A stretch of 64,000 nucleotides of DNA from Dehalococcoidia bacterium (GTDB lineage Bacteria; Chloroflexota; Dehalococcoidia; UBA6926), in assembly GCA_963666115.2 (NCBI GenBank), contig CAXXET010000006.1, positions 512,001-576,000 of the forward strand, read 5' to 3'. The notes beneath the pieces are model-generated. The model made no database searches. It saw only the letters and a program-made list of their open reading frames with translations, and was not told the DNA's origin. How positions within the stretch are numbered: the stretch's first letter is position 1; each line of letters starts with the position of its first letter. Positions 1 to 64,000 of the stretch are shown one piece after another. The position numbers and the translations under genes were made by a program.

Positions 1-1446
1 CGTCTGCCACCCGTTCTCGCGGTCCGTGGCAGCGACGGATGCGATGTCCAGGTGCGCCCAGGGCGTGTCCCCGGCGAATTCCTGGAGGAACTTGGCGGCG
101 GTGATGGAGCCGGCGGGCTGCCCCCCCGTGTTCTTGACCGTCGCAACGCTGCTCTTGATCTGCTCCTTGTACTCGTCCCACAGCGGCATCCGCCACATCT
201 TCTCGGCAGTCGCCTCGGACGCGTCCTGCAACCGGCGCGCAACGTCATCATCATTGGCGAACATGCCCATCGCCACCGTCCCAAGCGCCACGCGAATCGC
301 GCCCGTCAGCGTCGCCACGTCAATCAGCGGCGTCATGCCCTTGCTGTTGGCGTAGGAAAGCGCGTCGGCAAGAATCAGGCGCCCCTCCGCGTCCGTGTTC
401 TCAACCTCCATTGTCTTGCCGTTCATGGCCGTGAGGACGTCGCCCGGTTTCGTCGCGCTGCCGCCGGGCAGGTTCTCCGTGGCCGGCACGAGGCCGGTGA
501 CGTTGATGGGCAGGCCGAGGCGTCCGATGGCCTGCATGGCGCCAATGACCGCCGCGCCGCCCGCCATGTCCCCCTTCATCGCGCTCATGTTGGCGGCCGG
601 CTTGATGGAGATGCCGCCCGAGTCGAACGTGACGCCCTTGCCGATGAGCGCGACGGTGGGGCGCGAATTGTCCGGGTCGCCCCGGTGCTCCATGATGATG
701 AACGCGGGCGGCTGATGGGAACCGGCGGTGACGCCAAGCAGGCCGCCCATCCCCATCTCAGTGATCTCGCCGACGCTCAGGTTGGTGAATGTCATGCCGC
801 TGGTGTCCGCGGCGTCCTTTGCGCGTTGCGCGAGGATGGTGGGCGTCATGCGGTTGGCAGGCTCGTTGGCCAGGTCGCGCGCGAGGGCGACGGCCTCCGC
901 GATGATCGCGCCGCGGTCGAGGCCGCGGTCCAGTTCGGCCAGCGCGGCGTCGTCATCGGCGACGAACGTGGCGGATTCAGGTTCACGGCCACCCTCGTCA
1001 TCGCCGCTGTTGGGATTCGCAGTGATGCGGTAGAGGCCGAGCAGCGCGCCCTCTGCGGATGCCTGTGCCGCCTCCACCGCGCTCAGATAGTGCGCGGCGG
1101 GACGGTGCGCGGTAATGGTCTTATAGCCGTTGGAACGCGCGCGCCGCACCACGTCTGCGGCCAGGCGTCGGAGTGTGGCGGCGCTTGCGGCATCAGCGGG
1201 TCCACAGCCGGCGACCATGACGCGGCGCGGGGTGATTCGGCCCAGGGTGTGGATGATGGTGAGTTCGCCGAGCTTGCCGCGAATCTCACCGTCCTCGATC
1301 AACGCCGAAATCTGGCCGTCCAGCGCCTCGTCCACCTGCCCGGCCGCGCCCGGCAGCGGACTCTCCATCATCCCCTGGTACACGCCGACAACGGCGCAGT
1401 CTGCTTCTGTATCAATCAGGGTTCCCTTGGCTGCCTTGAGTTCCAT
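1..1446 (-). CDS. pepA: Leucyl aminopeptidase (M17), 3' end runs off the window
   Basis: Manual minus-strand translation: starts MELKAAKGTLIDTEADCAVVG, contains GKGVTFDSGGISIKP and NTDAEGR M17 motifs; RBS AGGAGA upstream. Absent from the ORF track because it is truncated. Confidence 0.93.
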   Translation of the reverse strand, partial: MELKAAKGTLIDTEADCAVVGVYQGMMESPLPGAAGQVDEALDGQISALIEDGEIRGKLGELTIIHTLGRITPRRVMVAGCGPADAASAATLRRLAADVVRRARSNGYKTITAHRPAAHYLSAVEAAQASAEGALLGLYRITANPNSGDDEGGREPESATFVADDDAALAELDRGLDRGAIIAEAVALARDLANEPANRMTPTILAQRAKDAADTSGMTFTNLSVGEITEMGMGGLLGVTAGSHQPPAFIIMEHRGDPDNSRPTVALIGKGVTFDSGGISIKPAANMSAMKGDMAGGAAVIGAMQAIGRLGLPINVTGLVPATENLPGGSATKPGDVLTAMNGKTMEVENTDAEGRLILADALSYANSKGMTPLIDVATLTGAIRVALGTVAMGMFANDDDVARRLQDASEATAEKMWRMPLWDEYKEQIKSSVATVKNTGGQPAGSITAAKFLQEFAGDTPWAHLDIASVAATDRENGWQT

Positions 1447-1474
1447 GTCGGTGTTCTCCTTTACTGTTTGGCGA

Positions 1475-2044
1475 TTATAGCGGGTTGGTCGTGGCGGACT
1501 TGAGACTGGACTCAATTTCAGCGGCGATTTGCCGCAGGGCGGGCGTGACGTCCTGCGACGTATCGACGGTTAGGTGGTCGCGGCGAATGGGTTGGGCGGT
1601 GCGAATCATGCGGTCATAGACGTCGTTGCCGGCGGTGGAGTTGTCATCCGTATCGAGCGCCGAGGCAATGTCCGCTTCTCTTTGAGACAGGCGTTGTCGG
1701 ATCACGTTCTCAGGCGCGGTGAGTTCCACGATGATCAGGCGCGCGCCTGCGTCTTCCGCGATGCGGTACAGCCTGCGGCGGTTGCGGCGGACGAGGTTGG
1801 TCGCGTCAAGGGCGACTGTATGGCCGTCGCCCAGCAGGTCCTTCATCTGCGTGTGGATTTCTCGAAAGAGGCGGGCGCTCTCGCCCCCGGAATGCGTGGG
1901 TTCGCCGAAAAGCGCCGCGCGGATGGCATCGGACTCCAACGTGATGAGCGTCGGCGCCAGTTCCATGAGTTTGCGGCAGAAGTACGACTTTCCGCTGCCG
2001 GGGAGGCCTGAGAGGATGATGAGGGCAGGCGCGCCGTCGCTCAT
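1475..2044 (-). CDS. P-loop kinase / AAA_33 family ATP-binding protein
   Basis: SGLPGSGKS Walker A, LDATN motif. Confidence 0.85.
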   Translation of the reverse strand: MSDGAPALIILSGLPGSGKSYFCRKLMELAPTLITLESDAIRAALFGEPTHSGGESARLFREIHTQMKDLLGDGHTVALDATNLVRRNRRRLYRIAEDAGARLIIVELTAPENVIRQRLSQREADIASALDTDDNSTAGNDVYDRMIRTAQPIRRDHLTVDTSQDVTPALRQIAAEIESSLKSATTNPL

Positions 2045-2718
2045 CGACTGAAATCGGGGCGGTCGTACAAGAGCGTGGCGACAAGAGATCGCTCAGGCGG
2101 CAGGCCGGTCTCCGGGTCCGGCGGCCATGCTGCCGTTGCGCGTCGCAGGAACGTGAGTCCCAATATGACGGCGCACGCGATGGCGGGAGCGTATGCCCCG
2201 AGCGCGACTCCAGCAATGATGTAGACGCTCATTCCCGCAATCACGGCAATCGGCACTGTGCGGCTCCGGTCCGAACTGTGGCCCCCCGGCATCACGTTCC
2301 GCATGACCTTGCGAATCGCCAGCAGGAGGAACACGGAGATTGCGATGGCGAATACCAGGGGATCGAACGCCGCAAGCGCGCCCGCCGCCGTGCCGTTGCC
2401 CCGCCCCCCGCGGAATCGCAGCGTCGCGGGCCACATCTGGCCGACAACCGCGCCCACGCCGCCCGCCGCCAGCGTCCATTCCGTGGACTCTCCGGGGAGC
2501 AGGGCGACGGCAAGCAGCGCGGCCACCGTTCCCTTGCCAACCTCGATGACGACGGACATCGTGCCGATGGCGAGCCCGGACTGCCTCCACAGGTTGCCCG
2601 CGCCGATGTTGCCCGTGCCCGCCGTCTTGAGGTTGATGCCCCGCGCGCGGGCAAGAAAGTAGATGATCGGGGCTGCCCCGATCACGTAGCCGAGAATGAA
2701 CGCCGCGATGTATGTCAC
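2041..2718 (-). CDS. plsY: Glycerol-3-phosphate acyltransferase
   Basis: GTGNIGAGN and FRGGRG motifs, multiple TM helices. Confidence 0.8.
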   Translation of the reverse strand: MTYIAAFILGYVIGAAPIIYFLARARGINLKTAGTGNIGAGNLWRQSGLAIGTMSVVIEVGKGTVAALLAVALLPGESTEWTLAAGGVGAVVGQMWPATLRFRGGRGNGTAAGALAAFDPLVFAIAISVFLLLAIRKVMRNVMPGGHSSDRSRTVPIAVIAGMSVYIIAGVALGAYAPAIACAVILGLTFLRRATAAWPPDPETGLPPERSLVATLLYDRPDFSR

Positions 2719-3650
2719 GAGTTGTTGGGTTCGCGCAGCGTGACGATGTGCGGCGCGGCGATGAGAAGCAGGGCGGGCGCTGAGAGAGCCGCCGTCACGA
2801 TGGCGCGGAATCCGATATCGACCCCGCCGGAGATCAGGAGGAAGCCGAGCGGGAGAGAGGCGGCCAGCATCCCGATCTTGAACAGGCGGTCCGACATCCT
2901 CACGGCGGCTGCGATGACAACTGCGAACGCCCCGAACAGCGCGGCGTTCTGCGCCCCGGCTTGCTCGATCGTTGCGTAGACGCCTTGATCAAACGCCAGG
3001 ATGGCGACGGACAGCAGCGCCATCGGCAGCACAACGAGCATGGCGTGAATCCAGTCCTTGCGGCTCAGCCAAACCATCAGCGCGCCGATGACGCCAAGCC
3101 CCGCAGCGCCCAGCCCGATTCCCAGCGCCCAGCTCAGCGGGTCGCGCGCCTCATAGCCGCCGCTCAACACGCTCCACGCCGCGTGGGCAGTGGTGCCAAG
3201 GCTGATCATGCTGACGAGCAGGACGGGGAAGAGGGCGTATCCAAGCCATGAGAAGACCCACGCGCGGCGGCTGAACCGGAAGACGCCCAGCGCGCTAATC
3301 ACAATGGCGACTGCCGCCGCCGCCGCGATCCATTCCAGGTTGTACCAGAGGCGCGTCGCGAAGAAAAAGGCGGCGACAAGGCTTGGGAAAGCGGACATCG
3401 CCGCGTCCGGCCAGGACCCCTGGTTCCGGATGCGCTCCACTTGCGCCGCGACGGCGCGGGCATCCCCGAAGGCGAGCGCGGCCTGTGCCCTTGCCTCCGC
3501 CGGGTCGATGCCTCGTTCCCGCAGGGTGGCGCTATGGTCTTCGATGTGGTCTGCCAGCTCCCGCAGCACGCTGCGGCGAGACCGGATTCTCGTGAGAACC
3601 TGGCTCGTCAGCGCGTGAATCGGGGTGGAGATGCTGCTCGGTGACGGCAT
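2715..3650 (-). CDS. Membrane protein with N-terminal permease-prefix (HAAS-like) domain, PadR partner
   Basis: RELADHIED...ALAFGDARAVA motif followed by many TM helices; directly downstream of padR. Start inferred. Confidence 0.75.
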   Translation of the reverse strand: MPSPSSISTPIHALTSQVLTRIRSRRSVLRELADHIEDHSATLRERGIDPAEARAQAALAFGDARAVAAQVERIRNQGSWPDAAMSAFPSLVAAFFFATRLWYNLEWIAAAAAVAIVISALGVFRFSRRAWVFSWLGYALFPVLLVSMISLGTTAHAAWSVLSGGYEARDPLSWALGIGLGAAGLGVIGALMVWLSRKDWIHAMLVVLPMALLSVAILAFDQGVYATIEQAGAQNAALFGAFAVVIAAAVRMSDRLFKIGMLAASLPLGFLLISGGVDIGFRAIVTAALSAPALLLIAAPHIVTLREPNNS

Positions 3651-3664
3651 GTCCGTATGGGCTG

Positions 3665-3997
3665 CTACGGCGTGGAGCCGGCTATGACCATGTTGACGGC
3701 GCGTGAGAAGTTGAGCCACTCCGCCCGGCGCTGCTCCAGTCGCTGGAGGCCGCGAGTGGAAATGGCGTAGTAGCGTCGGTATTGCCCGCCCGGCGACGTT
3801 CGCCACAGCCCCTCGATGAGGCTGTCGCGCTCCAGGCGGTGCAGGGCCGGGTACAGCGTGCCCTCCTTCATGGAGAAATAACCCTCGGAGCGGCGTTCCA
3901 CCTCCCGGAGGATTTCATAGCCGTACATCGGACGCTCGCTCAGCAGCGCCAGGAACAGGGAATCCGTGCTCCCCTTCAGGAGCTCGCGCTCACTCAT
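3665..3997 (-). CDS. PadR family transcriptional regulator
   Basis: MYGYEI...EGTLYPALHRLE...RRYY motifs. Confidence 0.93.
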   Translation of the reverse strand: MSERELLKGSTDSLFLALLSERPMYGYEILREVERRSEGYFSMKEGTLYPALHRLERDSLIEGLWRTSPGGQYRRYYAISTRGLQRLEQRRAEWLNFSRAVNMVIAGSTP

Positions 3998-4098
3998 GCC
4001 TCACCCCCCGGGCATCACCGCCCATCGCAACCACCGCCAATTCTACCACTTACGGCGCAAGGCGGGGTTTGTGCCGGAAATGTGGCAGGGACGGGGGG

Positions 4099-5415
4099 CT
4101 ACTTTGCGCCGCCGCTTGGGGCAGGCGCGGCGGCGGGCGTCTGGAGGCCGACGCCAAAGCCCTCCGTCATCACGCGCCGGAGCCTGGTGACCAGCGTGAG
4201 GGCAATGAAGACAACCGCGATGAATACGACCCCGGAAACGATGAGGACGGGAACCGAGCCGAAGATGTCTGCAATGAATCCAAACACCATGTTGAGAATC
4301 GCCATCAGGCTGAGCGCGGACATGGCGAACAGGCTGGAAACGCGCCCCCGAATCCCGTCCGGCACAACGGTCTGGATGTAGGTGATGGACAGCGACATGA
4401 ACGGCGCCTGCGTCAGGCCCATGATGAACGCGCCGGCAAGGCCGGTCGACTGCGACGGGGCGAATCCGAGAACGAGGACGCCGACCGAGCTTCCGGCGGC
4501 GGACAGGAGCAGGGCAATGCCCTTGGTTCGCTCGCTCCGGATGCCCGCAATGAGCATGACGCCGACGACCGCGCCGAGTCCGAAGAATGCCAGGAAGGAC
4601 GCGAGCGCGGAATCCGTCGCCCATTGGTCCGTGCCGTGGACGGGAAGAATCGACTCAAAGCCCATGGTCAGGCCGCAGTGGAATGCGACGAAGATGAGCA
4701 TGAGGCCGACGGTGGGCGTCCGGTAGGCGTACACCACGCCCGCCGTGAACACCGTCCAGATCGAGTCGCCCTGCTGGATCGCGCCGGAGGACGCCGTTCG
4801 GATGGTCAGGACGAGGAGCATGGCGATGATGTACCCGCCCGCCGCGACGGCGAACGCGATGCCAATGCTCGCCTCGCTCAGCCAGCCAAGCGCCAGCACG
4901 GATAACCCGCCGACGAGGCGCGAGCCCTGCAGGGAGATGTTGTTGAGCGCGATCGCGTTGAGGAGGTCATCCTTGCTGACGAGGTTCGGCACCAGCGCGT
5001 TTTGCGTGGGCATCTGCACGCCGCGCGCAATCCCGCTCAGCAGCGATATGACCGGCAGGTGCCAGAGCACGATCGCGTCTGCGAAATAGAGCCAGACCAG
5101 CAGGAGCGCCAACAGCACGTTGACCGCGTGGGCCACGGCGATCAGGTAGCGCCTGTCAAACTTGTCCGCCAGCACGCCGCTGAACGGCGGCACGACCACG
5201 AAGGGGATCAGCGCGGCGAACGTCGTGACACCGACCCAGAACGAGGATTCGTCGGATATGTCGAAGGCGAGGACGCCGCGTGCGGCAATGAGTCCCCAAA
5301 CGCCCGCCCCGGCAAAGGTGGCGGAGAGCCAGAATCGGCGGAAATCCCTGTACTTGAGCGCCGCCACGTAGCGGCGCAACAGACCCATTTCCTGCGCAGG
5401 TGCGCTCTCAGTCAT
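4099..5415 (-). CDS. MFS transporter
   Basis: About 12 TM helices, GVLADKFDRR motif A, VPDGIRGRV. Confidence 0.92.
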   Translation of the reverse strand: MTESAPAQEMGLLRRYVAALKYRDFRRFWLSATFAGAGVWGLIAARGVLAFDISDESSFWVGVTTFAALIPFVVVPPFSGVLADKFDRRYLIAVAHAVNVLLALLLVWLYFADAIVLWHLPVISLLSGIARGVQMPTQNALVPNLVSKDDLLNAIALNNISLQGSRLVGGLSVLALGWLSEASIGIAFAVAAGGYIIAMLLVLTIRTASSGAIQQGDSIWTVFTAGVVYAYRTPTVGLMLIFVAFHCGLTMGFESILPVHGTDQWATDSALASFLAFFGLGAVVGVMLIAGIRSERTKGIALLLSAAGSSVGVLVLGFAPSQSTGLAGAFIMGLTQAPFMSLSITYIQTVVPDGIRGRVSSLFAMSALSLMAILNMVFGFIADIFGSVPVLIVSGVVFIAVVFIALTLVTRLRRVMTEGFGVGLQTPAAAPAPSGGAK

Positions 5416-5484
5416 CAGCTCCCCTTGGTGATGATCTCACCAACCTCAGATTCCGTATCATAGCAAATCTGCGTCAACCCCTCC

Positions 5485-5736
5485 TTACAACCGGCTAAAA
5501 ATATTCGCAATGATCTGCAGCGTGATAATCGCCACCAGCGGCGTGATGTCAATCATCCCCACAAGCGGAATGACGCTCCGTAGCGGCCCAAGGATCGGCT
5601 CCGTGATGTGATAGACGGTGGCCACGAGGGGATTCTCGTTGCTGACGTTCGGAAACCAGGAGAGAATCGCCCGCACGAAGATGGCGATCGTCAGCACCTG
5701 GCACAGGATGACGACGAAGGTTGTGATGAAGTCCAT
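5485..5736 (-). CDS. yggT: YggT family membrane protein
   Basis: ILSWFP, ITEPILGPLR, MIDITP motifs; typical position after proC. Confidence 0.9.
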   Translation of the reverse strand: MDFITTFVVILCQVLTIAIFVRAILSWFPNVSNENPLVATVYHITEPILGPLRSVIPLVGMIDITPLVAIITLQIIANIFSRL

Positions 5737-5739
5737 GTG

Positions 5740-6543
5740 CTACGACAGTTCGCGCGATTTCCGGTAGGCGGCGATGACTGCCTGCGTGACGGCCGCGCGG
5801 AGTCCGCCGTTCTCAAGCGCGGCGATGCCCTCCGCGGTTGTGCCGCCCGGCGACGTGACCATGTTGCGGAGCGCGGCGGGGTGCATGTTCGATTGGTCTG
5901 CGAGCGCCGCCGCCCCCAGCAGCGTCTGCCGCGCAAGCAGCTCCGCCTGGTCGCGCGGGATGCCGACGTGGACGCCGGCGTCGATCATCGCCTCCAGGAA
6001 CAGGAACACGTAGCCGGGCCCGCTGCCGCTCAGGGCAGTCGCCATGTCGATGTAGTGTTCGTCGTGGACTTCCAGTTCCCGCCCCATCGCGGCAAGGATG
6101 CGCCGCGCCATGTCCCGCTGCGGCTGCGTGACCTCCGGTGTCGCCGTCCACACGCTCATCCCGTGGCCAATCTGCGCGGGCGTGTTGGGCATGACGCGGA
6201 CAATCTGGTCGCAGCCGGTCACGTCCCGCAGTTTATCGATGCGGACGCCGGCGGCGATGGAGAGGTAGGGGCCGGGCGTGACGTTTCCCCGCTTGATGCC
6301 GGACAGCGCCTCGATGTGCTGGGGTTTGAGCGCGATGACGGCAAAGCCGTTGGAGACGACCTTTGCCGCGTCATAATTGTCGGCGACCACCTGGACGCCG
6401 TGCTTCTGCGCAAGGTAATCGCGGCGGGCGGCGTCGATTTCGCCGACGACAATCTCGCCGGGCTGTGCCACGCCATTATGGATGAGGGCGGTGATCATGG
6501 CTTCCGCCATGACGCCGCCGCCGATGAATGATATTCCTGCCAC
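5740..6543 (-). CDS. proC: Pyrroline-5-carboxylate reductase
   Basis: FIGGGVMA, RVMPNTP, ALSGSGPGY, VTSPGGTT; GTG start at 6543 with RBS GGAGG. Confidence 0.95.
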   Translation of the reverse strand: MAGISFIGGGVMAEAMITALIHNGVAQPGEIVVGEIDAARRDYLAQKHGVQVVADNYDAAKVVSNGFAVIALKPQHIEALSGIKRGNVTPGPYLSIAAGVRIDKLRDVTGCDQIVRVMPNTPAQIGHGMSVWTATPEVTQPQRDMARRILAAMGRELEVHDEHYIDMATALSGSGPGYVFLFLEAMIDAGVHVGIPRDQAELLARQTLLGAAALADQSNMHPAALRNMVTSPGGTTAEGIAALENGGLRAAVTQAVIAAYRKSRELS

Positions 6544-6600
6544 GGGGCCTCCTGCGTTAAGTATAGCGGGGGCGGCTATCACGTATACTGGAGGGAGCGC

Positions 6601-6676
6601 TCCGCGGTAGCTCAGTCGGTAGAGCGGTCGGCTGTTAACCGATTGGTCGTAGGTTCGAGTCCTACCCGCGGAGCCA
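6601..6676 (+). tRNA. tRNA-Asn(GTT)
   Basis: TCCGCGG acceptor, D arm, anticodon loop CTGTTAA, GTTCGAG T-loop, encoded CCA. Confidence 0.97.
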
Positions 6677-6709
6677 AGCCTCCTTAAAGGGGCGTCCGGA
6701 TACTGCAAT

Positions 6710-6744
6710 GTCATTCTGAACGGAGCGCAGCGGAGTGAAGAATC
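6710..6744 (+). repeat. REP-like repeat family A, long variant (GTCATTCTGA..GCGCAGCG..GAAGAATC)
   Basis: Shares ends with copies at 21525, 44779, 53877, 55075. Confidence 0.7.
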
Positions 6745-6759
6745 CAAGGAGCCACTTAA

Positions 6760-9009
6760 GTGACCACAACGTACCGTGAACTCGGCAAATCCGCAGCCCG
6801 CAAAGACGGCCCGGAGAAGGTGACGGGCGGCGCGGAATATACGGTGGACGTGGCCCTGCCGGGGATGCTGTGGGGCAGGGCCCTCCGCAGCCCGTATCCC
6901 CATGCCCGCATCGTCAGCATCGACACCTCACAGGCGGAGGCTCTCCCCGGCGTCCACGCCGTCTTAACCGGAGACCATGACCTTGTTAAAGGAGTCCGCA
7001 TCGGGCGGCGTCTCTATGATGTTCCCGTCCTCGCGCAGGGGACGGCGCTGTTCATCGGTGACAAGGTGGTGGCGGTGGCAGCCGAATCCAAGGACCTGGC
7101 GGACGCCGCTCTCGACCTGATCGAGGTCGAATACGAGGAGTTGCCCGTCGTCGCGGACGTTCGCTCCGCCCGCGCCGGTGACGCCCCCGTGCTCCATCCC
7201 GATCTGAACTCGTATGAAGGGTTGCCCGCGCAGGTCGAAGGGCGGCACCTGAATCTCTTCGCCCACCAGGTGTGGGACAAGGGCGACGTCGAGGCCGGAT
7301 TCGCGGACGCGGACGTGATCGTGGAGGCGGATTACTCGCTCTCCAAGGGACACCAGGCGTATCTTGAGTCGCATAACTGTGTCGTCAAAGCCGAGCCGGA
7401 CGGTCGCGTGGAGATATGGGCCAGCAACAAGGCGCCCTTCAACATGCGGGCGCAGATGGCGCAGGCGTACGGCATCCCCGCCGACTCCATGAAGGTCAAC
7501 CCGACGTATATCGGCGGCGACTTCGGCGGCAAGGGCAGTTCCATGGACGTCCCGCTTGCCTACGCGCTCTCCCGCGCCTCGGGCCGTCCCGTCAAGATGG
7601 TGATGGATTACACGGAGGAGCTGCAGGCGGCGAACCCGCGCCACGGCGGCGAGGTCACGATCCGCGCAGGCGTCAAGCAGGACGGCACGCTGGTCGCGTG
7701 GCGCGCCGAGGCATATTGGAACAGCGGCGCGTACGGTGGATTCAAGCCGGTGCCTACTGCGAACCTCGTCGGTGCGCAGCACCTTGCGGGCGGGCCGTAC
7801 CGCATCCCGCACGTCCGCATCGACTCGTGGCAGGTGTACACCAATTCCGTGCCCGGCGGCCACTACCGCGCGCCGGGCGAGCCGCAGTCCATCTTCGCCG
7901 CGGAATCGCACATGGACTCCCTCGCCCGCGCCATCGGCATGGACCCGCTGGACTTTCGCCTGGCCAACCTGATCGGTGAGGGCGAGGAGACGCCGACGGG
8001 CCATCACTTCGTTGACCTGCGGGCGCGCGAGACGCTGGCGGCGGCGGTGGACGCGGCAGGCTATCACGCCCCCAAGCCGCCGCATGTGGGGCGCGGGATG
8101 GCGATGGCGGACCACGGCGCGCCGGGCGGTGAGACGCACGCGACCGTGACCGTGCTGGATTCCGGCGACGTGACGGTTGAGACGCCGCTGTTTGAGCAGG
8201 GTGCGGGGCAGTACACGATCCTGGCGCAGGTGGTCAGCGAGGAGATCGGCGTGCCCATCGAGCGGATCAGCGTCGTGCCGCGCGATACGGACAGCGTGTC
8301 GTTTGATTCCGGCATCGGCGGCAGCCACACAACGCGCCTGATCACCGTCGCCGGCCATGAGGCAGGCTCGCTGGCGCGTCAGCAGCTGCAACGCCTTGCA
8401 GCGGAACTCCTGGGCTGGAACGAGGAATCCATCACCGCCGAAAACGGCAAGCTAATCCACAACGAGGACTCCATAGAAATAGCAGACCTCGTCGCCCGCG
8501 CCGGCGCCCCCGTCGTCGCCCGCGGCCACGTCCAGGACACCTCCCCCTCCCCCATGACGTCGTTCGGGGCGCAGATCGCAGAAGTCCGCGTAGACCCGGA
8601 CACAGGACAGGTAACGCTCGAAAAATTCACCACGGCCCACGACGTGGGCACCATCATCAACCCGGTCTCGCACCAGGGCCAGTTGGAGGGCGGCGTCGTC
8701 CAGGCCATCGGCTTCACCCTGATGGAGGCCCTGGAAGTGGACGAAAGCGGCCGCGTAGCAAACCCGTCCCTCGCGGAGTTCAAGATCCCAACGGCCAGCG
8801 ATCTCCCCGAATTGCAAACCGTCCTCGTCGAAGCCCCAAGCGGCTCCGGCCCCTACAACATCAAATCCGCAGGCGAAAGCTCAAACACCCCAACCGCCGC
8901 CGCAATAGCAAACGCCATAGAAGACGCCGCCGGCGCCCGCATCCGGAACCTCCCCATAACAGCAGAGGCGGTATACAGGGCGCTGCGCCCTTCGACAGGC
9001 TCAGGGTGA
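6760..9009 (+). CDS. Xanthine dehydrogenase family molybdopterin-binding large subunit
   Basis: KVTGGAEY, LRSPYPHARI, IGGDFGGKG, YRAPGEPQ, GQLEGGVVQAIG, KSAGE motifs. Confidence 0.93.
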   Translation: MTTTYRELGKSAARKDGPEKVTGGAEYTVDVALPGMLWGRALRSPYPHARIVSIDTSQAEALPGVHAVLTGDHDLVKGVRIGRRLYDVPVLAQGTALFIGDKVVAVAAESKDLADAALDLIEVEYEELPVVADVRSARAGDAPVLHPDLNSYEGLPAQVEGRHLNLFAHQVWDKGDVEAGFADADVIVEADYSLSKGHQAYLESHNCVVKAEPDGRVEIWASNKAPFNMRAQMAQAYGIPADSMKVNPTYIGGDFGGKGSSMDVPLAYALSRASGRPVKMVMDYTEELQAANPRHGGEVTIRAGVKQDGTLVAWRAEAYWNSGAYGGFKPVPTANLVGAQHLAGGPYRIPHVRIDSWQVYTNSVPGGHYRAPGEPQSIFAAESHMDSLARAIGMDPLDFRLANLIGEGEETPTGHHFVDLRARETLAAAVDAAGYHAPKPPHVGRGMAMADHGAPGGETHATVTVLDSGDVTVETPLFEQGAGQYTILAQVVSEEIGVPIERISVVPRDTDSVSFDSGIGGSHTTRLITVAGHEAGSLARQQLQRLAAELLGWNEESITAENGKLIHNEDSIEIADLVARAGAPVVARGHVQDTSPSPMTSFGAQIAEVRVDPDTGQVTLEKFTTAHDVGTIINPVSHQGQLEGGVVQAIGFTLMEALEVDESGRVANPSLAEFKIPTASDLPELQTVLVEAPSGSGPYNIKSAGESSNTPTAAAIANAIEDAAGARIRNLPITAEAVYRALRPSTGSG

Positions 9010-9029
9010 GCGGAATGGTGTCAGGGTGA
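8988..9029 (+). repeat. REP-like repeat family B (CCCTTCGACAGGCTCAGGGTGA...), left copy of ~42-bp direct repeat
   Basis: Near-identical to 9436-9478; inverted variant at 22021-22046. Confidence 0.85.
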
Positions 9030-9404
9030 AGCCAGCCGCTCAGCTTCCGTTACGTAGTCCGCAGTCTCGCGGACCAGGCGGCTAATATCCTCCGGGTCAT
9101 AATGATCGTGGTAGAAACAGTCGCCGTGCAGTGCTTCCTGCCGGTCAAAGTAGCGGAGGCGGAGTTCCGACACTGACTGGTCCTTCACGGATAGCATCCG
9201 AAGCCGGCGGCCGGCGTCGGTGGACTTTCCCGGCTCCTCCCCCGTGCGGGCAAGAACCAGCGCCTCCGTCGCGCGCATGGTGGCGCACCACGCCTTCTCC
9301 GCCGCGTCCCGGATATCGCCGGCGGCCATGCGCTCAAAGGCGGCGTCCCGCATTAGGCGGGCATCCGCGAATATGCTTGCCGCGTCGGCCTCAATTGTTG
9401 CCAT
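9021..9404 (-). CDS. PaREP1/HEPN-like protein
   Basis: AAEKAWCA and LHGDCFY motifs; own -10 (TATAGT) and RBS GGAG. Confidence 0.75.
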   Translation of the reverse strand: MATIEADAASIFADARLMRDAAFERMAAGDIRDAAEKAWCATMRATEALVLARTGEEPGKSTDAGRRLRMLSVKDQSVSELRLRYFDRQEALHGDCFYHDHYDPEDISRLVRETADYVTEAERLASP

Positions 9405-9435
9405 GGGTTACTCCAAAAGCACTATACCACGCCAC

Positions 9436-9478
9436 CCCTTCGACAGGCTCAGGGTGACCGGAATGGTGTCCAGGGTGA
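9436..9478 (+). repeat. REP-like repeat family B, right copy
   Basis: CCCTTCGACAGGCTCAGGGTGACCGGAATGGTGTCCAGGGTGA. Confidence 0.85.
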
Positions 9479-9491
9479 GCGGGAGTGTGCG

Positions 9492-10817
9492 CTATTCAGG
9501 CGTGCCCTCGTCCGCTCCCCGCCGCCGCATGATCAGGTACGCCCCCGCTCCCAGCAGGGCCAGCACGACCAGCCCGCCTACTATCGCGCCCGCGCCCAGT
9601 ACGCCGTCGCCAGGCTCAGGCGTGGCGGTGGGCGGCGGCGGGGGCGTTGCCGTCGGGGCAGGAGTCGGCGTATTCGTCGGCTCCGGTGTTGCCGTCGGCT
9701 CCGGTGTGGGCGTCGGCGTATTCGTGGGCACCGGCGGCGGCGGTGTTGCCGTGGGCCGTGGTGTCGCTGTGGGCGTCGCCGTGGGCCGTGGTATCGCCGT
9801 GGCCTCCGGCGTCGGTGTTGCCGTCGGCTCGAATACCGGGATAACCGTGATCCGCAAAGTCTGCTTCGCCGTGTGCAGGACGCCGTCGATCACGCCGCTC
9901 GCGGTCACCGTGATAGTCGTGTTGCCTTCGCTCCTGGCGATGATGCGCAGCCGTGTTGCTCCCTGGAGACGCACTTCGGCAATCGCAGGACGGGCCGACA
10001 CTGCGTCGTATGTCGCCTTCGCACCGGCCGGTTCCACCGTGAACCCCTGGTCGATGTTGTCAACGAACCGGAGGCCTCCCACTTCCAGTGTTCCCACGCG
10101 GGGATTCCAGTCGCTGTTCGCGGTGATGCTGCTCACCGGCACGTCCACGGGCCCCGGGCTCGGGAGGGCGGGCAAACTGAAGCTGACGCTGCTCAGCGCG
10201 GTTCCGTCACAGTTCGTGCCCAGCCACCAGGAGAATGTGTAATCGTAGCCCGGCGTCAGATCGGTGAGCGGCGCGCGGTCCGCGTTATAGACCGTCGTGC
10301 AGGACCCCGCGCCAGGCGCCGTTTGGCGATACGACCAATCGGTGGCAGTGCTGGTGATGCCCAATGTCGCCGTGGTTTCTTCGATATCGAAGGCGGTCAG
10401 CCTGTACGTGGTGAAGGTAATGATGTCGTTTATGGGGCCGCAATCGCTGTGGGCGTATATCGTGTAGGTGTAGGTGGTTCCCGGCGTCAAGCCCGTGAGA
10501 TGCGCCGCGGGATTCGTGAAGCCGGTGCGGATGGTTGTGCAGGCAGTGTCCGGTCCCTTGTCGGCCGCGTACCACCACTCGAAGATGTTCGGCTGGTCGG
10601 TGATACGCAGTGTTGCGGTGGTTTCCGTGATGTCTTCCACGACAACGGGGTCTTGTTGCGCCTCTGTGGGCGCGGCGCCGAGGGCCTGGATGCTGAGGAA
10701 AGCGGCAAGGACGGCGATCAACCAAAAGATGGCGTATCGTCCGCCGGGCCGGGATAAAGCAAACCGGCCCCTACCCGAACCGCGTGGTAAACCCCGGTGG
10801 TCAGATCGATTTTTCAT
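9492..10817 (-). CDS. Cell-surface protein: signal peptide, two FN3-like repeats, Ig-like domain, Pro/Thr linker, C-terminal TM anchor
   Basis: EDITETTATL...LTGLTPGTTYTY repeats, PTATP runs, GAGAYLIMRRRG tail. Confidence 0.8.
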   Translation of the reverse strand: MKNRSDHRGLPRGSGRGRFALSRPGGRYAIFWLIAVLAAFLSIQALGAAPTEAQQDPVVVEDITETTATLRITDQPNIFEWWYAADKGPDTACTTIRTGFTNPAAHLTGLTPGTTYTYTIYAHSDCGPINDIITFTTYRLTAFDIEETTATLGITSTATDWSYRQTAPGAGSCTTVYNADRAPLTDLTPGYDYTFSWWLGTNCDGTALSSVSFSLPALPSPGPVDVPVSSITANSDWNPRVGTLEVGGLRFVDNIDQGFTVEPAGAKATYDAVSARPAIAEVRLQGATRLRIIARSEGNTTITVTASGVIDGVLHTAKQTLRITVIPVFEPTATPTPEATAIPRPTATPTATPRPTATPPPPVPTNTPTPTPEPTATPEPTNTPTPAPTATPPPPPTATPEPGDGVLGAGAIVGGLVVLALLGAGAYLIMRRRGADEGTPE

Positions 10818-10935
10818 GCACGCTATTCAACTTTCCCGCAGCCGCGCTCTGCGTATTAAGTCTAGCAGAGGGGGCAACGGGGCTTTTTCAGAGGGCTGGC
10901 TCCCGCTTTCACGGGAAAAACGCAGGGCGGCGGCG

Positions 10936-12222
10936 CTATTCGGGCGTGCCGGCTTCTGTGCCGCGCCGCCGCATGATCAGGTACGCCCCCGCTCCCAGGA
11001 TGGCCAGGATGACCAGCCCGCCGATGATCGCGCCCGCGCCTATCCCGCCCTCAGGCTCGGGCGTGGCGGTGGGCGGCGGCGGGGGTGTTGCCGTCGCGGT
11101 GGCCGTCGGCTCCGGCATCGGCGTCGGGGTGGCCGTCGGCTCCGGCATCGGTGTCGGCGTATTCGTGGGCACCGGCGGCGGCGGGGTTGCCGTGGGCCGC
11201 GGCGTCGCCGTGGGCGTCGCTGTCGGCGCCGGGATTGCCGTGGCCTCAGGCGTCGGCTCAGGTGTCGGCTCGACGTCCGATGGCGCCACGCGAACCGTAA
11301 ACATCTGCGTATCGGTATGCAGGACGCCGTCGATCACGGCCGTCGCGGTCACAGTAATGGTCGTTCTGCCCTCGCCCACAGGCCGCACGCGCAGCGTCGT
11401 TGCGCCCATGAGCATGACACTGGCGACGTTAGACTGGGCTGACGCAACCTCGTATGTCGCCTTCGCTCCGGCAGGTTCAACAATGAAACCGTCGTCGATA
11501 TTCTCAAGGAAGAACGCCGAACTGCCCTCCTGGCGATAAGGCACGTTAGGACTCCAGTCGCTGTTCGCCGTCAGGCTGCTCGGCGGAACATCCACCGGTG
11601 TTGGCGCCGCCGGAACGCCGGACGTCGTGAAGCTGACGCTGCTCAGGGTGCTGTCGGTGCATCCCTTGCCCAGCCACCATGAGTAGTTGTAGTCGGTGGC
11701 AGCAGACAGGCCGGTGAGCGTCGTGCGGTCATTGTTGAAGACCGTCGTGCAGGTCGTTGACCCGGGCGCGGTCTCCCGGTACGACCAATCGGTCGCGGCG
11801 CCCGTGATGCCCAGCTTGGCCGTTTTGTCTCCAATCTCAAAGGCGGTGAGCTTGTACGTCGTGAACGTTACCGGGTCTTCGATTATCCCTGCGCAGCCTT
11901 CGGAGACGAATACCGAATACGTGTAGGTGACTCCGGGCGTCAGGCCGGTGAGCTTCGCCGGCGGGTTCATGTCGCCGGTGCGGGCGCTCACACAACTCGT
12001 GTGCGGGCCCTTGTTGGCGCTGTACGACCATACCGCGCTCGCGTGGTTGTCCAGGCGAAGTGTCGCCGTCGTTTCCGCAATGTCTTCGATGATTATTTGC
12101 GTGCCCTGTGCGCTGGCAGGCGCTGCGGTGAGGGCCTGGATGCTGAGGATGGCGGCAAGGACGGCGGCGAGGCCAACGATGATAAAAAGTGACAAAACCG
12201 GGGGGTGACGCTGATTATTCAT
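10936..12222 (-). CDS. Cell-surface protein, close paralog of 9492-10817
   Basis: Same domain order and near-identical linker and tail. Confidence 0.8.
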   Translation of the reverse strand: MNNQRHPPVLSLFIIVGLAAVLAAILSIQALTAAPASAQGTQIIIEDIAETTATLRLDNHASAVWSYSANKGPHTSCVSARTGDMNPPAKLTGLTPGVTYTYSVFVSEGCAGIIEDPVTFTTYKLTAFEIGDKTAKLGITGAATDWSYRETAPGSTTCTTVFNNDRTTLTGLSAATDYNYSWWLGKGCTDSTLSSVSFTTSGVPAAPTPVDVPPSSLTANSDWSPNVPYRQEGSSAFFLENIDDGFIVEPAGAKATYEVASAQSNVASVMLMGATTLRVRPVGEGRTTITVTATAVIDGVLHTDTQMFTVRVAPSDVEPTPEPTPEATAIPAPTATPTATPRPTATPPPPVPTNTPTPMPEPTATPTPMPEPTATATATPPPPPTATPEPEGGIGAGAIIGGLVILAILGAGAYLIMRRRGTEAGTPE

Positions 12223-12301
12223 GGGCGCTATTCAACTCTCTTCTGCAGCCGCGCTCTGCGTTTCATGCGTGTTAAGTGTACCAGAGGGGGGCAACGGGGC
12301 A

Positions 12302-12337
12302 GAAAGAACGAGGGGGTGCGCGTCGCGCACCCCCTCG
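12302..12337 (-). terminator. Rho-independent terminator
   Basis: CGAGGGGGTGCGC/GCGCACCCCCTCG hairpin followed by TTCTTTCT on the minus strand, downstream of 12360-13520. Confidence 0.75.
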
Positions 12338-12359
12338 CTGGTGTCGGGTTTAAGCCGGG

Positions 12360-13520
12360 TTAGCGGAGGTTTTGGTCTCCGTTTGTTGCGTCATCGTCAC
12401 CGTCGCCGCCCTCGGTATCATCGACGCCGTCATCGTCCCCGGCGTCATCGCCTGCGGGCGAATCGTCCAGGCTGTTTGCGGGGGCGCCGTCCGGGCCGTT
12501 CCCGCCGCCTCCGCGCCGCTGTAGCAGGAAGTACGCGCCTGCGCCGATGATGGCCAGGATGATGAGTCCGATGATGATCGCGCTGAGGCCGATCCCGCCT
12601 ACTTCAGGCTCAGTGGGCGTCGCCGTCGGCGGCACGGGTGTCGCGGTTGGCACAGGTGTCGCGGTCGGCGGCACGGGTGTTGCGGTCGGCGGCACGGGTG
12701 TTGCCGTGGGGACTTCAGGTGTCGGGGTTGGCGGCACGGGCGTCGGGGTTGGCGGCACGGGCGTCGCGGTTGGCGGGATAGGCGTGGCCGTCGGCGGGAC
12801 GGGTGTGGCCGTTGGAGGGACGTACTCGCCGGAAACGCGAACCTTGACGGTGCTCATTGCCGACGCGCCGCGATCCGGGTCTGCCGTGATCGTCAGTGTG
12901 GTCTTACCCTCGTCGGCGCCGACAAGCCTGGCATTCGAGCCGGTGATAACCGGCCTGGCGACGACCTGTTGATTGCCGACCGTGACAGTGTAGGTAACTG
13001 CCGTATCTGAATCATGGATGGAGAAGTACTGTGAGAGGTCTATGTTCCTGGCGCTGTCGGCGCCGAGGGCGATATCCCGCGGCATCGCGGCGGCGGTTAC
13101 GTTCGCCTTCGCCATTACCTCAATCGTGGCGGTATCGGAGTCGCCGACGCCGATGGTGAGCGTGTAGGTTGTGCCGCCCATCAACTCCTTGCCTGCCGCA
13201 AGAGTGAGATTGCGAGAGCCTATGTCGTCTGTGTCTCCCAGGGCGAACGTTCCCGCATCGTCCCCTGTCAATGTTGCGCCAAGCGGCATGCCCTGCGCCT
13301 TGGGAGTCAGAATCGCGATGGTGCTGCCCGCGCCGGTGTTGTCCAGGACGGAGACTTTGCAGGTCCCGTCGGCTTCTATCGAGCACGGTGTCGGTGTCCC
13401 GTGCGTTGCCGCTGCGGATGGCGTGGCGGCTGGGGCCTGGAAGGCAAAGAATGCGGCGGCGAGGGCCGCGAAAGCGAGGATGAGATAGCGGGTGGCCGGG
13501 TGTTTGAGTTCAATCTTCAT
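12360..13520 (-). CDS. Cell-surface protein with cadherin-like and Ig-like domains, PTATPVP repeats, TM anchor and acidic tail
   Basis: Start MKIELK after RBS AAGGA; [13 protein letters not shown]...LTGDDAGTF cadherin-like segment; [12 protein letters not shown] tail. Confidence 0.78.
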
Positions 13521-13703
13521 GGACGCTGTATATTCCTTTCCGCAGCCGCGTTGTGTGGTCTTGGTTGGCAGGACGTGGCCTGACAACTCGCCTCCCCCGC
13601 GTGCGGGGCGCGCAAGCGCCCACGCGCGGTCATGCAGGGATTGCATGACCCTTGTCCGTAGGATTGTAGCAAGTATGGGCGGCGCTAGCAATAGCGGGGT
13701 GCG

Positions 13704-14546
13704 TTACAGCGCCTGCCAGTGGCGCTTGTTGTTCACGCGGATGACGCGCCCGATGTTGGAGCCGACGGGCATGTGGCCCGATGCGACGATGAGCCCCTCA
13801 TCCTCAAGACGCTGAACAAGCGATGCCCGCGTCTGCGCGGCGAGCGGCTTGTCAACGTCAAACCCGACGTTCCATGACGTTTCCGTTAACTGCGCGGCGG
13901 TGTGGAAGGCGTCGCCGATGATAATTGCCTTCTCGCCGCCGGAGCTGATGAGGAAGCACTGGTGGCCGGGCGTGTGGCCCGGCGTCACGAGCGTGGTGAT
14001 CTCGTCCGTGATCGCCTCGCCGTCGCCGACGATCTCCAGCGCGTTGAAGTCCTGGAGGGGGATGATGTTGTTCTCCACGTGGGGGGAGTTGGGGAGGACG
14101 TCCGCAGAGGTAAAATAGTCCCAGTCGCCCTGCGGGATGCTGTAGGCGGCGTTGGGGAACGTGGGGCGGGGAGTGTCGCCGTCCCACGTGACGTTCCAGC
14201 CGACGTGGTCGCCGTGCAAGTGGGTAATGAGGACGCGCGAGATGTCGTCCGCGTCGATGCCCGCGCCGTTGAGCTGGTCCATGAGTTGGCCGCCGATGCC
14301 GCCCATCGCCTCATGGGGCCCGCGCCCAAGGCCCGTATCGACGAGCATCGTCTGCCCGCGTGAGCGCAGCGCGAAAAATCCCATCTGGAAAGGAAGCTGC
14401 CCATAAGGCGTCAGCGTATCCTTATAAGCGTCCCACGCCGAGGCAGGAACATCAGGAAACACCATCCCAGTATCCCGAGGCGCCGGCCCAATATCAACAA
14501 ACGCAAGAATTTGGACGTTGCCGATAGAAATCGTCGTGGACGTCAT
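13704..14546 (-). CDS. MBL-fold metallo-hydrolase (AHL-lactonase/MPH-like)
   Basis: THLHGDHVG, PGHTPGH, GDAFH motifs. Confidence 0.9.
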   Translation of the reverse strand: MTSTTISIGNVQILAFVDIGPAPRDTGMVFPDVPASAWDAYKDTLTPYGQLPFQMGFFALRSRGQTMLVDTGLGRGPHEAMGGIGGQLMDQLNGAGIDADDISRVLITHLHGDHVGWNVTWDGDTPRPTFPNAAYSIPQGDWDYFTSADVLPNSPHVENNIIPLQDFNALEIVGDGEAITDEITTLVTPGHTPGHQCFLISSGGEKAIIIGDAFHTAAQLTETSWNVGFDVDKPLAAQTRASLVQRLEDEGLIVASGHMPVGSNIGRVIRVNNKRHWQAL

Positions 14547-14576
14547 GATGCCTTCTTCCCGATGCGCCCTCATGAG

Positions 14577-14789
14577 CTAGGCGTAATAGAGGCGGTCGCC
14601 CTTCGGTTGGGGCACCTCCGCCCCGTCCTCACGCGCGGTATCGATCCAGAACTCCATGGCCTCGGTGATGCTCTTGAGCGCCTCCTCATAGGTATCGCCG
14701 TGTGCCATGCAGCCGGGTAGTTCCGGCACGTCGGCGATATAGACCTCGTCCACGTTGCTCCAGTAGATGATGATCTCATATTGCAGCAC
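14577..14789 (-). CDS. hicB: HicB family antitoxin
   Basis: VPELPGCMAHGDTYEEAL motif. Confidence 0.9.
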   Translation of the reverse strand: MLQYEIIIYWSNVDEVYIADVPELPGCMAHGDTYEEALKSITEAMEFWIDTAREDGAEVPQPKGDRLYYA

Positions 14790-15046
14790 TACTCACCTCC
14801 AAACAGGCCGCTCTCTATGATAGCGTCCCTAACCTGGCGCACCTGGTACCCTTTCGCTTGCCCACCCAATCGCTGGATATTGATCCGACCGGCGAAGTCG
14901 CTTCTTGTGAATATGTGGTGACTCCCCCTGATTCGCTCTCTGAATCCGTGGCGGCGCAGGAACGTGCGGAGGTCATCGAACCGCATGTTGTTGTCGGATC
15001 GCCCACTGAGAATCCTACGCCCTATCCTGTCGTCTCCGTTCACCAC
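14789..15046 (-). CDS. hicA: HicA family toxin
   Basis: GF..RIRGSHHIF, AKGYQVRQV; coupled to hicB. Confidence 0.88.
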   Translation of the reverse strand: MVNGDDRIGRRILSGRSDNNMRFDDLRTFLRRHGFRERIRGSHHIFTRSDFAGRINIQRLGGQAKGYQVRQVRDAIIESGLFGGE

Positions 15047-15126
15047 TGTATGGTAGCGCGTTAAGAGGTGGGGTGTAAGGGCGTCCTCGGTGCTATACTT
15101 GCGGACATGATGCGGGTGTGGACCGG

Positions 15127-15909
15127 ATGATGCGCCAAGTGTATGTGGGCTCTGTTGAGCCTCGTGTTGGGAAGACTGTCATCGCGTCTGCCCTTGCGCG
15201 CCTTGGCGTGGACGCGGCGGAGGTTGACGCCGGGGCTTCGGATGCCGAGGTTCTCCTCGTATTGTGGTATGACGAGCATTCAATGGGGGAGGGCGACGCG
15301 TCCGCCATCCGCGCGGCGGCGGAACGATTCGGCGACCGAATCTCCCACATCATCATCAACGCCGTGCCGGAACTGCGGATGCGCTATGTGGAAACGTCGC
15401 TCCTGCCCGCCGTCGCGGACGCCGGGCTTCCTCCCGTTGCCGCCTTAAAGCAGGATCGGCTGCTCAGCGCGCCGACGATGCGCGAGATCGTGGAGCATCT
15501 TGACGCGGACGTGGTGGCGCACCCGGAGGGGCTGGACGTTCTTGTGCCTCGCGTGATGCTCGGCGCGCTCGCGCTCGACGGCGGCATCTACTACTACGGG
15601 CAGACCGACCGGAAGATCGTGGTAACGCGGTGGGACCGCCCCGACCTCCAGATGCCCGCCATGGCGACGGGCTGCCAGGGGCTCATTCTGACGGGCGGGC
15701 AGGGGCCGATTCCGTATGTGCAGAATCGCGTCGATGAGCTGCGGATACCCGTGGCTGTCGTGCCCGGCGGCACGGTCGCCACGGCCACACGCCTGAGCGA
15801 CGGCGCGCTCGGCGGGCGCGGCCGGATGCACCCGGACAAGGTCGCCGTGATGGCGGGCCACTTAAAGGACACCCCGCTCGCGCAGGACCTCCTGGCGGTC
15901 TCCGCATGA
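15127..15909 (+). CDS. DRTGG-domain protein (phosphotransacetylase N-terminal / BioD-like)
   Basis: VGKT P-loop remnant, VVTRWDRPDLQ and LILTGG DRTGG motifs. Confidence 0.8.
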   Translation: MMRQVYVGSVEPRVGKTVIASALARLGVDAAEVDAGASDAEVLLVLWYDEHSMGEGDASAIRAAAERFGDRISHIIINAVPELRMRYVETSLLPAVADAGLPPVAALKQDRLLSAPTMREIVEHLDADVVAHPEGLDVLVPRVMLGALALDGGIYYYGQTDRKIVVTRWDRPDLQMPAMATGCQGLILTGGQGPIPYVQNRVDELRIPVAVVPGGTVATATRLSDGALGGRGRMHPDKVAVMAGHLKDTPLAQDLLAVSA

Positions 15910-16436
15910 CGGAGGCCGACGAGGCGCACATCCTCGGCCCTGCCGACCAGTTCGACATCGAGGCCGTGGGGCAGCCGGGCGACCGTCGATTCAGAATCCT
16001 CGTGCAGGGCCCGGGCGGCGATGCCACCATCTGGCTTGAAAAAGAGGACATGAGCCGCCTCGCGCTGTCCATCGAGCGCCTCCTCCAGATGGTTCAACGA
16101 AGCGTCGAGGAGGCCTCGTCGCGGCGGGTCAACATGGAGGAGCTGCCCCGGGAATCGCCCTCGCGTTCTTTCGAGTTCCAGTCCGGCTCATGGGCCGTCG
16201 GCTACCTGGAATCGGCGCACGTGATCGAGTTCCAGGCGCACGACATCGAGGACGAGGAGGATTCCCAGCCGCGCCTCCGCTTCTGGACGACGATGGCGCA
16301 GTGCCGCGATTGGTCGGCCAGCGCGCTGGAGGCCTACTCCGCCGGGCGCCCCCGATGCCCGCTGTGCCACGGCCCCCTGAACCCCGGAATGAATCACGTG
16401 TGCCCGATGGCGAACGGCCACCATGCAGCGTCCTGA
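15906..16436 (+). CDS. DUF3090 family protein
   Basis: AVGQPGDRRF, WLEKE, AGRPRCPLC..P...HVCPMANGH. Confidence 0.88.
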   Translation: MTEADEAHILGPADQFDIEAVGQPGDRRFRILVQGPGGDATIWLEKEDMSRLALSIERLLQMVQRSVEEASSRRVNMEELPRESPSRSFEFQSGSWAVGYLESAHVIEFQAHDIEDEEDSQPRLRFWTTMAQCRDWSASALEAYSAGRPRCPLCHGPLNPGMNHVCPMANGHHAAS

Positions 16437-17166
16437 AGGCTGCGACTACGCGAATCCCGCGCCGGATATCGTTGCGGCGATCACCGGCGGGGATTTCGTG
16501 GACATGCGCCCGCATCCGTACGGCTCGAACGCGGTTTTCACGGGGCTGATCGAAGGGCCGGCGGGGCGAGCGAGGGTCATCTACAAGCCGCAGCGGGGTG
16601 AAGCGCCGCTGTGGGATTTCCCGCCGGGCACGCTGTATTTAAGGGAGTGCGCGGCGTTTGAACTGAGCCGCGCGCTGGGCTGGCGCATGGTTCCGTTCAC
16701 CATCGCGCGGGACGGGCCGTACGGCATCGGCGCGGTGCAGATTTTCGTCGAGCACAACCCGGCGGAAACGTATTTCACGCTCCGGAATGAGCGCTGGGAC
16801 GATCTGCGGCGGATGGCGCTGTTCGACGCGCTGGCGAACAACGCGGACCGCAAGGGAAGCCATTGCCTGCGTGATGAAGCCGGGAGTTTGTGGGGCATCG
16901 ACCATGGCCTGATGTTCAACGAGGACTACAAGCTGCGGACGGTGATCTGGGATTTTGAGGGGGAGCAGATACCGGACGGCCTGCTGGACGATCTCCGGGA
17001 TTTGCGCCCGCGTTTGGAGGAGGGCGGGGATTGCGCCGCGCTGATGGGCGGGTTCCTTTCACGGTATGAGGTGGAGGCGCTGCGAGAGCGTCTGGAGGTC
17101 TTGGTGGAGGAGGGCATATTCCCCGTGGCTGGCCTAGGCCGCAACGTCCCCTGGCCCCCGCTCTAA
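16423..17166 (+). CDS. SCO1664 family PI3/4-kinase-like protein
   Basis: YKPQRGEAPLWDFP, NNADRKGSH, IDHGLMF, KLRTVIWDF, PWP. Confidence 0.92.
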   Translation: MQRPEGCDYANPAPDIVAAITGGDFVDMRPHPYGSNAVFTGLIEGPAGRARVIYKPQRGEAPLWDFPPGTLYLRECAAFELSRALGWRMVPFTIARDGPYGIGAVQIFVEHNPAETYFTLRNERWDDLRRMALFDALANNADRKGSHCLRDEAGSLWGIDHGLMFNEDYKLRTVIWDFEGEQIPDGLLDDLRDLRPRLEEGGDCAALMGGFLSRYEVEALRERLEVLVEEGIFPVAGLGRNVPWPPL

Positions 17167-18077
17167 CGCCGCCGTTCCGCCCACCACCGCCTGAGCCGGA
17201 GAATATACCGCGAGCGCAGGTGAACCCGTTCCCCCGCGTGCGCCGCCACCTCCGCGCCGCCCGCCAATATGGCCCCCCGCCACCCATGCAGGTCATCCAG
17301 GGACACGCCCTCGTCTCCGAAAGAGGCGAACTCCGACCACGGCCCGCGCCACGCCTGCTTTTCAAGCACCCGCCCGCCCGCCTCCTCCACGAGGAGCACG
17401 CCGGCGGCCACGTCCCATATCTTGGGCTGGGCAAAGAGGACTAGCTGCATTGATCCCCGCGCAACCAGCGTCATCTCATAGGCGACAGAGCCGAGAGACC
17501 GGACCTCCCCCAGTCGCATTCGCAGGCCGTCCTTGAACCCCCACGTGCGCCAGTACCAGGACGGCATTCCGGTGAGCCGCCCGCGCTCCGGCTCCGCGTT
17601 GGGGGTGACGGCGATGGGCCTGCCGTCCTGGAACGCCCCTGCTCCCCGCCGCGCGTGGATGACGGAGCCGCCGTCCGGGCCGGGGACGAAGATTGCTGCC
17701 ACGGCAGGACGGCCCCTGTGCAGGACGCCGATGGATGACGCGAAGACGGGGAAGCCGTTCAGGAAATTCGTCGTGCCGTCGAGCGGATCAAGCACCCACA
17801 CGAATTCGGCGGAGCCGTGCTCCGAGTTGGCGTTCTCCTCGCCGACGATGCCGTGATCGGGGAACGCCGTGGCAATTGCCGACCGCAGCCAGTCCTCGGA
17901 CGCGCGGTCGGCCTGCGTCACGGGGTCGCGTCGTCCCTCGGTCTTGTACTCGATCTCCAGCGGCTTGCGAAAGTGGTCGAGGAGGATGTCGCCGGCGCCC
18001 CGCGCAAACTCAACGGCGCGGCGCTCGATCTCCTCGAGTTGGGCCGCGTGTCCTGTAGCATCATCGGAATCCGTCAC
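17163..18077 (-). CDS. Inositol monophosphatase family protein
   Basis: GEE, WVLDPLDGTTNF, WDVAAG motifs. Confidence 0.92.
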   Translation of the reverse strand: MTDSDDATGHAAQLEEIERRAVEFARGAGDILLDHFRKPLEIEYKTEGRRDPVTQADRASEDWLRSAIATAFPDHGIVGEENANSEHGSAEFVWVLDPLDGTTNFLNGFPVFASSIGVLHRGRPAVAAIFVPGPDGGSVIHARRGAGAFQDGRPIAVTPNAEPERGRLTGMPSWYWRTWGFKDGLRMRLGEVRSLGSVAYEMTLVARGSMQLVLFAQPKIWDVAAGVLLVEEAGGRVLEKQAWRGPWSEFASFGDEGVSLDDLHGWRGAILAGGAEVAAHAGERVHLRSRYILRLRRWWAERRR

Positions 18078-18122
18078 GCGCCCACCATAGCCACGCGCCC
18101 ATCACCCCGTCAAACACCCCCC

Positions 18123-18938
18123 CTAAATCACCCGCCTCTTATACGCCGCCGCAAGCGCAAACACACCCGTCGCAACGAGCGCCATCGCCGGGCCGGACGG
18201 CAGATTCACGTAATAGGAGAGGTACAGCCCCGCGATGGCGGAGAGCGAGCCGATGACCGCGCCGACGACCATGCCGCCAACGAACCGGCGCGCGAGCAGG
18301 TGGCCGGCGGCGGCGGGCGTGACGAGCATGGCCATGACCAGAACGATGCCGGCGGCCTGGATGCCGATCACGATGACCAGGGCGAGCAGCGTGAGCAGGG
18401 CGTAATCCAGGAGCCCGACGCGTATGCCCACGACCTCCGCGCTGACGGGGTCAAACGTGGCGTAGACGGCGAGGCGGTGAATTGCGTAGAGGCCGGCGAC
18501 GACCAGGGCGGCCAGCGCAAGCGAGACGTAGACGTCTGCCGTGGAGACGCCCAGAACCTGCCCGAGCAGCAAGTCCTCCACGTTAATGGTGAGTCCCTCC
18601 GCCGAACCCAACATGATGAGCCCCAGCGCGAACATTCCGGCGAAGACAATGCCGATCGCGGTGTCCTCGCCGATGCCGGTCTTGCGGCTGATGAAGCCCA
18701 TCGTGGCAGCGACGCCAACGCCCGCCGGCACCGCCGCGATCAGCGGGCTGAATCCCAGCATGAAGGCGACGACCATGCCGGGGAGGACGGCGTGCGCGAG
18801 CGCGTCGCCCATGAAGGAGCGCCCCCGCGCGATGACGTATGCGCCGATGATGGGGCACATCGCGCCGACGAGCACGGACACGATGAGCGCCCGGATCATG
18901 AAGCTGTATTGGAAGGGATCGAGGATGAACTCAGTCAT
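18123..18938 (-). CDS. Zn/Mn ABC transporter permease
   Basis: GDALAHAVLPG, EDTAIGI, LPSGP. Confidence 0.92.
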   Translation of the reverse strand: MTEFILDPFQYSFMIRALIVSVLVGAMCPIIGAYVIARGRSFMGDALAHAVLPGMVVAFMLGFSPLIAAVPAGVGVAATMGFISRKTGIGEDTAIGIVFAGMFALGLIMLGSAEGLTINVEDLLLGQVLGVSTADVYVSLALAALVVAGLYAIHRLAVYATFDPVSAEVVGIRVGLLDYALLTLLALVIVIGIQAAGIVLVMAMLVTPAAAGHLLARRFVGGMVVGAVIGSLSAIAGLYLSYYVNLPSGPAMALVATGVFALAAAYKRRVI

Positions 18939-19773
18939 GGCCGCCGTGCGCGACTTCGTGCCTCTCCTCGATTGTGGTGCGCCGCGGCCCTTCTTCGTGG
19001 CTGTGCGTTTGGCCGTCGCTGGTGGCAAAGACGACGCCGTGGGAGCCGTACAACTCTTCCAGCACCTGCGGGGTGAACGCCTCCTCGGGCGGCCCGCACG
19101 CGCAGACGTGCCTGTTGATGCAGAGGCAGATGTCGAATCGCTCCACGAGATTCGTGAGGTCGTGGGTGGCGAGCAGAATGATCTTGCCCTCGTCGCGCAG
19201 GCCGCGCAGCACCTGGACGATGTCCTCCTGCGCGCCAACGTCGACGCCGCTGAACGACTCGTCCAACAGCAGAACGGAGGCCTCCTGGCAGAGCGCCCGG
19301 GCGATGAACGCGCGCTGGCGCTGGCCGCCGGACAGCTCCGTCATGAGCGCGGAGCGCCGGTCCCAGAGGTTGACGCGCTCAAGGCTCAACTGGCACAGCT
19401 CCTTGTCCTCCCGGGTGTAGCGCCGCAGGAAGCCCTTCTTGCTGGTGCGGCCCATCATCACGACGTCCTCGACGGTGACGGGGATTCGCCAGTTGATGCT
19501 GTCGCGCTGGGGGACATATGCCACGCCGCCCTTGTTGAGGGGCCGCTCCGCGCGAATCTCGGCGGTGCCGTGGTGAATGGGGATGCGCCCGGAGATCGCC
19601 TCGAAGAGCGTGCTCTTGCCCGCGCCGTTCGGCCCGACGACCCCGACGAGCGTGCCGGGGCCGAATTCAAAGGAAACGTCCGTCAGGATGCGCATGCCGG
19701 CCCGCTCAACGGTCAGATCAGTGACGATAATACATGGCTCAGCGTCCTTAAAATCGTTTAGCGATGTCAACAT
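18931..19773 (-). CDS. Zn/Mn ABC transporter ATPase
   Basis: GPNGAGKST, LSGGQRQR, LLDE, ATHDL; start inferred. Confidence 0.92.
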   Translation of the reverse strand: MLTSLNDFKDAEPCIIVTDLTVERAGMRILTDVSFEFGPGTLVGVVGPNGAGKSTLFEAISGRIPIHHGTAEIRAERPLNKGGVAYVPQRDSINWRIPVTVEDVVMMGRTSKKGFLRRYTREDKELCQLSLERVNLWDRRSALMTELSGGQRQRAFIARALCQEASVLLLDESFSGVDVGAQEDIVQVLRGLRDEGKIILLATHDLTNLVERFDICLCINRHVCACGPPEEAFTPQVLEELYGSHGVVFATSDGQTHSHEEGPRRTTIEERHEVAHGGHD

Positions 19774-19840
19774 TGTGAATTTTTTCCTCGCCGTTTTGAT
19801 ACGAGACAACGCGCGTTTTGGATACAAAAAGTCGTCACGC

Positions 19841-20302
19841 TCAGGATACACGCAAGTGACCGATGGACGGAACAGGCCGGTTTTCTCGCGCGCACGTCGC
19901 GCAACTAATATACAGTTCAATCCGATGCCCAATGATAGCGCCGCCAACCTCATTGCCGATGAGGCGCAGAAGCCTCTCAATGGTGCCCGCGTGGAATTCG
20001 CCAATTGCGCCGCACGTCACGCAGACGGTGTGATGGTGGTGTTCTGCGTGGGCCATGGAGTAGCGCGGCTCCCCATTGAGCAAGCTCAATTTGCAGATGA
20101 TGCCCGATTCCATCAGGAGTTTGATGGTGCGGAAGACGGTGGCGCGGCCAATGTGCGGCAGGTCGCGCACGAGGTCTTCGGCGGTGAAACCGTCACTCCT
20201 CTTCTCAAGGTTCTCAACGATTTCCCTGCGCGGCAGGGTGGAGCGGTAGCCCTGGTTCTCCAGGGCGGCGAGAATGTTTGCGCCTTTAATCTCGGTAGTC
20301 AT
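19841..20302 (-). CDS. Fur family (Zur-like) regulator
   Basis: IGRATVFRT, HHHHTVCVTCG, CATC; heads the metal ABC genes. Confidence 0.88.
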   Translation of the reverse strand: MTTEIKGANILAALENQGYRSTLPRREIVENLEKRSDGFTAEDLVRDLPHIGRATVFRTIKLLMESGIICKLSLLNGEPRYSMAHAEHHHHTVCVTCGAIGEFHAGTIERLLRLIGNEVGGAIIGHRIELYISCATCARENRPVPSIGHLRVS

Positions 20303-20408
20303 GATACCCGGTCTTGCTTCCCTCAGTGCGGCTGCTGCTTTCGATGTGCATAATACAAAGATACCTTGTCTCAATAGATGCGTCAACATCTTGCCCGACG
20401 CGGCGGGT

Positions 20409-21236
20409 CTAGTTCCTGATGAGAAGCCCCGGTTGGCACGTCATGCAGTAGTCCGTGATGCGCCGGTTGGCGCTGAGACGGCTGATCCGCCCGCCGCAGC
20501 GCGGGCATTCCTGGTTCGCCTTGCCGTGAACTGACAGCCATTCGCGCCGCTCCAGGTGGATGTCCTCGCCGATGAGCTCGCGCAGGACGACGACGGCGCG
20601 GCGGGGAATGGCGTAGACGGCTGCGTGGAGGCGGGCGACCTCGGCGTCTGAAAGGTCCGCGCGGCGGCGGAACGGGGAGATGCCGGCCTCCCACGCGATT
20701 TCGTCCGCGTAGGCGTTGCCGATGCCCGCCACAAGCGAGCCCCGCGTCAGGATTCCCTTGATCTCGCCCGTGAACCGCCGCAGCCGCGCGGAGAAATCAT
20801 CGAGGCTCAATGGTTCGTCGAGAACGTCCGGCCCGGTCTCCTCCAGCTGCGGAATCTCGGTAAGCCGATCCACCGGCGCGTAGTACACCATGCCCATCTG
20901 GCGGTCGTCCAGATAGCGCAGATCGATGCCGTTGGACAGGGTAAAGGTGAGGCTGACGGTCTTGGTGATCCGGTCCTTGGGAGACGCGAGCCGCAGACGC
21001 CCGGTCAGCATCGGAAAGATGACGAGCGCCATTCCGTCGGAGAGGGTCAGGGTGACGCTCTTGCCGTAGCGGGATACGTCCGTGAACGTCCGCGCCTCGA
21101 TATCCGCCGCAACGTCTATTTCAGACAGGGTTCGGAGGACGGTAGGACGAATGACGCGGGCGGATTTCACCGTCGCGTCAACGACGCGGCGATCCAGAAC
21201 CTCGCGGACGATGGTGAGTTCCGGCGCTTCGGGCAT
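20409..21236 (-). CDS. mutM: Formamidopyrimidine-DNA glycosylase (Fpg/Nei)
   Basis: MPEAPE N-terminus, AGIGNAYADE H2TH, CPRC...CMTCQ zinc finger. Confidence 0.9.
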   Translation of the reverse strand: MPEAPELTIVREVLDRRVVDATVKSARVIRPTVLRTLSEIDVAADIEARTFTDVSRYGKSVTLTLSDGMALVIFPMLTGRLRLASPKDRITKTVSLTFTLSNGIDLRYLDDRQMGMVYYAPVDRLTEIPQLEETGPDVLDEPLSLDDFSARLRRFTGEIKGILTRGSLVAGIGNAYADEIAWEAGISPFRRRADLSDAEVARLHAAVYAIPRRAVVVLRELIGEDIHLERREWLSVHGKANQECPRCGGRISRLSANRRITDYCMTCQPGLLIRN

Positions 21237-21280
21237 CGTGCTGCTCCCTCTCCGAGTCTACCGTAGCGGGGCGCGCGGCT

Positions 21281-21309
21281 TTGACAGAGAGGGGGCGTCA
21301 AATTAAGCT
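21281..21309 (+). promoter_or_regulatory. Sigma70-type promoter for the tRNA pair
   Basis: TTGACA-17 nt-TAAGCT. Confidence 0.7.
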
Positions 21310-21330
21310 GTATCGCACGTGTCGCACCGA

Positions 21331-21403
21331 GCCGAGGTAGCTCAGGTGGTAGAGCACGCGACTGAAAATCGCGGTGTCGGCAGTTCAACTCTGCCCCTCG
21401 GCA
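21331..21403 (+). tRNA. tRNA-Phe(GAA), CCA not encoded
   Basis: GCCGAGG/CCTCGGC acceptor, anticodon loop CTGAAAA, GTTCAAC T-loop. Confidence 0.95.
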
Positions 21404-21424
21404 TATGCGAACGGGTTTAGACAG

Positions 21425-21499
21425 GCGGAAGTGGCGCAGTGGTAGCGCGTCTCCTTGCCAAGGAGAAGGTCGCGGGTTCAAATCCCGTCTTCCGCTCCA
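21425..21499 (+). tRNA. tRNA-Gly(GCC)
   Basis: GCGGAAG/CTTCCGC acceptor, anticodon loop TTGCCAA, encoded CCA. Confidence 0.96.
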
Positions 21500-21524
21500 G
21501 CCTCCACTATCATTCTGAACTAGC

Positions 21525-21549
21525 GTCATTCTGAGCGCAGCGAAGAATC
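21525..21549 (+). repeat. REP-like repeat family A (GTCATTCTGAGCGCAGCGAAGAATC)
   Basis: Exact reverse complement of copies at 44779, 53877, 55075. Confidence 0.88.
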
Positions 21550-21558
21550 TAACCGCTC

Positions 21559-21987
21559 TTACTCCAGTCGGAATACTGGCAGGGTGATGGTGTCGTTGGC
21601 TTGTTCGAATTCTATTTGGCCTTTATCACCGATGCTTACGGCGTCCGGGGTTGGCTCTACGCCGACGATGCGCGTGGGGAGGATTGGGCCTTCGTCCAAC
21701 TTGATGAGCGCGGTGATGAAGGGGACCTCCTCGGCGAAGGCGGGCGCGGGCGGGCGGTGGACGACGGCGTAGGCATACACTTCGCCGCGCCCGCTGGCCT
21801 GCTCCCACGTTGTATCGCGGGAGTGGCATATCGGGCAGATGTCTCGCGGGTAGAAGTACCGCTCGTCACAGGTATTGCAGGAGCGAAGCCACAACTCATT
21901 TTCGTGGGTCTTCTCCCAGTAGAAGTCGTTTTCCTGGGTGGGGGTGGGCAGGGGTCTGGGGGGCGCTTGCCGCTGTTGGTTCGTCAT
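21559..21987 (-). CDS. DUF35 Zn-ribbon/OB-fold protein
   Basis: CNTC..YFYPRDICPIC, GRGEVYAY, LDEGP. Confidence 0.92.
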   Translation of the reverse strand: MTNQQRQAPPRPLPTPTQENDFYWEKTHENELWLRSCNTCDERYFYPRDICPICHSRDTTWEQASGRGEVYAYAVVHRPPAPAFAEEVPFITALIKLDEGPILPTRIVGVEPTPDAVSIGDKGQIEFEQANDTITLPVFRLE

Positions 21988-22020
21988 CGTTTGCCTCTCT
22001 TGTCGATAGGAGTTTCTTGT

Positions 22021-22046
22021 CCGTTCACCCTGAGCTTGTCGAAGGG
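22021..22046 (-). repeat. REP-like repeat family B variant (CCCTTCGACAAGCTCAGGGTGAACGG)
   Basis: Reverse-strand match to the 8988 and 9436 copies. Confidence 0.8.
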
Positions 22047-22048
22047 CG

Positions 22049-23224
22049 TTAGGAGTTGCCGAGAACCAGTGTTGCGGTGGAGGAGAGTTCGCCGCCGGTG
22101 CCGTGCACCAATGAGAGGTTGCAGTCCTCGACCTGCCGGTCTCCGCCTTCGCCGCGCAGCTGCCTCGTCGCCTCGATGAGCAGGAACATGCCGTACATGC
22201 CGGTGTGGGCGTAGGAGAGGCCGCCGCCGCTGGTGTTCATCGGGAAATCGCCGCCAGGGCCGGTTCGCAGATTCGCCACGAAGTCCGGCGCTTCGCCCGG
22301 CCCGCAGAAACCGAGGCTCTCCAGCGTCGTCAGCACCGTGTAGGTGAACGAGTCGTAGATCATGGCGAGGTCGATGTCATCGTGCGTGACGCCGGCCATC
22401 TGCATGGCGCGGGGCCCGGTCTCGTGGGCGATGGTGCGGGTCAGGTCCGGCATCTGGCTGATGATCTGGTGATCGTGGCCCTCCGCGGAGCCGAGGATCC
22501 ACGCGGGCTTCTTCTTCGCGTTGCGGGCAACGTCCGCCGATGCGACGACAGTCGCGCCGCCGCCGTCCGTGACCAGGCAGCAGTCCATGATGTGGAACGG
22601 CCACGCGATCCAGCGCGACTCATGGTAGTCCTCATAGCCCACGTCCGCAGGGCCGATCCAGGTGGGGTGGTTCACGAACGACTTGGGGTTCTTGAGCGCC
22701 CACTTGCGCGTGGCGATGGACACGTCCGCCATGCCCTGCCGCACGCGCTCTTCGCCGTACATGTGCATGTAGCGGCTGCAGGCCATGGCATAGGCGACGG
22801 GCGCGCCAATCATGCCGTACGGAGCTTCGTACTGGGAGCCGGCGGCCGTTGGATCACGACCTGTTCGCGCGCGGCTGGAGCGCCCCGCCTCGCCGTGCGT
22901 GATGAGGGCGACATCGATGAGGCCCGCGTTGATGGCCGCGACAGCGTGCTCCACGTGCGCGAGGAATGAGGAGCCACCAATGGACGTGGTGTCCGTGTAC
23001 TTGGGCACGATGCCGAGGTATTCGGCGACGGATACGGTTCCGACGCCCGCGCAAAAGAGCGCATCGACGTCATCAAAGGTCAGGCCGGCGTCGCGGAGGG
23101 CGTTGTCCGCCGCCTCGGCGTGGTGCTGCATCGATGATTTGTGCGGCACGTGTCCCATCTCGTCGGACTCATCGACGCCGATGATTGCCGCCGCGCGCGA
23201 CAGGCTGCTTGCGTTGGTCGTCAT
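22049..23224 (-). CDS. SCP2-type thiolase-fold protein (Ltp2-like, lacking the N-terminal catalytic Cys)
   Basis: IGGSSF, DCCLVTDGG, IYDSFT, NTSGGGLS; partnered with DUF35. Confidence 0.88.
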   Translation of the reverse strand: MTTNASSLSRAAAIIGVDESDEMGHVPHKSSMQHHAEAADNALRDAGLTFDDVDALFCAGVGTVSVAEYLGIVPKYTDTTSIGGSSFLAHVEHAVAAINAGLIDVALITHGEAGRSSRARTGRDPTAAGSQYEAPYGMIGAPVAYAMACSRYMHMYGEERVRQGMADVSIATRKWALKNPKSFVNHPTWIGPADVGYEDYHESRWIAWPFHIMDCCLVTDGGGATVVASADVARNAKKKPAWILGSAEGHDHQIISQMPDLTRTIAHETGPRAMQMAGVTHDDIDLAMIYDSFTYTVLTTLESLGFCGPGEAPDFVANLRTGPGGDFPMNTSGGGLSYAHTGMYGMFLLIEATRQLRGEGGDRQVEDCNLSLVHGTGGELSSTATLVLGNS

Positions 23225-23272
23225 GCCTCACACCTCCGGTCTCCCCCGTGGAGCGCGCCCAATCGCGCCCGC

Positions 23273-23313
23273 TGCCGACACAGTGACACAAGCGGGGCAG
23301 GGTTGTCACGCGG
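23273..23313 (-). promoter_or_regulatory. Shared upstream motif copy 1 (GTGACA-N15-TGTCAC)
   Basis: Repeated at 24365-24404, each ahead of a catabolic gene. Confidence 0.65.
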
Positions 23314-23362
23314 TCGGTGTCATATTGGACGGATGATTGGCTTAGCCGCCAGCGGTGTTCGC

Positions 23363-23788
23363 CTACTCCCGGCTCGGCAGGGCCACTGTGGCGTTGCCGG
23401 GGGTGACGGTTTCGCCGCGCTGGTTGGTGATGGCCAGGTCTACGTCTACGAGGCGGCGGCCGTTTTCCTCGCGCTTGGCGGTCACGCGGCCCGAAACTGT
23501 GAGCGTGTCGCCCTTGTAGTTGATGCCGCGGTATTGCGCGTTGATGAACACGATGTCGCCGTCGTCGCCGATCCAGTCGCGCAGGGCGCTGTGCAGGTAG
23601 GAATAGCGCAGCGGCCCCTCGCCGAACGCCGCCTGCTGGCCGTTGGCGCGGGCATCATCGTCGTCCATGTGCATCGGCACGAACTCATCGTTCACGGATG
23701 CCCACCGATTCCAGTTCATCAGCGTCGTCGTGCGGGAGAACTGCGGAATCTCCGCGCCCTCGTCAACGTCTTGCCAGTAGAGTGTCAT
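23363..23788 (-). CDS. MaoC/hot-dog fold (R)-hydratase subunit
   Basis: DEFVPMHMDDDDA hydratase motif, hot-dog fold C-terminus. Confidence 0.85.
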   Translation of the reverse strand: MTLYWQDVDEGAEIPQFSRTTTLMNWNRWASVNDEFVPMHMDDDDARANGQQAAFGEGPLRYSYLHSALRDWIGDDGDIVFINAQYRGINYKGDTLTVSGRVTAKREENGRRLVDVDLAITNQRGETVTPGNATVALPSRE

Positions 23789-23806
23789 TGTCTTACTCCA
23801 TCATTC

Positions 23807-24340
23807 CTAGTACAGGATGTTGTTCGTCCTGAATACGCGGACCAGTTCGCCGTCCTGGTTGGTCATGCGCTCCTCGACGACGTAGAAGAGCATCAGGCCG
23901 AGCCCGCCGCGCCGCTCGTACACCTCTTTAAAGGTGAGGACGGACGTGATGACGTCGCCGGGGCGGATGGGAGCGTGGTACTCGGACGATGATCCGGCGT
24001 AGAGGTAGCGTTCCGGCGCGCCGGGCGGACGCAAGTTGCGCGCCTCCTCCAGTTGTCCCTGCGCCTCGTCGATATGCGTCGGCTGCGGGCCGATGTGCGC
24101 CCGTCCGACCATCCAGCCGAACGGATTGAACTCGTCCGGCGCGATGATGCCGCCGAAGCGCGTGGTCTGGGCATACTCCGCGTCCCAGAAGCGGCGCGGC
24201 GGCACCTCCGGCCAATAGGCGGCGATGGCGAAGCGTCGTATCTCGCTTTCGGACACGGGAGGCGAGACAAGCGGCGGACTCTCCGTGCCGATATAGGCCT
24301 GAACTTCGGGCGTGATGTAGGTTTCGGGTTCTGTGGTCAT
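23807..24340 (-). CDS. MaoC-like (FAS1-like N-terminal) dehydratase subunit
   Basis: EIRRFA, FWDAEYA..TRFGGIIAP, PIRPGD. Confidence 0.85.
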   Translation of the reverse strand: MTTEPETYITPEVQAYIGTESPPLVSPPVSESEIRRFAIAAYWPEVPPRRFWDAEYAQTTRFGGIIAPDEFNPFGWMVGRAHIGPQPTHIDEAQGQLEEARNLRPPGAPERYLYAGSSSEYHAPIRPGDVITSVLTFKEVYERRGGLGLMLFYVVEERMTNQDGELVRVFRTNNILY

Positions 24341-24364
24341 GGCTCACCTGTGCATCGTCCTTGT

Positions 24365-24404
24365 TGCCGACACAGTGACATAAGGAGCGTGGGTTGTCAC
24401 GCGG
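24365..24404 (-). promoter_or_regulatory. Shared upstream motif copy 2 (GTGACA-N14-TGTCAC)
   Basis: TGCCGACACAGTGACA...GGGTTGTCACGCGG flanks identical to copy 1. Confidence 0.65.
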
Positions 24405-24422
24405 AGGTGGGTCGACCGAAGG

Positions 24423-25160
24423 TTATTCTTCCTCAATCATCGCGCCTGTCTTGTATGCCCTCAACCAAATGCTAGAGCCTAAGGCTGCACCTAGAACTAC
24501 GGGCGGCAGCAAGAGCAGATTATCTTCAATACCCATATAGGCGAGTACGAAGAATGTTACTATCGCGGCGCCGATCGCCAGACCGACACAGCCTCCCACA
24601 ACCTTCTCGCGCCTTGAAATGAAGCGTGTCCTCCTAAACTCCCTCACGGTGTCAGATTGGCTCGTGCGCTGAGTCGCCGCTTTGAACTCATCCTGGGATA
24701 TGCGGCGCCGCGGGGCAGTCAAGCGTCTCTTGGGAACAAGACTTGAATATCGATCCCTGAACTCTTCGTCTGTTTGCAAGCCCTTCCGTTGGTTGCACTG
24801 ACCACAGATGACCTGGAGGTTCGACTTGTCGTTAGAACCGCCCCGGACAACCGGAACAATGTGGTCAATTTCGAGTGTGCGGGCTGTGCGACGGTGACCG
24901 CAATAGACACAAGTGTTGTTCTGTCGTCGCATCAGTTCTTGTTTGAGCCCCTTAGGCCAAGCCACTCGTTCGGTCGGTCGGATTCGGCGCTCATCAGTGC
25001 GGGTGCGGAGCATCACCCAGATCAATTGATCCGCTACCCATAGTGAAGCGATGACTATCCAGGCCATAACTACCTGGAGGATATTCTTAGCGCGTTGCTT
25101 TGCCGTGACCGTCTCCGATTCTGCCTCGGGCGCGGTGCGAATTTCAGGCTCGTTTGTCAT
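24423..25160 (-). CDS. HNH endonuclease with predicted flanking transmembrane helices
   Basis: CVYCG...EIDHIVPVVRGGSN..SNLQVICGQCNQRKG; hydrophobic segments at both ends. Confidence 0.82.
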   Translation of the reverse strand: MTNEPEIRTAPEAESETVTAKQRAKNILQVVMAWIVIASLWVADQLIWVMLRTRTDERRIRPTERVAWPKGLKQELMRRQNNTCVYCGHRRTARTLEIDHIVPVVRGGSNDKSNLQVICGQCNQRKGLQTDEEFRDRYSSLVPKRRLTAPRRRISQDEFKAATQRTSQSDTVREFRRTRFISRREKVVGGCVGLAIGAAIVTFFVLAYMGIEDNLLLLPPVVLGAALGSSIWLRAYKTGAMIEEE

Positions 25161-25199
25161 GGCGGTTTGGCCTTTCGAGTTGCCGTGAGAGATCACATC

Positions 25200-25538
25200 C
25201 TATCTCGCACCTGCTGGGACGGCAACATCAATGTCAACCATCACGACGGTTGTCGATATCGTTGCGGGCCCGTCGGAAAATGTTCGGCTCAGCTCTGTAG
25301 CGTTTTCGGCCAACGTGTTGCTGTGGAACGTAAGCGCGTCCTGAACGGACATTTGCGGCATGGGAACCGGTTCACCCTTCTCAGTGAGCTCTTCAATGTA
25401 TAGAGCAACGGCATCCCGCATGATCTGCCGGACCTCCGTCCACGTCGCAGCTGTGCCGACGCAGCCCGGCAGGTCAGGAGAATAGGCGCTGTAATTGTTC
25501 GGCGTCTGCTCGAATACAACGGCGTAAGCAAGTTTCAT
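25200..25538 (-). CDS. hicB: HicB family antitoxin
   Basis: YSAYSPDLPGCVGTA. Confidence 0.85.
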   Translation of the reverse strand: MKLAYAVVFEQTPNNYSAYSPDLPGCVGTAATWTEVRQIMRDAVALYIEELTEKGEPVPMPQMSVQDALTFHSNTLAENATELSRTFSDGPATISTTVVMVDIDVAVPAGAR

Positions 25539-25735
25539 CGTTCTCTCCCTCGCAGCCCCGCCTGTCGAAGAATACTCAACCACGTGCCCTGATCGATATC
25601 TTCACTAGGTTTGCCGGCTATCACGACGATTCCTTTCTTGGTTGCATGGTGAAAAATACGGTGACTGCCTCTCATGCGAACAAAATACCAGCCATCTGCC
25701 TCAACGATGCGAATCGCCTCCCGGATCTTTGGCAT
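25535..25735 (-). CDS. hicA: HicA family toxin
   Basis: DGWYFVRMRGSHRIF, GTWLSILRQAGL. Confidence 0.9.
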   Translation of the reverse strand: MPKIREAIRIVEADGWYFVRMRGSHRIFHHATKKGIVVIAGKPSEDIDQGTWLSILRQAGLRGRER

Positions 25736-25784
25736 ACCCTAACCATGCCACAACAGGACATAGGTAGTCGATCCAGACATTCCG

Positions 25785-26975
25785 CTACCTCGGCAGGCCC
25801 AGGCCGCGTTGGGCTATTATGTTGAGCTCTATCTCGCGGCCGCCGCCGGCGAAGCGGTTCATCCAGCTTAGGTAGGAGTTGACTTGCGGGTAGCCGTTCA
25901 TCGGGGCGCGTGGGTCGCCGACGTTGAATATGCCGGACTCCCGCAGCAGCCGGTTCAGCGCGCCAAACACGTTCGGCGTCATCTCGTCGTGGAAGAGCTT
26001 GGAGAACGCTGACTCCATCGCCGGAACCTCGCCCTTGCTCTGGATCCACGCGACCTGGTAGGAGATCATCCTGCCGAGTTCGATCAGCACCCGCGCGTCC
26101 GCCAGCACGTGCCGCGCAAGGGGATCGTCGGTGATGCGGGAGCCGTCTTTCATCGGCGTCTCGCGGGCGTAGTCCAGGAAATTCTCAAGGTCGCGGAGGC
26201 GGTATGACGGGGCCTCGACGTTGGATCGCTCGAAGGACATGTTCGTCATGGCGGCGTACCAGCCGCGGTTGAGTTCACCAACAAGGTTGCGTGATGGCAC
26301 TCGCGCGCCGTCGAGGAACACTTCGACCCAGCGCTGGCGGCCAAGCGCGTCGAACAGGGGGCGCAAGGTGATGCCGGGGTCGTGCATATCCACGACGAAG
26401 TAGGAGATGCCGCGGTGCTTGGGAGCCTGCGGGTCCGTGCGCACGAGGTAGTGGCCGATGTCCGCCATGTGGCCGCCGGTGTTCCATATCTTCTGGCCGG
26501 TGATGACCCAATCATCGCCGTCCTGCACGGCGCGTGTCTGGAGGCTGCCGAGGTCCGCGCCCGCGTTCGGCTCGCTGAACCCCTGGGAGAAGTTGATCAA
26601 CTCGCCGCTCGCGATCTTGCCGAGGATTTCCTCCTTCTGCCAGTCCTGCCCGTAGTACATGAGGGTGTGGGCGAAGAAGGTGGGGGTGGTGACGGGGGAG
26701 CCCCGATAGGCGGCCTCCTCGCGGTACGCTAGCACGCGGCTCAGCGGCGCGTTCTGCCCGCCGAACTCCTCCGGCCAGTGCATGGTGTACCAGCCCCGGT
26801 CGGCCAGCTTCCGCGTGTACTCGTGGATGCGGCGGTCATCCTCCACGTGGTGGACGTCATAGGAGTAGACAGAGTTGCTGAACGAGTCGATGCCGTGGGC
26901 GTCCCACTCGCTTTCGACGAACGACCGCACCTCCTCGCGCAGTTGCTGATCCTCGGCAGTGAATCTGAAGTCCAT
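25785..26975 (-). CDS. Acyl-CoA dehydrogenase (FadE/ChsE-like)
   Basis: WPEEFGG, FSEPNAGADL, GQKIW, GGG.EI..NIIAQRGLGLPR. Confidence 0.93.
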   Translation of the reverse strand: MDFRFTAEDQQLREEVRSFVESEWDAHGIDSFSNSVYSYDVHHVEDDRRIHEYTRKLADRGWYTMHWPEEFGGQNAPLSRVLAYREEAAYRGSPVTTPTFFAHTLMYYGQDWQKEEILGKIASGELINFSQGFSEPNAGADLGSLQTRAVQDGDDWVITGQKIWNTGGHMADIGHYLVRTDPQAPKHRGISYFVVDMHDPGITLRPLFDALGRQRWVEVFLDGARVPSRNLVGELNRGWYAAMTNMSFERSNVEAPSYRLRDLENFLDYARETPMKDGSRITDDPLARHVLADARVLIELGRMISYQVAWIQSKGEVPAMESAFSKLFHDEMTPNVFGALNRLLRESGIFNVGDPRAPMNGYPQVNSYLSWMNRFAGGGREIELNIIAQRGLGLPR

Positions 26976-27096
26976 GACCGCCTCCCCCGATGATTCCCCT
27001 ATCCGTCCGCCGCATTGTGCGCCGATGCGGGCGGGGGCGCAAGGCGGGAAGGCATGGGAGAGGCTTGTCCCCGTCTGCCCGCTGCGTCGAATACGT

Positions 27097-27882
27097 TCAG
27101 GTGTTCAGCGTGTCGCCCTGGGAGTCGATCCGGACGTCTATTTCTATGGGCAGCGCTTCAAGGGCAGGATTGTTGATCAGGGACGCGATGCACTCCGCCG
27201 TTCCGCCCACTAGCGTGGAGGTCATATCGATTTCCGTTGCGACACACCACGCGCGATCCTGCGGCCACCAGTAATTTGGGGATTCGACCATCGATGGTAT
27301 GATGTCCGGCCTGCTGGTGAAGAGCAGGTATTCGAGCGATCCGATTTCGACCGGGTCGGGGGTCCTGACCCATTGACGGGCATCGCGCTCTTTATCAACT
27401 TGCTGGGGCACAGGGTTTCCCACCGGTCTCAGATAGGCGAAGGCTGCGCCGTACCCATGCCAGGCGCCCTCCCAGATGCAGAAGTAGTATACGTCCGGCG
27501 TGCGGGTGAATCGGGTCAGAGCATTGACTAGAATGTCGATCAGCGGGGAATCGAGAGAGCCGTAGTCCGGCCCGCTGCCCCACTCAGGCTTGGCTGACGA
27601 GTTGTCAGGATGGCCGAGTATGGAGTGGAACTGCATGGCGGGGTGAACGGTTCGGCCTGTCCATGACGCGACCTGATCCCAGCGCACGTCCTCATTCTCT
27701 TGTCGCTCAGGGAAGTAGCGGGAGGCCGGGTGGAAGACGCGGGCGTAGGCTTCGAAGCCCTGCGGGATGACGTTGCCGACCAGGTAGCCCTTTTCCCGTT
27801 GGAGAGGCAGCAAGCCGTCTCGTATCCACAGGGCCTCCGCATGATCATCCAGCGGGGTGATTCGCTCTGTGTCCCACCACAT
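27097..27882 (-). CDS. Hypothetical protein (accessory)
   Basis: Intact 261-aa ORF, PQGFEAYARVFHP and SPNYWWPQDRAW motifs; no function recognised. Confidence 0.7.
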   Translation of the reverse strand: MWWDTERITPLDDHAEALWIRDGLLPLQREKGYLVGNVIPQGFEAYARVFHPASRYFPERQENEDVRWDQVASWTGRTVHPAMQFHSILGHPDNSSAKPEWGSGPDYGSLDSPLIDILVNALTRFTRTPDVYYFCIWEGAWHGYGAAFAYLRPVGNPVPQQVDKERDARQWVRTPDPVEIGSLEYLLFTSRPDIIPSMVESPNYWWPQDRAWCVATEIDMTSTLVGGTAECIASLINNPALEALPIEIDVRIDSQGDTLNT

Positions 27883-27896
27883 GTTAGGGTTCTCCG

Positions 27897-28751
27897 CTAG
27901 CCATGACCGTCTCGGGTACTCACGCTCAGCGTATAGTTGCTCGTTCGGTTGCCTTTGCCGGTGACCACAATATAATACGCCTTGGAATCATGCGCAGTCC
28001 ATACATAATTGGAGATAGGTTCGGCTTGCAAATAGAGGTTGATGTAGTCTTCCGTCCACTCCCGTGCTTGGACAACGTCGACAAACAGGTTAGATGCATC
28101 GCCTTCCACTGCGAATTCGTATGTCCGCCCTTCGACTGCGTCGAAAGTGAACCAGTCCTGGTCGCCCGTGATTTCGATCGTTCCGTAAATTGACGAGTTG
28201 ACGGCAACGGGCGTGGCGCCTTCCAGGATATTCTGGTAGTCATCATCATAGATAGTTCCGGTAAGTGCGTAGTTGCCTTCAGACACGAATATCAGGCCCT
28301 GGCCGCTGAGACCGTCAATCTCGAGATAGTGGGTGCCCGTCACTTGGGCGGTCCACGGAAATCTGCAGAGCGGAAAGGAACAGTCTCTGTCATACCAGGG
28401 ACCTCGGGAAGGCACAGAGTTTCTCTCAGACAACGAAAACGAGAAATGGTCAGGAAACAAGAAATCGGTGCCTGGCACAGGTGATAAGTCAGGATCATAG
28501 ACCTTGACCGCTCTCTGGAACAGTGCGCTTGACGTGAGCACGAACATATAGCTTTGGTTGGCTTGGGCAGCAAAAGCGAACCAGTCTGAGTCATACTCGT
28601 CGTCACGGGGACGGTGAACGATTTGTCCCTTCACGCTGTCTCCCATGCCAAGCTGCGTTGCTGTCCCCGGGTCATCGCCATGGACATCGACCTTCGTACA
28701 GCCCACGGCAAGCAGCGCGAGAAGAAGTGTCGCCGACGCAGCCCACTTCAT
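27897..28751 (-). CDS. Lipoprotein with two PPC-like (pre-peptidase C-terminal) domains
   Basis: LAVGC lipobox; repeated DxDWFxF...Y motifs; lower GC. Confidence 0.72.
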   Translation of the reverse strand: MKWAASATLLLALLAVGCTKVDVHGDDPGTATQLGMGDSVKGQIVHRPRDDEYDSDWFAFAAQANQSYMFVLTSSALFQRAVKVYDPDLSPVPGTDFLFPDHFSFSLSERNSVPSRGPWYDRDCSFPLCRFPWTAQVTGTHYLEIDGLSGQGLIFVSEGNYALTGTIYDDDYQNILEGATPVAVNSSIYGTIEITGDQDWFTFDAVEGRTYEFAVEGDASNLFVDVVQAREWTEDYINLYLQAEPISNYVWTAHDSKAYYIVVTGKGNRTSNYTLSVSTRDGHG

Positions 28752-28763
28752 GAGGTCAACTCT

Positions 28764-31175
28764 TCACACCAGCACGCCCGCCTTTGTTAGTTCCTCTGCT
28801 TCGGCGGTTTTGATGCCGAGGACTCGCTCCAGGATTTGGGTGGTGTGTTGGCCGGTTAGGGGGGCGGGGAGGCGGACCTGGCCGGGGGTTTCTGTTAGGC
28901 GGACGGTCATGCCCGGGTGTTGGAGTTTGCCCGGCCAGGGGTGGTCGATTTCCACGACGTAGCCGCGTGAGCGCAGGTGTGGATCGTGGTACAGGTCTTC
29001 ACCGGACGCGACGATTGCGGCCTTGACGCCGACTTTCTGGCAGGCCTGCATGATTTGCCCCGGCGTGCGGATTGATGTCCACTCACCGATGGCGGCGTCG
29101 AGTTCGTCGTGCAGTTCGTGGCGTGAGTCGTTTGTTGCCGTCTTGTCGCGGAGGTCAGCAGGCAGGGCGCCGCCCATCAGCCCGGCCAGCGCCTGCCACT
29201 CATCGTCTGTTTCGCAGGATATGGCCACCCACTTATCGACGCCTCTGCAGGCGTACACGCCCTGCGGCGCGGCGTGGGGGCTGCGGTTGCCGATGGGCTG
29301 CGGCGTCTCCCCGTTAATGGTGTGTTCGAGGATGGCCGTGCCCATCATCGCTGCGGCGGAGTCGATCTGGGTGAGTTCGATATGCTGGCCCTCGCCGGAA
29401 TTCTCGCGCTCATGCAGCGCGGCCATGACGGCCAGCGCGAGGTGTCCCGCCGTCACGTAGTCCGTGTACGCCTGCTTGGGTCGTTCGTTCACCTCGGAGT
29501 CCGCATGGCCCCAGAGCGTTGAGATGCCCGCGAACGCGCCGATGCACCCGCCGTAGGCAAAGTAGTCGCGAATCGGCCCCTCGTATCCGTAGCCGGGGGC
29601 GCTCAGCACGATGATGCGCGGGTTGACCTGCTTGAGGTCGTCGTACGCCATTCCCCAGCGGGGCAGGGTGGCGTAGTGAAAATTCTCCAGCACGATGTCG
29701 CTCTCCGCGACCAGCTTCCTGAAGATGTCCTTGCCCTCGTCCGAGTGGAGGTCAAGCGCGATTGAATACTTGTTGCGGTTGATTTCCGCGTACATGGTGT
29801 TGGAGCGGAGCCAGGCGTCATAATCGTCCTGTTCGAGGATGCGCCCCTCGGGGAACTTGGTGGACTCGATGCGAATGACCTCCGCGCCGAAATCGGCCAG
29901 GTAGCGCGCGCCGTACGGCCCGGCCCACGATTTCGTCAAATCGACGACGCGGATGCCTTCAAGCGGCAGCCTGGGCTCGTTGGCGGTTGCGGCGGGTGGC
30001 GCCACACGGCCGTTTTCATGGGGGCGGGCGGGGATGGCGGCCAGACCGTCGTTGTGCTGGCCGATGGTTGGGGCAGGGCCCTTGATCTCCCACGGCGTGC
30101 GGCTCAGCCGGAACGGCGCGCCCTGCGAGGCGTATGTTCCGATTACGGGGTCATTCATCTCTGTCATGACGTTGCGCGCGATGGTGTGGGGGTGGTTGAT
30201 GAGCCCGACGATGTCATTGACCGGCCCGGCGGGGATGCGGCGCGGGATGGAGCCTTCAAGGAATTCCTGCACGGTCATCGACCGCGTGAACTCGGACATG
30301 CGCTCATCAAGGAACTCCACGGCGTCGGCGCGCACGGCGGAGTCCAGGAACATTTCGTCCATGATCAGCGGGTCTTCAGTCCATTCCGCGAACGCTTTCC
30401 ACTGGTGCGGCAGGATGAGGGACATCAGAATCCAGCCGTCGGAGCAGGGGAAGTAGTTGGTGGGGCGTCCGCCGCTCAGCCCGCCGACGCGCTGGACGAT
30501 CTCGCCGTAGGAGCCGTAGTAGACCAGGTTGAAATACTCGTGCGCCACGACGTCCTGCAAGGAGACATCCACCTCTTGCCCGCGCCCGCCGTTCCGCGCA
30601 TGCCACCACGCGAGCAGGGTTCCGTATGCGGCGTGGAGCGCCGTCATCTGCACGGCCTGGTAGTGGGGCTGAGCGGCGGGGAGGCCGTCGCGTTTGCCCT
30701 CCATGAAGGTCATGCCGCCCGCCGCGCCGGCGGTGAAGTCGTTGCCCGCGAAGCCGGCGTGGACGCCTGCGCGGCCATACGGCGTGACGGTGGTGAGGAT
30801 GATGTTGGGATTGACGGCGGCCAGGGAGGTGTAGTCGAGGCCGCGCGACTCCAATTCCTGTTGATTAAAGGACGTCATCAGGACATCGGCGTTCGGCAGC
30901 AGCGAATCCCGGAGGACGGCCAGGCCCTCGTCCGTTTCGAGATCGAGGACGACGCTCCGCTTGCCGAGGTTGAACCGGAGGAAGTAGAGGCTGCGCGGCT
31001 CGGTGGTGGGGCGAGTTGGTTGTGGCGCGATGCGGCGTGACGGGCTACCGCCCGGCGGCTCGATAAGTGTCACGTCCGCGCCAAGATCAACAAGATGCCG
31101 CCCGACAGGCTCAATGAGTTCGCCCGCAATTTCCAACACGCGGAGTCCATTCAGCGGCGCAGTTTCCGTAGACAT
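28764..31175 (-). CDS. Tandem (double-domain) CaiB/BaiF class III CoA-transferase
   Basis: Two PL.G.RV...LGADV..IE...N..KRS units. Confidence 0.92.
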   Translation of the reverse strand: MSTETAPLNGLRVLEIAGELIEPVGRHLVDLGADVTLIEPPGGSPSRRIAPQPTRPTTEPRSLYFLRFNLGKRSVVLDLETDEGLAVLRDSLLPNADVLMTSFNQQELESRGLDYTSLAAVNPNIILTTVTPYGRAGVHAGFAGNDFTAGAAGGMTFMEGKRDGLPAAQPHYQAVQMTALHAAYGTLLAWWHARNGGRGQEVDVSLQDVVAHEYFNLVYYGSYGEIVQRVGGLSGGRPTNYFPCSDGWILMSLILPHQWKAFAEWTEDPLIMDEMFLDSAVRADAVEFLDERMSEFTRSMTVQEFLEGSIPRRIPAGPVNDIVGLINHPHTIARNVMTEMNDPVIGTYASQGAPFRLSRTPWEIKGPAPTIGQHNDGLAAIPARPHENGRVAPPAATANEPRLPLEGIRVVDLTKSWAGPYGARYLADFGAEVIRIESTKFPEGRILEQDDYDAWLRSNTMYAEINRNKYSIALDLHSDEGKDIFRKLVAESDIVLENFHYATLPRWGMAYDDLKQVNPRIIVLSAPGYGYEGPIRDYFAYGGCIGAFAGISTLWGHADSEVNERPKQAYTDYVTAGHLALAVMAALHERENSGEGQHIELTQIDSAAAMMGTAILEHTINGETPQPIGNRSPHAAPQGVYACRGVDKWVAISCETDDEWQALAGLMGGALPADLRDKTATNDSRHELHDELDAAIGEWTSIRTPGQIMQACQKVGVKAAIVASGEDLYHDPHLRSRGYVVEIDHPWPGKLQHPGMTVRLTETPGQVRLPAPLTGQHTTQILERVLGIKTAEAEELTKAGVLV

Positions 31176-31231
31176 GGCCTATCCTCCAATCGCCGCTACT
31201 ATGCGCCCGTTGGTGTACGCCGCGCAAGCGG

Positions 31232-31259
31232 GTAGGGGCGGTTCGCGAACCGCCCCTAC
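31232..31259. repeat. Perfect 28-bp GTAG-type REP palindrome
   Basis: GTAGGGGCGGTTCGCGAACCGCCCCTAC is self-complementary. Confidence 0.85.
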
Positions 31260-31264
31260 AGGGG

Positions 31265-32215
31265 CTAGCTATCGTCCTCGATCATGGCGCCGGTCACCAC
31301 TTTGAACTCCGCTCGCAGTTCATTCAGGCTGCGCCGATTACTGCCCATGAGCTTGTCCAAGACGTCGTCGATGTCCCAGACTTCCAGCATCGATTGTCGT
31401 GTCATGTAGAACCCGATTTTGCGAATCTTGTGCTCGTCTGAATAGTCAAGCAACGCGTAACCAAGCAGTTGCCAGAGCCATTCAGTCTTGATCTGTAGTT
31501 GGATGGAAGTCTTGATGTCGATGAGGGCGCCATCGACTATCAAGTCGCCATCTGCCCCACTGACGTCCGTGGAGCCTTCAAATGTCGGATTGAGCACGTG
31601 GCGTCGGGAGAATAGCGCACCGTGTTCGCTATAGAAGGAGCGACTCAGCATGCGGAGATCATCAATGCACATGGGACTCGCGAGCTCCAGGAGTTGCTCC
31701 GTATTCGCAAAGCGCCTGTCGAGCGGAGTTCCCGGGCGGAGGCCAGACCGAGCCACCTCGTCAAGCAGTGCAAGCACATAGCAGTACCTCAAGAACTCCC
31801 TTTCCTGTTCGTCCTTGAGCTTTAAGCCGGAAACCGGTGTTCTTCGTAGGAAGGAATCAAAGTCCTGGAAGAAGCGCAGAAACTCCTCGGAGATGCTCTG
31901 CTCATAATCGATATCCCTGCGCCCTGTCTCCGAATCAACGTCAACATGGATGTGTCCTTGGAGATTCAACGCTCCTTGGGCGGCGACCAATTCGTGCCAC
32001 GGTGCTGCTGAGAAGTAGTACCGGATACGATAGTCGATCGCGCTTCCCACCGTATTCCAAGGATATGCACCTGAGGCAGGCGGCCTCAGTATGGACGAAT
32101 TCTTTAGTCGCTTACGTGGCTCCACCAAGAAACCGCGCGCGCCAGCGCCAAAAGTGTCTGCCAGAAACCGACTTACAGGGCTGTTCTTGTTGGCGATTTC
32201 CCGTGTGAGCGACAT
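31265..32215 (-). CDS. PD-(D/E)XK (RecB-like) nuclease domain protein
   Basis: GADGDLIVDGALIDIKT and QLLGY motifs; lower GC. Confidence 0.72.
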   Translation of the reverse strand: MSLTREIANKNSPVSRFLADTFGAGARGFLVEPRKRLKNSSILRPPASGAYPWNTVGSAIDYRIRYYFSAAPWHELVAAQGALNLQGHIHVDVDSETGRRDIDYEQSISEEFLRFFQDFDSFLRRTPVSGLKLKDEQEREFLRYCYVLALLDEVARSGLRPGTPLDRRFANTEQLLELASPMCIDDLRMLSRSFYSEHGALFSRRHVLNPTFEGSTDVSGADGDLIVDGALIDIKTSIQLQIKTEWLWQLLGYALLDYSDEHKIRKIGFYMTRQSMLEVWDIDDVLDKLMGSNRRSLNELRAEFKVVTGAMIEDDS

Positions 32216-32251
32216 GGGTTATTGAATCCCCTTTTTACGAATGGTTGGCAG

Positions 32252-33442
32252 TTACCTTGGCAGGCCGAGGCCGCGTTGGGCGATGATGTTTAGTTGGATT
32301 TCGCGGCCGCCGCCGGCGAAGCGGTTCATCCAGCTTAGGTACGCGTTGACGGCGGGGTATCCGCCGAGGGGGGCTCGCGGCTCGCCTACGGTTAGGGCGG
32401 CGTGTTGGCCTAGTATGCGGGCTATTGTTTCATAGACGCGGGGCGTCATCTCATCGTGGAAGAGCTTGGAGAATGCTGCCTCCATCATCGGAACCTCGCC
32501 CTTGCTCTGGATCGACGCGACCTGCAGGGCGAGCATGCGCCCGGTCTCGATGAGGATGCGGGCCTCTGCCAGGAGGTGGCGCGTCCGCTTGCCGTCGATG
32601 AGCCGGCCGCCATCGATGCGCGCCTCGCGGGCGTAGTCGATGAACCGCTCAAGGTCGCGCAGCCGCCGTGCCGGGGCCTCGATCTGCGAGCGTTCAAAGG
32701 ACAAGGTCGTCATGGCGGCGTACCAGCCGCGATTCTCCTCGCCGATGACGTTGCGGGAGGGCACGCGGACGTTGTCCAGGAAAATCTCGCTCCAGCGGCG
32801 GCGTCCCAGCGCGTCCATAAGCGGGCGCTTCACCACGCCCGGCGTGTTCATGTCGATGATCAGGTAGGAAATGCCCCGGTGTTTCGGCGCGTCCGGGTCC
32901 GTTCGCACGAGATAGTGGCCCCAATCGACCCAAGGGTGGTGGCCCTGGCTGTTCCATATCTTCTGGCCGGTCACGATCCAGTCGTCGCCGTCGCGCACGG
33001 CGCGGGTCTGGAGGTTGGCGAGGTCTGCGCCCGCGTTCGGCTCGCTGAAACCCTGCGACCATGAGATGAGTTCACCACTGGCAATCTTTGGCAGGAAGAA
33101 GTCCCGCTGCCAGGGCTGGCCGTGGAACATGAGCATGGGCGCTTCAAAGCCCGGCTGGGCGATAGGCGCGCCGCGATAGGCCATCTCCTCGCGGTAGGCG
33201 ATCTGGGTGGTGAAGGGGACGGCCTGCCCGCCGTATTCGTGGGGCCAGTGCATGGTGTACCAGCCCTTCTCGGCCAGCTTTCGCGTGAACTCCTGGAACA
33301 GGACCTCGTCCTCGGGCGTATCGACGTCATAGGAATAGACGGAATTGATGTGTGATTCGTAGGGGGAGTTCCAGTTGGCCTCCACGAATTCGCGCACCTC
33401 CCGGCGCAGCGCGATGTCCTGTTCCGAATAACTGAAGTCCAT
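32252..33442 (-). CDS. Acyl-CoA dehydrogenase, paralog of 25785-26975
   Basis: Same motifs, high visible identity (NSVYSYDV, FSKLFHDEMTP, YLSWMNRFAGGG). Confidence 0.93.
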   Translation of the reverse strand: MDFSYSEQDIALRREVREFVEANWNSPYESHINSVYSYDVDTPEDEVLFQEFTRKLAEKGWYTMHWPHEYGGQAVPFTTQIAYREEMAYRGAPIAQPGFEAPMLMFHGQPWQRDFFLPKIASGELISWSQGFSEPNAGADLANLQTRAVRDGDDWIVTGQKIWNSQGHHPWVDWGHYLVRTDPDAPKHRGISYLIIDMNTPGVVKRPLMDALGRRRWSEIFLDNVRVPSRNVIGEENRGWYAAMTTLSFERSQIEAPARRLRDLERFIDYAREARIDGGRLIDGKRTRHLLAEARILIETGRMLALQVASIQSKGEVPMMEAAFSKLFHDEMTPRVYETIARILGQHAALTVGEPRAPLGGYPAVNAYLSWMNRFAGGGREIQLNIIAQRGLGLPR

Positions 33443-33557
33443 GTCCGACACCGTCCTTTCCCCGTCCGTGCGCCGCTACTATGCCCCTGTTCTTGTGGCG
33501 CAAGCAAGCCGCCGCGACACGCGCGAGAGCAAAATGGAACAAATCATCCAAAAGGGG

Positions 33558-33586
33558 TTGACAAGCGAACGCGCGTTCGGTAGAGT
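33558..33586 (+). promoter_or_regulatory. Sigma70 promoter with embedded LexA-type (Cheo) box
   Basis: TTGACA(33558)-17 nt-TAGAGT(33581); CGAAC-GCGC-GTTCG at 33566-33579. Confidence 0.78.
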
Positions 33587-33592
33587 GGGTTC

Positions 33593-33718
33593 ACTCCTCC
33601 TTCTCCCAGACCATCTCCCCGCGCAAAAGGATGGATGGGAGAACGGCGCTTCCCGAGGGTAGGGGAACAGCGCCACAGCGATGCGGCGGGGCGGGCAACC
33701 GCCCCGCCGCGTTCTTTA
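33593..33718 (+). ncRNA. Candidate small RNA (three hairpins, last is a terminator)
   Basis: Promoter upstream; stems TTCTCCCA/TGGGAGAA, GGCGCT/AGCGCC; 12-bp GC hairpin with GCAA loop followed by GTTCTTT. Confidence 0.6.
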
Positions 33719-33811
33719 TCCGCCATGCACTCCTGCCGCCTGTTGCCTAGCCGCGAATGCCGCCCGTATAATGGCGCTTGCGCCAAAATCTTGATGTGGG
33801 GGAAGGTGAGA

Positions 33812-34219
33812 TTGAATGCTCTAGGGACACACGTGCTGGTGGAACTCCGCGATTGTGACGCTACTGCGCTCAATGATCTGCGAATCGTTGAATCCGCGCT
33901 CATCGACGCAGCGAGACGCATCAGCGCAACGATCATCGGACACGCTTTCCACCAGTTCAGCCCCCAGGGCGTCACCGGCGTCGTCATCATTGCCGAATCC
34001 CACATCTGCATCCACACGTGGCCGGAGCACGGCTACGCCGCCGTTGACATCTTTACGTGCGGCGATACGTCGGGCCTTGAAGATGCCACCGAGCATATTG
34101 CCAGGGCCTTCGGTTCGCAGGACCGGTCGGTCGTCACACTCCACCGCGGGCAATTCGATCCGGCCGTGAGCGCTGCGGCGCGCGCGGCGCCGGATTTGGC
34201 CGGTGTCGCAGGCGCCTGA
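33812..34219 (+). CDS. speD: S-adenosylmethionine decarboxylase proenzyme
   Basis: ESHICIHTWPE self-cleavage site, DIFTCG; TTG start after GAAGGTG. Confidence 0.92.
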   Translation: MNALGTHVLVELRDCDATALNDLRIVESALIDAARRISATIIGHAFHQFSPQGVTGVVIIAESHICIHTWPEHGYAAVDIFTCGDTSGLEDATEHIARAFGSQDRSVVTLHRGQFDPAVSAAARAAPDLAGVAGA

Positions 34220-35234
34220 TCAACCGGCTTCGGGGAACGCCCCGGAGAGCCGCGACACGCTCCCATACTCCGGCGCGGAGTGGATGACAGAGGCGGTTAC
34301 GCCCGGCATTCATCAACTGAACCGCATCAACAGCGTCGTCTATTCGGGCCGCACGCCATACCAGCAGGTCGAGATTGTCGACACGGAGCCTTTTGGCCGC
34401 GTCCTGCGCCTCGACGGCAAGATCCAGTCCGGCCAGTCGGATGAGTACGTCTACCATGAGGCGCTCGCTCATCCGGTGATGCTCCATCATCCCGCGCCGC
34501 AGCGCGTGTTCATCGGCGGCGGCGGCGAGGGCGCGACATTAAGGGAGGCGCTGCGGCACCGCTCCGTCGAAAGCGTCGTGATGGTGGATCTGGACGAGGA
34601 AGTCGTGAACCTCTGCAAGGAGTATCTGCCCACGTGGCACCAAGGCGCGTTTGACGACCCGCGGGTCGAGTTGCGGCATGAGGACGCGCACGCCTACCTA
34701 CAGAGCGTCGATGAGCCGTTCGACGTGATGATCCTCGACCTCGTGGACCCGATGGAGGCGGGGCCGGCCTACCGCCTCTATACGCAGGAGTTCTATCGCA
34801 TGGCGAGCGATCGACTGACGGACAACGGGGCGCTGGTGGTGCAGTCAGGCCCGGCAATTGCGGGCATGACTGCGGGGCCGGCGACGGACGCGAACAGCCG
34901 TGAACCGGAGGCGCTGACTGATCTCGTGCGCGGCTTCACGGCCTTGCATCACACTTTGGACTCCGTCTTTCCGGTCGTTGCCGGTTACAGCCCGGTGGTT
35001 ATGAGCTTCGGCAGCGCGTGGAGTTTCGTCCTGGCGTCGAAGGGGGGGGAGGACCCAGCGGGGCTGGCGCCGGAGCGGGTTGACGCGCTCATCGCGGATC
35101 GAATCACCGCGAGCCTCGGCTTCTACGACGGCATGACGCACCGCCGCATCTTCTCGCTGCCAAAGCCGCTGCGGGATGCGCTGGCGGCGGAGACGTGGAT
35201 CGTCACTGAGGAGCATCCGCTCCTCGTTCCTTAA
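34203..35234 (+). CDS. speE: Polyamine aminopropyltransferase
   Basis: LDGKIQ, YHEAL.HP, GGGEGATLRE, DLVDP, LYTQEFY. Confidence 0.92.
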   Translation: MSQAPDQPASGNAPESRDTLPYSGAEWMTEAVTPGIHQLNRINSVVYSGRTPYQQVEIVDTEPFGRVLRLDGKIQSGQSDEYVYHEALAHPVMLHHPAPQRVFIGGGGEGATLREALRHRSVESVVMVDLDEEVVNLCKEYLPTWHQGAFDDPRVELRHEDAHAYLQSVDEPFDVMILDLVDPMEAGPAYRLYTQEFYRMASDRLTDNGALVVQSGPAIAGMTAGPATDANSREPEALTDLVRGFTALHHTLDSVFPVVAGYSPVVMSFGSAWSFVLASKGGEDPAGLAPERVDALIADRITASLGFYDGMTHRRIFSLPKPLRDALAAETWIVTEEHPLLVP

Positions 35235-35320
35235 TCGGGTACACGCCGACAGCCGATGTGCGTCATAATGGCACGCAGGATCACTGTGACGCCGAGAGGC
35301 GGACGGGAGGAGGGCGGATC

Positions 35321-36982
35321 ATGCCGCGTCTAACCGGAGGGCAGGCCCTGGTGCAAGCGCTGAAGCGCGAGGGCGTTGAGGTTGTCTTTGGGCTGCCGGG
35401 CGTGCAGTTGGACTGGGCGTTTGACGCCCTCTATGACGAGCAGGACTCGATCCGCGTGATACACACGCGCCATGAGCAGGGAACGTCATACATGGCGGAC
35501 GGCTATGCCCGCTCAACCGGCAAGATTGGCGTCTGCCTCGTCGTGCCGGGCCCGGGACTGCTGAACGCGGCGGCGGGGTTGTCAACCGCCTACGCCACCA
35601 ACTCCCCCGTGCTGTGCATTGCCGGGCAGATACCAACGCATCACCTGGGCAAGGGCAGGGGCGCGCTGCATGAGATCAAGAACCAGCTTGAGACCATTGA
35701 CGCCGTCACCAAGTGGGCGGGCCGCGCGATGGACGCGGCGGACGTGCCCGGCCTTGTCAGCGAGGCGTTCCATCAACTCAAGTCCGGCCGGCCCCGCCCC
35801 GTCGAAATAGAGGTGCCGGTGGACGTGCTGATGAACGAGGCCGACGTCGAGTTCTATGAGCCGGGCGCGCCGCAGGCGGTCGAGGGCGACCCGGATCTGC
35901 TGGAAAAGGCGTCGCAGGCGCTCGGCAACTCGGAGAGGCCGCTCATCTTCGTGGGCAGCGGCATTATCACGAGCGAGGCTACTGCGGAGTTGCAGGAATT
36001 GGCGGAGATGCTGGGCGCGCCCGTGATCATCTCACAGAACGGGCGCGGGGCGCTGTCCGATCGTCACCCGCTTGCGCTGCCGTCCATCGCCGCCTATGAC
36101 CTGCTGCCCAACGCGGACGTCGTTCTGGCCGTCGGCACGCGCTTCGTGATGCCCGGCCCCAATCCGTATCCAAGGGACGAGGATCAGACGGTCATTCACG
36201 TCGATATCGATGAGACGGAGCTTGACCGCAATATCGCGCCGGACATCGGCATCGTCGCCGACGCCAAGACCGCGCTCGCCGATCTCATCCGGCGCGTGCC
36301 GCGCCACAACAGGTCGCGCGGATCACGCGACGAGGAGATGGCCGCCGCACGCGCCACGGTGCAGGAAAAGCTGGCCGCGATGTCGCCCGTCACAGAGTTC
36401 GCAGGCGCCATCCGCGCCGCGCTGCCGGAGGAGGGCATCTTCGTCACGGAAGTTACGCAAGTGGGCTACTTCTCCAACCAGGGGTTCCCGGTGTATTCGC
36501 CGCGCAGCTACATCGGCGCGGGCTACCAGGGCACGCTCGGCTACGGCTTCAACACCGCGCTCGGTGTCAAGGTTGGCAACCCTAACCAGCCCGTCGTGGC
36601 GATCTCCGGCGACGGCGGTTTCATGTACGGCTCGCAAGAGCTTTCCACCGCCGTGCGCTATGGCATCAACCTGGTGACGGTGGTGTTCAACGATAGCGCG
36701 TACGGCAACGTGCGCCGCACCCAGGACACCGCCTTCAACCACCGCATCATCGCGTCCGACCTGCACAACCCGGACTTCGTCAAGTTCGCGGAGTCGTTCG
36801 GCGCGCAGGGCAGGCGGGCGGAGACGCCGGAGCAGTTGACGACGCAGGTCACGGAGGCGTTGAACGCGGAGTCGCCGGCGCTCATCGAGGTGCCGCTGGG
36901 GGTCATGCCGAACCCGTTCCAGATGTTCGCGCCGCCGCCGGACATGATGGAACGCGCGATGGAGTTGGCCAAGCAGGGCTAG
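35321..36982 (+). CDS. ThDP-dependent enzyme (acetolactate synthase-like)
   Basis: VFGLPG, TRHEQG, GDGGF...FND ThDP motif. Confidence 0.9.
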   Translation: MPRLTGGQALVQALKREGVEVVFGLPGVQLDWAFDALYDEQDSIRVIHTRHEQGTSYMADGYARSTGKIGVCLVVPGPGLLNAAAGLSTAYATNSPVLCIAGQIPTHHLGKGRGALHEIKNQLETIDAVTKWAGRAMDAADVPGLVSEAFHQLKSGRPRPVEIEVPVDVLMNEADVEFYEPGAPQAVEGDPDLLEKASQALGNSERPLIFVGSGIITSEATAELQELAEMLGAPVIISQNGRGALSDRHPLALPSIAAYDLLPNADVVLAVGTRFVMPGPNPYPRDEDQTVIHVDIDETELDRNIAPDIGIVADAKTALADLIRRVPRHNRSRGSRDEEMAAARATVQEKLAAMSPVTEFAGAIRAALPEEGIFVTEVTQVGYFSNQGFPVYSPRSYIGAGYQGTLGYGFNTALGVKVGNPNQPVVAISGDGGFMYGSQELSTAVRYGINLVTVVFNDSAYGNVRRTQDTAFNHRIIASDLHNPDFVKFAESFGAQGRRAETPEQLTTQVTEALNAESPALIEVPLGVMPNPFQMFAPPPDMMERAMELAKQG

Positions 36983-36995
36983 CGCCGCTTCTCCC

Positions 36996-39209
36996 ATGAC
37001 CACCGAAGCCGCGCGGGATATCCTCCGGAACCTCAATGAGGATCAGCGCCGCGCCGTGGAGGCCGTTGGCGGCCCCGTCCTGATCATCGCCGGGCCCGGC
37101 TCCGGCAAGACGCGCGTCATCACGCACCGCATCGCCTATCTCGTGCGGACGCTCCAGGTCAATCCGCGGCGCATCCTTGCGGTCACGTTCACGAACAGGG
37201 CGGCGCGGGAGATGCGCTCACGCGTTGAGGGAATCATCGGCGACCGCGCGGGACAGTTGACGATGGGGACGTTTCACGCTTTTGGGGCGCGGATTTTGCG
37301 GCAATACGGGGAGGAGATACACGTTCCCGACGATTTTGTCATCTACGACCAGGATGATCAGACAAGCCTGATGAAGCGCGCCGCCGAAGCGGAGGGGCTT
37401 GATACGAAGACGTACCGGCCCGCCTCGCTGCTCGATGCCGTCAGCGGGGCGAAGAACAGGATGCAGACCGTAGGCGAATACTCGGCGCAGGCCGGAAACC
37501 GCTACGAGAGAATCGTGGCCTCGTGCTATGACAGGTATGAGCAGCTCCTGCAGGCCGCCCACGCGGTGGACTTCGACGACCTGCTGATGAAGCCCGTCCT
37601 GCTGCTGCGCTCGAATCCCGAGATACTGGACAAGCTGCAAAACCGCTATGACCACGTGATGGTTGACGAGTGGCAGGACACGAATCGCGCGCAATATGAA
37701 CTTACGCGCTTTGTCGCCGGCAAGCATCGCAATTTGTGCGTCGTCGGCGACCCGGACCAGTCCATCTACTCGTGGAGACACGCCGATATTGAGAACATCC
37801 TGCGCTTTGAGCGCGACTTCCCGGAGACGCAGACGATTCCTCTCGGACGCAATTACCGCTCCACGTCCACCATCGTCGATGCCGCCCACGCCCTCGTGAA
37901 AGCCAACACGGAGCGCAAGGAAATCGAGTTGACGGCGGCGAAGGGCAGCGGCAGGCCGGTCACGATCGAGCCGACCGATGATGAGGAATACGAGGCGCTG
38001 TACGTTGCGGAGGAGATCGAGCGGCTGGTGACTGAGGAATCCGGCCGGTACGGCGACTGCGCGATCATGTACCGCACGAACGCCCAGTCGCGCGCGTTTG
38101 AGGACGCGTTCAACCGCGCGGGGATTCGCTACCGCATCATCGGCGGGCTGCGCTTCTGGGAGCGGCGTGAGATCAGGGACGTTGTCGCGTACCTCCGCGT
38201 CCTGCGCAACCCGTTCGACGACATCAGCCTGTTGCGCATCGTCAATGTTCCAACGCGCGGCATCGGGCGGCGGTCGCTGGACCTCCTCCAGCAGTGGGCG
38301 GATGCCAACGGCGTGCCGCTGTACGCGGCCATGCAGGTTGCGGCGGACGGGCAGGAGGGGAACGCGCCGAGCCTGCCAACGCAGTCGTTGGGCGCAATCC
38401 GGGCGTTCGTCCAGATGATGACCGAACTGCTCGAGGCGCTGCGGGGCGAGGACATTCTTGAGTTCTTCGACCGGGTTCTGAACAGGACGGGCTACCGGGC
38501 ATTCCTGGAGGAGGACGAGAACGCAGAGGATCGGCTGGACAACGTGGAGGAGCTGCGGAATGTGGCGGCGACGTACCGGGCGCTCGCGCCTGAGGAAGCG
38601 TTCGGCGCTTTCCTGGACCAGATCGCGCTGTCCACAGACCTTGACGCCGCCATCCGCGACGAGAGTTCGGAGCGGCAGGACGCCGTGACGCTCATCACCC
38701 TGCACCAGGCCAAAGGGCTGGAGTTCCCCGCCGCGTTCATCGTCGGGTGCGAGGAGGAGCTGCTGCCGCATATCCGCTCTATCGAGTCGGGCGATTCGGG
38801 GGAGATGGAGGAGGAGCGCCGCCTGTGCTACGTGGGCATGACGCGGGCGATGGAGCGGCTGTATATGACGTACGCGCTGCGGCGCAACACGCGGGGGCAG
38901 TACGGCCCGCGCAAGGCGTCGCGCTTCCTCCAGAGCCTGCCCGACAACCTGGTCAAGCGGCGGATGCCGGCTCTCTTCGGCTTCTCCGGGCTGCGGGAGC
39001 CGATGCCGGAGCCGGAGTTGGACGTGCCAAAGCCGCCCGCGCCGTTCAGGCCCGGCGACCACGTGGGGCACGCGCGGTTCGGGCAGGGTGTTGTGGTAGC
39101 GTGTCTTGAAACGCCGACGCGGGATGATTTCGAGGTAACGGTCGCGTTCAAGGGCCAGGGCGTGAAGCGCCTGCTGGCCGGACTGGCGGGATTGGAGAAG
39201 CTGAACTGA
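36996..39209 (+). CDS. pcrA: ATP-dependent DNA helicase PcrA/UvrD
   Basis: AGPGSGKT, VDEWQDTN, GDPDQSIY, NYRST, HQAKGLEF, EERRLCYVGMTRA, C-terminal Tudor domain. Confidence 0.95.
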   Translation: MTTEAARDILRNLNEDQRRAVEAVGGPVLIIAGPGSGKTRVITHRIAYLVRTLQVNPRRILAVTFTNRAAREMRSRVEGIIGDRAGQLTMGTFHAFGARILRQYGEEIHVPDDFVIYDQDDQTSLMKRAAEAEGLDTKTYRPASLLDAVSGAKNRMQTVGEYSAQAGNRYERIVASCYDRYEQLLQAAHAVDFDDLLMKPVLLLRSNPEILDKLQNRYDHVMVDEWQDTNRAQYELTRFVAGKHRNLCVVGDPDQSIYSWRHADIENILRFERDFPETQTIPLGRNYRSTSTIVDAAHALVKANTERKEIELTAAKGSGRPVTIEPTDDEEYEALYVAEEIERLVTEESGRYGDCAIMYRTNAQSRAFEDAFNRAGIRYRIIGGLRFWERREIRDVVAYLRVLRNPFDDISLLRIVNVPTRGIGRRSLDLLQQWADANGVPLYAAMQVAADGQEGNAPSLPTQSLGAIRAFVQMMTELLEALRGEDILEFFDRVLNRTGYRAFLEEDENAEDRLDNVEELRNVAATYRALAPEEAFGAFLDQIALSTDLDAAIRDESSERQDAVTLITLHQAKGLEFPAAFIVGCEEELLPHIRSIESGDSGEMEEERRLCYVGMTRAMERLYMTYALRRNTRGQYGPRKASRFLQSLPDNLVKRRMPALFGFSGLREPMPEPELDVPKPPAPFRPGDHVGHARFGQGVVVACLETPTRDDFEVTVAFKGQGVKRLLAGLAGLEKLN

Positions 39210-39232
39210 CCTGGAGCAACCGCCCCGCGCGG

Positions 39233-40381
39233 GTGGAGATGATCACGGACGCCGGCGGCCTTGCCGCGCTGGTTGAGCGGCTGTCCCGCGAGCAGTGCAT
39301 CGTCGTCGATACGGAGTCCAACGGCTTCCACCGCTTTCCGGACCGCGTCTGCCTTGTGCAGATAGGGGCGGGCGGCAGGGCGTGGGTCATCGACCCGCTT
39401 GAAATGACGGCGGAGGACGTCGCGCCGCTGGGCGGGCTGATGGCCGATCCGGCTACTGAAAAGGTCATCCACGCCGCGTCCAATGACATCCGCGTGCTGG
39501 ACAAGGAGTGGTCGTTCCGCGCCGCCAACGTCTTCGATACGAGCATCGCGGCGCAGTTTTGTGGGATGCGGCGCATCGGGCTGGACACCGTTCTCCAGGA
39601 GGCGCTGGGCGTCGTTATCGTCAAGACCAAGAGCCTCCAGCGGGCGGACTGGACCCTGCGCCCGCTCTCCGACGAGGCGCTGCACTACGCCGTGGATGAC
39701 GTGCTGCACCTGCAGGCATTGAGGAACGAACTGGGGCGGCGGCTCACGGAGTTGGGGCGCGCGGAGTGGGCGGAGGAGGAGTTTCGGCGTTTGGAGGACA
39801 TCCGATACCGGGCTCCCGATCCGCCCGACGTGGCGTTCCTGAACGCGAAGGGCAGCCGGGCATTGGGGCCGCAGGAGCTGGCCGTGCTGCGCGAGTTGTA
39901 CGTCTTCCGGCACAACGAGGGTGTGCGGCGCGACACGCCGCCGTTCAAGATCCTGAGCGATGCGGTTCTGACGACCATCGCGGCTGCGGGTCGTGACGAT
40001 CTTGCGGAGATCGAGGGGATACCGGCGGGCCCGCTGCGGCGGTACGGCAAGCGGCTGCAACAGGCGCGGGAGCGGGGCCTCGCCTCGCCGCCCGTGACGC
40101 GCCCGCGCAACGGCAACCAGAACTCCAACGGCCTAGAGGGACGGCCCACGAGAGAGCAGATCCACCGGCTGCGAGAGTTGAAGGCGTGGCGGAGCGAACG
40201 GGGCGAGGAACTGGACCTCGACCCGGCGCTGATCTGGCCGATGCAGAGCCTTGAGCGGCTGGCGCGCGACCCGTCGTTGCTGGATGATGAGACGGGAGAG
40301 GGCGCGCTGTTCGTGAGACGGTGGCAGGTGAAGGAGTTTGGACAATCGCTCACAGAGCAATTGGGGAAATTGGAGGGCTGA
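39233..40381 (+). CDS. rnd: Ribonuclease D (DEDD exonuclease plus HRDC)
   Basis: VDTE, KVIHAA, FDT, DW..RPL, YAVDDV. Confidence 0.9.
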   Translation: MEMITDAGGLAALVERLSREQCIVVDTESNGFHRFPDRVCLVQIGAGGRAWVIDPLEMTAEDVAPLGGLMADPATEKVIHAASNDIRVLDKEWSFRAANVFDTSIAAQFCGMRRIGLDTVLQEALGVVIVKTKSLQRADWTLRPLSDEALHYAVDDVLHLQALRNELGRRLTELGRAEWAEEEFRRLEDIRYRAPDPPDVAFLNAKGSRALGPQELAVLRELYVFRHNEGVRRDTPPFKILSDAVLTTIAAAGRDDLAEIEGIPAGPLRRYGKRLQQARERGLASPPVTRPRNGNQNSNGLEGRPTREQIHRLRELKAWRSERGEELDLDPALIWPMQSLERLARDPSLLDDETGEGALFVRRWQVKEFGQSLTEQLGKLEG

Positions 40382-40382
40382 C

Positions 40383-40766
40383 ATGAGCATCGAACGTATA
40401 CAACCGGACGGGCTGAGCAAGCCGGCGGCGTACACGCAGGTCGTGAAGGTCGGCAATTATATCCACATCGCCGGGCAGACATCCCAGAATGCGGCCGGCG
40501 AGATTGTGGGCGCCGGGAATATCGACGAGCAGGCGGAGCAGGTGTTCAGCAACCTCGAGACCGGGCTGGCGTCCGTCGGCGCGACGTGGGCAAACGTCGT
40601 GAAGATCACGACGTTTCTCACGCGGCGGGAGGACATCGAGGGGTATCGGGCGGCGCGGCAGCGTCATATTCCGAACGACCCGCCGGCGAGCACGCTTCTG
40701 TTCATCAGCGGTTTGGCGCATCCGGATTACTTGATCGAGGTGGAGGCGACGGCGGTTTTGGGGTAG
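40383..40766 (+). CDS. RidA/YjgF family protein
   Basis: IAGQ, NVVKIT, PPAST, LIEVEA. Confidence 0.9.
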   Translation: MSIERIQPDGLSKPAAYTQVVKVGNYIHIAGQTSQNAAGEIVGAGNIDEQAEQVFSNLETGLASVGATWANVVKITTFLTRREDIEGYRAARQRHIPNDPPASTLLFISGLAHPDYLIEVEATAVLG

Positions 40767-40839
40767 GTGCGCCGCCCATTGGGGCAGGCTTGTACAATGG
40801 GCGCATGGAGATACGCGATCAGAGGATGGGCGGCGTGAG

Positions 40840-42270
40840 ATGACAACGGTTAGCGTGAGGGATTTGGGCCCGATCGGGCGGGCCTCGGTGGACATCAAGC
40901 CGTTGACTGTGTTCGTCGGCCCGAACAACTCGGGCAAGTCGTACATGGCTCTGGCTATCTATTGTCTGTCCAGGACGCTTGCCGGAAGGGGACTTGCTGG
41001 CAGGATGCCATGGCGGCAATTCGAACCAAATCTCGACGACTCTATAGACCCCGAACTCCTTCTAAGGGCCGAGGAAGATATCGAGAAGATCTTCCCAGAT
41101 GGTCGTTCGATCAGAGGAGGCCAGCTTCCTGACAATCCGAAGATTGGACAACTGCCACAGAGCATCCAGGCCCTCTTTGAAGGAGGGTCCCAAATGTTTG
41201 CTGTGGGTTTAGCGCAATTGCTCGAATCTGCAATCAAGCGGGTTTACGGTACTGACATAGCGAGGATTCGACGGCGCGACATTAGGGAGCAGCCTTCAAA
41301 GCTAACTATCGAAATTGAGCAGCACGCCAGCGCGTTCAAATGGGAGACGAGGGCGGCGGGTGGCGATCTCGGCACGGAAATCTGGCAGAACAGCCTCGCG
41401 GATCAGGCATTTAACTCATACTTGCCTCAATTCGAAGACACTTCCGAGAACCCTTTGTTGGGCATGTTATTCTCCAACTTGGGGATATTCCGCCCCCCCA
41501 AAGTCTTGGAGGATGCGTACTATATGCCAGCGAGCAGGTCCGGCATTCTGCTTGGGCACAAGACTTTCTCCAGCCTCATCGTTGGTCAAGCCTCACAGGC
41601 ATGGATACGCTCGTTGGAGATTCCGCGCCTTCCCGGCTTCGTGACGGATCTGATCCAGGACCTCTTGTTGATGACTTCGGACGAACCTCATGGAACTCAA
41701 CTGGACGGGATCATCGACTATCTTGAAGGCGAGATGGCTCACGGCTCAGTCAGGCTGGATGATTCTTCTGAGTACCCATCCGTCTATTTTGAAGGCGACG
41801 CGGGCAGACTCCAGCTCCATGAGGCCTCGTCGATGGTTTCCGAAATCGCGCCCATCGTCTTGTATTTGAAGCACATGGTTGAGCCTGGGGATATGTTCAT
41901 TATCGAGGAACCGGAATCGCATGTCGATGCCGGCAACCAGCGGCGGCTTGCGCGGGCGATTGCCATGCTTGTCAACGCGGGCGTGAAAGTGCTGATTACA
42001 ACGCACAGCGATTTCCTCGTCTCGCAGTTGGGCAACCTTGTCATGCTCAGCGGCATTTCGAAGCGGCGACGGGCGGCCAGACGCTACAAGGCCGAGGAAG
42101 TCCTTCAGCCAGACGACGTCGGGGTGTACATGTTTGAGCCTGGCCCGGACGGGTCTGTCGCGCGTCCGCTGGCGGTGGACGCGGAGCGCGGAATCCCGGT
42201 GGATTCGTTCACGGACGTGCATACCGGAATCTACGACGAGGCGATAGACCTGGAATACGCTGGGCGGTAG
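40840..42270 (+). CDS. ABC-type ATPase (AAA_15/AAA_21-like)
   Basis: GPNNSGKS, ASSM signature, IIEEPESH, TTHS; lower-GC interior. Confidence 0.85.
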   Translation: MTTVSVRDLGPIGRASVDIKPLTVFVGPNNSGKSYMALAIYCLSRTLAGRGLAGRMPWRQFEPNLDDSIDPELLLRAEEDIEKIFPDGRSIRGGQLPDNPKIGQLPQSIQALFEGGSQMFAVGLAQLLESAIKRVYGTDIARIRRRDIREQPSKLTIEIEQHASAFKWETRAAGGDLGTEIWQNSLADQAFNSYLPQFEDTSENPLLGMLFSNLGIFRPPKVLEDAYYMPASRSGILLGHKTFSSLIVGQASQAWIRSLEIPRLPGFVTDLIQDLLLMTSDEPHGTQLDGIIDYLEGEMAHGSVRLDDSSEYPSVYFEGDAGRLQLHEASSMVSEIAPIVLYLKHMVEPGDMFIIEEPESHVDAGNQRRLARAIAMLVNAGVKVLITTHSDFLVSQLGNLVMLSGISKRRRAARRYKAEEVLQPDDVGVYMFEPGPDGSVARPLAVDAERGIPVDSFTDVHTGIYDEAIDLEYAGR

Positions 42271-42272
42271 AG

Positions 42273-42713
42273 GTGGACGTTCCCGCGAGACTGAACAACT
42301 GCCTGACTGATAGGTGCGAAGAAGAGGGTTGCAGTCTCAGCCTGCGTGGGATGCAGGATTCGATCAGCGTTCTGTCGATGAACTGTGTGAGGAGAACGCT
42401 GAGGGCTAAGGGGCGGACAGCCGATTTTGCCGTGCTGTCCAACAGTAGCCGGTGGGTAGCAATGATCGAACTCAAGGGCGGGCAGAACTTGAAAATCGGA
42501 CAAATCGTAGAGCAGATTCAGAACGGCCTAGATATGCTCGTCAACGGGTTGGGTGATCAGATAGTCGATGAGTTCTTTCCCATTCTTGTGCATCACAGTG
42601 ACCGGGATCCACGCAGAACGCTCAGCGGACGAATGATAACGTTGAGGGGCACCCAGCGGAGGATAATCGTTGCGGAATGCGGCGACAGGCTGGCACCACT
42701 TATTCGGGCCTAG
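42273..42713 (+). CDS. Small partner protein, putative PD-(D/E)XK nuclease
   Basis: ADFAVL...MIELKG...Q motif pattern; 2 nt after the ATPase stop. Confidence 0.6.
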   Translation: MDVPARLNNCLTDRCEEEGCSLSLRGMQDSISVLSMNCVRRTLRAKGRTADFAVLSNSSRWVAMIELKGGQNLKIGQIVEQIQNGLDMLVNGLGDQIVDEFFPILVHHSDRDPRRTLSGRMITLRGTQRRIIVAECGDRLAPLIRA

Positions 42714-42751
42714 AATAGCGCCCCATTTTGATTGTGAATTCTCATATGGCC

Positions 42752-44230
42752 TTACCGCGCCATATAGCCGCGCTTCGCGTTCTCCCTGCGGAGGCCGGAC
42801 AAGGTGTAGATGTTTGATTTCAGCATGTTGCACGGCCCGCAGAGCAGCACTCGATTCGTGATGTGATTGATTCCGCCGTCTGCGCGGGGGGTGTTGTGAT
42901 CCAGTTGGAGGTAGCGCGGATCGTCGAAAGCGCGGTCACAGCCCTGGCAGCGCTGGCCGTTCTGCGCGATGAGATGGTCGAACATCTCTTGCCGCGTCAT
43001 GCGAGGGCCGGCAGGCTCCTTGAACCGCTCGGTCACCTGCAAGAAGGGTACTGCCTCCTCCGCATCGTCAGTCCGCTCCGGCGGCTCCGTGATGAAGTTG
43101 ATCTGCGGATTCGGCTCCCTGAGCAGTTGCCGATTGTCCTCCATCCTCTGCTTGACGACTTCCAGCGCTCCGTCCCAAATATCCGCTCCGACCCACTGCC
43201 GACCAAGCCGCTCAGCCGCAATCGGCGTCGTGGCGCACCCCGCGAACGGATCAAGCACAACATCGCCCTCGTTGCTGCTCGCGCTTATGATGCGCTCATA
43301 CAAGGCAAGCGGCTTCTGGGTGGGATAGCCGACTCGCTCTCGCTTCGATCCGCCCATTGTCTGAAGAGCATAGACATCGTCAACAATGTCTTGAAGTGGG
43401 AGCCCCTTGGCCTCTTCGTGGTACCGCTTTAGCTTGGGCCATGCCCCTTTTGTCTTTGGCCAATAGATTCTTCCGTCACTGTCCAACTCATCCAGAACCC
43501 TGGGCGGGTTCATCCAGTGCCGCCCTTTCTCGGTCGGATTGAAGCCTCTCCAAGGAGTTCCTGTTTCGCCCTGCCTTATGCCCGAGCCAGTCAAGTCGCC
43601 CGTCCAATAGCGACCTCTCCCGTCTCCATCGTCAAACTTGAAGTACCTCTCGACGTAATCTGAATCGTAATCGCGGCGCGGATCTGTCCAGACATAGCGG
43701 TGAGACTTCGAATAGAAGAGGATAATGTCGTGAATGGGCCCAAACCGCTTCGCACTGCTGTGGGCGTGACTACGCTTCCAAACGATCTCGTTCCGAAAGT
43801 GCTCCTGGCCGAAGATTGCGTCCATCAGGGCCTTCAGATAGTGGCTCGCTGTCGGATCGCAGTGGAGATAGATGCTGCCGTCGCTGCGCAGAACGCGATG
43901 CATCTCGATGAGTCGGACGGCCATGAAGCAGAGAAACGCGGCGAGACCCTCGCCGTAGCCCTCTTTCACACCGTTGATGACGTTCATCACCTTCGGCCAG
44001 TCATCAGTGATCTGATCGACCCACTCGCCCTGCACATCATCGTCCCACTTCCAGCGGTCCTGGAACTTTGCGCCGCGCGCGAGGCTGTCCGGCGTTGCGT
44101 GGAAGTCGCGTCCCTTGTTGAACGGCGGGTCCGTCGCGATTAGGTGGACCGACTCGCTGTTCAACCCGCGCAGGAACGGCAGGTTGTCGCCGTGGAAGAG
44201 GGTGCGGTTGGGGACGTTTAGGTCAGTCAT
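42752..44230 (-). CDS. Amino-DNA methyltransferase (beta class) fused to C-terminal HNH nuclease
   Basis: DPPF motif IV, YPTQKP, DPFAGC motif I; CQGC...LDH...CGPCN HNH. Confidence 0.88.
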   Translation of the reverse strand: MTDLNVPNRTLFHGDNLPFLRGLNSESVHLIATDPPFNKGRDFHATPDSLARGAKFQDRWKWDDDVQGEWVDQITDDWPKVMNVINGVKEGYGEGLAAFLCFMAVRLIEMHRVLRSDGSIYLHCDPTASHYLKALMDAIFGQEHFRNEIVWKRSHAHSSAKRFGPIHDIILFYSKSHRYVWTDPRRDYDSDYVERYFKFDDGDGRGRYWTGDLTGSGIRQGETGTPWRGFNPTEKGRHWMNPPRVLDELDSDGRIYWPKTKGAWPKLKRYHEEAKGLPLQDIVDDVYALQTMGGSKRERVGYPTQKPLALYERIISASSNEGDVVLDPFAGCATTPIAAERLGRQWVGADIWDGALEVVKQRMEDNRQLLREPNPQINFITEPPERTDDAEEAVPFLQVTERFKEPAGPRMTRQEMFDHLIAQNGQRCQGCDRAFDDPRYLQLDHNTPRADGGINHITNRVLLCGPCNMLKSNIYTLSGLRRENAKRGYMAR

Positions 44231-44493
44231 TTTCGTAGCTCCCGATATGCATGGATGATCAGACCTAAGAGGACTCCAAGCAATATGCCGCGTCCTGCGC
44301 TCATTATCGCAGACGCGCTTAGTTCTTCAAGCGGAATCTGTCCAGCTAACCAAAGGGCAACAGCGAAAATCGCCGCGACCACAAGCCCTCGCATCCACGA
44401 ATCCAAGCATGCTACGCAGCCTATCACCACCGCCGCAGTGAAGACTGCTAGGTCGAACTGGGCGAACCCAAGGATAGGGTCACCGTCTAGCAT
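44227..44493 (-). CDS. Small membrane protein
   Basis: 88 aa, about 3 hydrophobic helices, ATGA overlap with the MTase, RBS GGAGA. Confidence 0.6.
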   Translation of the reverse strand: MLDGDPILGFAQFDLAVFTAAVVIGCVACLDSWMRGLVVAAIFAVALWLAGQIPLEELSASAIMSAGRGILLGVLLGLIIHAYRELRK

Positions 44494-44778
44494 CGTCGTT
44501 CTCCCCGTTCCACCCCTGTACCTTTCTGTGCGTCGCCTGCTAGTCCCTACAGGTTACGCTACCGTTCACTTCCATGATAGCACAAAAGTTTTGAGCTCGC
44601 TCGCCCCTTGACCTTCCGCTCAATCGGAGTCTGTTCGCCTTTCTGCGGCCCCCAAGTCTCCTCACGCTCAGAGGGGGGTGCCCCCGCCTGCGCGGGGGAT
44701 TCGGTGGGTGGGTGGGTTTCGCCCTTCGGCGGGGCTTGGGGTGAACGGGGGGTGTTCGGTTGCAACATTGGGGCTTTG

Positions 44779-44837
44779 GATTCTTCGCTGCGCTCAGAAT
44801 GACAGTCCCGATGGATTCCGGCTTTCGCCGGAATGAC
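44779..44837 (-). repeat. REP cluster: family A copy plus GTCATTCCGGCGAAAGCCGGAATC hairpin repeat
   Basis: GATTCTTCGCTGCGCTCAGAATGAC (44779-44803) and GGATTCCGGCTTTCGCCGGAATGAC (44813-44837). Confidence 0.85.
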
Positions 44838-44842
44838 AGGCC

Positions 44843-45412
44843 TTACTCCGCTTTGGCGGCTTCGTTCGGCTGCATTTGTTGCCAGGCTTCTCGTTTTATG
44901 TCCATTAGCATGAAGCGGTAGCGGCCTCTGTCGGTGAAGCCTGTTTGGGTGAAGCCTGCTTTTGCGAAGGCTCTTTGGGCTCGGACGTTCCAGTCCAGGG
45001 TTTTCAGGTAGACGCGGTTTAGTTCCAGCTTGTTGAACATCCAGCTTGTTAGGAGCTTGACGGCATCCGTGCCGTAGCCGCCGTTCCAGTAGGCGCGGTC
45101 GCCGATCATGATGCCAAGCTCAGCCTCTTTGGCGCGGCGGTCAAGATCGTAGTACATGCAGTTGCCGATGTGCTTGCCCTCCGAGAGTTCGACGATGGCG
45201 AAGCGGTGGCTGCGCTTTGAGATGTAGTTGAGGTCGTCCTTGTGGATGGGCGCGTACTGCTCATAGGTCATCTTGAGGGGGTAGGCGGCGTCCAGCTCGG
45301 CAAGCTCATCGTCGGAGCGCCACAGGTAATCGTTCCACGAGTCCATCTCGGCCTTGTCTCTCAGGCCGACGCGTTCGCCTGTGACGATAAGCGGCTTAGC
45401 TATGGTCGCCAT
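44843..45412 (-). CDS. GNAT (RimJ/RimL-like) acetyltransferase
   Basis: AELGIMIG..YWNGGYGT, WNVRAQRAFAKAGF. Confidence 0.88.
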   Translation of the reverse strand: MATIAKPLIVTGERVGLRDKAEMDSWNDYLWRSDDELAELDAAYPLKMTYEQYAPIHKDDLNYISKRSHRFAIVELSEGKHIGNCMYYDLDRRAKEAELGIMIGDRAYWNGGYGTDAVKLLTSWMFNKLELNRVYLKTLDWNVRAQRAFAKAGFTQTGFTDRGRYRFMLMDIKREAWQQMQPNEAAKAE

Positions 45413-45881
45413 GGGCGCTGTCCGCGTTCTCGGCCATCGCGCGAATGGCCCTGTTAAGAATTTCCACATCGGTATCGTACGTCATCCTGCCAAGCGTGGC
45501 GGCGTCAAGCGGCATCCACTCCACACTTTCAAACTCCCCGTCGTGGTCGTCAAGGCTGCCGCCCAACGGCTCCATGAGATAGTGATAAACCACCTTGTCG
45601 TGCAGAACGTCCTCCCGCGTGAATTGGTAGCGAACGCTGCCCAGGTCCGCCAGGATGGCCACCTCAAGGCCGGTTTCCTCCTGAACCTCGCGGCGCGCCG
45701 TTTCCTCTCGCGTTTCACCCGGCTCCGGCGTGCCTTTCGGCAATGCCCACAGCCCGGTGGTGTCGCGGCGGCAGATGACGACTTCCAGCCGCGCGTCCGG
45801 CGTGCATCGGACGATCACGCCGCCTGCGGACACATCGTGCTGCACGCCGCCGCTGCCAGGTTGTTCGTTGGTCTCCGTCAT
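45396..45881 (-). CDS. NUDIX hydrolase (Ap4A hydrolase-like)
   Basis: LPKG..EPGE..EETARREVQEETG Nudix box. Confidence 0.9.
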   Translation of the reverse strand: MTETNEQPGSGGVQHDVSAGGVIVRCTPDARLEVVICRRDTTGLWALPKGTPEPGETREETARREVQEETGLEVAILADLGSVRYQFTREDVLHDKVVYHYLMEPLGGSLDDHDGEFESVEWMPLDAATLGRMTYDTDVEILNRAIRAMAENADSAHGDHS

Positions 45882-45889
45882 GTTCGCGC

Positions 45890-46960
45890 CTACCACTCTT
45901 CCTCGTAATCGTCATCGTAGTCGTCGTCGAGGTCTTCATTGATGCCGAGGTCATCATCGAAATTCTCAAAGACGTCATCGTCTGAGCCGTCGATGAGCGG
46001 GGAAACGGCGTCCGCCGCGCTGCCGGCGGACTTGCGCAGGATCTCCGCGTTGGCCTCAAAGCTCTGCATGCTTTCGAGGGCGTCCAAGGCGAGTTCGCGA
46101 AAGCTCTCATCGGCGTGCTGTAGGAAACGGCGGAGGACGCGCTGGGCCGTGGGACCGCCGATGGCGCTGAGGGCCGTGACGACGGCGCCCTGGATTTCCG
46201 TGTTGTCCTCCATACCCATGCGCGCGAGGGCGGGGATGAGGCGCTCATCGCCGATGCGCCCGGCGGCGCCGGCGGCCTCGAACCGGACCTCCTCGGACTC
46301 GCTTTCCAACTCCTCGCGGATGTAGGTCAGCCAGAACGTGTCCGCGTTCTGCCCCATGGCGTAGAGGGCGGACGCGCGGAGGGTTTCGCTGGCGCTGTCA
46401 TAGGTCTCCAGGATAAGTTCCCGCACCTCTTCAGAGTTGAAGGCAGAGACGGCCTCGATCACGCGGCGGCGCACCTGAAAGGACGGCTCCTGCTCGTTGC
46501 GAATCACATTGAGCAGTCCCTCACGGACGCGGTTCGCATCACGTTCAAGCAGGTCGCCAAGCTCTGCCATGACGGCAAAACGGCCGAGCGATTGGGCGGC
46601 GACGGCCCGGACGCGCTCAGTTTCGTCAAGGAGCAGGCGCGTGAACAGCGGCTCGATCAGCGCGCGGTTCTCGCTCTCCCACAGCCCCATGATCGCGGCT
46701 TCCCTGACCTCCTCATCCTCATCCTCCATCAGGGTCATGAAGATGCGGTCAAAGCTGTAGTCGACGTTCTCCTCCGCGAGGTCCACCAACTGGCTGACGA
46801 TGGAGCGGCGGTATTCGAAGTCAATGTCACGGAGCGTTTCGATGACGTGCCCCAACTCGTCGCGGTCGGGGTCGGATAGCTCGGCCAGCGCGGCAGCCGT
46901 CACGTTGCCGGGGTCCTGGCGTATTGTGCTAATGACGCTCTCGATGCCGTCCGACTGCAT
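45890..46960 (-). CDS. HEAT-repeat protein with acidic tail
   Basis: Repeated VR..A..ALG units; D/E-rich C-terminus. Confidence 0.85.
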   Translation of the reverse strand: MQSDGIESVISTIRQDPGNVTAAALAELSDPDRDELGHVIETLRDIDFEYRRSIVSQLVDLAEENVDYSFDRIFMTLMEDEDEEVREAAIMGLWESENRALIEPLFTRLLLDETERVRAVAAQSLGRFAVMAELGDLLERDANRVREGLLNVIRNEQEPSFQVRRRVIEAVSAFNSEEVRELILETYDSASETLRASALYAMGQNADTFWLTYIREELESESEEVRFEAAGAAGRIGDERLIPALARMGMEDNTEIQGAVVTALSAIGGPTAQRVLRRFLQHADESFRELALDALESMQSFEANAEILRKSAGSAADAVSPLIDGSDDDVFENFDDDLGINEDLDDDYDDDYEEEW

Positions 46961-46984
46961 CGCATCGTCCTCCGCTGCGTGTTC

Positions 46985-48331
46985 TCAGTCAGACTTGGGG
47001 GCGATGGAAACGCCGGCGCAGAGGATGGCAGGCGTGGACAGCGATCCGCCCAACTCTGTCGTTTCGGCCCCGATGGACATGATGTCCTTGAGGATGTCAT
47101 AGATATTGCAGTGGAGCATGGTGTCCTTGACGCGGCCAATGACCTCTCCGCCTTGCACGCGGTAGCCGAGCAGGATGTTGCCGCCCGCGTCGCCGCCCAG
47201 CACGTTGCCTTGCCCCATGCCAATGAGCCGCTCAACTATGACGCCATCATTCATCGTGCGGAGCATGTCATCAAACACGGCGTCGCCGGGCGCGATGCTG
47301 AGGTGGGTTGTGCCTGCGCCGGGCATCGCGCCGAGTCCGCGCGAGGCGCTGCTCGTCGGCTCGACGCCCGCCTTAGACGCCGACTGGAGTTCGTACAGGA
47401 TTGTGCGGAGCACGCCATCCTCGACGAGGAATTGGCGGCGGCTGGGCACGCCCTCATCGTCGTAGGAGCGGGATGGCGGCTTGAGGGGCAGGGTAGGGTC
47501 GTCGATGATGGACAGCCGCGCGTCAAAGACCTGCTCGCCGATGCGGCCTCCCAGCGGCGATGAGCCTTGCAGCACCGTCTTGCCGTTGATGCCGGAGAGG
47601 AAGGGGCCGAGCAGGACGGATGAGACGGCGCGGGGCATGAAGAGGACGGGCATGCGACCGGCGGGCGTGGGGGCGATGTCCTTGCCCCATTCGATCTGCT
47701 GGCGCATGCCGTTGATGTGCCGCTGCATACCCCAATCCGGGCTGCATCCGCGGTCGCCCTCACCGATGAAGAACATATCCGTGCCGCGAATGAGCGTGCC
47801 GGAGACGTACAAGCCAAAGCCGCTCTTGCTGTGGCCGAAACCGACGCCGTTGGAGTTGAGGAACGCGAAGCTGCTTGTGCTGCGCGTCAGGCTCGCGCCG
47901 TACAGCGCCTCCGGCTCCAGCGGCTTGGCCTCGTCCAACAGCCGCCGCCCCGCGTCCACCATCGCCTCCGTCGTGACCTCCTCGATGGCGGGGTCGTAGG
48001 TTTCGATGGCGGGCGTGTCCGGCGACGGGCTGGGCAGGGCAAGTTCGGATTCGGGGCCGTAGCGGGCGAGTTCAATGGCGCGGTCGACAAGCTCCTCCGC
48101 CTTGTCGGGATCGTTTGTTGATGAGACACCCATGCGCCCATCGACGAAGACGCGAATGCCGAGTCCCCACGACTGGCGTGTTGAGATTTCCTTGAGTTTT
48201 TCCGCTTCGAAGCTGACGGGCGTGGATTCGCCCTCACCGACCATGACCTCGGCGGCGGTGGTCTTGCCGCGCGCGTAGGCGAGCGTTCGCTCAAGCAGCG
48301 CGAGGTCAGCGTCTCGTGGCGCTCCGGTCAT
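46985..48331 (-). CDS. pmbA: TldE/PmbA family protein
   Basis: GLGIRV..DGRMG, IIDDP, YDDEGVP, no HExxH; follows tldD. Confidence 0.88.
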   Translation of the reverse strand: MTGAPRDADLALLERTLAYARGKTTAAEVMVGEGESTPVSFEAEKLKEISTRQSWGLGIRVFVDGRMGVSSTNDPDKAEELVDRAIELARYGPESELALPSPSPDTPAIETYDPAIEEVTTEAMVDAGRRLLDEAKPLEPEALYGASLTRSTSSFAFLNSNGVGFGHSKSGFGLYVSGTLIRGTDMFFIGEGDRGCSPDWGMQRHINGMRQQIEWGKDIAPTPAGRMPVLFMPRAVSSVLLGPFLSGINGKTVLQGSSPLGGRIGEQVFDARLSIIDDPTLPLKPPSRSYDDEGVPSRRQFLVEDGVLRTILYELQSASKAGVEPTSSASRGLGAMPGAGTTHLSIAPGDAVFDDMLRTMNDGVIVERLIGMGQGNVLGGDAGGNILLGYRVQGGEVIGRVKDTMLHCNIYDILKDIMSIGAETTELGGSLSTPAILCAGVSIAPKSD

Positions 48332-48334
48332 CGT

Positions 48335-49702
48335 CTACGCGCCCCCGACGAGGCAGTTCTGGATGCGGATGTGGGGGCTGCCGTTGGAGACGGGCAGGGG
48401 GGACTGCCCGGCCTTGCCGCATCCGCCGCCCTGGTTCATATCGAGATCGTTGGCGACGGCGTCCAGGTTCTCCAGCGTGGTGAAGACGTTGCCGGAGAGC
48501 ACGACGGGGCGCAGCAGCTCCTCGATGCGCCCGTTGCGGATGCGGTACGCCTCGCCTGCGGAGAAGGTGAACATCTCCATGGACGTCATGCCGCCGTACC
48601 AGTTCTTGCAGTAGACACCGTCCTTGACTTCTGAAATCAGTTCCTCAGCGGTGGCCGCGCCCGGCTCGATGAACGTGTTGGTCATGCGGACGATGGGCGC
48701 GAATCGATAGTCCATGGCGCGGGCGTTGCCCGTCACGCCCTCGCCCATCTTGCCCGCTGTCTCCCGCGAGTGCAGCCGCCCCACCAGCACGCCCTCGCGG
48801 ATCAGGTCCGACCGCTGTCCGGGTATGCCCTCGTCGTCGTAGTCATACGAGCCGCGGAGGCCGGGGACGGAGGCGCCGTCCACGATGTTCAGGTGCTGGC
48901 CGCCGAATCGCCGCCCCAGCACCATGATTTCCTTCATTTGGTCGTTCTCATAGACGAAGTCCGACTCCGAGAGGTGGCCGAACGCCTCATGCGCGAACAC
49001 GCCGCCCAGGATGGGGTCGCAGATGACCGTGTACTCGCGCCCCTCAACCTGTGGCGCGTCAAGCAGCGCGACAGCCTTTTCCGCGATCTCGCGCATCTCA
49101 TCGTGCCGGCCCTCGAGAACGGCGTAGTCGCCCAGGCTGCCGACGCTGACGCCGTACTGCTGGACGTCCGCGTCCCTGCGGGCCACGGCGCGGGCGTTAA
49201 AGGTGACGTCCACGCGCTCCTGGCGGATGTATGAGCCCTCCGAGTTGGCGAAGTGGGTTACGCGGCGGCGGTTGCCGGAGGCGATGAACGTGCTCTGGAT
49301 GTCCGGCACGGCCCACATGGCCTCGACGTATTCCTGCAAGAGGCCGACCTTGCGGTCAAGCGGCACGAGGAACGGGTCATTGTCCAGGACGGGGGCGGGT
49401 TCGGCGATGACCGGCTCGCTGCGGACAAGCTCGCCGCCCTCGCCGGATGCAAGGCGCGCTTGCCGCACCGCCGTCGCGACGCGCTCGCGGAGGTCGTCCG
49501 ACCGGGTGAACGTGACGAAACCCCAGCCGCCGTTGACGTATGCGCGCGCCGCCCCGCCCCTGCTGGTCGAGCCGCCGATGTCGTCGATCTCATGGCCGCG
49601 CATGGAGATGTGGTTCGTGTCCAGCTCCTCCAGCCGCAGCTCGATGTAATCCGCGACGTGGCCGCTGAGGGCCTGCGCCATTTCGTCACGCATGGGCGTC
49701 AT
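48335..49702 (-). CDS. tldD: TldD metalloprotease
   Basis: HEAFGHLSE, YDDEG, RMTNT, GGCGKAGQ. Confidence 0.93.
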   Translation of the reverse strand: MTPMRDEMAQALSGHVADYIELRLEELDTNHISMRGHEIDDIGGSTSRGGAARAYVNGGWGFVTFTRSDDLRERVATAVRQARLASGEGGELVRSEPVIAEPAPVLDNDPFLVPLDRKVGLLQEYVEAMWAVPDIQSTFIASGNRRRVTHFANSEGSYIRQERVDVTFNARAVARRDADVQQYGVSVGSLGDYAVLEGRHDEMREIAEKAVALLDAPQVEGREYTVICDPILGGVFAHEAFGHLSESDFVYENDQMKEIMVLGRRFGGQHLNIVDGASVPGLRGSYDYDDEGIPGQRSDLIREGVLVGRLHSRETAGKMGEGVTGNARAMDYRFAPIVRMTNTFIEPGAATAEELISEVKDGVYCKNWYGGMTSMEMFTFSAGEAYRIRNGRIEELLRPVVLSGNVFTTLENLDAVANDLDMNQGGGCGKAGQSPLPVSNGSPHIRIQNCLVGGA

Positions 49703-49749
49703 CCATGCCTAGAATGAACGGGAAGGTCATGGAGAAAGTCTAGCATGCG

Positions 49750-50469
49750 ATGACGACGAGACGCCGCCGCCCGACCGTCCGCGCCAGGAGGACGCAGGAT
49801 GTCTACGCGCTGCTGCATGAGCAGAACGGCGAGCGGCCATGGTCCAGGCGCGCGGCGCCGATGGACGAGCTGATCTACACGGTACTCTCACAGCACACGT
49901 CCGACCTGAATACCGACCGCACATTCGCGGACCTGCGCGCCGCGTTTCCGACGTGGCGGGAAATCGTCGATGCGCCGACGGAGGCCGTGCAGGAGGCGAT
50001 CAGGCGAGGCGGGCTGTCACGGATCAAGGCGCCGCGCATCCAGGCCATCCTGCGCGAGATCGAGCGGCAGCGCGGGGAGTTCAGCATCGACTTTTTGGCG
50101 GAGATGCCGTTCGATGAGGCGCGCGCGTGGCTGCTGAGCCTGCCGGGGGTGGGGGAGAAGACGGCGGCGTGCGTGCTGCTGTTCAGCCTGGGCTTGCCCG
50201 CGCTGCCCGTCGATACGCACGTCCACCGCGTCTCAGGCCGCCTCGGACTGATCCCCAAGAAAATGAACGCGGACAAGGCGCACTACGCCCTGGAGTCCAT
50301 GCTGGACGATTCGCAGGTGTACCAGTTCCACGTCGATCTAATAGAGCACGGGCGTAAAGTCTGCCACGCCAGGCTCCCTACCTGCGGGGGTTGCGCCCTT
50401 TCGGCGCTGTGCCCAAGCAGCCTGGACCGGCGCGGGAGGGTCTTCCAGGGCGGAGATGCGCCGGATTAG
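49750..50469 (+). CDS. nth: Endonuclease III family DNA glycosylase
   Basis: LSQHT, LPGVGEKTA, VDTHV, CHARLPTCGGCALSALC Fe-S motif. Confidence 0.9.
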   Translation: MTTRRRRPTVRARRTQDVYALLHEQNGERPWSRRAAPMDELIYTVLSQHTSDLNTDRTFADLRAAFPTWREIVDAPTEAVQEAIRRGGLSRIKAPRIQAILREIERQRGEFSIDFLAEMPFDEARAWLLSLPGVGEKTAACVLLFSLGLPALPVDTHVHRVSGRLGLIPKKMNADKAHYALESMLDDSQVYQFHVDLIEHGRKVCHARLPTCGGCALSALCPSSLDRRGRVFQGGDAPD

Positions 50470-50709
50470 GGCGTCCAGCCGGCGACCGAAGAAGTGGATT
50501 TCGGCCTTGGTCCTGCGGCGGCGGGTGTGTTTCGCGATGGTGCGGGCAATCTCCAGGCCGGTGGGGAGCCTTCTGCCGTGGTTTACGCCGCGGGTGGCGA
50601 CGACGTCTTTCATGACGTCGATGGCGACCAGGCACTTAGCACCGCGATTGGTGCGGGCGATTACGGAGCGCTGGTAGTGGAGTCTGCGGGCCTGGCTGCC
50701 ACGGCTCAT
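50338..50709 (-). CDS. Small Arg-rich hypothetical protein (123 aa)
   Basis: ATG with RBS AAAGGAGA; high GC3 codon usage over the first ~90 codons; tail overlaps nth antisense. Confidence 0.6.
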   Translation of the reverse strand: MSRGSQARRLHYQRSVIARTNRGAKCLVAIDVMKDVVATRGVNHGRRLPTGLEIARTIAKHTRRRRTKAEIHFFGRRLDALIRRISALEDPPAPVQAAWAQRRKGATPAGREPGVADFTPVLY

Positions 50710-50775
50710 TTGGGTTCTCCTTTCGTGGTGTCCCTTGTGGTCTCCTTTCGGTTCGTTCCGGTTTGGCGGGTCTTG

Positions 50776-51155
50776 GGGGTGCATCGGCGCCGGACTCCAG
50801 TCATTTAGTTGAACCGTCATCGGTTCGGCGCAGTGGGAGCTTCGTTCCATCGCGCCGGCCACCGTTTTAGGCCGCGCTCCGGTCTCCAGATATTCGCGCC
50901 AGAAGCTACCCTGACGCCGGACGACTCTCGCTGCGCCGCGATTGCCGCCCCCCTATACGCCCCGTCAGCCCACCGTCACTGGCCGCCCGTGGCCACGAGC
51001 AAACCCGTCGTGGTTTCCTGGCCGGGAAACCAGAATCCATTTGGCGCCGATGCACCCCTGCAGGGAACGCCCTCCTTTTTCGCGCCCCCAGGGATTGTTG
51101 TGACGGCTCGGGTGTCGACTTTACCCTCGCCGCCGTCTGGATGGCCTCGTTCGAT
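50776..51155 (-). ncRNA. Candidate large structured RNA / 5' leader
   Basis: 16-bp perfect inverted repeat 50776-50791/51043-51058, G-U-extended only on the minus strand, many nested helices, upstream TTGCCC-18-TAACCT. Confidence 0.55.
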
Positions 51156-51320
51156 GGGGTGAGGTTAGTACAGGGGTTTTGTTTGGGGCAAGGGGTGGTG
51201 TCACATGGGGGGGGCACGTTTGCCCTGAGTCTCTTCGGCCTGGGCCTGTTGAAGGGCATGATCGGAGGGTATACTTGGGCGCGGGCGGCGAAGAGTCGCT
51301 GTGAAGGGAGACAATAAGGT

Positions 51321-51674
51321 ATGGGCGCGTTTCGCGTTGGAATTACGGTATCGAATCGAGAGGGAACCCGCTCTCGCGACGTGCAGGCTCTCGTTGACAC
51401 AGGCGCGTTCTACAGCCTCATGCCGTCGAGCACCCTGGCCGAACTCGGCATCGAGCCGACACGGACGAGAACGTTCAACGTCGCCGACGGGCGCAGCATT
51501 GACATGCCTGTCGGCGAGGCCATGGTTGAGTATGGGGGCGATCAGGTGTCGACCTATGTCGTCTTCGGCCCGGAGAACGCCAGGCCGCTCCTGGGCGCGT
51601 ACACGCTGGAGGCGCTTGCCCTGCAGGTAAATCCCCTCAAGGGGGAACTCATCCAGGCCGAGTTGACTTTGTAA
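51321..51674 (+). CDS. Clan AA (retropepsin-like, AF_0612 type) aspartic protease
   Basis: ALVDTGA catalytic motif, ADGR, LLGAYTLE. Confidence 0.88.
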   Translation: MGAFRVGITVSNREGTRSRDVQALVDTGAFYSLMPSSTLAELGIEPTRTRTFNVADGRSIDMPVGEAMVEYGGDQVSTYVVFGPENARPLLGAYTLEALALQVNPLKGELIQAELTL

Positions 51675-51677
51675 GGC

Positions 51678-51929
51678 AGGGCAACTGCCCTGCGAGAGTT
51701 GGGGATTGTGCCGACGCGCACGACGGAGTTCGAGTTGGTGAGCGGGGAGACGACACGGTATGAGCGCGGGGAGGCCGTCGTTCGGATAAACGGCTTTGCC
51801 CAGGTGACGCCGGTCGTCTTTGCCGAGGATGAGGCCGAGCCGCTCATCGGTGTCGTGACGCTGGAGCAGTTGGAGCTTGCGGTGGATTCTGTGGCGGGGG
51901 AGTTGATAGCGGCGCGGCCGCGGTTGTGA
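51678..51929 (+). pseudogene. 5'-truncated second retropepsin-like protease
   Basis: ALRELGIVP...PLIGVVTLEQL homologous to the upstream gene but lacks DTG and a start context. Confidence 0.65.
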
Positions 51930-51938
51930 CGGAAACGA

Positions 51939-53813
51939 TTACTCTTGCTTGGGCGGCCACTTCTTGGCGAAGCGCAGGATCAGTTCGAAGATGCTGGGGG
52001 TAGACTCAGTGCCAAGCACGACGTCTTGAACTTGATGCGGTAGCGCCGTGATAGGGGCGTAGTGAGCACCAGGGCGCCGTTGCCTGTTAACAGTCCCCAA
52101 AGATTGCGCCAGTTCAACCGCTACTTCCCAATTGAAGCGGCCATCCGGTGCGTTTGAACGGGCAATACTTCTGTTTATATATTCAATCCATTTCCCGATG
52201 CGATTTCTCTCATTAGGATTAAATCTCTTCGGGGCCTTCAAATGTTGCGCGATGAATGCTTCAACCGCATTAGAGTAGAATAATACTATCTGTGCTGGCC
52301 GCGTGTCTCGCCGGGGAAAAGCGACCCCTGCTAGGAGCAAGTATTCTAGGGTATCTTCACTGAGGTATACCACAACGTCACCAAGCCGTTCGCTTAGGAA
52401 ATTCCTGGCGTTTTCTTCTCTGCGAACATTAGCGATCTCCGCCAGTTCCAACAAAGTAGCACCAATCTGAGCTGGACTGCCTATCAGAAGGGCATTACTC
52501 CCCGCTTCTTGAGGTATTGGCAATTCGTGCGAATCATCAGGCACCAATTCAGTCACCGCCGTCGCCTCATTTTGTCGGCTTCTCCTGAGTGCTCTGGTTC
52601 CATCCAAATAACCCAGTTGGGACAGCCAATAAAGTGGAAGATCGGTTATACGATTGCTAAAAGCGGCTGGCCCGACGCCAAACAAATCATTGGTTTTCTG
52701 GGAACCTAGGGTTGCCAGAACCCCCAGCCGCAAATATTCTCCGTCGCCACTATCGGCATCCAAATGTGGGGCGATGAATGACAGTGCTGTTACTCCATTC
52801 GGCCATCCCGAAAACAAGTCTACCCATTCACTTTCCAGGGTATTTTTGTCCAGAGTTTCCCACAGTGCCGCAATACGACCAAACTCCCATGCCCAATGTT
52901 CCTTCGAACCTATAGGTAGATGGAGGTGGGTGCTTGTATTCTCGGATGTGGCTTCTTCTTCGAGGGCATCATCTTCGAGAAAGTCGGATTCTTCAATAAG
53001 CCACGCGCACATGTCAAGCATATTGGTCCAGTCATCCCAATTCAATTCTGCAGGGGCTGCGATGGCTCCCCTGATGAGCGCGGTCACGAAATGGCGATGC
53101 CAGTTGCTCAAAGGGTTCCAAGCATCAAACATTACCCAGTGGTTACAGAACGCTGCTAAGGTACGCTGGTACGTGCTTTGGGTGTCACTCTTATAAGAAC
53201 CGCCCTGTTGAGTAACCTGCCAATCTGGTCCAATGCCGCTCGTACCCGGCTGAAACAGATTAGTTACGAAAAAACCTTCGGGCATCGATTCCCCGACTAT
53301 AGCACGCGAAACATAGTCGACAGAAACATTGTAGCCTTCCATGTGCAATTGTACCCACTCAACTGCATGAAGCGGTGAGTTGGAGTCGAGAAATCTCTTG
53401 TAGTGCGGGCCATTGTCCGGATCATTCAGAATTCCAGGGTTTTCTTGAGTTTTTCGATATAGGATCTTCCTAATATCCTTTAGCCATTTCGGTTCATAGT
53501 CGGAAAGCAGATCGGGGCAACGATTCAGCGCATCCGCTATCAGCGAGTGCAGAGCCTCCATCTTTTCCGTCCAGTCAGGCTCGTCGGGATAGGGGAGATG
53601 AACGCGGTCAAACATGAATTTGGCATGAGCGATTGCAATCATATGTATCGCTGTTTCTGGGCCAGCATCACCATCCTTGATTGTCTCAATCGTCTCCTTA
53701 ATGTATTCGGAAGATTGGTTGATGTATTCGATCCCCGTGCTCTTTAGAACGTGCCTTACATAGTCATCGAAGACATCCTGGTTGGTTTCCGGCGTGCGGT
53801 CATCGGTGGTCAT
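51939..53813 (-). CDS. Low-GC hypothetical protein with putative C-terminal HEPN domain
   Basis: 624 aa, RBS GGGAG; YSNAVE...RRPGAH (Rx4H) near the C-terminus. Confidence 0.6.
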   Translation of the reverse strand: MTTDDRTPETNQDVFDDYVRHVLKSTGIEYINQSSEYIKETIETIKDGDAGPETAIHMIAIAHAKFMFDRVHLPYPDEPDWTEKMEALHSLIADALNRCPDLLSDYEPKWLKDIRKILYRKTQENPGILNDPDNGPHYKRFLDSNSPLHAVEWVQLHMEGYNVSVDYVSRAIVGESMPEGFFVTNLFQPGTSGIGPDWQVTQQGGSYKSDTQSTYQRTLAAFCNHWVMFDAWNPLSNWHRHFVTALIRGAIAAPAELNWDDWTNMLDMCAWLIEESDFLEDDALEEEATSENTSTHLHLPIGSKEHWAWEFGRIAALWETLDKNTLESEWVDLFSGWPNGVTALSFIAPHLDADSGDGEYLRLGVLATLGSQKTNDLFGVGPAAFSNRITDLPLYWLSQLGYLDGTRALRRSRQNEATAVTELVPDDSHELPIPQEAGSNALLIGSPAQIGATLLELAEIANVRREENARNFLSERLGDVVVYLSEDTLEYLLLAGVAFPRRDTRPAQIVLFYSNAVEAFIAQHLKAPKRFNPNERNRIGKWIEYINRSIARSNAPDGRFNWEVAVELAQSLGTVNRQRRPGAHYAPITALPHQVQDVVLGTESTPSIFELILRFAKKWPPKQE

Positions 53814-53876
53814 GGCTCAACTCCCTGCGTTTTGTTCATTGTGGCACATTTGGCGGGATTACGGAATGGGCGGATA

Positions 53877-53901
53877 GATTCTTCGCTGCGCTCAGAATGA
53901 C
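53877..53901 (-). repeat. REP-like repeat family A, left of the LRR gene
   Basis: GATTCTTCGCTGCGCTCAGAATGAC. Confidence 0.88.
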
Positions 53902-53931
53902 GGCGGTGGGCTGCTTTGACAGGGGCGCACC

Positions 53932-55059
53932 TTACTCATCGCACCAGAGCGGTTCACCATCGCTATCTTCGTTTCCCTCCGAAACCCTGATGGAGCCGCG
54001 TTCCTCCAGATGGCGGAGGCCGGCGGGCACACACCCCGTCAGTTCATTGCGTCTAAGGGACAAGAGGCCTAAGTATTGTAGGTTGCCAAGCTCGGGTGGG
54101 ATGCTACCAGAAAGCCGGTTGTCGCTCAGATCCAAGCCTTGCAGATGGGGGAGGTTGCCAAGCTCGGTTGGGATGCTACCGGAAAGCGAATTGTCGTTGA
54201 GGAGAAGTTCCTCAAGCTCAGTGGCTCGACCGAATTCAGGGGGTACAGGGCCGGATAAATTATTGTTGCTAAGGTCAAGCCTGTTGAGTTTTCTCAGATT
54301 TCCGAGGGTTGCCGGTATCGATCCGGTTAGTTCATTCCTACTCAATCCGAGCGATCTCAACTCTGCGAGATTCCCTAGTTCATCAGGGATACTGCCGGCC
54401 AGCCGGTTTTCCTCTGCCCAAAACACCTGTAGATTCTCCAAGCTGCCGAGCGCCTCAGGGATTTCGCCAACCAAGCGGTTCTGCAATACAATGAGACCCT
54501 CAAGCTGCGTCAGGCTGCCCAACTCCGCCGGCAGTTCCCCTGCCAGCCGATTGTTACCCAGGCTAAGCCATGTCACGCGGCCAGCGCTGTTTGCTACCAC
54601 ACCTACCCATTCATCAAGCGGTTCGTCGCTCAACCAATGCTCATTGTTCTTCCAGTTGTCGCCGTCTGTGGCGTGGTAGAGGGCGATTAGGGCTTGGCGG
54701 TCATTATCGGGGGGCGGGTCCGGGGTGGGCTTTGGCGTTGGCGGGGGGACGGGTGTTGGCTCTTGCGTGGGTTCGGGAGCGGCGGTGGGGACGGGCGTGG
54801 CTGTGGGGGGCGGGGTGGGGGAGGGCGTCGGGGCAGCGGCGGCGAGTTGTTCCGCGACGATGGTGGCGGCCAGGGTCTCGGCGGTGGCGTGGATATCGGG
54901 GGTTGCGGTGGGGCTTATGGATGGGGTGGGGGTGGGGGCATTGGCGGGGGAGGCGGGGCTATTGGAGGGCGGCTGGTCTTGTTGGGGTGATTCGACGGGG
55001 GTGCAGGCGACGAGGGTTAGGGCGGTTAGGGCTAGGGCGGCTATTCGTAGGCTAGTCAT
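53932..55059 (-). CDS. Leucine-rich-repeat lipoprotein (plant-type 24-aa LRRs, Pro/Thr linker)
   Basis: LVAC lipobox; DRQALIALY..TDGDNW cap; L.L..N.L.G.IP.ELGNL repeats. Confidence 0.92.
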   Translation of the reverse strand: MTSLRIAALALTALTLVACTPVESPQQDQPPSNSPASPANAPTPTPSISPTATPDIHATAETLAATIVAEQLAAAAPTPSPTPPPTATPVPTAAPEPTQEPTPVPPPTPKPTPDPPPDNDRQALIALYHATDGDNWKNNEHWLSDEPLDEWVGVVANSAGRVTWLSLGNNRLAGELPAELGSLTQLEGLIVLQNRLVGEIPEALGSLENLQVFWAEENRLAGSIPDELGNLAELRSLGLSRNELTGSIPATLGNLRKLNRLDLSNNNLSGPVPPEFGRATELEELLLNDNSLSGSIPTELGNLPHLQGLDLSDNRLSGSIPPELGNLQYLGLLSLRRNELTGCVPAGLRHLEERGSIRVSEGNEDSDGEPLWCDE

Positions 55060-55074
55060 GTTTTAAGGATAGCG

Positions 55075-55099
55075 GATTCTTCGCTGCGCTCAGAATGAC
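55075..55099 (-). repeat. REP-like repeat family A, right of the LRR gene
   Basis: Identical 25-mer, same orientation as 53877. Confidence 0.88.
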
Positions 55100-55132
55100 A
55101 GATGGTTGACGTGTTGGCGGCGGGGGGGGGCA

Positions 55133-55450
55133 TTAGCGGACGGCGTGGACCTCCAGGTGGACGCCCTCGTGCTCCTGGAGGCATCCGATCACGTCGAAGA
55201 GGTTGCGGGCATTAGGGTTTCCCTGTGGGCCGAGCATGCGCATGAGGCTCTTGGGCGGCTTGTCGACGCGGGATGCCAACTCGTCGAAACCAATCGTCGC
55301 GTTGATGTAGTCTCGCAGGATGATCTTGCCGGGTTCGACATCACCTGCCAGCAAACACTCAATGGCCTCCCTGAGCAGCCCATCACGAAAGGCAGGGTCT
55401 TGTTGCGCCCGCGCCTGAACCGTCTCCCTGAAACTCCTTGTAAGTGGCAT
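55133..55450 (-). CDS. HigA-like addiction module antitoxin (HTH)
   Basis: ILRDYINATIGF, KSLMRML...GNP. Confidence 0.82.
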   Translation of the reverse strand: MPLTRSFRETVQARAQQDPAFRDGLLREAIECLLAGDVEPGKIILRDYINATIGFDELASRVDKPPKSLMRMLGPQGNPNARNLFDVIGCLQEHEGVHLEVHAVR

Positions 55451-55452
55451 TC

Positions 55453-55782
55453 CTATTCCTCCTGCCGCTTTCGGCGTCGATACTCAGCCCACAACTCCTT
55501 TGCCGATTCTATGTCCCCCTGTTGCCGCGACTTCGTTCCGCCTGCTAGCAGGACGATTAGCATCTCCCCGTCTCTTCCAAAGTACACTCGGTAACCGGGT
55601 CCAAAATCGATACGGCATTCAAGGACTCCGCTTCCAACGCCTCGCACGTTTGAAAGGTTCCCTGCCTCCAAGCGGGCAAGCGCTGTTCCGACCCGGGCTC
55701 CGGCAATGGAATCAAGCCGATCAAACCATCGCCCGAACCGGCTTCGTCCTGACTCGTCGATGTATTCGCGCAGTTCAATCAC
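55453..55782 (-). CDS. RelE/HigB-like addiction module toxin
   Basis: ECRIDFGPGYRVYF, LLAGGTK..Q..DI. Confidence 0.9.
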   Translation of the reverse strand: MIELREYIDESGRSRFGRWFDRLDSIAGARVGTALARLEAGNLSNVRGVGSGVLECRIDFGPGYRVYFGRDGEMLIVLLAGGTKSRQQGDIESAKELWAEYRRRKRQEE

Positions 55783-55791
55783 GGTCCTATA

Positions 55792-55807
55792 GTAACACGT
55801 GTGTTAC
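55792..55807. promoter_or_regulatory. Putative TA autoregulatory operator
   Basis: GTAACAC-GT-GTGTTAC palindrome overlapping the minus-strand -10 (TACTAT) just before the toxin start. Confidence 0.6.
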
Positions 55808-55922
55808 CGTTGGGCGCACTGCTGCTTTTGCCCGCCCGTATGAGCGCGTCCCTTCCTGATAAAATGGGTGTTCACGCGATACACCAAGCAGCAACGCGAC
55901 TGACCGACGAGGGACAAGCGCC

Positions 55923-56963
55923 ATGAGCATTCGGGCGGGGATTATCAATGTTACGGGGTATGCGGGGATGGAGCTTGCGCGGATTTTGCGCGGGCATTCC
56001 GACGTGGAGTTGACCGCCGTCACGGGCCGATCCGCCGCCGGCGAGCAGCTCGACGAGTACCTGCCGCACCTGGACAAGATGGAGCTGCCCATCGTCGAGC
56101 AGGATGAGCTCGATGACGTGGACGTGGCGTTCTCCGCACTGCCGCACAAGGCGTCGGCGGAGGCGTGCGTGGCGATGCTGGGCAAGAATGCGCGCGTCGT
56201 CGATATCGCCGCCGATTTCCGGCTGCACAACGTGGAGGAGTACGAGGCGTGGTACCAGCCGCACCCCGCGCCCTCTTTCCTTGAAGAGGCGGTCTACGGC
56301 CTGCCGGAACTGCACCGCGACGCGATCAGAGAGGCGCGGCTTGTCGCCAACCCGGGCTGCTATCCGACGGGCGCGCTGCTCGGACTCGCGCCCCTTGTTA
56401 AGGAAAGGCTGATCGAGCCGAACGTGATCGTTGATTCAAAATCGGGCGTGTCCGGCGCGGGGCGGTCGCTCAGCCAGACCGTCCATTTCTCCGAGGTGAA
56501 CGAGAACGTGTCCGCCTACGGGCTGTCCGGCCATCGCCACCTGCCGGAGATCACGCAGGAGCTGGCGGAGATCGACCCGTCGCAGAAGTGGAACGTCACG
56601 TTCACGCCGCACCTAATTCCGATGACGCGCGGCATCCTGAGCACCATCTACGTGACGCCATCGGACGACCGCCTGCCAGCGTCTCCTGAGGGGGCGCAGC
56701 GCCTGCGCGACCTCTTTGCGGACTACTACGCCGCCGAGCCGTTCGTGCGCGTGACGCAGAAGCCGCCGCAGACCAAGCAGACGTCCGGCAGCAACTTCAC
56801 ACAGGTCTACCCGGTGATCGATCAGCGGACGGGGCGGATCATCATCGTGACGGCGCTGGACAACCTTGTTAAGGGGGCGGCGGGGCAGGCGATCCAGAAC
56901 ATGAACCTGATGTTTGGGGCCCCAGAGACAGAGGGGCTGGAGGAGTTCGCGCTGTTTCCCTAG
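55923..56963 (+). CDS. argC: N-acetyl-gamma-glutamyl-phosphate reductase
   Basis: TGYAG, ANPGCYPT, SGVSGAG, HRHLPEI, DNLVKGAAGQA. Confidence 0.96.
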   Translation: MSIRAGIINVTGYAGMELARILRGHSDVELTAVTGRSAAGEQLDEYLPHLDKMELPIVEQDELDDVDVAFSALPHKASAEACVAMLGKNARVVDIAADFRLHNVEEYEAWYQPHPAPSFLEEAVYGLPELHRDAIREARLVANPGCYPTGALLGLAPLVKERLIEPNVIVDSKSGVSGAGRSLSQTVHFSEVNENVSAYGLSGHRHLPEITQELAEIDPSQKWNVTFTPHLIPMTRGILSTIYVTPSDDRLPASPEGAQRLRDLFADYYAAEPFVRVTQKPPQTKQTSGSNFTQVYPVIDQRTGRIIIVTALDNLVKGAAGQAIQNMNLMFGAPETEGLEEFALFP

Positions 56964-57715
56964 AGCGCCGTTGCGATCCAGAGGTATTGGCTGATTGGGC
57001 CGTCTGCGACGGGGTAGTTGAGTCGTTCCACGCTGAAACCGGCTTCCTTGATTAGGCGCCGCCACGTGTCAACGGGGAAGAGTCCCGTCGTGTGGTGGTC
57101 GAGCTCCATGCGGCGCTCGCCGTTTTCCGTGATGACGAACAGGAACGACGATTGCAGCAGGGACGGGTCGTTGACGTCCGGCGACGAGTATTCGATATAG
57201 GTGAGTTCGCGGTCGTCGCGGCGGTGCGTGCGATGGTTGACATAGGGCCAGACGGGTCGGTCGATGTAGTGGTCCGGCATCGTGATGAACACGCCGCCCG
57301 GCTCAAGGTGCGCGCGGGCAGTGGCGAACGCGGCGGCCAGATCATCCTCTGACGTCATGTAGGCGATGGCGTCGTGGATCAGGACAACATCAAAGGTTTG
57401 TCCCAGGCGGATCGAGCGCATATCGCCGACGACGTGCTCAACGTCCGGGTTTAGGCGGCGGGCGTTTTCGAGCATTGAGTCGGACAGGTCGACGGCGGTC
57501 ACGTCCAGGATGTCCGTGAGGTGGGAGATGAAGTGGCCGCCGCCCGTGCCGAGTTCCAGGGCGCTTACAGGGCGATTGTGGATGCGCGTCAGGATCTGGT
57601 TGCGCCAGTGGGGCGCCTCGTCGGCGTACTCCTCCGGCGGGCTCATCAACGGCCAGAGATACGCGAGATCGCCGTAGAGGCGGTGGCTTTCCTCGCTGCC
57701 AAGGCGGTGTGTCAT
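56960..57715 (-). CDS. Class I SAM-dependent methyltransferase
   Basis: LELGTGGG, VDLS, GDMR, FDVV. Confidence 0.88.
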   Translation of the reverse strand: MTHRLGSEESHRLYGDLAYLWPLMSPPEEYADEAPHWRNQILTRIHNRPVSALELGTGGGHFISHLTDILDVTAVDLSDSMLENARRLNPDVEHVVGDMRSIRLGQTFDVVLIHDAIAYMTSEDDLAAAFATARAHLEPGGVFITMPDHYIDRPVWPYVNHRTHRRDDRELTYIEYSSPDVNDPSLLQSSFLFVITENGERRMELDHHTTGLFPVDTWRRLIKEAGFSVERLNYPVADGPISQYLWIATAL

Positions 57716-58182
57716 TCTGCCGGCTGCGCGGCCAGGTAGTTGGCGAGCGCGCGGTAGTCCTTGCGGATGGAGCGGGCCATGAATCGCGCGGTGAGATGGC
57801 CAATGAACTCCATGACCTTGTTGAGGCCCGTGATTTCGCCGTGCATGGACATGCTCGTGCCGCCGGTGTCCTCGTCCTCCTCCAGGTGGTAGAAGAACGT
57901 GTACCGGCCGCTGCCGCTGCTGCCCTGCGAGCCGTCGACGGTCAGTTCCAGCATCTCCGGCGGCTCGAAGATGGTCACCTGGAAGCGCTCCGTGGCGTCG
58001 CGGAAGAACATGCGGCGGGTCTCCTCGAAAACCGTTCCCACCCCAAAGTCGCCCTCGGAGAGGACCTTGACCTCCTTGAGGTTAGGCATCCAGTCGATCA
58101 ATGCGTTGACGTTGGTCAGGGCGTCAAAGACCTTTTGCGGGGGCGCGTCGAAATGGATTTCAATGTTGAACTCAATTGACAT
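57712..58182 (-). CDS. SRPBCC/START family protein
   Basis: APPQKVFDALT...WMP, GVGT.F. Confidence 0.85.
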   Translation of the reverse strand: MSIEFNIEIHFDAPPQKVFDALTNVNALIDWMPNLKEVKVLSEGDFGVGTVFEETRRMFFRDATERFQVTIFEPPEMLELTVDGSQGSSGSGRYTFFYHLEEDEDTGGTSMSMHGEITGLNKVMEFIGHLTARFMARSIRKDYRALANYLAAQPAE

Positions 58183-58279
58183 GACGCCACTCCCGTCTCG
58201 TTTATGCCCACCCACGCTGCGGGCTCCGTTGTTATTGTAGTGGGGCGGGCAAGGAATTAAGAGGGATTAGGGGGAGACG

Positions 58280-59119
58280 ATGGCGGCGCAGATGATCACG
58301 GCAAACGGAATTGCACAATGCTACGAGACAGCGGGGCCGGAGGGGGCGCCGTGGGTGACGCTGGTTCACGGCTCCGGCGACAACCGCAACGGGTGGTGGC
58401 TCCAGGTTCCGGCGCTTGCGGAGTCGTTCCGCGTGCTCACGTATGACGTGCGCGGGCACGGCGACACCGAGACGCCGGAATCCGATTCGCTGAGCCAGAT
58501 GACGTTCGTGGAAGATCTCGCGGGGCTGCTGGACGGCCTCGGCATCGAGCGCACGGCGTTGATCGGTTACTCGATGGGCGGCGGTATTGTGCGTAACTTT
58601 GCCGCGACGCACCCGAATCGTGTGTGGGGGGCGGTGATCTCCAACGGCGGCAGGCTCGACCCTCCGCCACCGGCGAACGAGGAGGAGGCAAGGGCGGCGC
58701 AGGCGATGCGGGATGAGCGGATTGCCGGGATTCGCGCGGGCGGCATGGACTTCGTGTTCGAGGGGTGGCGCGAGCAGGTGTACACGCCGGAGTTCCGTGA
58801 GGCGCGGCCGCAGATCGTGGATGCCCACTATGCGATCACGACGGCCAACGACCCTGAGAAGTACATCCGCGTGATGGCCGGCATGGGCGGCCCGTCCGGG
58901 GTGGACGTGGCGAACATCACGTCGCCCACGCTGATCATCGTTGGGGCAGGGGACCAGTACACGGGGCCGGAGGCGGCGCGGGCGCTTGCTGCGGCGATGA
59001 CGGGCACGCAGGCGGGCGTGGAGGTGTTTCCGACGCGGCACGGCACGCCGTTCGAGCGGCACGAGGAATATAACCGGACGCTGCTCGCTTTTCTGAACGA
59101 GAACAAGCCGGCGAACTGA
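58280..59119 (+). CDS. Alpha/beta hydrolase (PcaD-like)
   Basis: LVHG, YDVRGHG, GYSMGG nucleophile elbow. Confidence 0.9.
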   Translation: MAAQMITANGIAQCYETAGPEGAPWVTLVHGSGDNRNGWWLQVPALAESFRVLTYDVRGHGDTETPESDSLSQMTFVEDLAGLLDGLGIERTALIGYSMGGGIVRNFAATHPNRVWGAVISNGGRLDPPPPANEEEARAAQAMRDERIAGIRAGGMDFVFEGWREQVYTPEFREARPQIVDAHYAITTANDPEKYIRVMAGMGGPSGVDVANITSPTLIIVGAGDQYTGPEAARALAAAMTGTQAGVEVFPTRHGTPFERHEEYNRTLLAFLNENKPAN

Positions 59120-59259
59120 CCGAGAGCAGCCAAGCGCCCACAGCCCTTGACCCTTGCAATCCGATGATTAGACTGGCCTGAATATCCGGCGCGGTGACGG
59201 ACGAAGCCGCGTTGGGGCGGTTATGCGCAGAGGTGAATCGCACGGGGAGGGCGTGAACC

Positions 59260-60219
59260 ATGTGGGCATACATTGTGCGCCGGCTTTTGCTGGCAATACC
59301 GACGCTGTTGGGAGTCACGGTCGTTGTCTTTCTGATCATGCGGATTGCGCCGGGCGACCTGGCGCTGATGATCATTTGCGGCACGGGCGAGAGCTGCGCT
59401 TTCGATGAGGCCGCGCTTGATCGCGTCCGCGAGGAGCTCGGTCTGAATAAGCCGCTCTACGTACAGTACTTCGACTGGCTATTTGGCCTCGTGACGCTGG
59501 ACTTCGGGCGGTCGTTCTTCTACAACGCGGAGATGTCAGAGCTGCTTGCGCGGAAGGCCCCGCTGAGCATTCAGGTTGGGCTGATGGGGTTGGTGTTCGG
59601 CAGCCTTTTGGGCATTGCGGGCGGTGTCATCGCGGCTCTCAAGCAGGACACGTTTACGGACTACTTCATTCGCGGCACGGCGATCCTGGGCATTTCCGTT
59701 CCTACATTCTGGAGCGGGATGATGCTGATCCTGATCTTCGTGCGGATGTTTGACTGGATTCCGCGGCAGGGCTACGTCCCGATCTGGGAAGACCCGATTG
59801 CCAACCTGGCGCAACTAGTTTGGCCTGCGCTGATCATCGGCCTCGGCTTCCTCATGGGAGTGCCGCTCCGCATGATGCGGGCAACGATGCTGGAGGTCAT
59901 GCGCGAGGACTATGTGCGCACGGCGCGGTCCAAGGGACTCAAGGAGCGGGTGATCATCGTTCGCCATGCAATGCGCAACGCTCTCATTCCCGTGCTCACG
60001 TTGATTGGGATATTCCTGCCGATCACGGTGACGGGACTGGTGGTGACAGAGCAGGTGTTTGGCCTGCCCGGCGTGGGGCGCATGATGGTGGACGCCATCA
60101 ACCAGCGGGACTACCCCGTCGTTCAACTGGTGGTCACCATGACGGGATTCGCGGTGGTGCTGGCGAACCTGGGCGTGGACATGCTGTACGGGTGGCTCGA
60201 TCCGCGGATCCGGTACTAG
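59260..60219 (+). CDS. Peptide/nickel ABC permease, DppB-type, copy 1
   Basis: YIVRRLL, EDYVRTARSKGL EAA motif, LDPRIRY. Confidence 0.93.
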   Translation: MWAYIVRRLLLAIPTLLGVTVVVFLIMRIAPGDLALMIICGTGESCAFDEAALDRVREELGLNKPLYVQYFDWLFGLVTLDFGRSFFYNAEMSELLARKAPLSIQVGLMGLVFGSLLGIAGGVIAALKQDTFTDYFIRGTAILGISVPTFWSGMMLILIFVRMFDWIPRQGYVPIWEDPIANLAQLVWPALIIGLGFLMGVPLRMMRATMLEVMREDYVRTARSKGLKERVIIVRHAMRNALIPVLTLIGIFLPITVTGLVVTEQVFGLPGVGRMMVDAINQRDYPVVQLVVTMTGFAVVLANLGVDMLYGWLDPRIRY

Positions 60220-60263
60220 GGCGGTAGAATGCGGCAAAACGGGCGCGGCGGGCGCGCAAATGC

Positions 60264-60292
60264 TTGACATGGGTAGGGGGCATCCATAGCAT
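60264..60292 (+). promoter_or_regulatory. Sigma70-type promoter for the second DppB-type permease
   Basis: TTGACA-17 nt-TAGCAT. Confidence 0.65.
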
Positions 60293-60387
60293 GGTGCGAA
60301 ACGCGGGCAACGCGCCGGGGCGCAAGCAACGGCCCGAACGGCAATGACGCAGGCTGGCTTGTAGCCTACGGGGAGGGGCGAAAGCAG

Positions 60388-61347
60388 ATGTGGGCATATG
60401 TAATACGCCGCATATTATTGGCGGTGCCGACGATTCTTGGCGTGACCATCGTGGTCTTCCTGATCATGCGCATCGCGCCTGGCGACGTGGCCATCATGAT
60501 GCTTGGCGGCGGCGAAGGCGGCGGCGGAATCGATCCGGAGGCGCTGGAGAGAATCCGAACCGAGTTAGGCCTGAATAAACCGCTCTATGAGCAGTACCTG
60601 GGCTGGGTGTACGGGCTCCTCACCCTCGACTTTGGCAAGTCCTTCTTCTACAACGCCGACATGGATCGGCTGATTGCGAGGAAGGCTCCCCTTAGCCTCC
60701 AGGTTGGCGTGATGGGCCTCATCATCGGCAGCACTCTTGGGATCGCCGGCGGAGTTGTCGCCGCGCTCAAGCAGGACACATTCTTCGATTACCTCATTCG
60801 CGGCATCGCGATTCTCGGCATCTCCGTCCCGACGTTCTGGAGCGGCATGATGCTGATTCTCATCTTTGTCCGGGTGTTTGACTGGATTCCCCGGCAAGGG
60901 TACATCCCGATCTGGGAGGATCCGATTGCCAACCTGGCGCAGTTGATTTGGCCGGCGCTGATCATCGGCCTTGGATTCCTGATGGGCGTGCCGCTGCGCA
61001 TGATGCGCGCCACCATGCTTGAAGTCATGCGGGAGGACTACATCCGCACGGCGCGCGCGAAGGGCCTCAAGGAGCGGGTGATCATCGTGCGCCACGCCAT
61101 GCGGAACGCCTTGATCCCGGTGCTTACCCTGATCGGCATCTTCTTGCCCATCACGGTGACCGGCCTCGTCGTGACGGAGCAGGTCTTCGGCCTCCCGGGC
61201 ATTGGGCGCATGATGGTGGACTCCATAAACCAGCGAGATTTCCCGGTCGTTCAGCTCGTTGTGACGCTCACCGGCTTTGCCGTCGTCGCCGCGAACCTGG
61301 GCGTGGACCTGCTGTACGGTTGGCTTGATCCACGGATCCGGTACTAG
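60388..61347 (+). CDS. Peptide/nickel ABC permease, DppB-type, copy 2
   Basis: Same length (319 aa) and near-identical to copy 1. Confidence 0.93.
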   Translation: MWAYVIRRILLAVPTILGVTIVVFLIMRIAPGDVAIMMLGGGEGGGGIDPEALERIRTELGLNKPLYEQYLGWVYGLLTLDFGKSFFYNADMDRLIARKAPLSLQVGVMGLIIGSTLGIAGGVVAALKQDTFFDYLIRGIAILGISVPTFWSGMMLILIFVRVFDWIPRQGYIPIWEDPIANLAQLIWPALIIGLGFLMGVPLRMMRATMLEVMREDYIRTARAKGLKERVIIVRHAMRNALIPVLTLIGIFLPITVTGLVVTEQVFGLPGIGRMMVDSINQRDFPVVQLVVTLTGFAVVAANLGVDLLYGWLDPRIRY

Positions 61348-61430
61348 GCCGTCCGGCAGGCGTGTGAGAAGAGAACCAGCCACGTTCGGGCTGACAATCG
61401 AGTAGACGGTACTCAAGGGGAGCGATAGAA

Positions 61431-62366
61431 ATGGCGGCACAGACTGAAGCGGTCGCAGAGATCATCGGTCAACGGCGGCGGCGAAACATCCTGCAGCGCA
61501 ACTGGCTGCTGTGGAAGAGTCGGCCACTTGGATTGGTGGGATTGGGATTGGTCTTCATCCTGATTCTCATGGCGGCCACGGCGTCGCTCTGGGAGATTGC
61601 AACATCCGCCGCCTCGAACTATGACGGTTTTATCGAGTACCGCTATGCGTCCCAGATATCGGCTCAATTGGTTCCGCCGAACGCGGAGCATTGGTTGGGC
61701 GGTGACCGTTATGGACGTGATCTGTTCACCAGGATTGTCTTCGGGGCGCAGATCTCCCTGTACGTTGGCTTCGCGGTCGCGATGGGAGCGGGAACCATTG
61801 CCGGCATCCTCGGAATCACGAGCGCGTATTTCGGCGGCTGGGTTGACCTGCTGGGCCAGCGCCTCGTTGACGTTCTCCAGGCGTTCCCGGGCCTGATCCT
61901 TGCGATGGCCATTGTCGCCATCCTCCAGACCTTCAGCATCGAGGTCACGATCATCGCGATTTCAATTCCGGCGCTGCCTGCCATGATTCGCGTTGTGCGC
62001 GGGCAGGCATTGTCCATAACGAAGACGGACTACGTGCTGGCAGGCCGAACCATCGGCGCCAGCCACCTCCGCCTCATCTTCCGGTACATCATGCCCAACT
62101 CGATGGCGCCCTGGATCATCGTTGTGACCGGCCGCCTGGGCTCTGCAATCACGACCGAGGCATCCCTGAGCTTCCTCGGCTTGGGAGTCCCTGAACCGCA
62201 CCCGTCCTGGGGCGGCATGTTGAACGCCAGCGCGCTGGACTTTGCCGAGCTTGCTCCTCACATCATCGTGTTCCCCGGACTTGCTCTCAGCATGGCGGTC
62301 TTCGGGTTCAACGTGTTTGGCGACGCGCTGAGGGACGTGCTCGACCCGCGGCTGCGGGGACGCTGA
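61431..62366 (+). CDS. Peptide/nickel ABC permease, DppC-type
   Basis: HWLGGDRYGRD, EASLSFLGLG, GDALRDVLDPR. Confidence 0.93.
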   Translation: MAAQTEAVAEIIGQRRRRNILQRNWLLWKSRPLGLVGLGLVFILILMAATASLWEIATSAASNYDGFIEYRYASQISAQLVPPNAEHWLGGDRYGRDLFTRIVFGAQISLYVGFAVAMGAGTIAGILGITSAYFGGWVDLLGQRLVDVLQAFPGLILAMAIVAILQTFSIEVTIIAISIPALPAMIRVVRGQALSITKTDYVLAGRTIGASHLRLIFRYIMPNSMAPWIIVVTGRLGSAITTEASLSFLGLGVPEPHPSWGGMLNASALDFAELAPHIIVFPGLALSMAVFGFNVFGDALRDVLDPRLRGR

Positions 62367-62376
62367 TTCCCGGGGG

Positions 62377-63384
62377 ATGTTCTGGCTTGACCCCATGAAA
62401 TGGGCGGCAGTCCTCCTGGCGGTTGCCGCCGTGGGCATGGTCATCGTATCCGGTTGCGGCGGAGAGGTAACGTACACGATTTACTTCCAGTCCGATCGCA
62501 ACGGAAACTGGGACATCTACTCCGTCGAGCATGACGGCACAGGTGAGACGCAAGTCACCGACAACGTCCTCGATGACATCTATCCCGCCGTCAGCCCGGA
62601 CGGGTCCAAGCTGGCGTTCATCAGGCGTTCAGGCAATGCGACCGACATCATCCTGATGGACACGGACGGGGATGACGAGCAGAACCTGACGAACGGCCTC
62701 GTGAGCGGGACGGTTGAGTCGTTGACGTGGTACCCGGACGGGGAGCGCCTGCTCGTGGCGTTGTGGAGCATCGAGGTCGCGTCCGGGCGCCCGCAGCTCT
62801 ACTGGATGAGCGCGGATGGGATGGCTGCGGACGGGACGGGCATGAACCTGCTGGGACAGGACACCACGTATTCCTACCGGAATCCGCGCCTGAATATGGT
62901 CGGCGAGGAGATTGCGGTGTCGGCAAGCCTCTCACCCGACGCCGTTGACGTTCACGTGCTGGACAGCGACGGACGATTCATCCGCATCATTCCCCAAGAG
63001 ACATTCCTGAGGCCGACGGGAGAGTTCAGGGCGGCGAACGCGTCTGAGGATTACCCGGACTATGCCCCAAACGGCCGGGACGTCATCATGCAGTCGAACG
63101 CTTCTGCGGTTACGAATCCCAGCGACGCCATTCACCTCTGGTACGTTTCGTCACAGGGACGTCGGAGCGCGGACCGCACGCCGGAAGTTCCCTCTAACAA
63201 CATGCAACCGTCGTGGTCAACCGTGCTGGACGGGCAGACCATCGTGTTTGTGAGCGACCGCGACGGCAACGAGGAGATCTATCTGTGGAGCATGGCCGAC
63301 GGGGCTGAGCCGGTTCGCCTGACGGACAATCCCGCCGACGACTCGCACCCCAGTTGGCTCAAGAACGATCCCGACGCCGACTAG
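62377..63384 (+). CDS. TolB-like (PD40 repeat) lipoprotein
   Basis: VSGC lipobox, SDRNGN, SPDG, FVSDRDGNEEIY repeats. Confidence 0.85.
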   Translation: MFWLDPMKWAAVLLAVAAVGMVIVSGCGGEVTYTIYFQSDRNGNWDIYSVEHDGTGETQVTDNVLDDIYPAVSPDGSKLAFIRRSGNATDIILMDTDGDDEQNLTNGLVSGTVESLTWYPDGERLLVALWSIEVASGRPQLYWMSADGMAADGTGMNLLGQDTTYSYRNPRLNMVGEEIAVSASLSPDAVDVHVLDSDGRFIRIIPQETFLRPTGEFRAANASEDYPDYAPNGRDVIMQSNASAVTNPSDAIHLWYVSSQGRRSADRTPEVPSNNMQPSWSTVLDGQTIVFVSDRDGNEEIYLWSMADGAEPVRLTDNPADDSHPSWLKNDPDAD

Positions 63385-63399
63385 CCCCTGGGGTAGATG

Positions 63400-64000
63400 C
63401 TAGCGGTCTTCGCGGTTCCAGCGCGTTAGGCGGCGTTCAATGCCGTCAACCGCGTAGTAGACGCCCAGCCCAAGCAGGGCCATGGCGATGACGCCCGCGT
63501 ACATCTCCTCGTATGCCAGCCGTCCCCACGACTCGACGAGGATGTAGTAGCCCAGGCCCTGCCGCGTGCCGAAGCTCTCCACGAAGAACAGCACCGCTAT
63601 GGAGACGCCGGTGCTGAGCCGCAGCGCCGTGAAGAGGCCGGGCAGAGACGCCGGCACGAACACGTAGCGCATGAGCTGGAGCCGGTTCGCGCCGAGGGAG
63701 CGAACCGAGAGAATCAGTTCCGGGCGCACCGTTCGCACTTCGTCGCGCACGAGGATCAGTATCTGGAAGAAGAGGATGAGCGCGATCATCGTCACCTTGC
63801 TCGCGTCGCCCAGCCCCAAAAAGAGCAGGATGATCGGCAGCAGAACGATCTTGGGGATCGGGTAGCCGAGGTAGATGATCGGTGCTGAAAGGGCGTAGAG
63901 CCTGTTGTTCGTGCCCAGGATCAGACCCAGCGGCGCGGCGATGGCGATGGAGATGGCGATGGCCATGACGACGCGGTAGGCGCTGACCGCCGCATGTTCA
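63400..64000 (-). CDS. NitT/TauT family ABC permease, 5' end outside the window
   Basis: YPIPKIVLLP, RSLGA, PASLP. Confidence 0.88.
   Translation of the reverse strand, partial: EHAAVSAYRVVMAIAISIAIAAPLGLILGTNNRLYALSAPIIYLGYPIPKIVLLPIILLFLGLGDASKVTMIALILFFQILILVRDEVRTVRPELILSVRSLGANRLQLMRYVFVPASLPGLFTALRLSTGVSIAVLFFVESFGTRQGLGYYILVESWGRLAYEEMYAGVIAMALLGLGVYYAVDGIERRLTRWNREDR

Follow-up and report, generated by a model that had tools for sequence, protein, structure and literature searches.

A predicted LexA-controlled small RNA with an anti-Shine-Dalgarno-like 5' end, conserved across a genus of Dehalococcoidia

We analyzed a window of 64,000 nt, meaning the whole stretch of DNA under study (contig C6:512001-576000), from the genome G000, which belongs to an uncultured genus and comprises 2.07 Mb with 63% G+C on nine contigs; positions given without a contig label are window coordinates. 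The locus described here lies between a divergent acyl-CoA dehydrogenase gene upstream (32252..33442, minus strand; PF00441, PF02770, PF02771) and, downstream, speD, which encodes S-adenosylmethionine decarboxylase (33812..34219, plus strand; PF02675, E = 2.3e-39). The seven neighboring genes that we scanned with Pfam comprise a CoA-transferase, a gene with no Pfam match, the acyl-CoA dehydrogenase, speD, speE, a TPP enzyme and a UvrD/PcrA helicase. For comparison we used a genus sample of 22 genomes, made up of G000 and 21 relatives.

An earlier note on this DNA had described a promoter, TTGACA-17-TAGAGT, holding a CGAAC-N4-GTTCG palindrome, and both direct reading of the sequence and promoter scans place this arrangement at 33558-33586. 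The scan matched 10 of 12 positions in the -35 element TTGACA (33558..33563, plus strand) and the -10 element TAGAGT (33581..33586, plus strand), which are separated by a 17-nt spacer, AGCGAACGCGCGTTCGG. TTGACA is invariant across all 20 aligned genus sequences and is also present in G009 and G001, and the TAnnnT pattern of the -10 element is kept in 22/22 genus genomes. Immediately 5' of the -35 element is an A-rich stretch, CAAATCATCCAAAAGGGG (33540..33557, plus strand), which is near-identical in 16 of the 20 aligned sequences and is possibly a UP-like element. The spacer contains a perfect 14-mer palindrome, CGAACGCGCGTTCG (33566..33579, no strand assigned), which we annotate as a putative LexA (SOS) box. 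Because this box lies wholly inside the spacer and fills it, the promoter would be expected to close when LexA binds. All 22 genus genomes preserve the GAAC and GTTC cores, and 19 of them the perfect 14-mer, while the central N4 occurs in nine variants. Since the half-site cores are kept while the N4 varies, the conservation is the apparent footprint of a dimeric protein site, rather than of RNA or coding constraint.

From this promoter we predict a small RNA (sRNA) of ~126 nt (33593..33718, plus strand), delimited by its fold, a covariance model and a terminator. The start at A33593 was inferred from its 7-nt distance to the -10 element, and A(+1) is invariant in the relatives; the predicted transcript opens ACUCCUCC. 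Its minimum free energy (MFE) fold has an energy of -72.5 kcal/mol, compared to a mean of -50.1 for shuffled sequences (z = -5.73; 0 of 200 shuffles as good), and the MFE and centroid folds coincide. The first 16 nt form an anti-Shine-Dalgarno-like seed, ACUCCUCCUUCUCCCA (33593..33608, plus strand), of which nt 1-8 are unpaired and nt 9-16 lie within helix 1; within it, the segment ACUCCUCCUU is invariant in 21 of 22 genus genomes. In the MFE fold, hairpin 1 (33601..33643, plus strand) consists of an outer helix, UUCUCCCA/UGGGAGAA, an inner helix, CCAUCU/GGAUGG, and a C-rich loop, CCCCGCGCAAAA (33617-33628, plus strand). Hairpin 2 follows at 33645..33674 (plus strand; GGCGCUUCCC ... GGGG..AGCGCC). 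A terminator scan places an intrinsic terminator at 33680..33719 (plus strand), in which a 13-15-bp stem rich in GC is capped by a 4-nt loop and followed by a U-rich tail. The earlier note had proposed a transcript of ~125 nt with two hairpins and a GC-rich terminator hairpin followed by a U-tract; every detail of that description that could be checked is correct.

Covariation across the genus is consistent with this structure. The terminator shows compensatory changes in 10 of 13 pairs, and hairpin 1 shows changes on both sides in 5 of 13 pairs in at least one genome. Hairpin 2, whose block GGGUAGGGG is kept in 21 of 22 genus genomes, shows zero compensatory changes among the 22 sequences because its sequence hardly varies. 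Overall, 97.9% of cells in the model structure are paired across the 22 sequences, and 15 of 36 pairs carry a compensatory change as against 3-9 in a control with slid partners, in an alignment that was fitted to the covariance model and so favors the structure.

The earlier note had suggested an Rfam scan and a search of related genomes for a conserved box plus structure. Across the whole window, Rfam returned no family at its gathering threshold, and within 33400-33900 it gave only sub-threshold noise, mostly on the terminator; thus no family matches the sRNA, and there is no cis-regulatory match. In the genus sample both box and structure are kept in 22/22 genomes. A 291-nt query found the region in all 21 other genus genomes; outside the genus, 2 of 19 genomes matched it, with just fragments of 23-31 nt. 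Our covariance model, trained on 20 genus sequences, scored 68-164 bits in 22/22 genus genomes. The sRNA is single-copy in G000, where the further model matches are terminator hairpins; a candidate second copy at C4:177312 (28.7 bits) was rejected as a terminator hairpin alone.

We also scanned one genome from each of 185,579 species for the exact pattern, which yielded 25 loci. Fifteen of these pass the covariance model, all from metagenome-assembled genomes of Dehalococcoidia or Chloroflexota, and the ten in other phyla were rejected as homologs when they failed it. In a class-level model search of 151 genomes, good matches were confined to eight genus members, G000 included, and 3 of the 143 non-genus genomes gave matches of 22-28 bits that we took for terminators. 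Five family- or order-level relatives gave either no match to the covariance model or a match to the terminator only, and in the sister genus genome G022 the syntenic region 5' of speD contains neither box nor RNA. Within the genus, the RNA body averages ~90% pairwise identity across species, whereas the inner terminator stem reaches 53%. In the G000-G014 pair, 64 of 89 body positions are identical; at four-fold degenerate sites the identity is 48.9% (58,366 sites). As read from these comparisons, the sRNA is a genus-level innovation under strong constraint.

The earlier note had also proposed that the 5' end of the RNA resembles an anti-Shine-Dalgarno sequence. The 16S 3' tail of G000 is GGAUCACCUCCUUUCU, and its core, CCUCCUU, is shared with the sRNA 5' end, so the proposal holds at the level of sequence. 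We scored start regions in G000 and G014 against each genome's own RNA, using our own crude gene and start calls (1949 in G000; 1657 in the fully fetched contig of G014) and 1356 orthologue pairs between them. Start regions paired with the seed better than intragenic controls did (1st percentile -16.1 vs -13.6 kcal/mol), as expected for an anti-Shine-Dalgarno mimic. We rejected targets of loop 1 (CCCCGCGCAAAA), for which start regions were no better than intragenic controls (1st percentile -19.6 vs -19.4), and of hairpin 2, for which correlation between orthologues was absent (Spearman 0.01). The start regions of lexA, recA, yifB, speD and the divergent dehydrogenase ranked unremarkably as targets and were set aside. 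Taking the locus and these scores together, we put the chance that the sRNA acts via anti-Shine-Dalgarno pairing at about even.

The start region of rsmH came 5th among 1946 in G000 and 1st among 1656 in G014, and had the top joint rank of 1354 orthologue pairs. In G000 the seed can pair with the ribosome-binding site of rsmH (contig C9:35052-35071), in a duplex of 16 Watson-Crick pairs with two single-base bulges that spans positions -20 to -1. Against the true 16S anti-Shine-Dalgarno tail, the same start region ranked only 108 (G000) and 83 (G014), and rsmH is not simply the strongest Shine-Dalgarno sequence. When mRNA accessibility was included, rsmH ranked 7th and 3rd, and it was the sole orthologue pair in both top-12 lists. 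The seed-rsmH pairing is kept in 22/22 genus genomes, at -16.6 to -27.7 kcal/mol. Two genomes of the sister genus, which have no RNA, carry an ordinary Shine-Dalgarno sequence at rsmH (-17.3 and -16.3), and the rsmH sites of two order-level relatives score -11.8 and -11.5. Among 12 distinct types we found no co-variation between seed and rsmH leader: a genome's own seed pairs no better with its own rsmH site than with the sites of other genomes (permutation p = 0.28). Target energies form a continuum with no outlier, and four other G000 start regions outscore rsmH.

Downstream of rsmH lie an ftsA-like gene (28 bits, against a Pfam cut-off of 31.8) and then ftsZ (PF00091, PF12327), and we found no plus-strand promoter or terminator match between rsmH and ftsZ. 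The ftsZ start region itself ranks 427 of 1946 in G000 and 30 of 1656 in G014. A two-site pairing on ftsZ was rejected, as its GCGCGGG element falls within the C-terminal codons of ftsA and its Shine-Dalgarno match is not conserved. Searches of G000, which is rated 100% complete, found neither Hfq nor SulA (PF03846). The link from rsmH to division was read post hoc off a ranked list, and, assuming that the cluster is co-transcribed, the rsmH-ftsA-ftsZ cluster is a tentative and rather doubtful candidate for the key target.

The same scores bear on the idea that the sRNA has no key target at all. An SOS-induced RNA of this kind could compete with ribosomes for strong or extended Shine-Dalgarno sequences in general and thereby slow growth as a whole. 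Seed and anti-Shine-Dalgarno energies do correlate over all start regions (r = 0.74 and 0.70), the seed contains the CCUCCUU core, many metabolic genes score near rsmH, and the near-consensus promoter makes high RNA levels plausible. However, the RNA would need extreme abundance to rival ribosomes. Moreover, conservation of the seed extends past the core to 16 nt, and only the RNA-bearing genus shows the extended complementarity at rsmH; both observations point to specific targets. We consider such a broad throttle on translation unlikely.

The constraint on the rest of the molecule raises a different possibility, namely that the SOS-induced RNA binds or sequesters a protein (for instance a nuclease, a repair factor or a regulator that binds RNA) and pairs with no mRNA. 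The 90-nt body is ~90% identical, and helix 3 and GGGUAGGGG hardly vary, at distances where neutral sites are saturated. This exceeds what an RNA acting only through its seed would need, and a protein-binding role, or that of a structured RNA of greater complexity, fits it at least as well. The authors of work on the 6C RNA of C. glutamicum likewise left mRNA versus protein targets open, according to the available text (PMC5014011). On the other side, no partner is indicated, Hfq, as noted above, was not found in G000, and the most invariant single-stranded part is the free 5' end, which is seed-like. We therefore judge a purely protein-binding RNA to be distinctly unlikely.

In G000, as in 13 of the 20 relatives aligned, the RNA sits 94 nt 5' of speD and shares its strand, which invites the reading that it is an SOS-responsive leader or extra promoter for speD-speE. 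A leaky or regulated terminator would then let DNA damage raise polyamine synthesis, with the RNA as a by-product, and the U-tract past the terminator is indeed short in many species. Several observations oppose this. The 13-15-bp GC-rich terminator stem is maintained by compensatory changes, and neither the MFE nor the centroid fold shows an alternative structure competing with the terminator or pairing with its 5' half. As the earlier note had suggested, speD has its own -10 element: a promoter-like site, TTGCCT-18-TATAAT, lies at 33743..33772 (plus strand) and is not part of the RNA. Of the 21 relatives, seven have the RNA apart from this site: six show a distance of 0.4-3.8 kb between them, and in the seventh they fall on separate contigs. 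Where the RNA is separated, the promoter-like site stays with speD. The one gap examined, that of G008, contains a PIN-domain toxin gene and, ahead of it, a small ORF whose NikA-like match is sub-threshold; together they look like a toxin-antitoxin pair. In G021, only 22 nt lie between the RNA 3' end and the end of a convergent gene. The sister genus, finally, has speD without the element. We give little credence to a speD leader or attenuator, an alternative that the earlier note had itself raised, and conclude that the sRNA gene is stand-alone, with its own predicted promoter and intrinsic terminator.

The identity of the palindrome was assessed from its frequency and from the promoters of DNA repair genes. 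The box alone, allowing at most one mismatch, is expected 3.78 times per window and occurred at least once in 93 of 100 shuffles, and genome-wide G000 has 3 perfect 14-mers and 12 GAAC-N4-GTTC sites, which by our own estimate is roughly the number expected from base composition and not above chance. What exceeds chance is the position and conservation of the box: promoter, box and RNA occur together in 22/22 genus genomes. G000 has a single lexA (C6:194748-195380; TIGR00498, 174.9 bits, above cut-off) and a single recA. At both, as the earlier note had suggested checking, the same GAAC-N4-GTTC motif is present, 52-59 nt 5' of lexA, where CGAACAGGGGTTCG directly follows the -10 element, and 67-73 nt 5' of recA, whose promoter carries two tandem boxes. 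CGAAC-N4-GTTCG lies ~65 nt 5' of lexA in 22/22 genus genomes; counting individual lexA loci, 22 of 23 have an upstream box, the exception being a second lexA-like copy in G010.

Intergenic boxes in G000 are found at lexA, recA, yifB/comM, a dcm methylase gene and the sRNA. Those in G014 are at lexA, recN (TIGR00634, above cut-off), yifB, a Y-family polymerase-like gene (below its cut-offs), L9 and the sRNA; yifB/comM is thus boxed in both genomes compared. As the box occurs at lexA, recA, yifB/comM, recN and the Y-family polymerase-like gene, we take it to be the SOS box of this lineage. In a classic report, the LexA of Dehalococcoides is described as using the Gram-positive-type box. Control of the sRNA by LexA, inferred here from the motif, is well supported, and the locus is probably a LexA-controlled non-coding RNA gene.

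The likeness to a LexA box could still be coincidental, with the palindrome serving as an operator for another repressor, for example one controlling the divergent acyl-CoA dehydrogenase operon; the earlier note had named a TetR-type regulator in this role. A distance of ~125 nt separates the box from the dehydrogenase start, and wherever we looked the two are adjacent (in G008 the neighbor is an ACAD-like ORF, in G021 a large divergent one); the chance-level box counts also leave room for this. Yet none of the seven Pfam-scanned neighbors is a regulator gene, of TetR type or otherwise, and the box occupies the spacer of the plus-strand promoter and does not lie at the dehydrogenase start. Identical half-sites at lexA, recA, recN and yifB of the same genomes likewise argue for LexA, and we give scarcely any credence to another repressor. 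That the transcript encodes a small protein has practically none, as the earlier note had held in finding no credible ORF: two ATG frames cross the RNA (39 aa, 33631-33750; 194 aa, 33635-34219), but both run through the terminator and are broken between species by 1-nt indels (alignment columns 22, 39, 71 and 83), the first frame stops after ~15 codons in G014 by our reading of the alignment, no three-base substitution pattern is apparent by eye, and inspection of the genus alignment reveals no conserved ORF across the RNA.

Leaving the choice of target aside, the best explanation is that the locus encodes a stand-alone regulatory sRNA of ~126 nt that belongs to the SOS regulon and acts in an anti-Shine-Dalgarno manner, a reading that we think has slightly better than an even chance of being right. 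In an undamaged cell, a LexA dimer on the CGAAC-N4-GTTCG box would exclude RNA polymerase. DNA damage would lead to RecA-stimulated self-cleavage of LexA and free a strong promoter, from which the sRNA would be transcribed up to its own intrinsic terminator. The sRNA would then work in trans and without Hfq: its unpaired, invariant 5' end (ACUCCUCCUU) may mimic the 16S anti-Shine-Dalgarno tail, pair with purine-rich ribosome-binding sites and so block 30S binding. The likeliest main target would be rsmH, at its ribosome-binding site; this gene heads the rsmH-ftsA-ftsZ cluster. Were rsmH targeted, less division protein would be made, and division would be delayed until repair is finished.

This scheme suggests an RNA brake on cell division during the SOS response. 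In its fullest form, it would amount to an RNA-only SOS division checkpoint in a peptidoglycan-poor genus without Hfq or SulA, in which a LexA-repressed anti-Shine-Dalgarno mimic silences, in a minimal rsmH-ftsA-ftsZ operon, the first ribosome-binding site and replaces SulA, YneA or SosA, and in which the RNA and the extended complementary leader arose together at the origin of the genus. We regard this full version as speculative and rather unlikely to hold in its entirety. If true, it would provide a concrete answer to how division is restrained during repair in bacteria without SulA-like proteins. Directly LexA-controlled RNAs are rare, and the known ones comprise antisense RNAs of the antitoxin type, a processed 3' UTR and the only partly repressed 6C RNA; the present locus would, if our reading is right, add a clean stand-alone SOS sRNA with a fully operator-occluded promoter, in Chloroflexota. 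The covariance model can in addition be used for annotating these metagenome-assembled genomes. A full-text literature search, judged by titles and abstract openings, found no such RNA in Dehalococcoidia or Chloroflexi.

The closest functional parallel is DinR of Klebsiella pneumoniae, an RNA controlled by a LexA box that, as described in the available text, occupies the ftsZ ribosome-binding site and delays division (PMC10907235). As far as that description goes, both are RNA arms of the SOS response with a LexA box at the promoter and a proposed hold on a ribosome-binding site of the division machinery. DinR is processed from the dinI 3' end and depends on Hfq, according to the same text, whereas the sRNA described here has its own promoter and terminator in a genome where Hfq was not found. 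The candidate site also differs from that reported for DinR, being rsmH, upstream in the cluster, with the ftsZ start a poor one (427/1946). DinR and the sRNA share no sequence similarity.

A second parallel is the 6C RNA of Corynebacterium glutamicum, where, by the available account, an abundant RNA is derepressed only two- to three-fold through a LexA operator upstream of the -35 element, and the levels of this RNA affect division and morphology after mitomycin C (PMC5014011). So far as that account describes it, 6C RNA (Actinobacteria; RF01066) resembles the sRNA in being small and highly structured, with C-rich single-stranded motifs and a LexA operator at its promoter. It differs in phylum and, on the same account, in operator placement, since the box here fills the promoter spacer. 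The RF01066 model (threshold 47 bits) found no match in G000, and none at E <= 10 on 33400-33900.

Two further systems, IstR/tisB and AgrB/dinQ of E. coli, involve sRNAs linked to the LexA regulon that, in the portions of the sources available, are presented as antisense to SOS-induced toxin genes at the same locus (cited in PMC5014011; also PMC2577331). Our locus differs from these in having neither a toxin ORF nor an antisense partner. In RsaE/RoxS and CcsR-type sRNAs, C/U-rich unpaired motifs pair with Shine-Dalgarno sequences and Hfq is dispensable in the hosts; these RNAs are controlled by redox or oxidative-stress regulators, not by LexA. The sRNA shares with them a C/U-rich unpaired motif proposed to pair with Shine-Dalgarno sequences. 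RsaE gave no match at E <= 10 on 33400-33900, and CcsR1 (RF02791) matched the minus strand at the terminator with 11.9 bits, against a gathering score of 65.3.

Protein inhibitors of division in the SOS response, SulA, YneA and SosA, are named in the available text of the DinR study (PMC10907235). The sRNA would hold the same place in the proposed circuit, being LexA-repressed and blocking division during repair; those inhibitors are proteins targeting FtsZ or the divisome, and here the agent would be an RNA. Our analysis thus suggests that the sRNA shares a known principle of SOS RNAs, and that what would be new is an unrelated sequence family with its own occluded promoter and an anti-Shine-Dalgarno-mimic 5' seed, in an Hfq-less lineage of Chloroflexota.

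In the genome that contains the window (G000), rsmH, the best conserved predicted target of the sRNA, an ftsA-like gene and ftsZ are directly adjacent at G000:C9:35072-38250, outside the window (L181, L204). With no mur or further fts genes between them, the three form a minimal division cluster. All 22 genomes of the genus carry rsmH near ftsZ, and the rsmH/ftsA-like/ftsZ cluster was also found in the family-level relative G023.

The SOS box is present at every lexA locus except that of a second LexA-like gene in the genus member G010 (G010:C6:52966-53145, L076), which has none upstream. Further LexA-type boxes were found elsewhere in G000. The 14-mer CGAACGCGCGTTCG, identical to the box in the sRNA promoter, follows a run of eleven C at G000:C2:45085-45135 (L235), a homopolymer tract that might be variable. 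This box lies immediately 5' of the ATG of a ~1047-aa ORF with an apparent signal peptide at its start and no clear family; the ORF could be an additional LexA-controlled gene, or the box could have arisen by chance. A second box, TGAACGCCTGTTCT, lies at G000:C8:145086 (L234), 34 nt 5' of a DNA cytosine methylase gene (TIGR00675). A nearby ORF (C8:145628-146518) presumably resembles a phage capsid protein, and a prophage or restriction-modification island under LexA control is one possible identity of the region. Both G000 (locus G000:C7:190258-190848, box AGAACGCACGTACT) and its congener G014 (locus G014:C1:1170060, box GGAACACACGTTCT) have a conserved LexA-like box 35-42 nt 5' of the gene for ribosomal protein L9, which is an unusual location for an SOS box.

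Within the window, the sRNA is followed by speD, speE, a TPP enzyme gene and then a UvrD/PcrA-type helicase gene (36996-39209, + strand), 3.3 kb downstream of the sRNA. Our box scan of the window detected no LexA-type box, perfect or with one mismatch, upstream of the helicase gene. The Rfam scan of the window identified three tRNA genes, all on the + strand (6601-6673, 21331-21403 and 21425-21496).

Gaps of 0.4-0.9 kb separate the sRNA from speD at the same position in four other genomes of the genus (G005, G006, G009 and G014). The corresponding gap in G008, ~0.8 kb long, is occupied by two ORFs (L016:1785-2455): a 94-aa ORF whose NikA-like match (24.5 bits) falls under the cut-off, and a 129-aa ORF with a PIN domain (PF01850, 1.1e-16). 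Together they resemble a VapBC-type toxin-antitoxin pair.

Follow-up and report, generated by a model that had tools for sequence, protein, structure and literature searches.

The stretch of DNA analysed here (the window) comprises 64,000 nt of a Dehalococcoidia bacterium (UBA6926; assembly GCA_963666115.2, contig CAXXET010000006.1, positions 512,001-576,000 of the forward strand). Next to a plus-strand gene for an endonuclease III-like protein lies a minus-strand unit that combines a putative gene for a large structured RNA with an open reading frame (ORF), and the parts of this locus are given in Table 1. The perfect inverted repeat, the stem extension, the 5' hairpin, the two GAAAGGAGA motifs and the ORF that an earlier note had read in the DNA are all present. 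The enclosed multi-helix domain includes the stem extension (51038-51029/50801-50792) and a hairpin GCUCG-UGGCCA-CGGGC. Window positions 51213-50447 match four further such units (G002:C10, G002:C6, G007:112.9k and G003:212.2k), and the similarity to copy B stops at 50706. On the endonuclease III flank, the similarity to five kin genomes ends at 50421, and the site is without the element in all five; the final ~16 codons of the endonuclease III-like gene lie within the inserted DNA.

Table 1. Features of the locus in window coordinates.
Feature	Position	Strand	Basis
Whole duplicated unit (short-form RNA gene and captured gatC 5' fragment)	50447..51215	-	sequence similarity
RNA gene proper (extent common to copy B of the same genome, 91% identity)	50706..51215	-	blastn and nhmmer
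Upstream box ATGTGACACC, -35-like TTGCCC (51191-51186), 18-nt spacer, -10-like TAACCT (51167-51162)	51162..51206	-	
Hairpin HP1, loop palindrome GUCGAC at 51119-51114	51102..51137	-	folding of copies, stem covariation, hexamer tally
Hairpin HP2, GGGGGCGC / loop GAAAAAGGAGG / GCGUUCCC	51063..51089	-	Alifold
Closing stem P1, 5' arm GGGGUGCAUCGGCGCC (16 nt)	51043..51058	-	inverted repeat and consensus fold
Closing stem P1, 3' arm GGCGCCGAUGCACCCC (16 nt)	50776..50791	-	inverted repeat and consensus fold
Enclosed multi-helix domain, 251 nt	50792..51042	-	consensus fold of 20 short forms
C/A-rich 3' tail (CCAAGACC...), two GAAAGGAGA motifs (50749-50741, 50724-50716)	50710..50775	-	read in sequence
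123-aa ORF	50338..50709	-	ATG of the element, ex-gatC promoter/5'UTR in frame, gatC start
Flanking endonuclease III-like gene (HhH-GPD)	49750..50469	+	Pfam PF00730

Fold of the RNA and selection on it

When the segment 50770-51064 was folded, the minus strand reached -152.6 kcal/mol compared with -125.9 ± 5.2 kcal/mol in 200 shuffles (z -5.1, none as good), whereas the plus strand reached only -132.1 kcal/mol (z -3.7), in agreement with the proposed minus-strand fold. The individual helices proposed in the earlier note were checked on 20 aligned short-form copies. The 16-bp stem was paired in 94% of the cells, and two of its pairs show compensatory changes (UA/CG, in 7 and in 5 sequences); for GGGCGGC:GUCGUCC, which contains two conserved G-U pairs, the figure was 99%. 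The 10-bp stem extension exists as well (CG/UA in 9 sequences, GC/AU in 3), but its register is shifted slightly in the other copies. CCGGCCA:UGGCCGG was 82% paired, although without covariation and with 6 uncompensated breaks at one pair, and GAACCG-AUGA-CGGUUC is present in 8 and deleted in 12 of the short forms. CCACGA:UCGUGG has 8 uncompensated breaks and competes with the covarying hairpin GCUCG-UGGCCA-CGGGC, and CUGACG:CGUCAG has one pair that is broken in 19 of the 20 copies and formed in the window copy alone, while a rival hairpin covaries. Three of the seven proposed helices lie outside the conserved fold.

The consensus fold of the short forms (n = 20) contains 113 pairs in 15 helices with 95.6% of the cells paired, compared with 36-43% when the partners are slid, and that of the long forms (n = 19) contains 160 pairs in 25 helices with 87.4% paired, compared with 34-46%. 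Double changes were found in 41 cells of the short forms against 15.8 in shuffles (0 of 500), and in 69 pairs of the long forms against 47.3 ± 3.5 (0 of 500), where the covariation score was 0.265 against 0.149 (0 of 500); since the copies are kin, these shuffle controls overstate the significance. Outside the enclosed domain the HP1 stem covaries, and HP2 is paired in 94.7% of the cells of 40 copies. Moreover, G-U cells outnumbered A-C cells by 160 to 51 in the short forms and by 218 to 134 in the long forms, supporting the proposed selection at the RNA level, and covariation in the 113 and 160 pairs of the two alignments supports selection on the structure. Nothing in the analysis points to a ribozyme-like activity, which had also been suggested.

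Common plan and palindromic loops

The copies share a common plan that consists of TTGNNN-18-TANNNT, a hairpin with a palindromic loop, a hairpin with a GGAGG loop, the closing stem and a C/A-rich tail with GGAG. The promoter-like element is found in 65 of the 67 copies with enough upstream DNA, its spacer is always 18 nt, and it lies on the same strand as the G-U-rich fold. The promoter proposed earlier corresponds to this conserved promoter-like element, but the TTGCCC-18-TAACCT of the window copy, with its degenerate -10 hexamer, was below the scan threshold (0 sites); the homologous position passed the scan in the long-form copies L011 and L005. The ATGTGACACC-TTG box was rejected as a general promoter motif, as 4 of the 6 pattern matches in the genome are copies and the box occurs essentially only there; copy E has a variant of it. 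No intrinsic terminator was found by the scan after the tail, on the RNA strand, of the window copy and the long-form copies scanned. We infer the promoter, the transcript ends and the transcribed strand of the RNA gene from the DNA.

A closing stem of 10-19 bp is present in 63 of the 68 copies and encloses 248-259 nt (17 copies), 431-465 nt (38) or 498-521 nt (8). The large domain is modular, from ~250 to 520 nt, and the peripheral hairpins form the constant part. GGAGG forms the end of the HP2 loop in 67 of the 68 copies, and GGAG or GAGG follows within 110 nt past the stem in all 63 copies with a tail.

At the homologous position of the HP1 loop, the 68 copies carry the hexamers GUCGAC (40), GCUAGC (18), GUUAAC (1) and GUCGAU (9), the last of which is self-complementary only when G-U pairs are allowed. 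All 20 short forms also have a loop with an invariant GGCC, and 15 of the 18 long forms have a further palindromic loop, for the most part within CGAGCUCG. The self-complementary loops covary while staying palindromic, as would be expected of ornate large RNA-only homo-oligomers that work like OLE, ROOL and GOLLD. A single 6-nt palindrome in the loops of an RNA of this size is about what is expected by chance, and the HP1 switches have small statistical weight because they may stem from as few as two or three events and may have been spread by recombination among the copies.

Distribution and spread of the family

The element is one of five copies in the 2.07-Mb genome (blastn, nhmmer). A covariance model gave 68 matches, which fall in 16 of the 22 genomes of the genus; the six genomes without a match are G001, G010, G014, G016, G017 and G018. 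Two sister genera (6 genomes) and 109 other genera of the class (143 genomes) gave no match. The copy number varies from 0 to 10 across species, with 2-10 dispersed chromosomal copies where the element is found. Separate expansions were recognized: short forms in G000, G002, G003 and G007, eight long forms in G009 (86-96% alike) and three copies in G000 (95-98% alike). In a scan for an exact 19-mer with one genome per species, 13 of the 22 stretches were true copies, all in two Dehalococcoidia metagenome-assembled genomes, and the other 9 were chance matches in unrelated taxa. A degenerate HP2/P1 pattern gave three stretches in IMG/VR, none of them a true copy, and at least two true copies among the 119 stretches listed for metagenome contigs. 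The contigs of one sequencing run contained only short fragments and loose ends that match other copies, with no joints.

At the intergenic site of copy B, the element is present in G000, G003 and G002, with inverted orientation in the last, and G007, G013 and G008 lack it; the flanks of the site are shuffled REP arrays, and no clean junction is readable there for a target-site duplication. Copies lie among REP-like repeats and coincide with assembly breaks at contig ends in G002, G012 and G020, while long forms occupy conserved sites in several species, one of which directly follows a tRNA pair. Five copies here, up to ten in kin and insertion differences between species support the earlier idea of a possibly selfish module, here a repeated one. 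As for enzymes, the genome has no match to the reverse transcriptase domain RVT_1, for which the control genomes matched, and neither an IS110 DEDD transposase nor a Y1 transposase. Its single TnpB-like gene (C4:202 kb) is far from all five copies, and no IS110 transposase or TnpB-type gene lies beside any of 20 inspected copies. The next long ORF at 20 copies was co-directional in 8, convergent in 10 and undecided in 2.

The 123-aa ORF and gatC

GatC (PF02686) is subunit C of the Asp/Glu-tRNA amidotransferase. Residues 50-90 of the ORF align to the GatC start of the genus (46% identity, E 6e-10), at residues 60-100 of the GatC frame of G013, and the Arg-rich N-terminal part results from in-frame reading of what was once the promoter and 5'UTR of gatC. 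The ORF covers only the first ~24 residues of the GatC Pfam domain (77-147 in G013) and has no Pfam match at E<=1, compared with 78.7 bits for the G013 GatC frame. Its last ~30 codons pass the shared unit end (~50447) into endonuclease III antisense, and the stop position is different in every copy. Of the 17 full short-form copies only 5 have it, and it is also missing from the long forms away from gatC. Comparison of the window copy with the other four gave dN/dS values of 0.89-1.06, and the others gave 0.39-0.98 among themselves, with the RNA conserved at 84-86%. The ORF shares reading-frame homology with GatC but lacks the full domain and is under relaxed selection. We conclude that the 5' region of gatC was duplicated together with the RNA and that the ORF is its truncated, decaying copy, not the cognate RNA-binding protein that the earlier note had proposed.

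Seven of the 22 genomes have the RNA element itself upstream of the true gatC (the window genome and six others). gatC has its own TACAAT box, Shine-Dalgarno motif and start, and the remaining 15 genomes have no element before it, G015 for example having a spacer of ~60 nt. No known leader was found upstream of gatC at 20 other Dehalococcoidia loci, and a literature search on gatC leader RNA in Chloroflexi gave nothing relevant among the papers listed. A T-box or other cis leader of gatC was rejected on the linkage in just 7 of 22 genomes and on the absence of a T-box or riboswitch match in Rfam 15.

Comparison with known RNAs and repeats

The RNA had been called undescribed, and a covariance-model search agrees. 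With membership of an Rfam 15 family defined as a covariance-model match at the gathering score, the whole window gave only three tRNAs, which lie elsewhere in it. At E<=10 the region 50300-51400 gave two chance-level matches outside the core (scores of 18.6 and 16 bits, with the cut-offs at 37.5 and 45), and at E<=1 four long-form loci gave only tRNAs and chance matches. Among the Rfam 15 families without a match are tmRNA, RNase P, SRP, 6S, T-box, riboswitches and group I/II introns, as well as the ornate OLE, ROOL, GOLLD, HEARO and raiA. A literature search found no paper on structured noncoding RNA in Dehalococcoidia. Three further candidates were rejected: a retron ncRNA (msr-msd), as the genome has no RVT_1 and the downstream ORF is a gatC fragment; an IS110 bridge RNA or IscB/TnpB omega RNA, as no such recombinase or nuclease gene adjoins the 20 copies inspected; and a CsrA sponge, as the genome has no CsrA.

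The element resembles OLE, ROOL, GOLLD, raiA and HEARO in its size class (0.45-0.72 kb), its many covarying helices and its non-protein-coding nature, but matches none of them in sequence or structure (Rfam 15). Its loop palindromes switch to other palindromes as in L9.3 of OLE and L21a of GOLLD, as given in PMC12286853, where section 8 takes such switching as support for symmetric intermolecular kissing loops. The conserved site directly after a tRNA pair is a further likeness to ROOL and GOLLD, which are described in PMC12286853 as frequently near tRNAs. In contrast to OLE, ROOL and GOLLD, which are single-copy or phage-borne, the element is chromosomal with 2-10 dispersed copies, each with its own conserved promoter-like element, and restricted to one genus, and its oligomerisation is putative.

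The HIV-1 DIS kissing loop is a hairpin loop of 9-11 nt with a 6-nt self-complementary sequence, A-rich unpaired flanks and lineage-specific palindromes. HP1 likewise has a 6-nt palindrome in a 9-11-nt loop with A-rich unpaired flanks and alternative palindromes, but it would belong to a bacterial chromosomal RNA in a genome without reverse transcriptase, and packaging stands only on the retroviral side of this analogy. REP/BIME, Correia, ERIC and 'mobile promoters' are bacterial intergenic repeat elements. With them the element shares intergenic dispersal, a copy number that varies between relatives, promoter-like sequence and REP-like surroundings; however, it is 5-10 times longer, has ~15-25 covarying helices and strand-specific RNA constraints, and lacks terminal inverted repeats.

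Discussion

The copies described here form a repeat family with a common plan, a covarying fold and a narrow distribution, and the ORF in the window derives from gatC. As an explanation, with a probability of roughly 55%, we suggest that the RNA gene in the window is a short form from a dispersed family confined to this genus, whose self-contained genes would encode a large structured noncoding RNA that acts in trans and associates with itself, the gene spreading by DNA duplication. A sigma-70-type promoter would fire on the minus strand ~25 nt before HP1, giving a transcript of ~0.45 kb here and 0.65-0.72 kb in the long forms. In this RNA, two hairpins would form at the 5' end, the long stem would close off a large domain, and the C/A-rich tail behind it would stay single-stranded. 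The HP1 loop may pair with the identical loop of a second molecule as a symmetric kissing loop, and the RNA would therefore act as a dimer or a larger homo-oligomer. The single-stranded GGAGG motifs of the HP2 loop and the tail may serve as docking sites, with the 16S rRNA 3' end as the obvious first candidate. Given the kissing loop and such docking, the RNA would work in trans, as an abundant scaffold or sponge rather than as a switch for one gene. The gene would multiply by duplication at the DNA level, in which the 5' end stays fixed and the 3' end varies, and one duplication may have taken in ~88 codons' worth of sequence from the beginning of the adjacent gatC region, giving the unit seen here, whose fragment would now be decaying.

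The tail with its Shine-Dalgarno motif, sometimes with a start codon in frame with gatC, also fits a role in cis. The element would then be a portable cassette that equips gatC, relA, pgk and other downstream genes with promoter, long regulatory 5' leader, ribosome-binding site and in some cases a start codon, and its fold would control translation or transcript stability. The GGAG near the unit end in all 63 tails speaks for such a cassette, as do a terminal ATG or GTG in frame with gatC in several species, the end of copy C 82 nt before relA, a co-directional downstream ORF within ~80-550 nt at 8 of 20 copies and the position upstream of gatC in seven genomes. We nevertheless consider it unlikely, since a convergent gene faces 10 of the 20 copies, many tails have no start codon, gatC keeps its own signals and mostly does without the element, no ligand- or tRNA-sensing family was matched, and the large domain varies over ~250-520 nt while the peripheral hairpins stay constant.

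Alternatively, the repeats and hairpins could be DNA signals for a transposase acting in trans on a non-autonomous mobile element (a MITE or IS remnant) with a functionless RNA. The copy number of 0 to 10 between species, the broken assemblies at contig ends, the filled and empty states of the copy B site, the empty window site in five kin genomes and the REP-like surroundings would all suit this explanation. It is hard to reconcile, however, with the position of the 16-bp arms, beyond which the unit continues for ~157 nt on the 5' side and for at least 70 nt (here ~330 nt) on the 3' side, no terminal inverted repeat being found at the unit ends. The G-U pairs and the hexamer that is self-complementary only through G-U point to selection on one strand as RNA, and ~25 covarying internal helices are far beyond the needs of a transposition signal. 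With long forms at conserved sites in several species and a genome that has no reverse transcriptase, IS110 or Y1 transposase and only an unlinked TnpB gene, we rate a remnant of this kind as quite improbable. The pairing of a ribozyme-like or regulatory RNA with the Arg-rich protein as its cognate binding partner drew on a good ribosome-binding site, a very basic ORF and related ORFs in four other copies. It is largely refuted by the alignment before and at the GatC domain start without a Pfam match, by the 12 of 17 full short forms and the long forms away from gatC that have no ORF, by the near-neutral substitution ratios beside a conserved RNA and by the varying stops, and we give it hardly any chance.

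Beyond the trans-acting RNA gene family that we favour, one may think of a new class in which a large bacterial RNA would form RNA-only dimers or particles via covarying palindromic loops (HP1 and GGCC or CGAGCUCG) and would display several GGAGG anti-anti-Shine-Dalgarno motifs, perhaps holding 30S subunits or 16S rRNA 3' ends. Unlike OLE, ROOL and GOLLD, its promoter-equipped gene would copy itself round the chromosome, occasionally with neighbouring coding DNA. We think such a class possible but rather doubtful.

The findings carry a warning for annotation, as an Arg-rich ORF beside a repeat in a GC-rich genome can be a translated promoter plus gene fragment. A structured-RNA gene that multiplies without a recognisable transposase nearby also raises the question of the route by which it is copied. 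To our knowledge, only very few bacterial RNAs are known to exceed 400 nt and to contain dozens of conserved helices, and those studied so far (OLE, ROOL, GOLLD and raiA) all showed an unexpected architecture. The 68 matches, with three size classes and modular gain and loss of sub-domains, provide material for structure determination, and the natural variants could test whether covariation of palindromic loops predicts the quaternary structure of an RNA.

A repeated RNA family within one genus

The element that covers the window's minus-strand RNA (copy A) occurs four further times in the window's genome (2.07 Mb, 63% G+C, 9 contigs). Copy B (C7:218.9 kb) matches the window copy at 91% identity over ~510 nt, and the similarity ends at the ATG of the 123-aa ORF. 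Copies C, D and E have only the first ~250 nt in common with the window copy, continue with ~390 nt of their own, and are 95-98% alike among themselves across 635-670 nt. BLASTN relatives were found in 14 of the 21 other genomes of the genus, with several matches at contig ends; 39 genomes from outside the genus gave none. When we searched with a covariance model of the 5' module (R1, 129 positions, built from 40 copies), 68 matches were obtained in 16 of the 22 genomes of the genus, with 2-10 per genome, and none in 6 genomes of two sister genera or in 143 genomes from 109 other genera of the class; these sets are samples, and the absence holds for the genomes searched. Lineage-specific expansions were observed: short forms have expanded in each of four genomes, and G009 has eight long forms that are 86-96% alike. 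The closed genome G007 carries six short-form copies on C1, all on one strand.

With Rfam 15, the whole window gave only three tRNAs at the gathering score, all away from the element, and 50300-51400 gave two chance-level matches at E<=10, both outside the RNA core. The copies form a family of large, modular RNAs with covarying folds. This family is missing from Rfam 15, occurs in only one Dehalococcoidia genus among the genomes searched, and has multiplied within genomes.

Anatomy of the element and neighboring features (window numbering unless a locus is named)
Feature	Position (strand)	Description
Element, copy A	51215-50706 (-)	short form
Promoter-like region	5' end of element	box ATGTG(A/C)CACC, then TTGNNN, exactly 18 nt, TANNNT
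C/A-rich sequence	between TANNNT and HP1	~25 nt
HP1		hairpin, 9-11-bp stem, 8-13-nt loop
HP2		hairpin GGGAGCGC / A-rich loop with GGAGG at end / GCGCUCCC
Closing stem	50776-50791 / 51043-51058	10-19 bp, detected in 63/68 copies; in the window a perfect 16-nt inverted repeat, 251 nt between arms
Enclosed domain		248-259 nt in 17 copies (short form, window copy included); 431-465 nt in 38; 498-521 nt in 8
Tail		CCAAG(A/U)CC, then C/A-rich sequence with GGAG
123-aa ORF	50709-50338 (-)	behind copy A
Endonuclease III-like gene	49750-50469 (+)	kin similarity ends at 50421
Retropepsin-like aspartyl protease ORFs	51321-51674, 51699-51929 (+)	tandem, second truncated
624-aa ORF	51939-53813 (-)	by copy A
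495-aa ORF	L002:1953-3440 (+)	by copy B
tRNA pair	21331-21496 (+)	identical to the G013 pair (L030:1658-1903)

Of 67 copies with sufficient upstream DNA, 65 have the box and TTGNNN-18-TANNNT, the commonest hexamers being TTGACC and TAAAGT, and a promoter scan scores the element's motif as a promoter in two loci (L011 and L005). The promoter-like TTGCCC-18-TAACCT named in the earlier note is present in the window copy, but falls below the scan threshold there. The 5' hairpin, the inverted repeat, two GAAAGGAGA motifs and the ORF all lie in the window sequence as that note described. GGAGG is found in the HP2 loop of 67 of 68 copies and GGAG in all 63 of 63 tails, and the closing stem keeps GCAUC/GAUGC constant while its remainder covaries. 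The enclosed domain is modular, since the first sub-domain of the short form is common to some long forms and its 3' half matches an optional insertion of the 498-521-nt forms.

Covariation and strand

The minus strand of 50770-51064 has a folding energy of -152.6 kcal/mol, compared with -125.9 +/- 5.2 for 200 dinucleotide shuffles (z -5.1), and the plus strand reaches only -132.1 (z -3.7). The consensus folds comprise 113 pairs in 15 helices (20 short forms) and 160 pairs in 25 helices (19 long forms), with 95.6% and 87.4% of cells paired, respectively, versus 36-43% and 34-46% when the 3' partners were slid. Double changes were seen at 12 pairs and in 41 cells of the short forms, against 8.2 +/- 1.7 and 15.8 after shuffling (reached by 10 and 0 of 500 shuffles), and at 69 pairs and in 247 cells of the long forms, against 47.3 +/- 3.5 and 98.9 (reached by 0 of 500 in both cases). 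Covariation scores were 0.115 (0.089 shuffled, 0.020-0.039 slid) and 0.265 (0.149 shuffled, 0.06-0.08 slid), respectively; these controls inflate significance because the copies are kin, although the slid controls preserve relatedness and still lie far below the observed values. All alignments come from one genus. Judging from the alignments, the element's fold is under selection. The ratio of G-U to A-C cells is 160:51 in short forms and 218:134 in long ones, an excess that agrees with the promoter strand, though this is the strand used to predict the fold.

The aligned copies uphold the 16-bp stem proposed earlier, its extension and GGGCGGC:GUCGUCC, while covarying alternatives displace CCACGA:UCGUGG and CUGACG:CGUCAG. 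They neither support nor contradict CCGGCCA:UGGCCGG, and GAACCG-AUGA-CGGUUC is missing from 12 of 20 copies.

The 123-aa ORF is a gatC passenger

The earlier note took the Arg-rich product for a cognate RNA-binding protein. When we searched with it by tblastn, four related ORFs (46-56% identity) were found behind other short-form copies, and residues 50-90 matched the true gatC region in the window's genome and in others. BLASTP against the GatC reading frame of G013 gave 46% identity over 41 residues (positions 60-100, E 6e-10), the Pfam GatC domain within that frame being 77-147. The RNA element stands between rarA and gatC in seven genomes, and gatC without it (e.g. G015) has a TACAAT box, a Shine-Dalgarno motif and a GTG of its own, ~60 nt after rarA. 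The ORF is therefore a composite frame running from the element's ATG through the former gatC promoter and 5'UTR into the opening third of the GatC domain, and the in-frame reading of that promoter and 5'UTR accounts for its Arg-rich part. All five units of RNA and gatC fragment end at one point (window ~50447), past which the window frame just stays open, antisense to the endonuclease III gene. The dN/dS values were 0.89-1.06 between the window ORF and the four others, which gave 0.39-0.98 with one another; in these units the RNA part is 84-86% identical, with an ORF dS of ~0.33. The ORF is a decaying gatC passenger rather than a partner of the RNA, and the protein half of the earlier model is wrong.

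At the gatC loci of G013, G012, G005, G020 and G021 (e.g. L011:2215-2688), the element ends in a start codon whose frame continues through the old promoter into gatC, and an N-terminally extended, Arg-rich GatC is predicted in several species.

Insertion sites and copying

None of the five kin genomes examined carries an element at the window's site. The endonuclease III flank matches these genomes up to 50421, and the right-hand flank lies elsewhere in G003, G007 and G013 and has no match in the other two. The similarity of the endonuclease III-like gene ends just past its four-cysteine cluster; the insertion provides its last ~16 codons and stop (50421-50469), which run antisense to the gatC-like ORF. 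An element occupies the site of copy B in G003 (same orientation) and in G002 (inverted, with a gatC fragment); G007, G013 and G008 have none there. The duplicated unit has a sharp 5' end and a variable 3' end, once with flanking gatC DNA. The promoter region is duplicated as well, which makes copying via a transcript unlikely. Long forms recur at sites shared by several species (between rarA and gatC, behind a tRNA pair by a DUF35-type gene, and between nifS and nadE), so the family is stably inherited as well.

The copy flanks are REP-like repeat arrays whose order differs per genome, and target duplications are unreadable there. Intergenic DNA of the genus holds several kinds of such short palindromes (e.g. 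GTTCACCCTGAGCCTGTCGAAGGGCGAAC and GTCATTCCCGCGAAAGCGGGAATCC) in species-dependent order. They flank nearly all copies (e.g. L007:1430-1500, L037 and L146:580-760), yet searches of the window's genome gave no Y1/RAYT transposase; nor did they give a reverse transcriptase or IS110 transposase. Its single TnpB-like gene (L149, G000:C4:202220-202417; Cas12f1-like_TNB, 86 bits, open frame 405 aa) is unlinked to the element.

Among the neighbors, the 624-aa and 495-aa ORFs have no Pfam family and no match in the five kin genomes searched, and look like strain-specific DNA adjoining RNA copies. In G021 (L020), a long-form copy likewise lies between two retropepsin-like aspartyl protease genes. G013 has a long-form copy within ~12 nt after its tRNA pair, and the window's genome has none after the identical pair.

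Palindromic loops and possible function

At the homologous position of the HP1 loop, the 68 copies carry GUCGAC (40), GCUAGC (18), GUUAAC (1) or GUCGAU (9). The first three are perfect palindromes that differ through paired changes (positions 2/5 and 3/4), the independent switches being few. GUCGAU occurs in all nine aligned G009 copies, the tenth having GUCGAC, and is self-complementary only with G-U pairs, which suggests constraint at the RNA rather than the DNA level. Since the loop cannot self-pair inside one hairpin, the expected partner is the HP1 loop of a second molecule. A cryo-EM study on OLE, ROOL and GOLLD took palindrome-to-palindrome loop switches, the pattern seen in HP1, as evolutionary evidence of symmetric kissing loops between molecules (PMC12286853). 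GGCC is invariant in the loop of a covarying short-form hairpin (20/20), and a palindrome, mostly within CGAGCUCG, lies in a large loop of 15 of 18 long forms; both lack covariation and could be due to chance.

The invariant, single-stranded GGAGG of HP2 and the tail GGAG are complementary to the usual anti-Shine-Dalgarno sequence, and no CsrA is encoded in the window's genome. The main rival explanation is a cis role, in which the element would be a portable promoter, leader and RBS cassette, since in 8 of 20 copies the gene ahead is co-directional. This is compatible with action in trans. In our best reading, the element would be a trans-acting RNA that self-associates, with the HP1 loop pairing with that of another molecule, and that presents GGAGG sites. 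The element is more interesting as an RNA than the earlier note could know.
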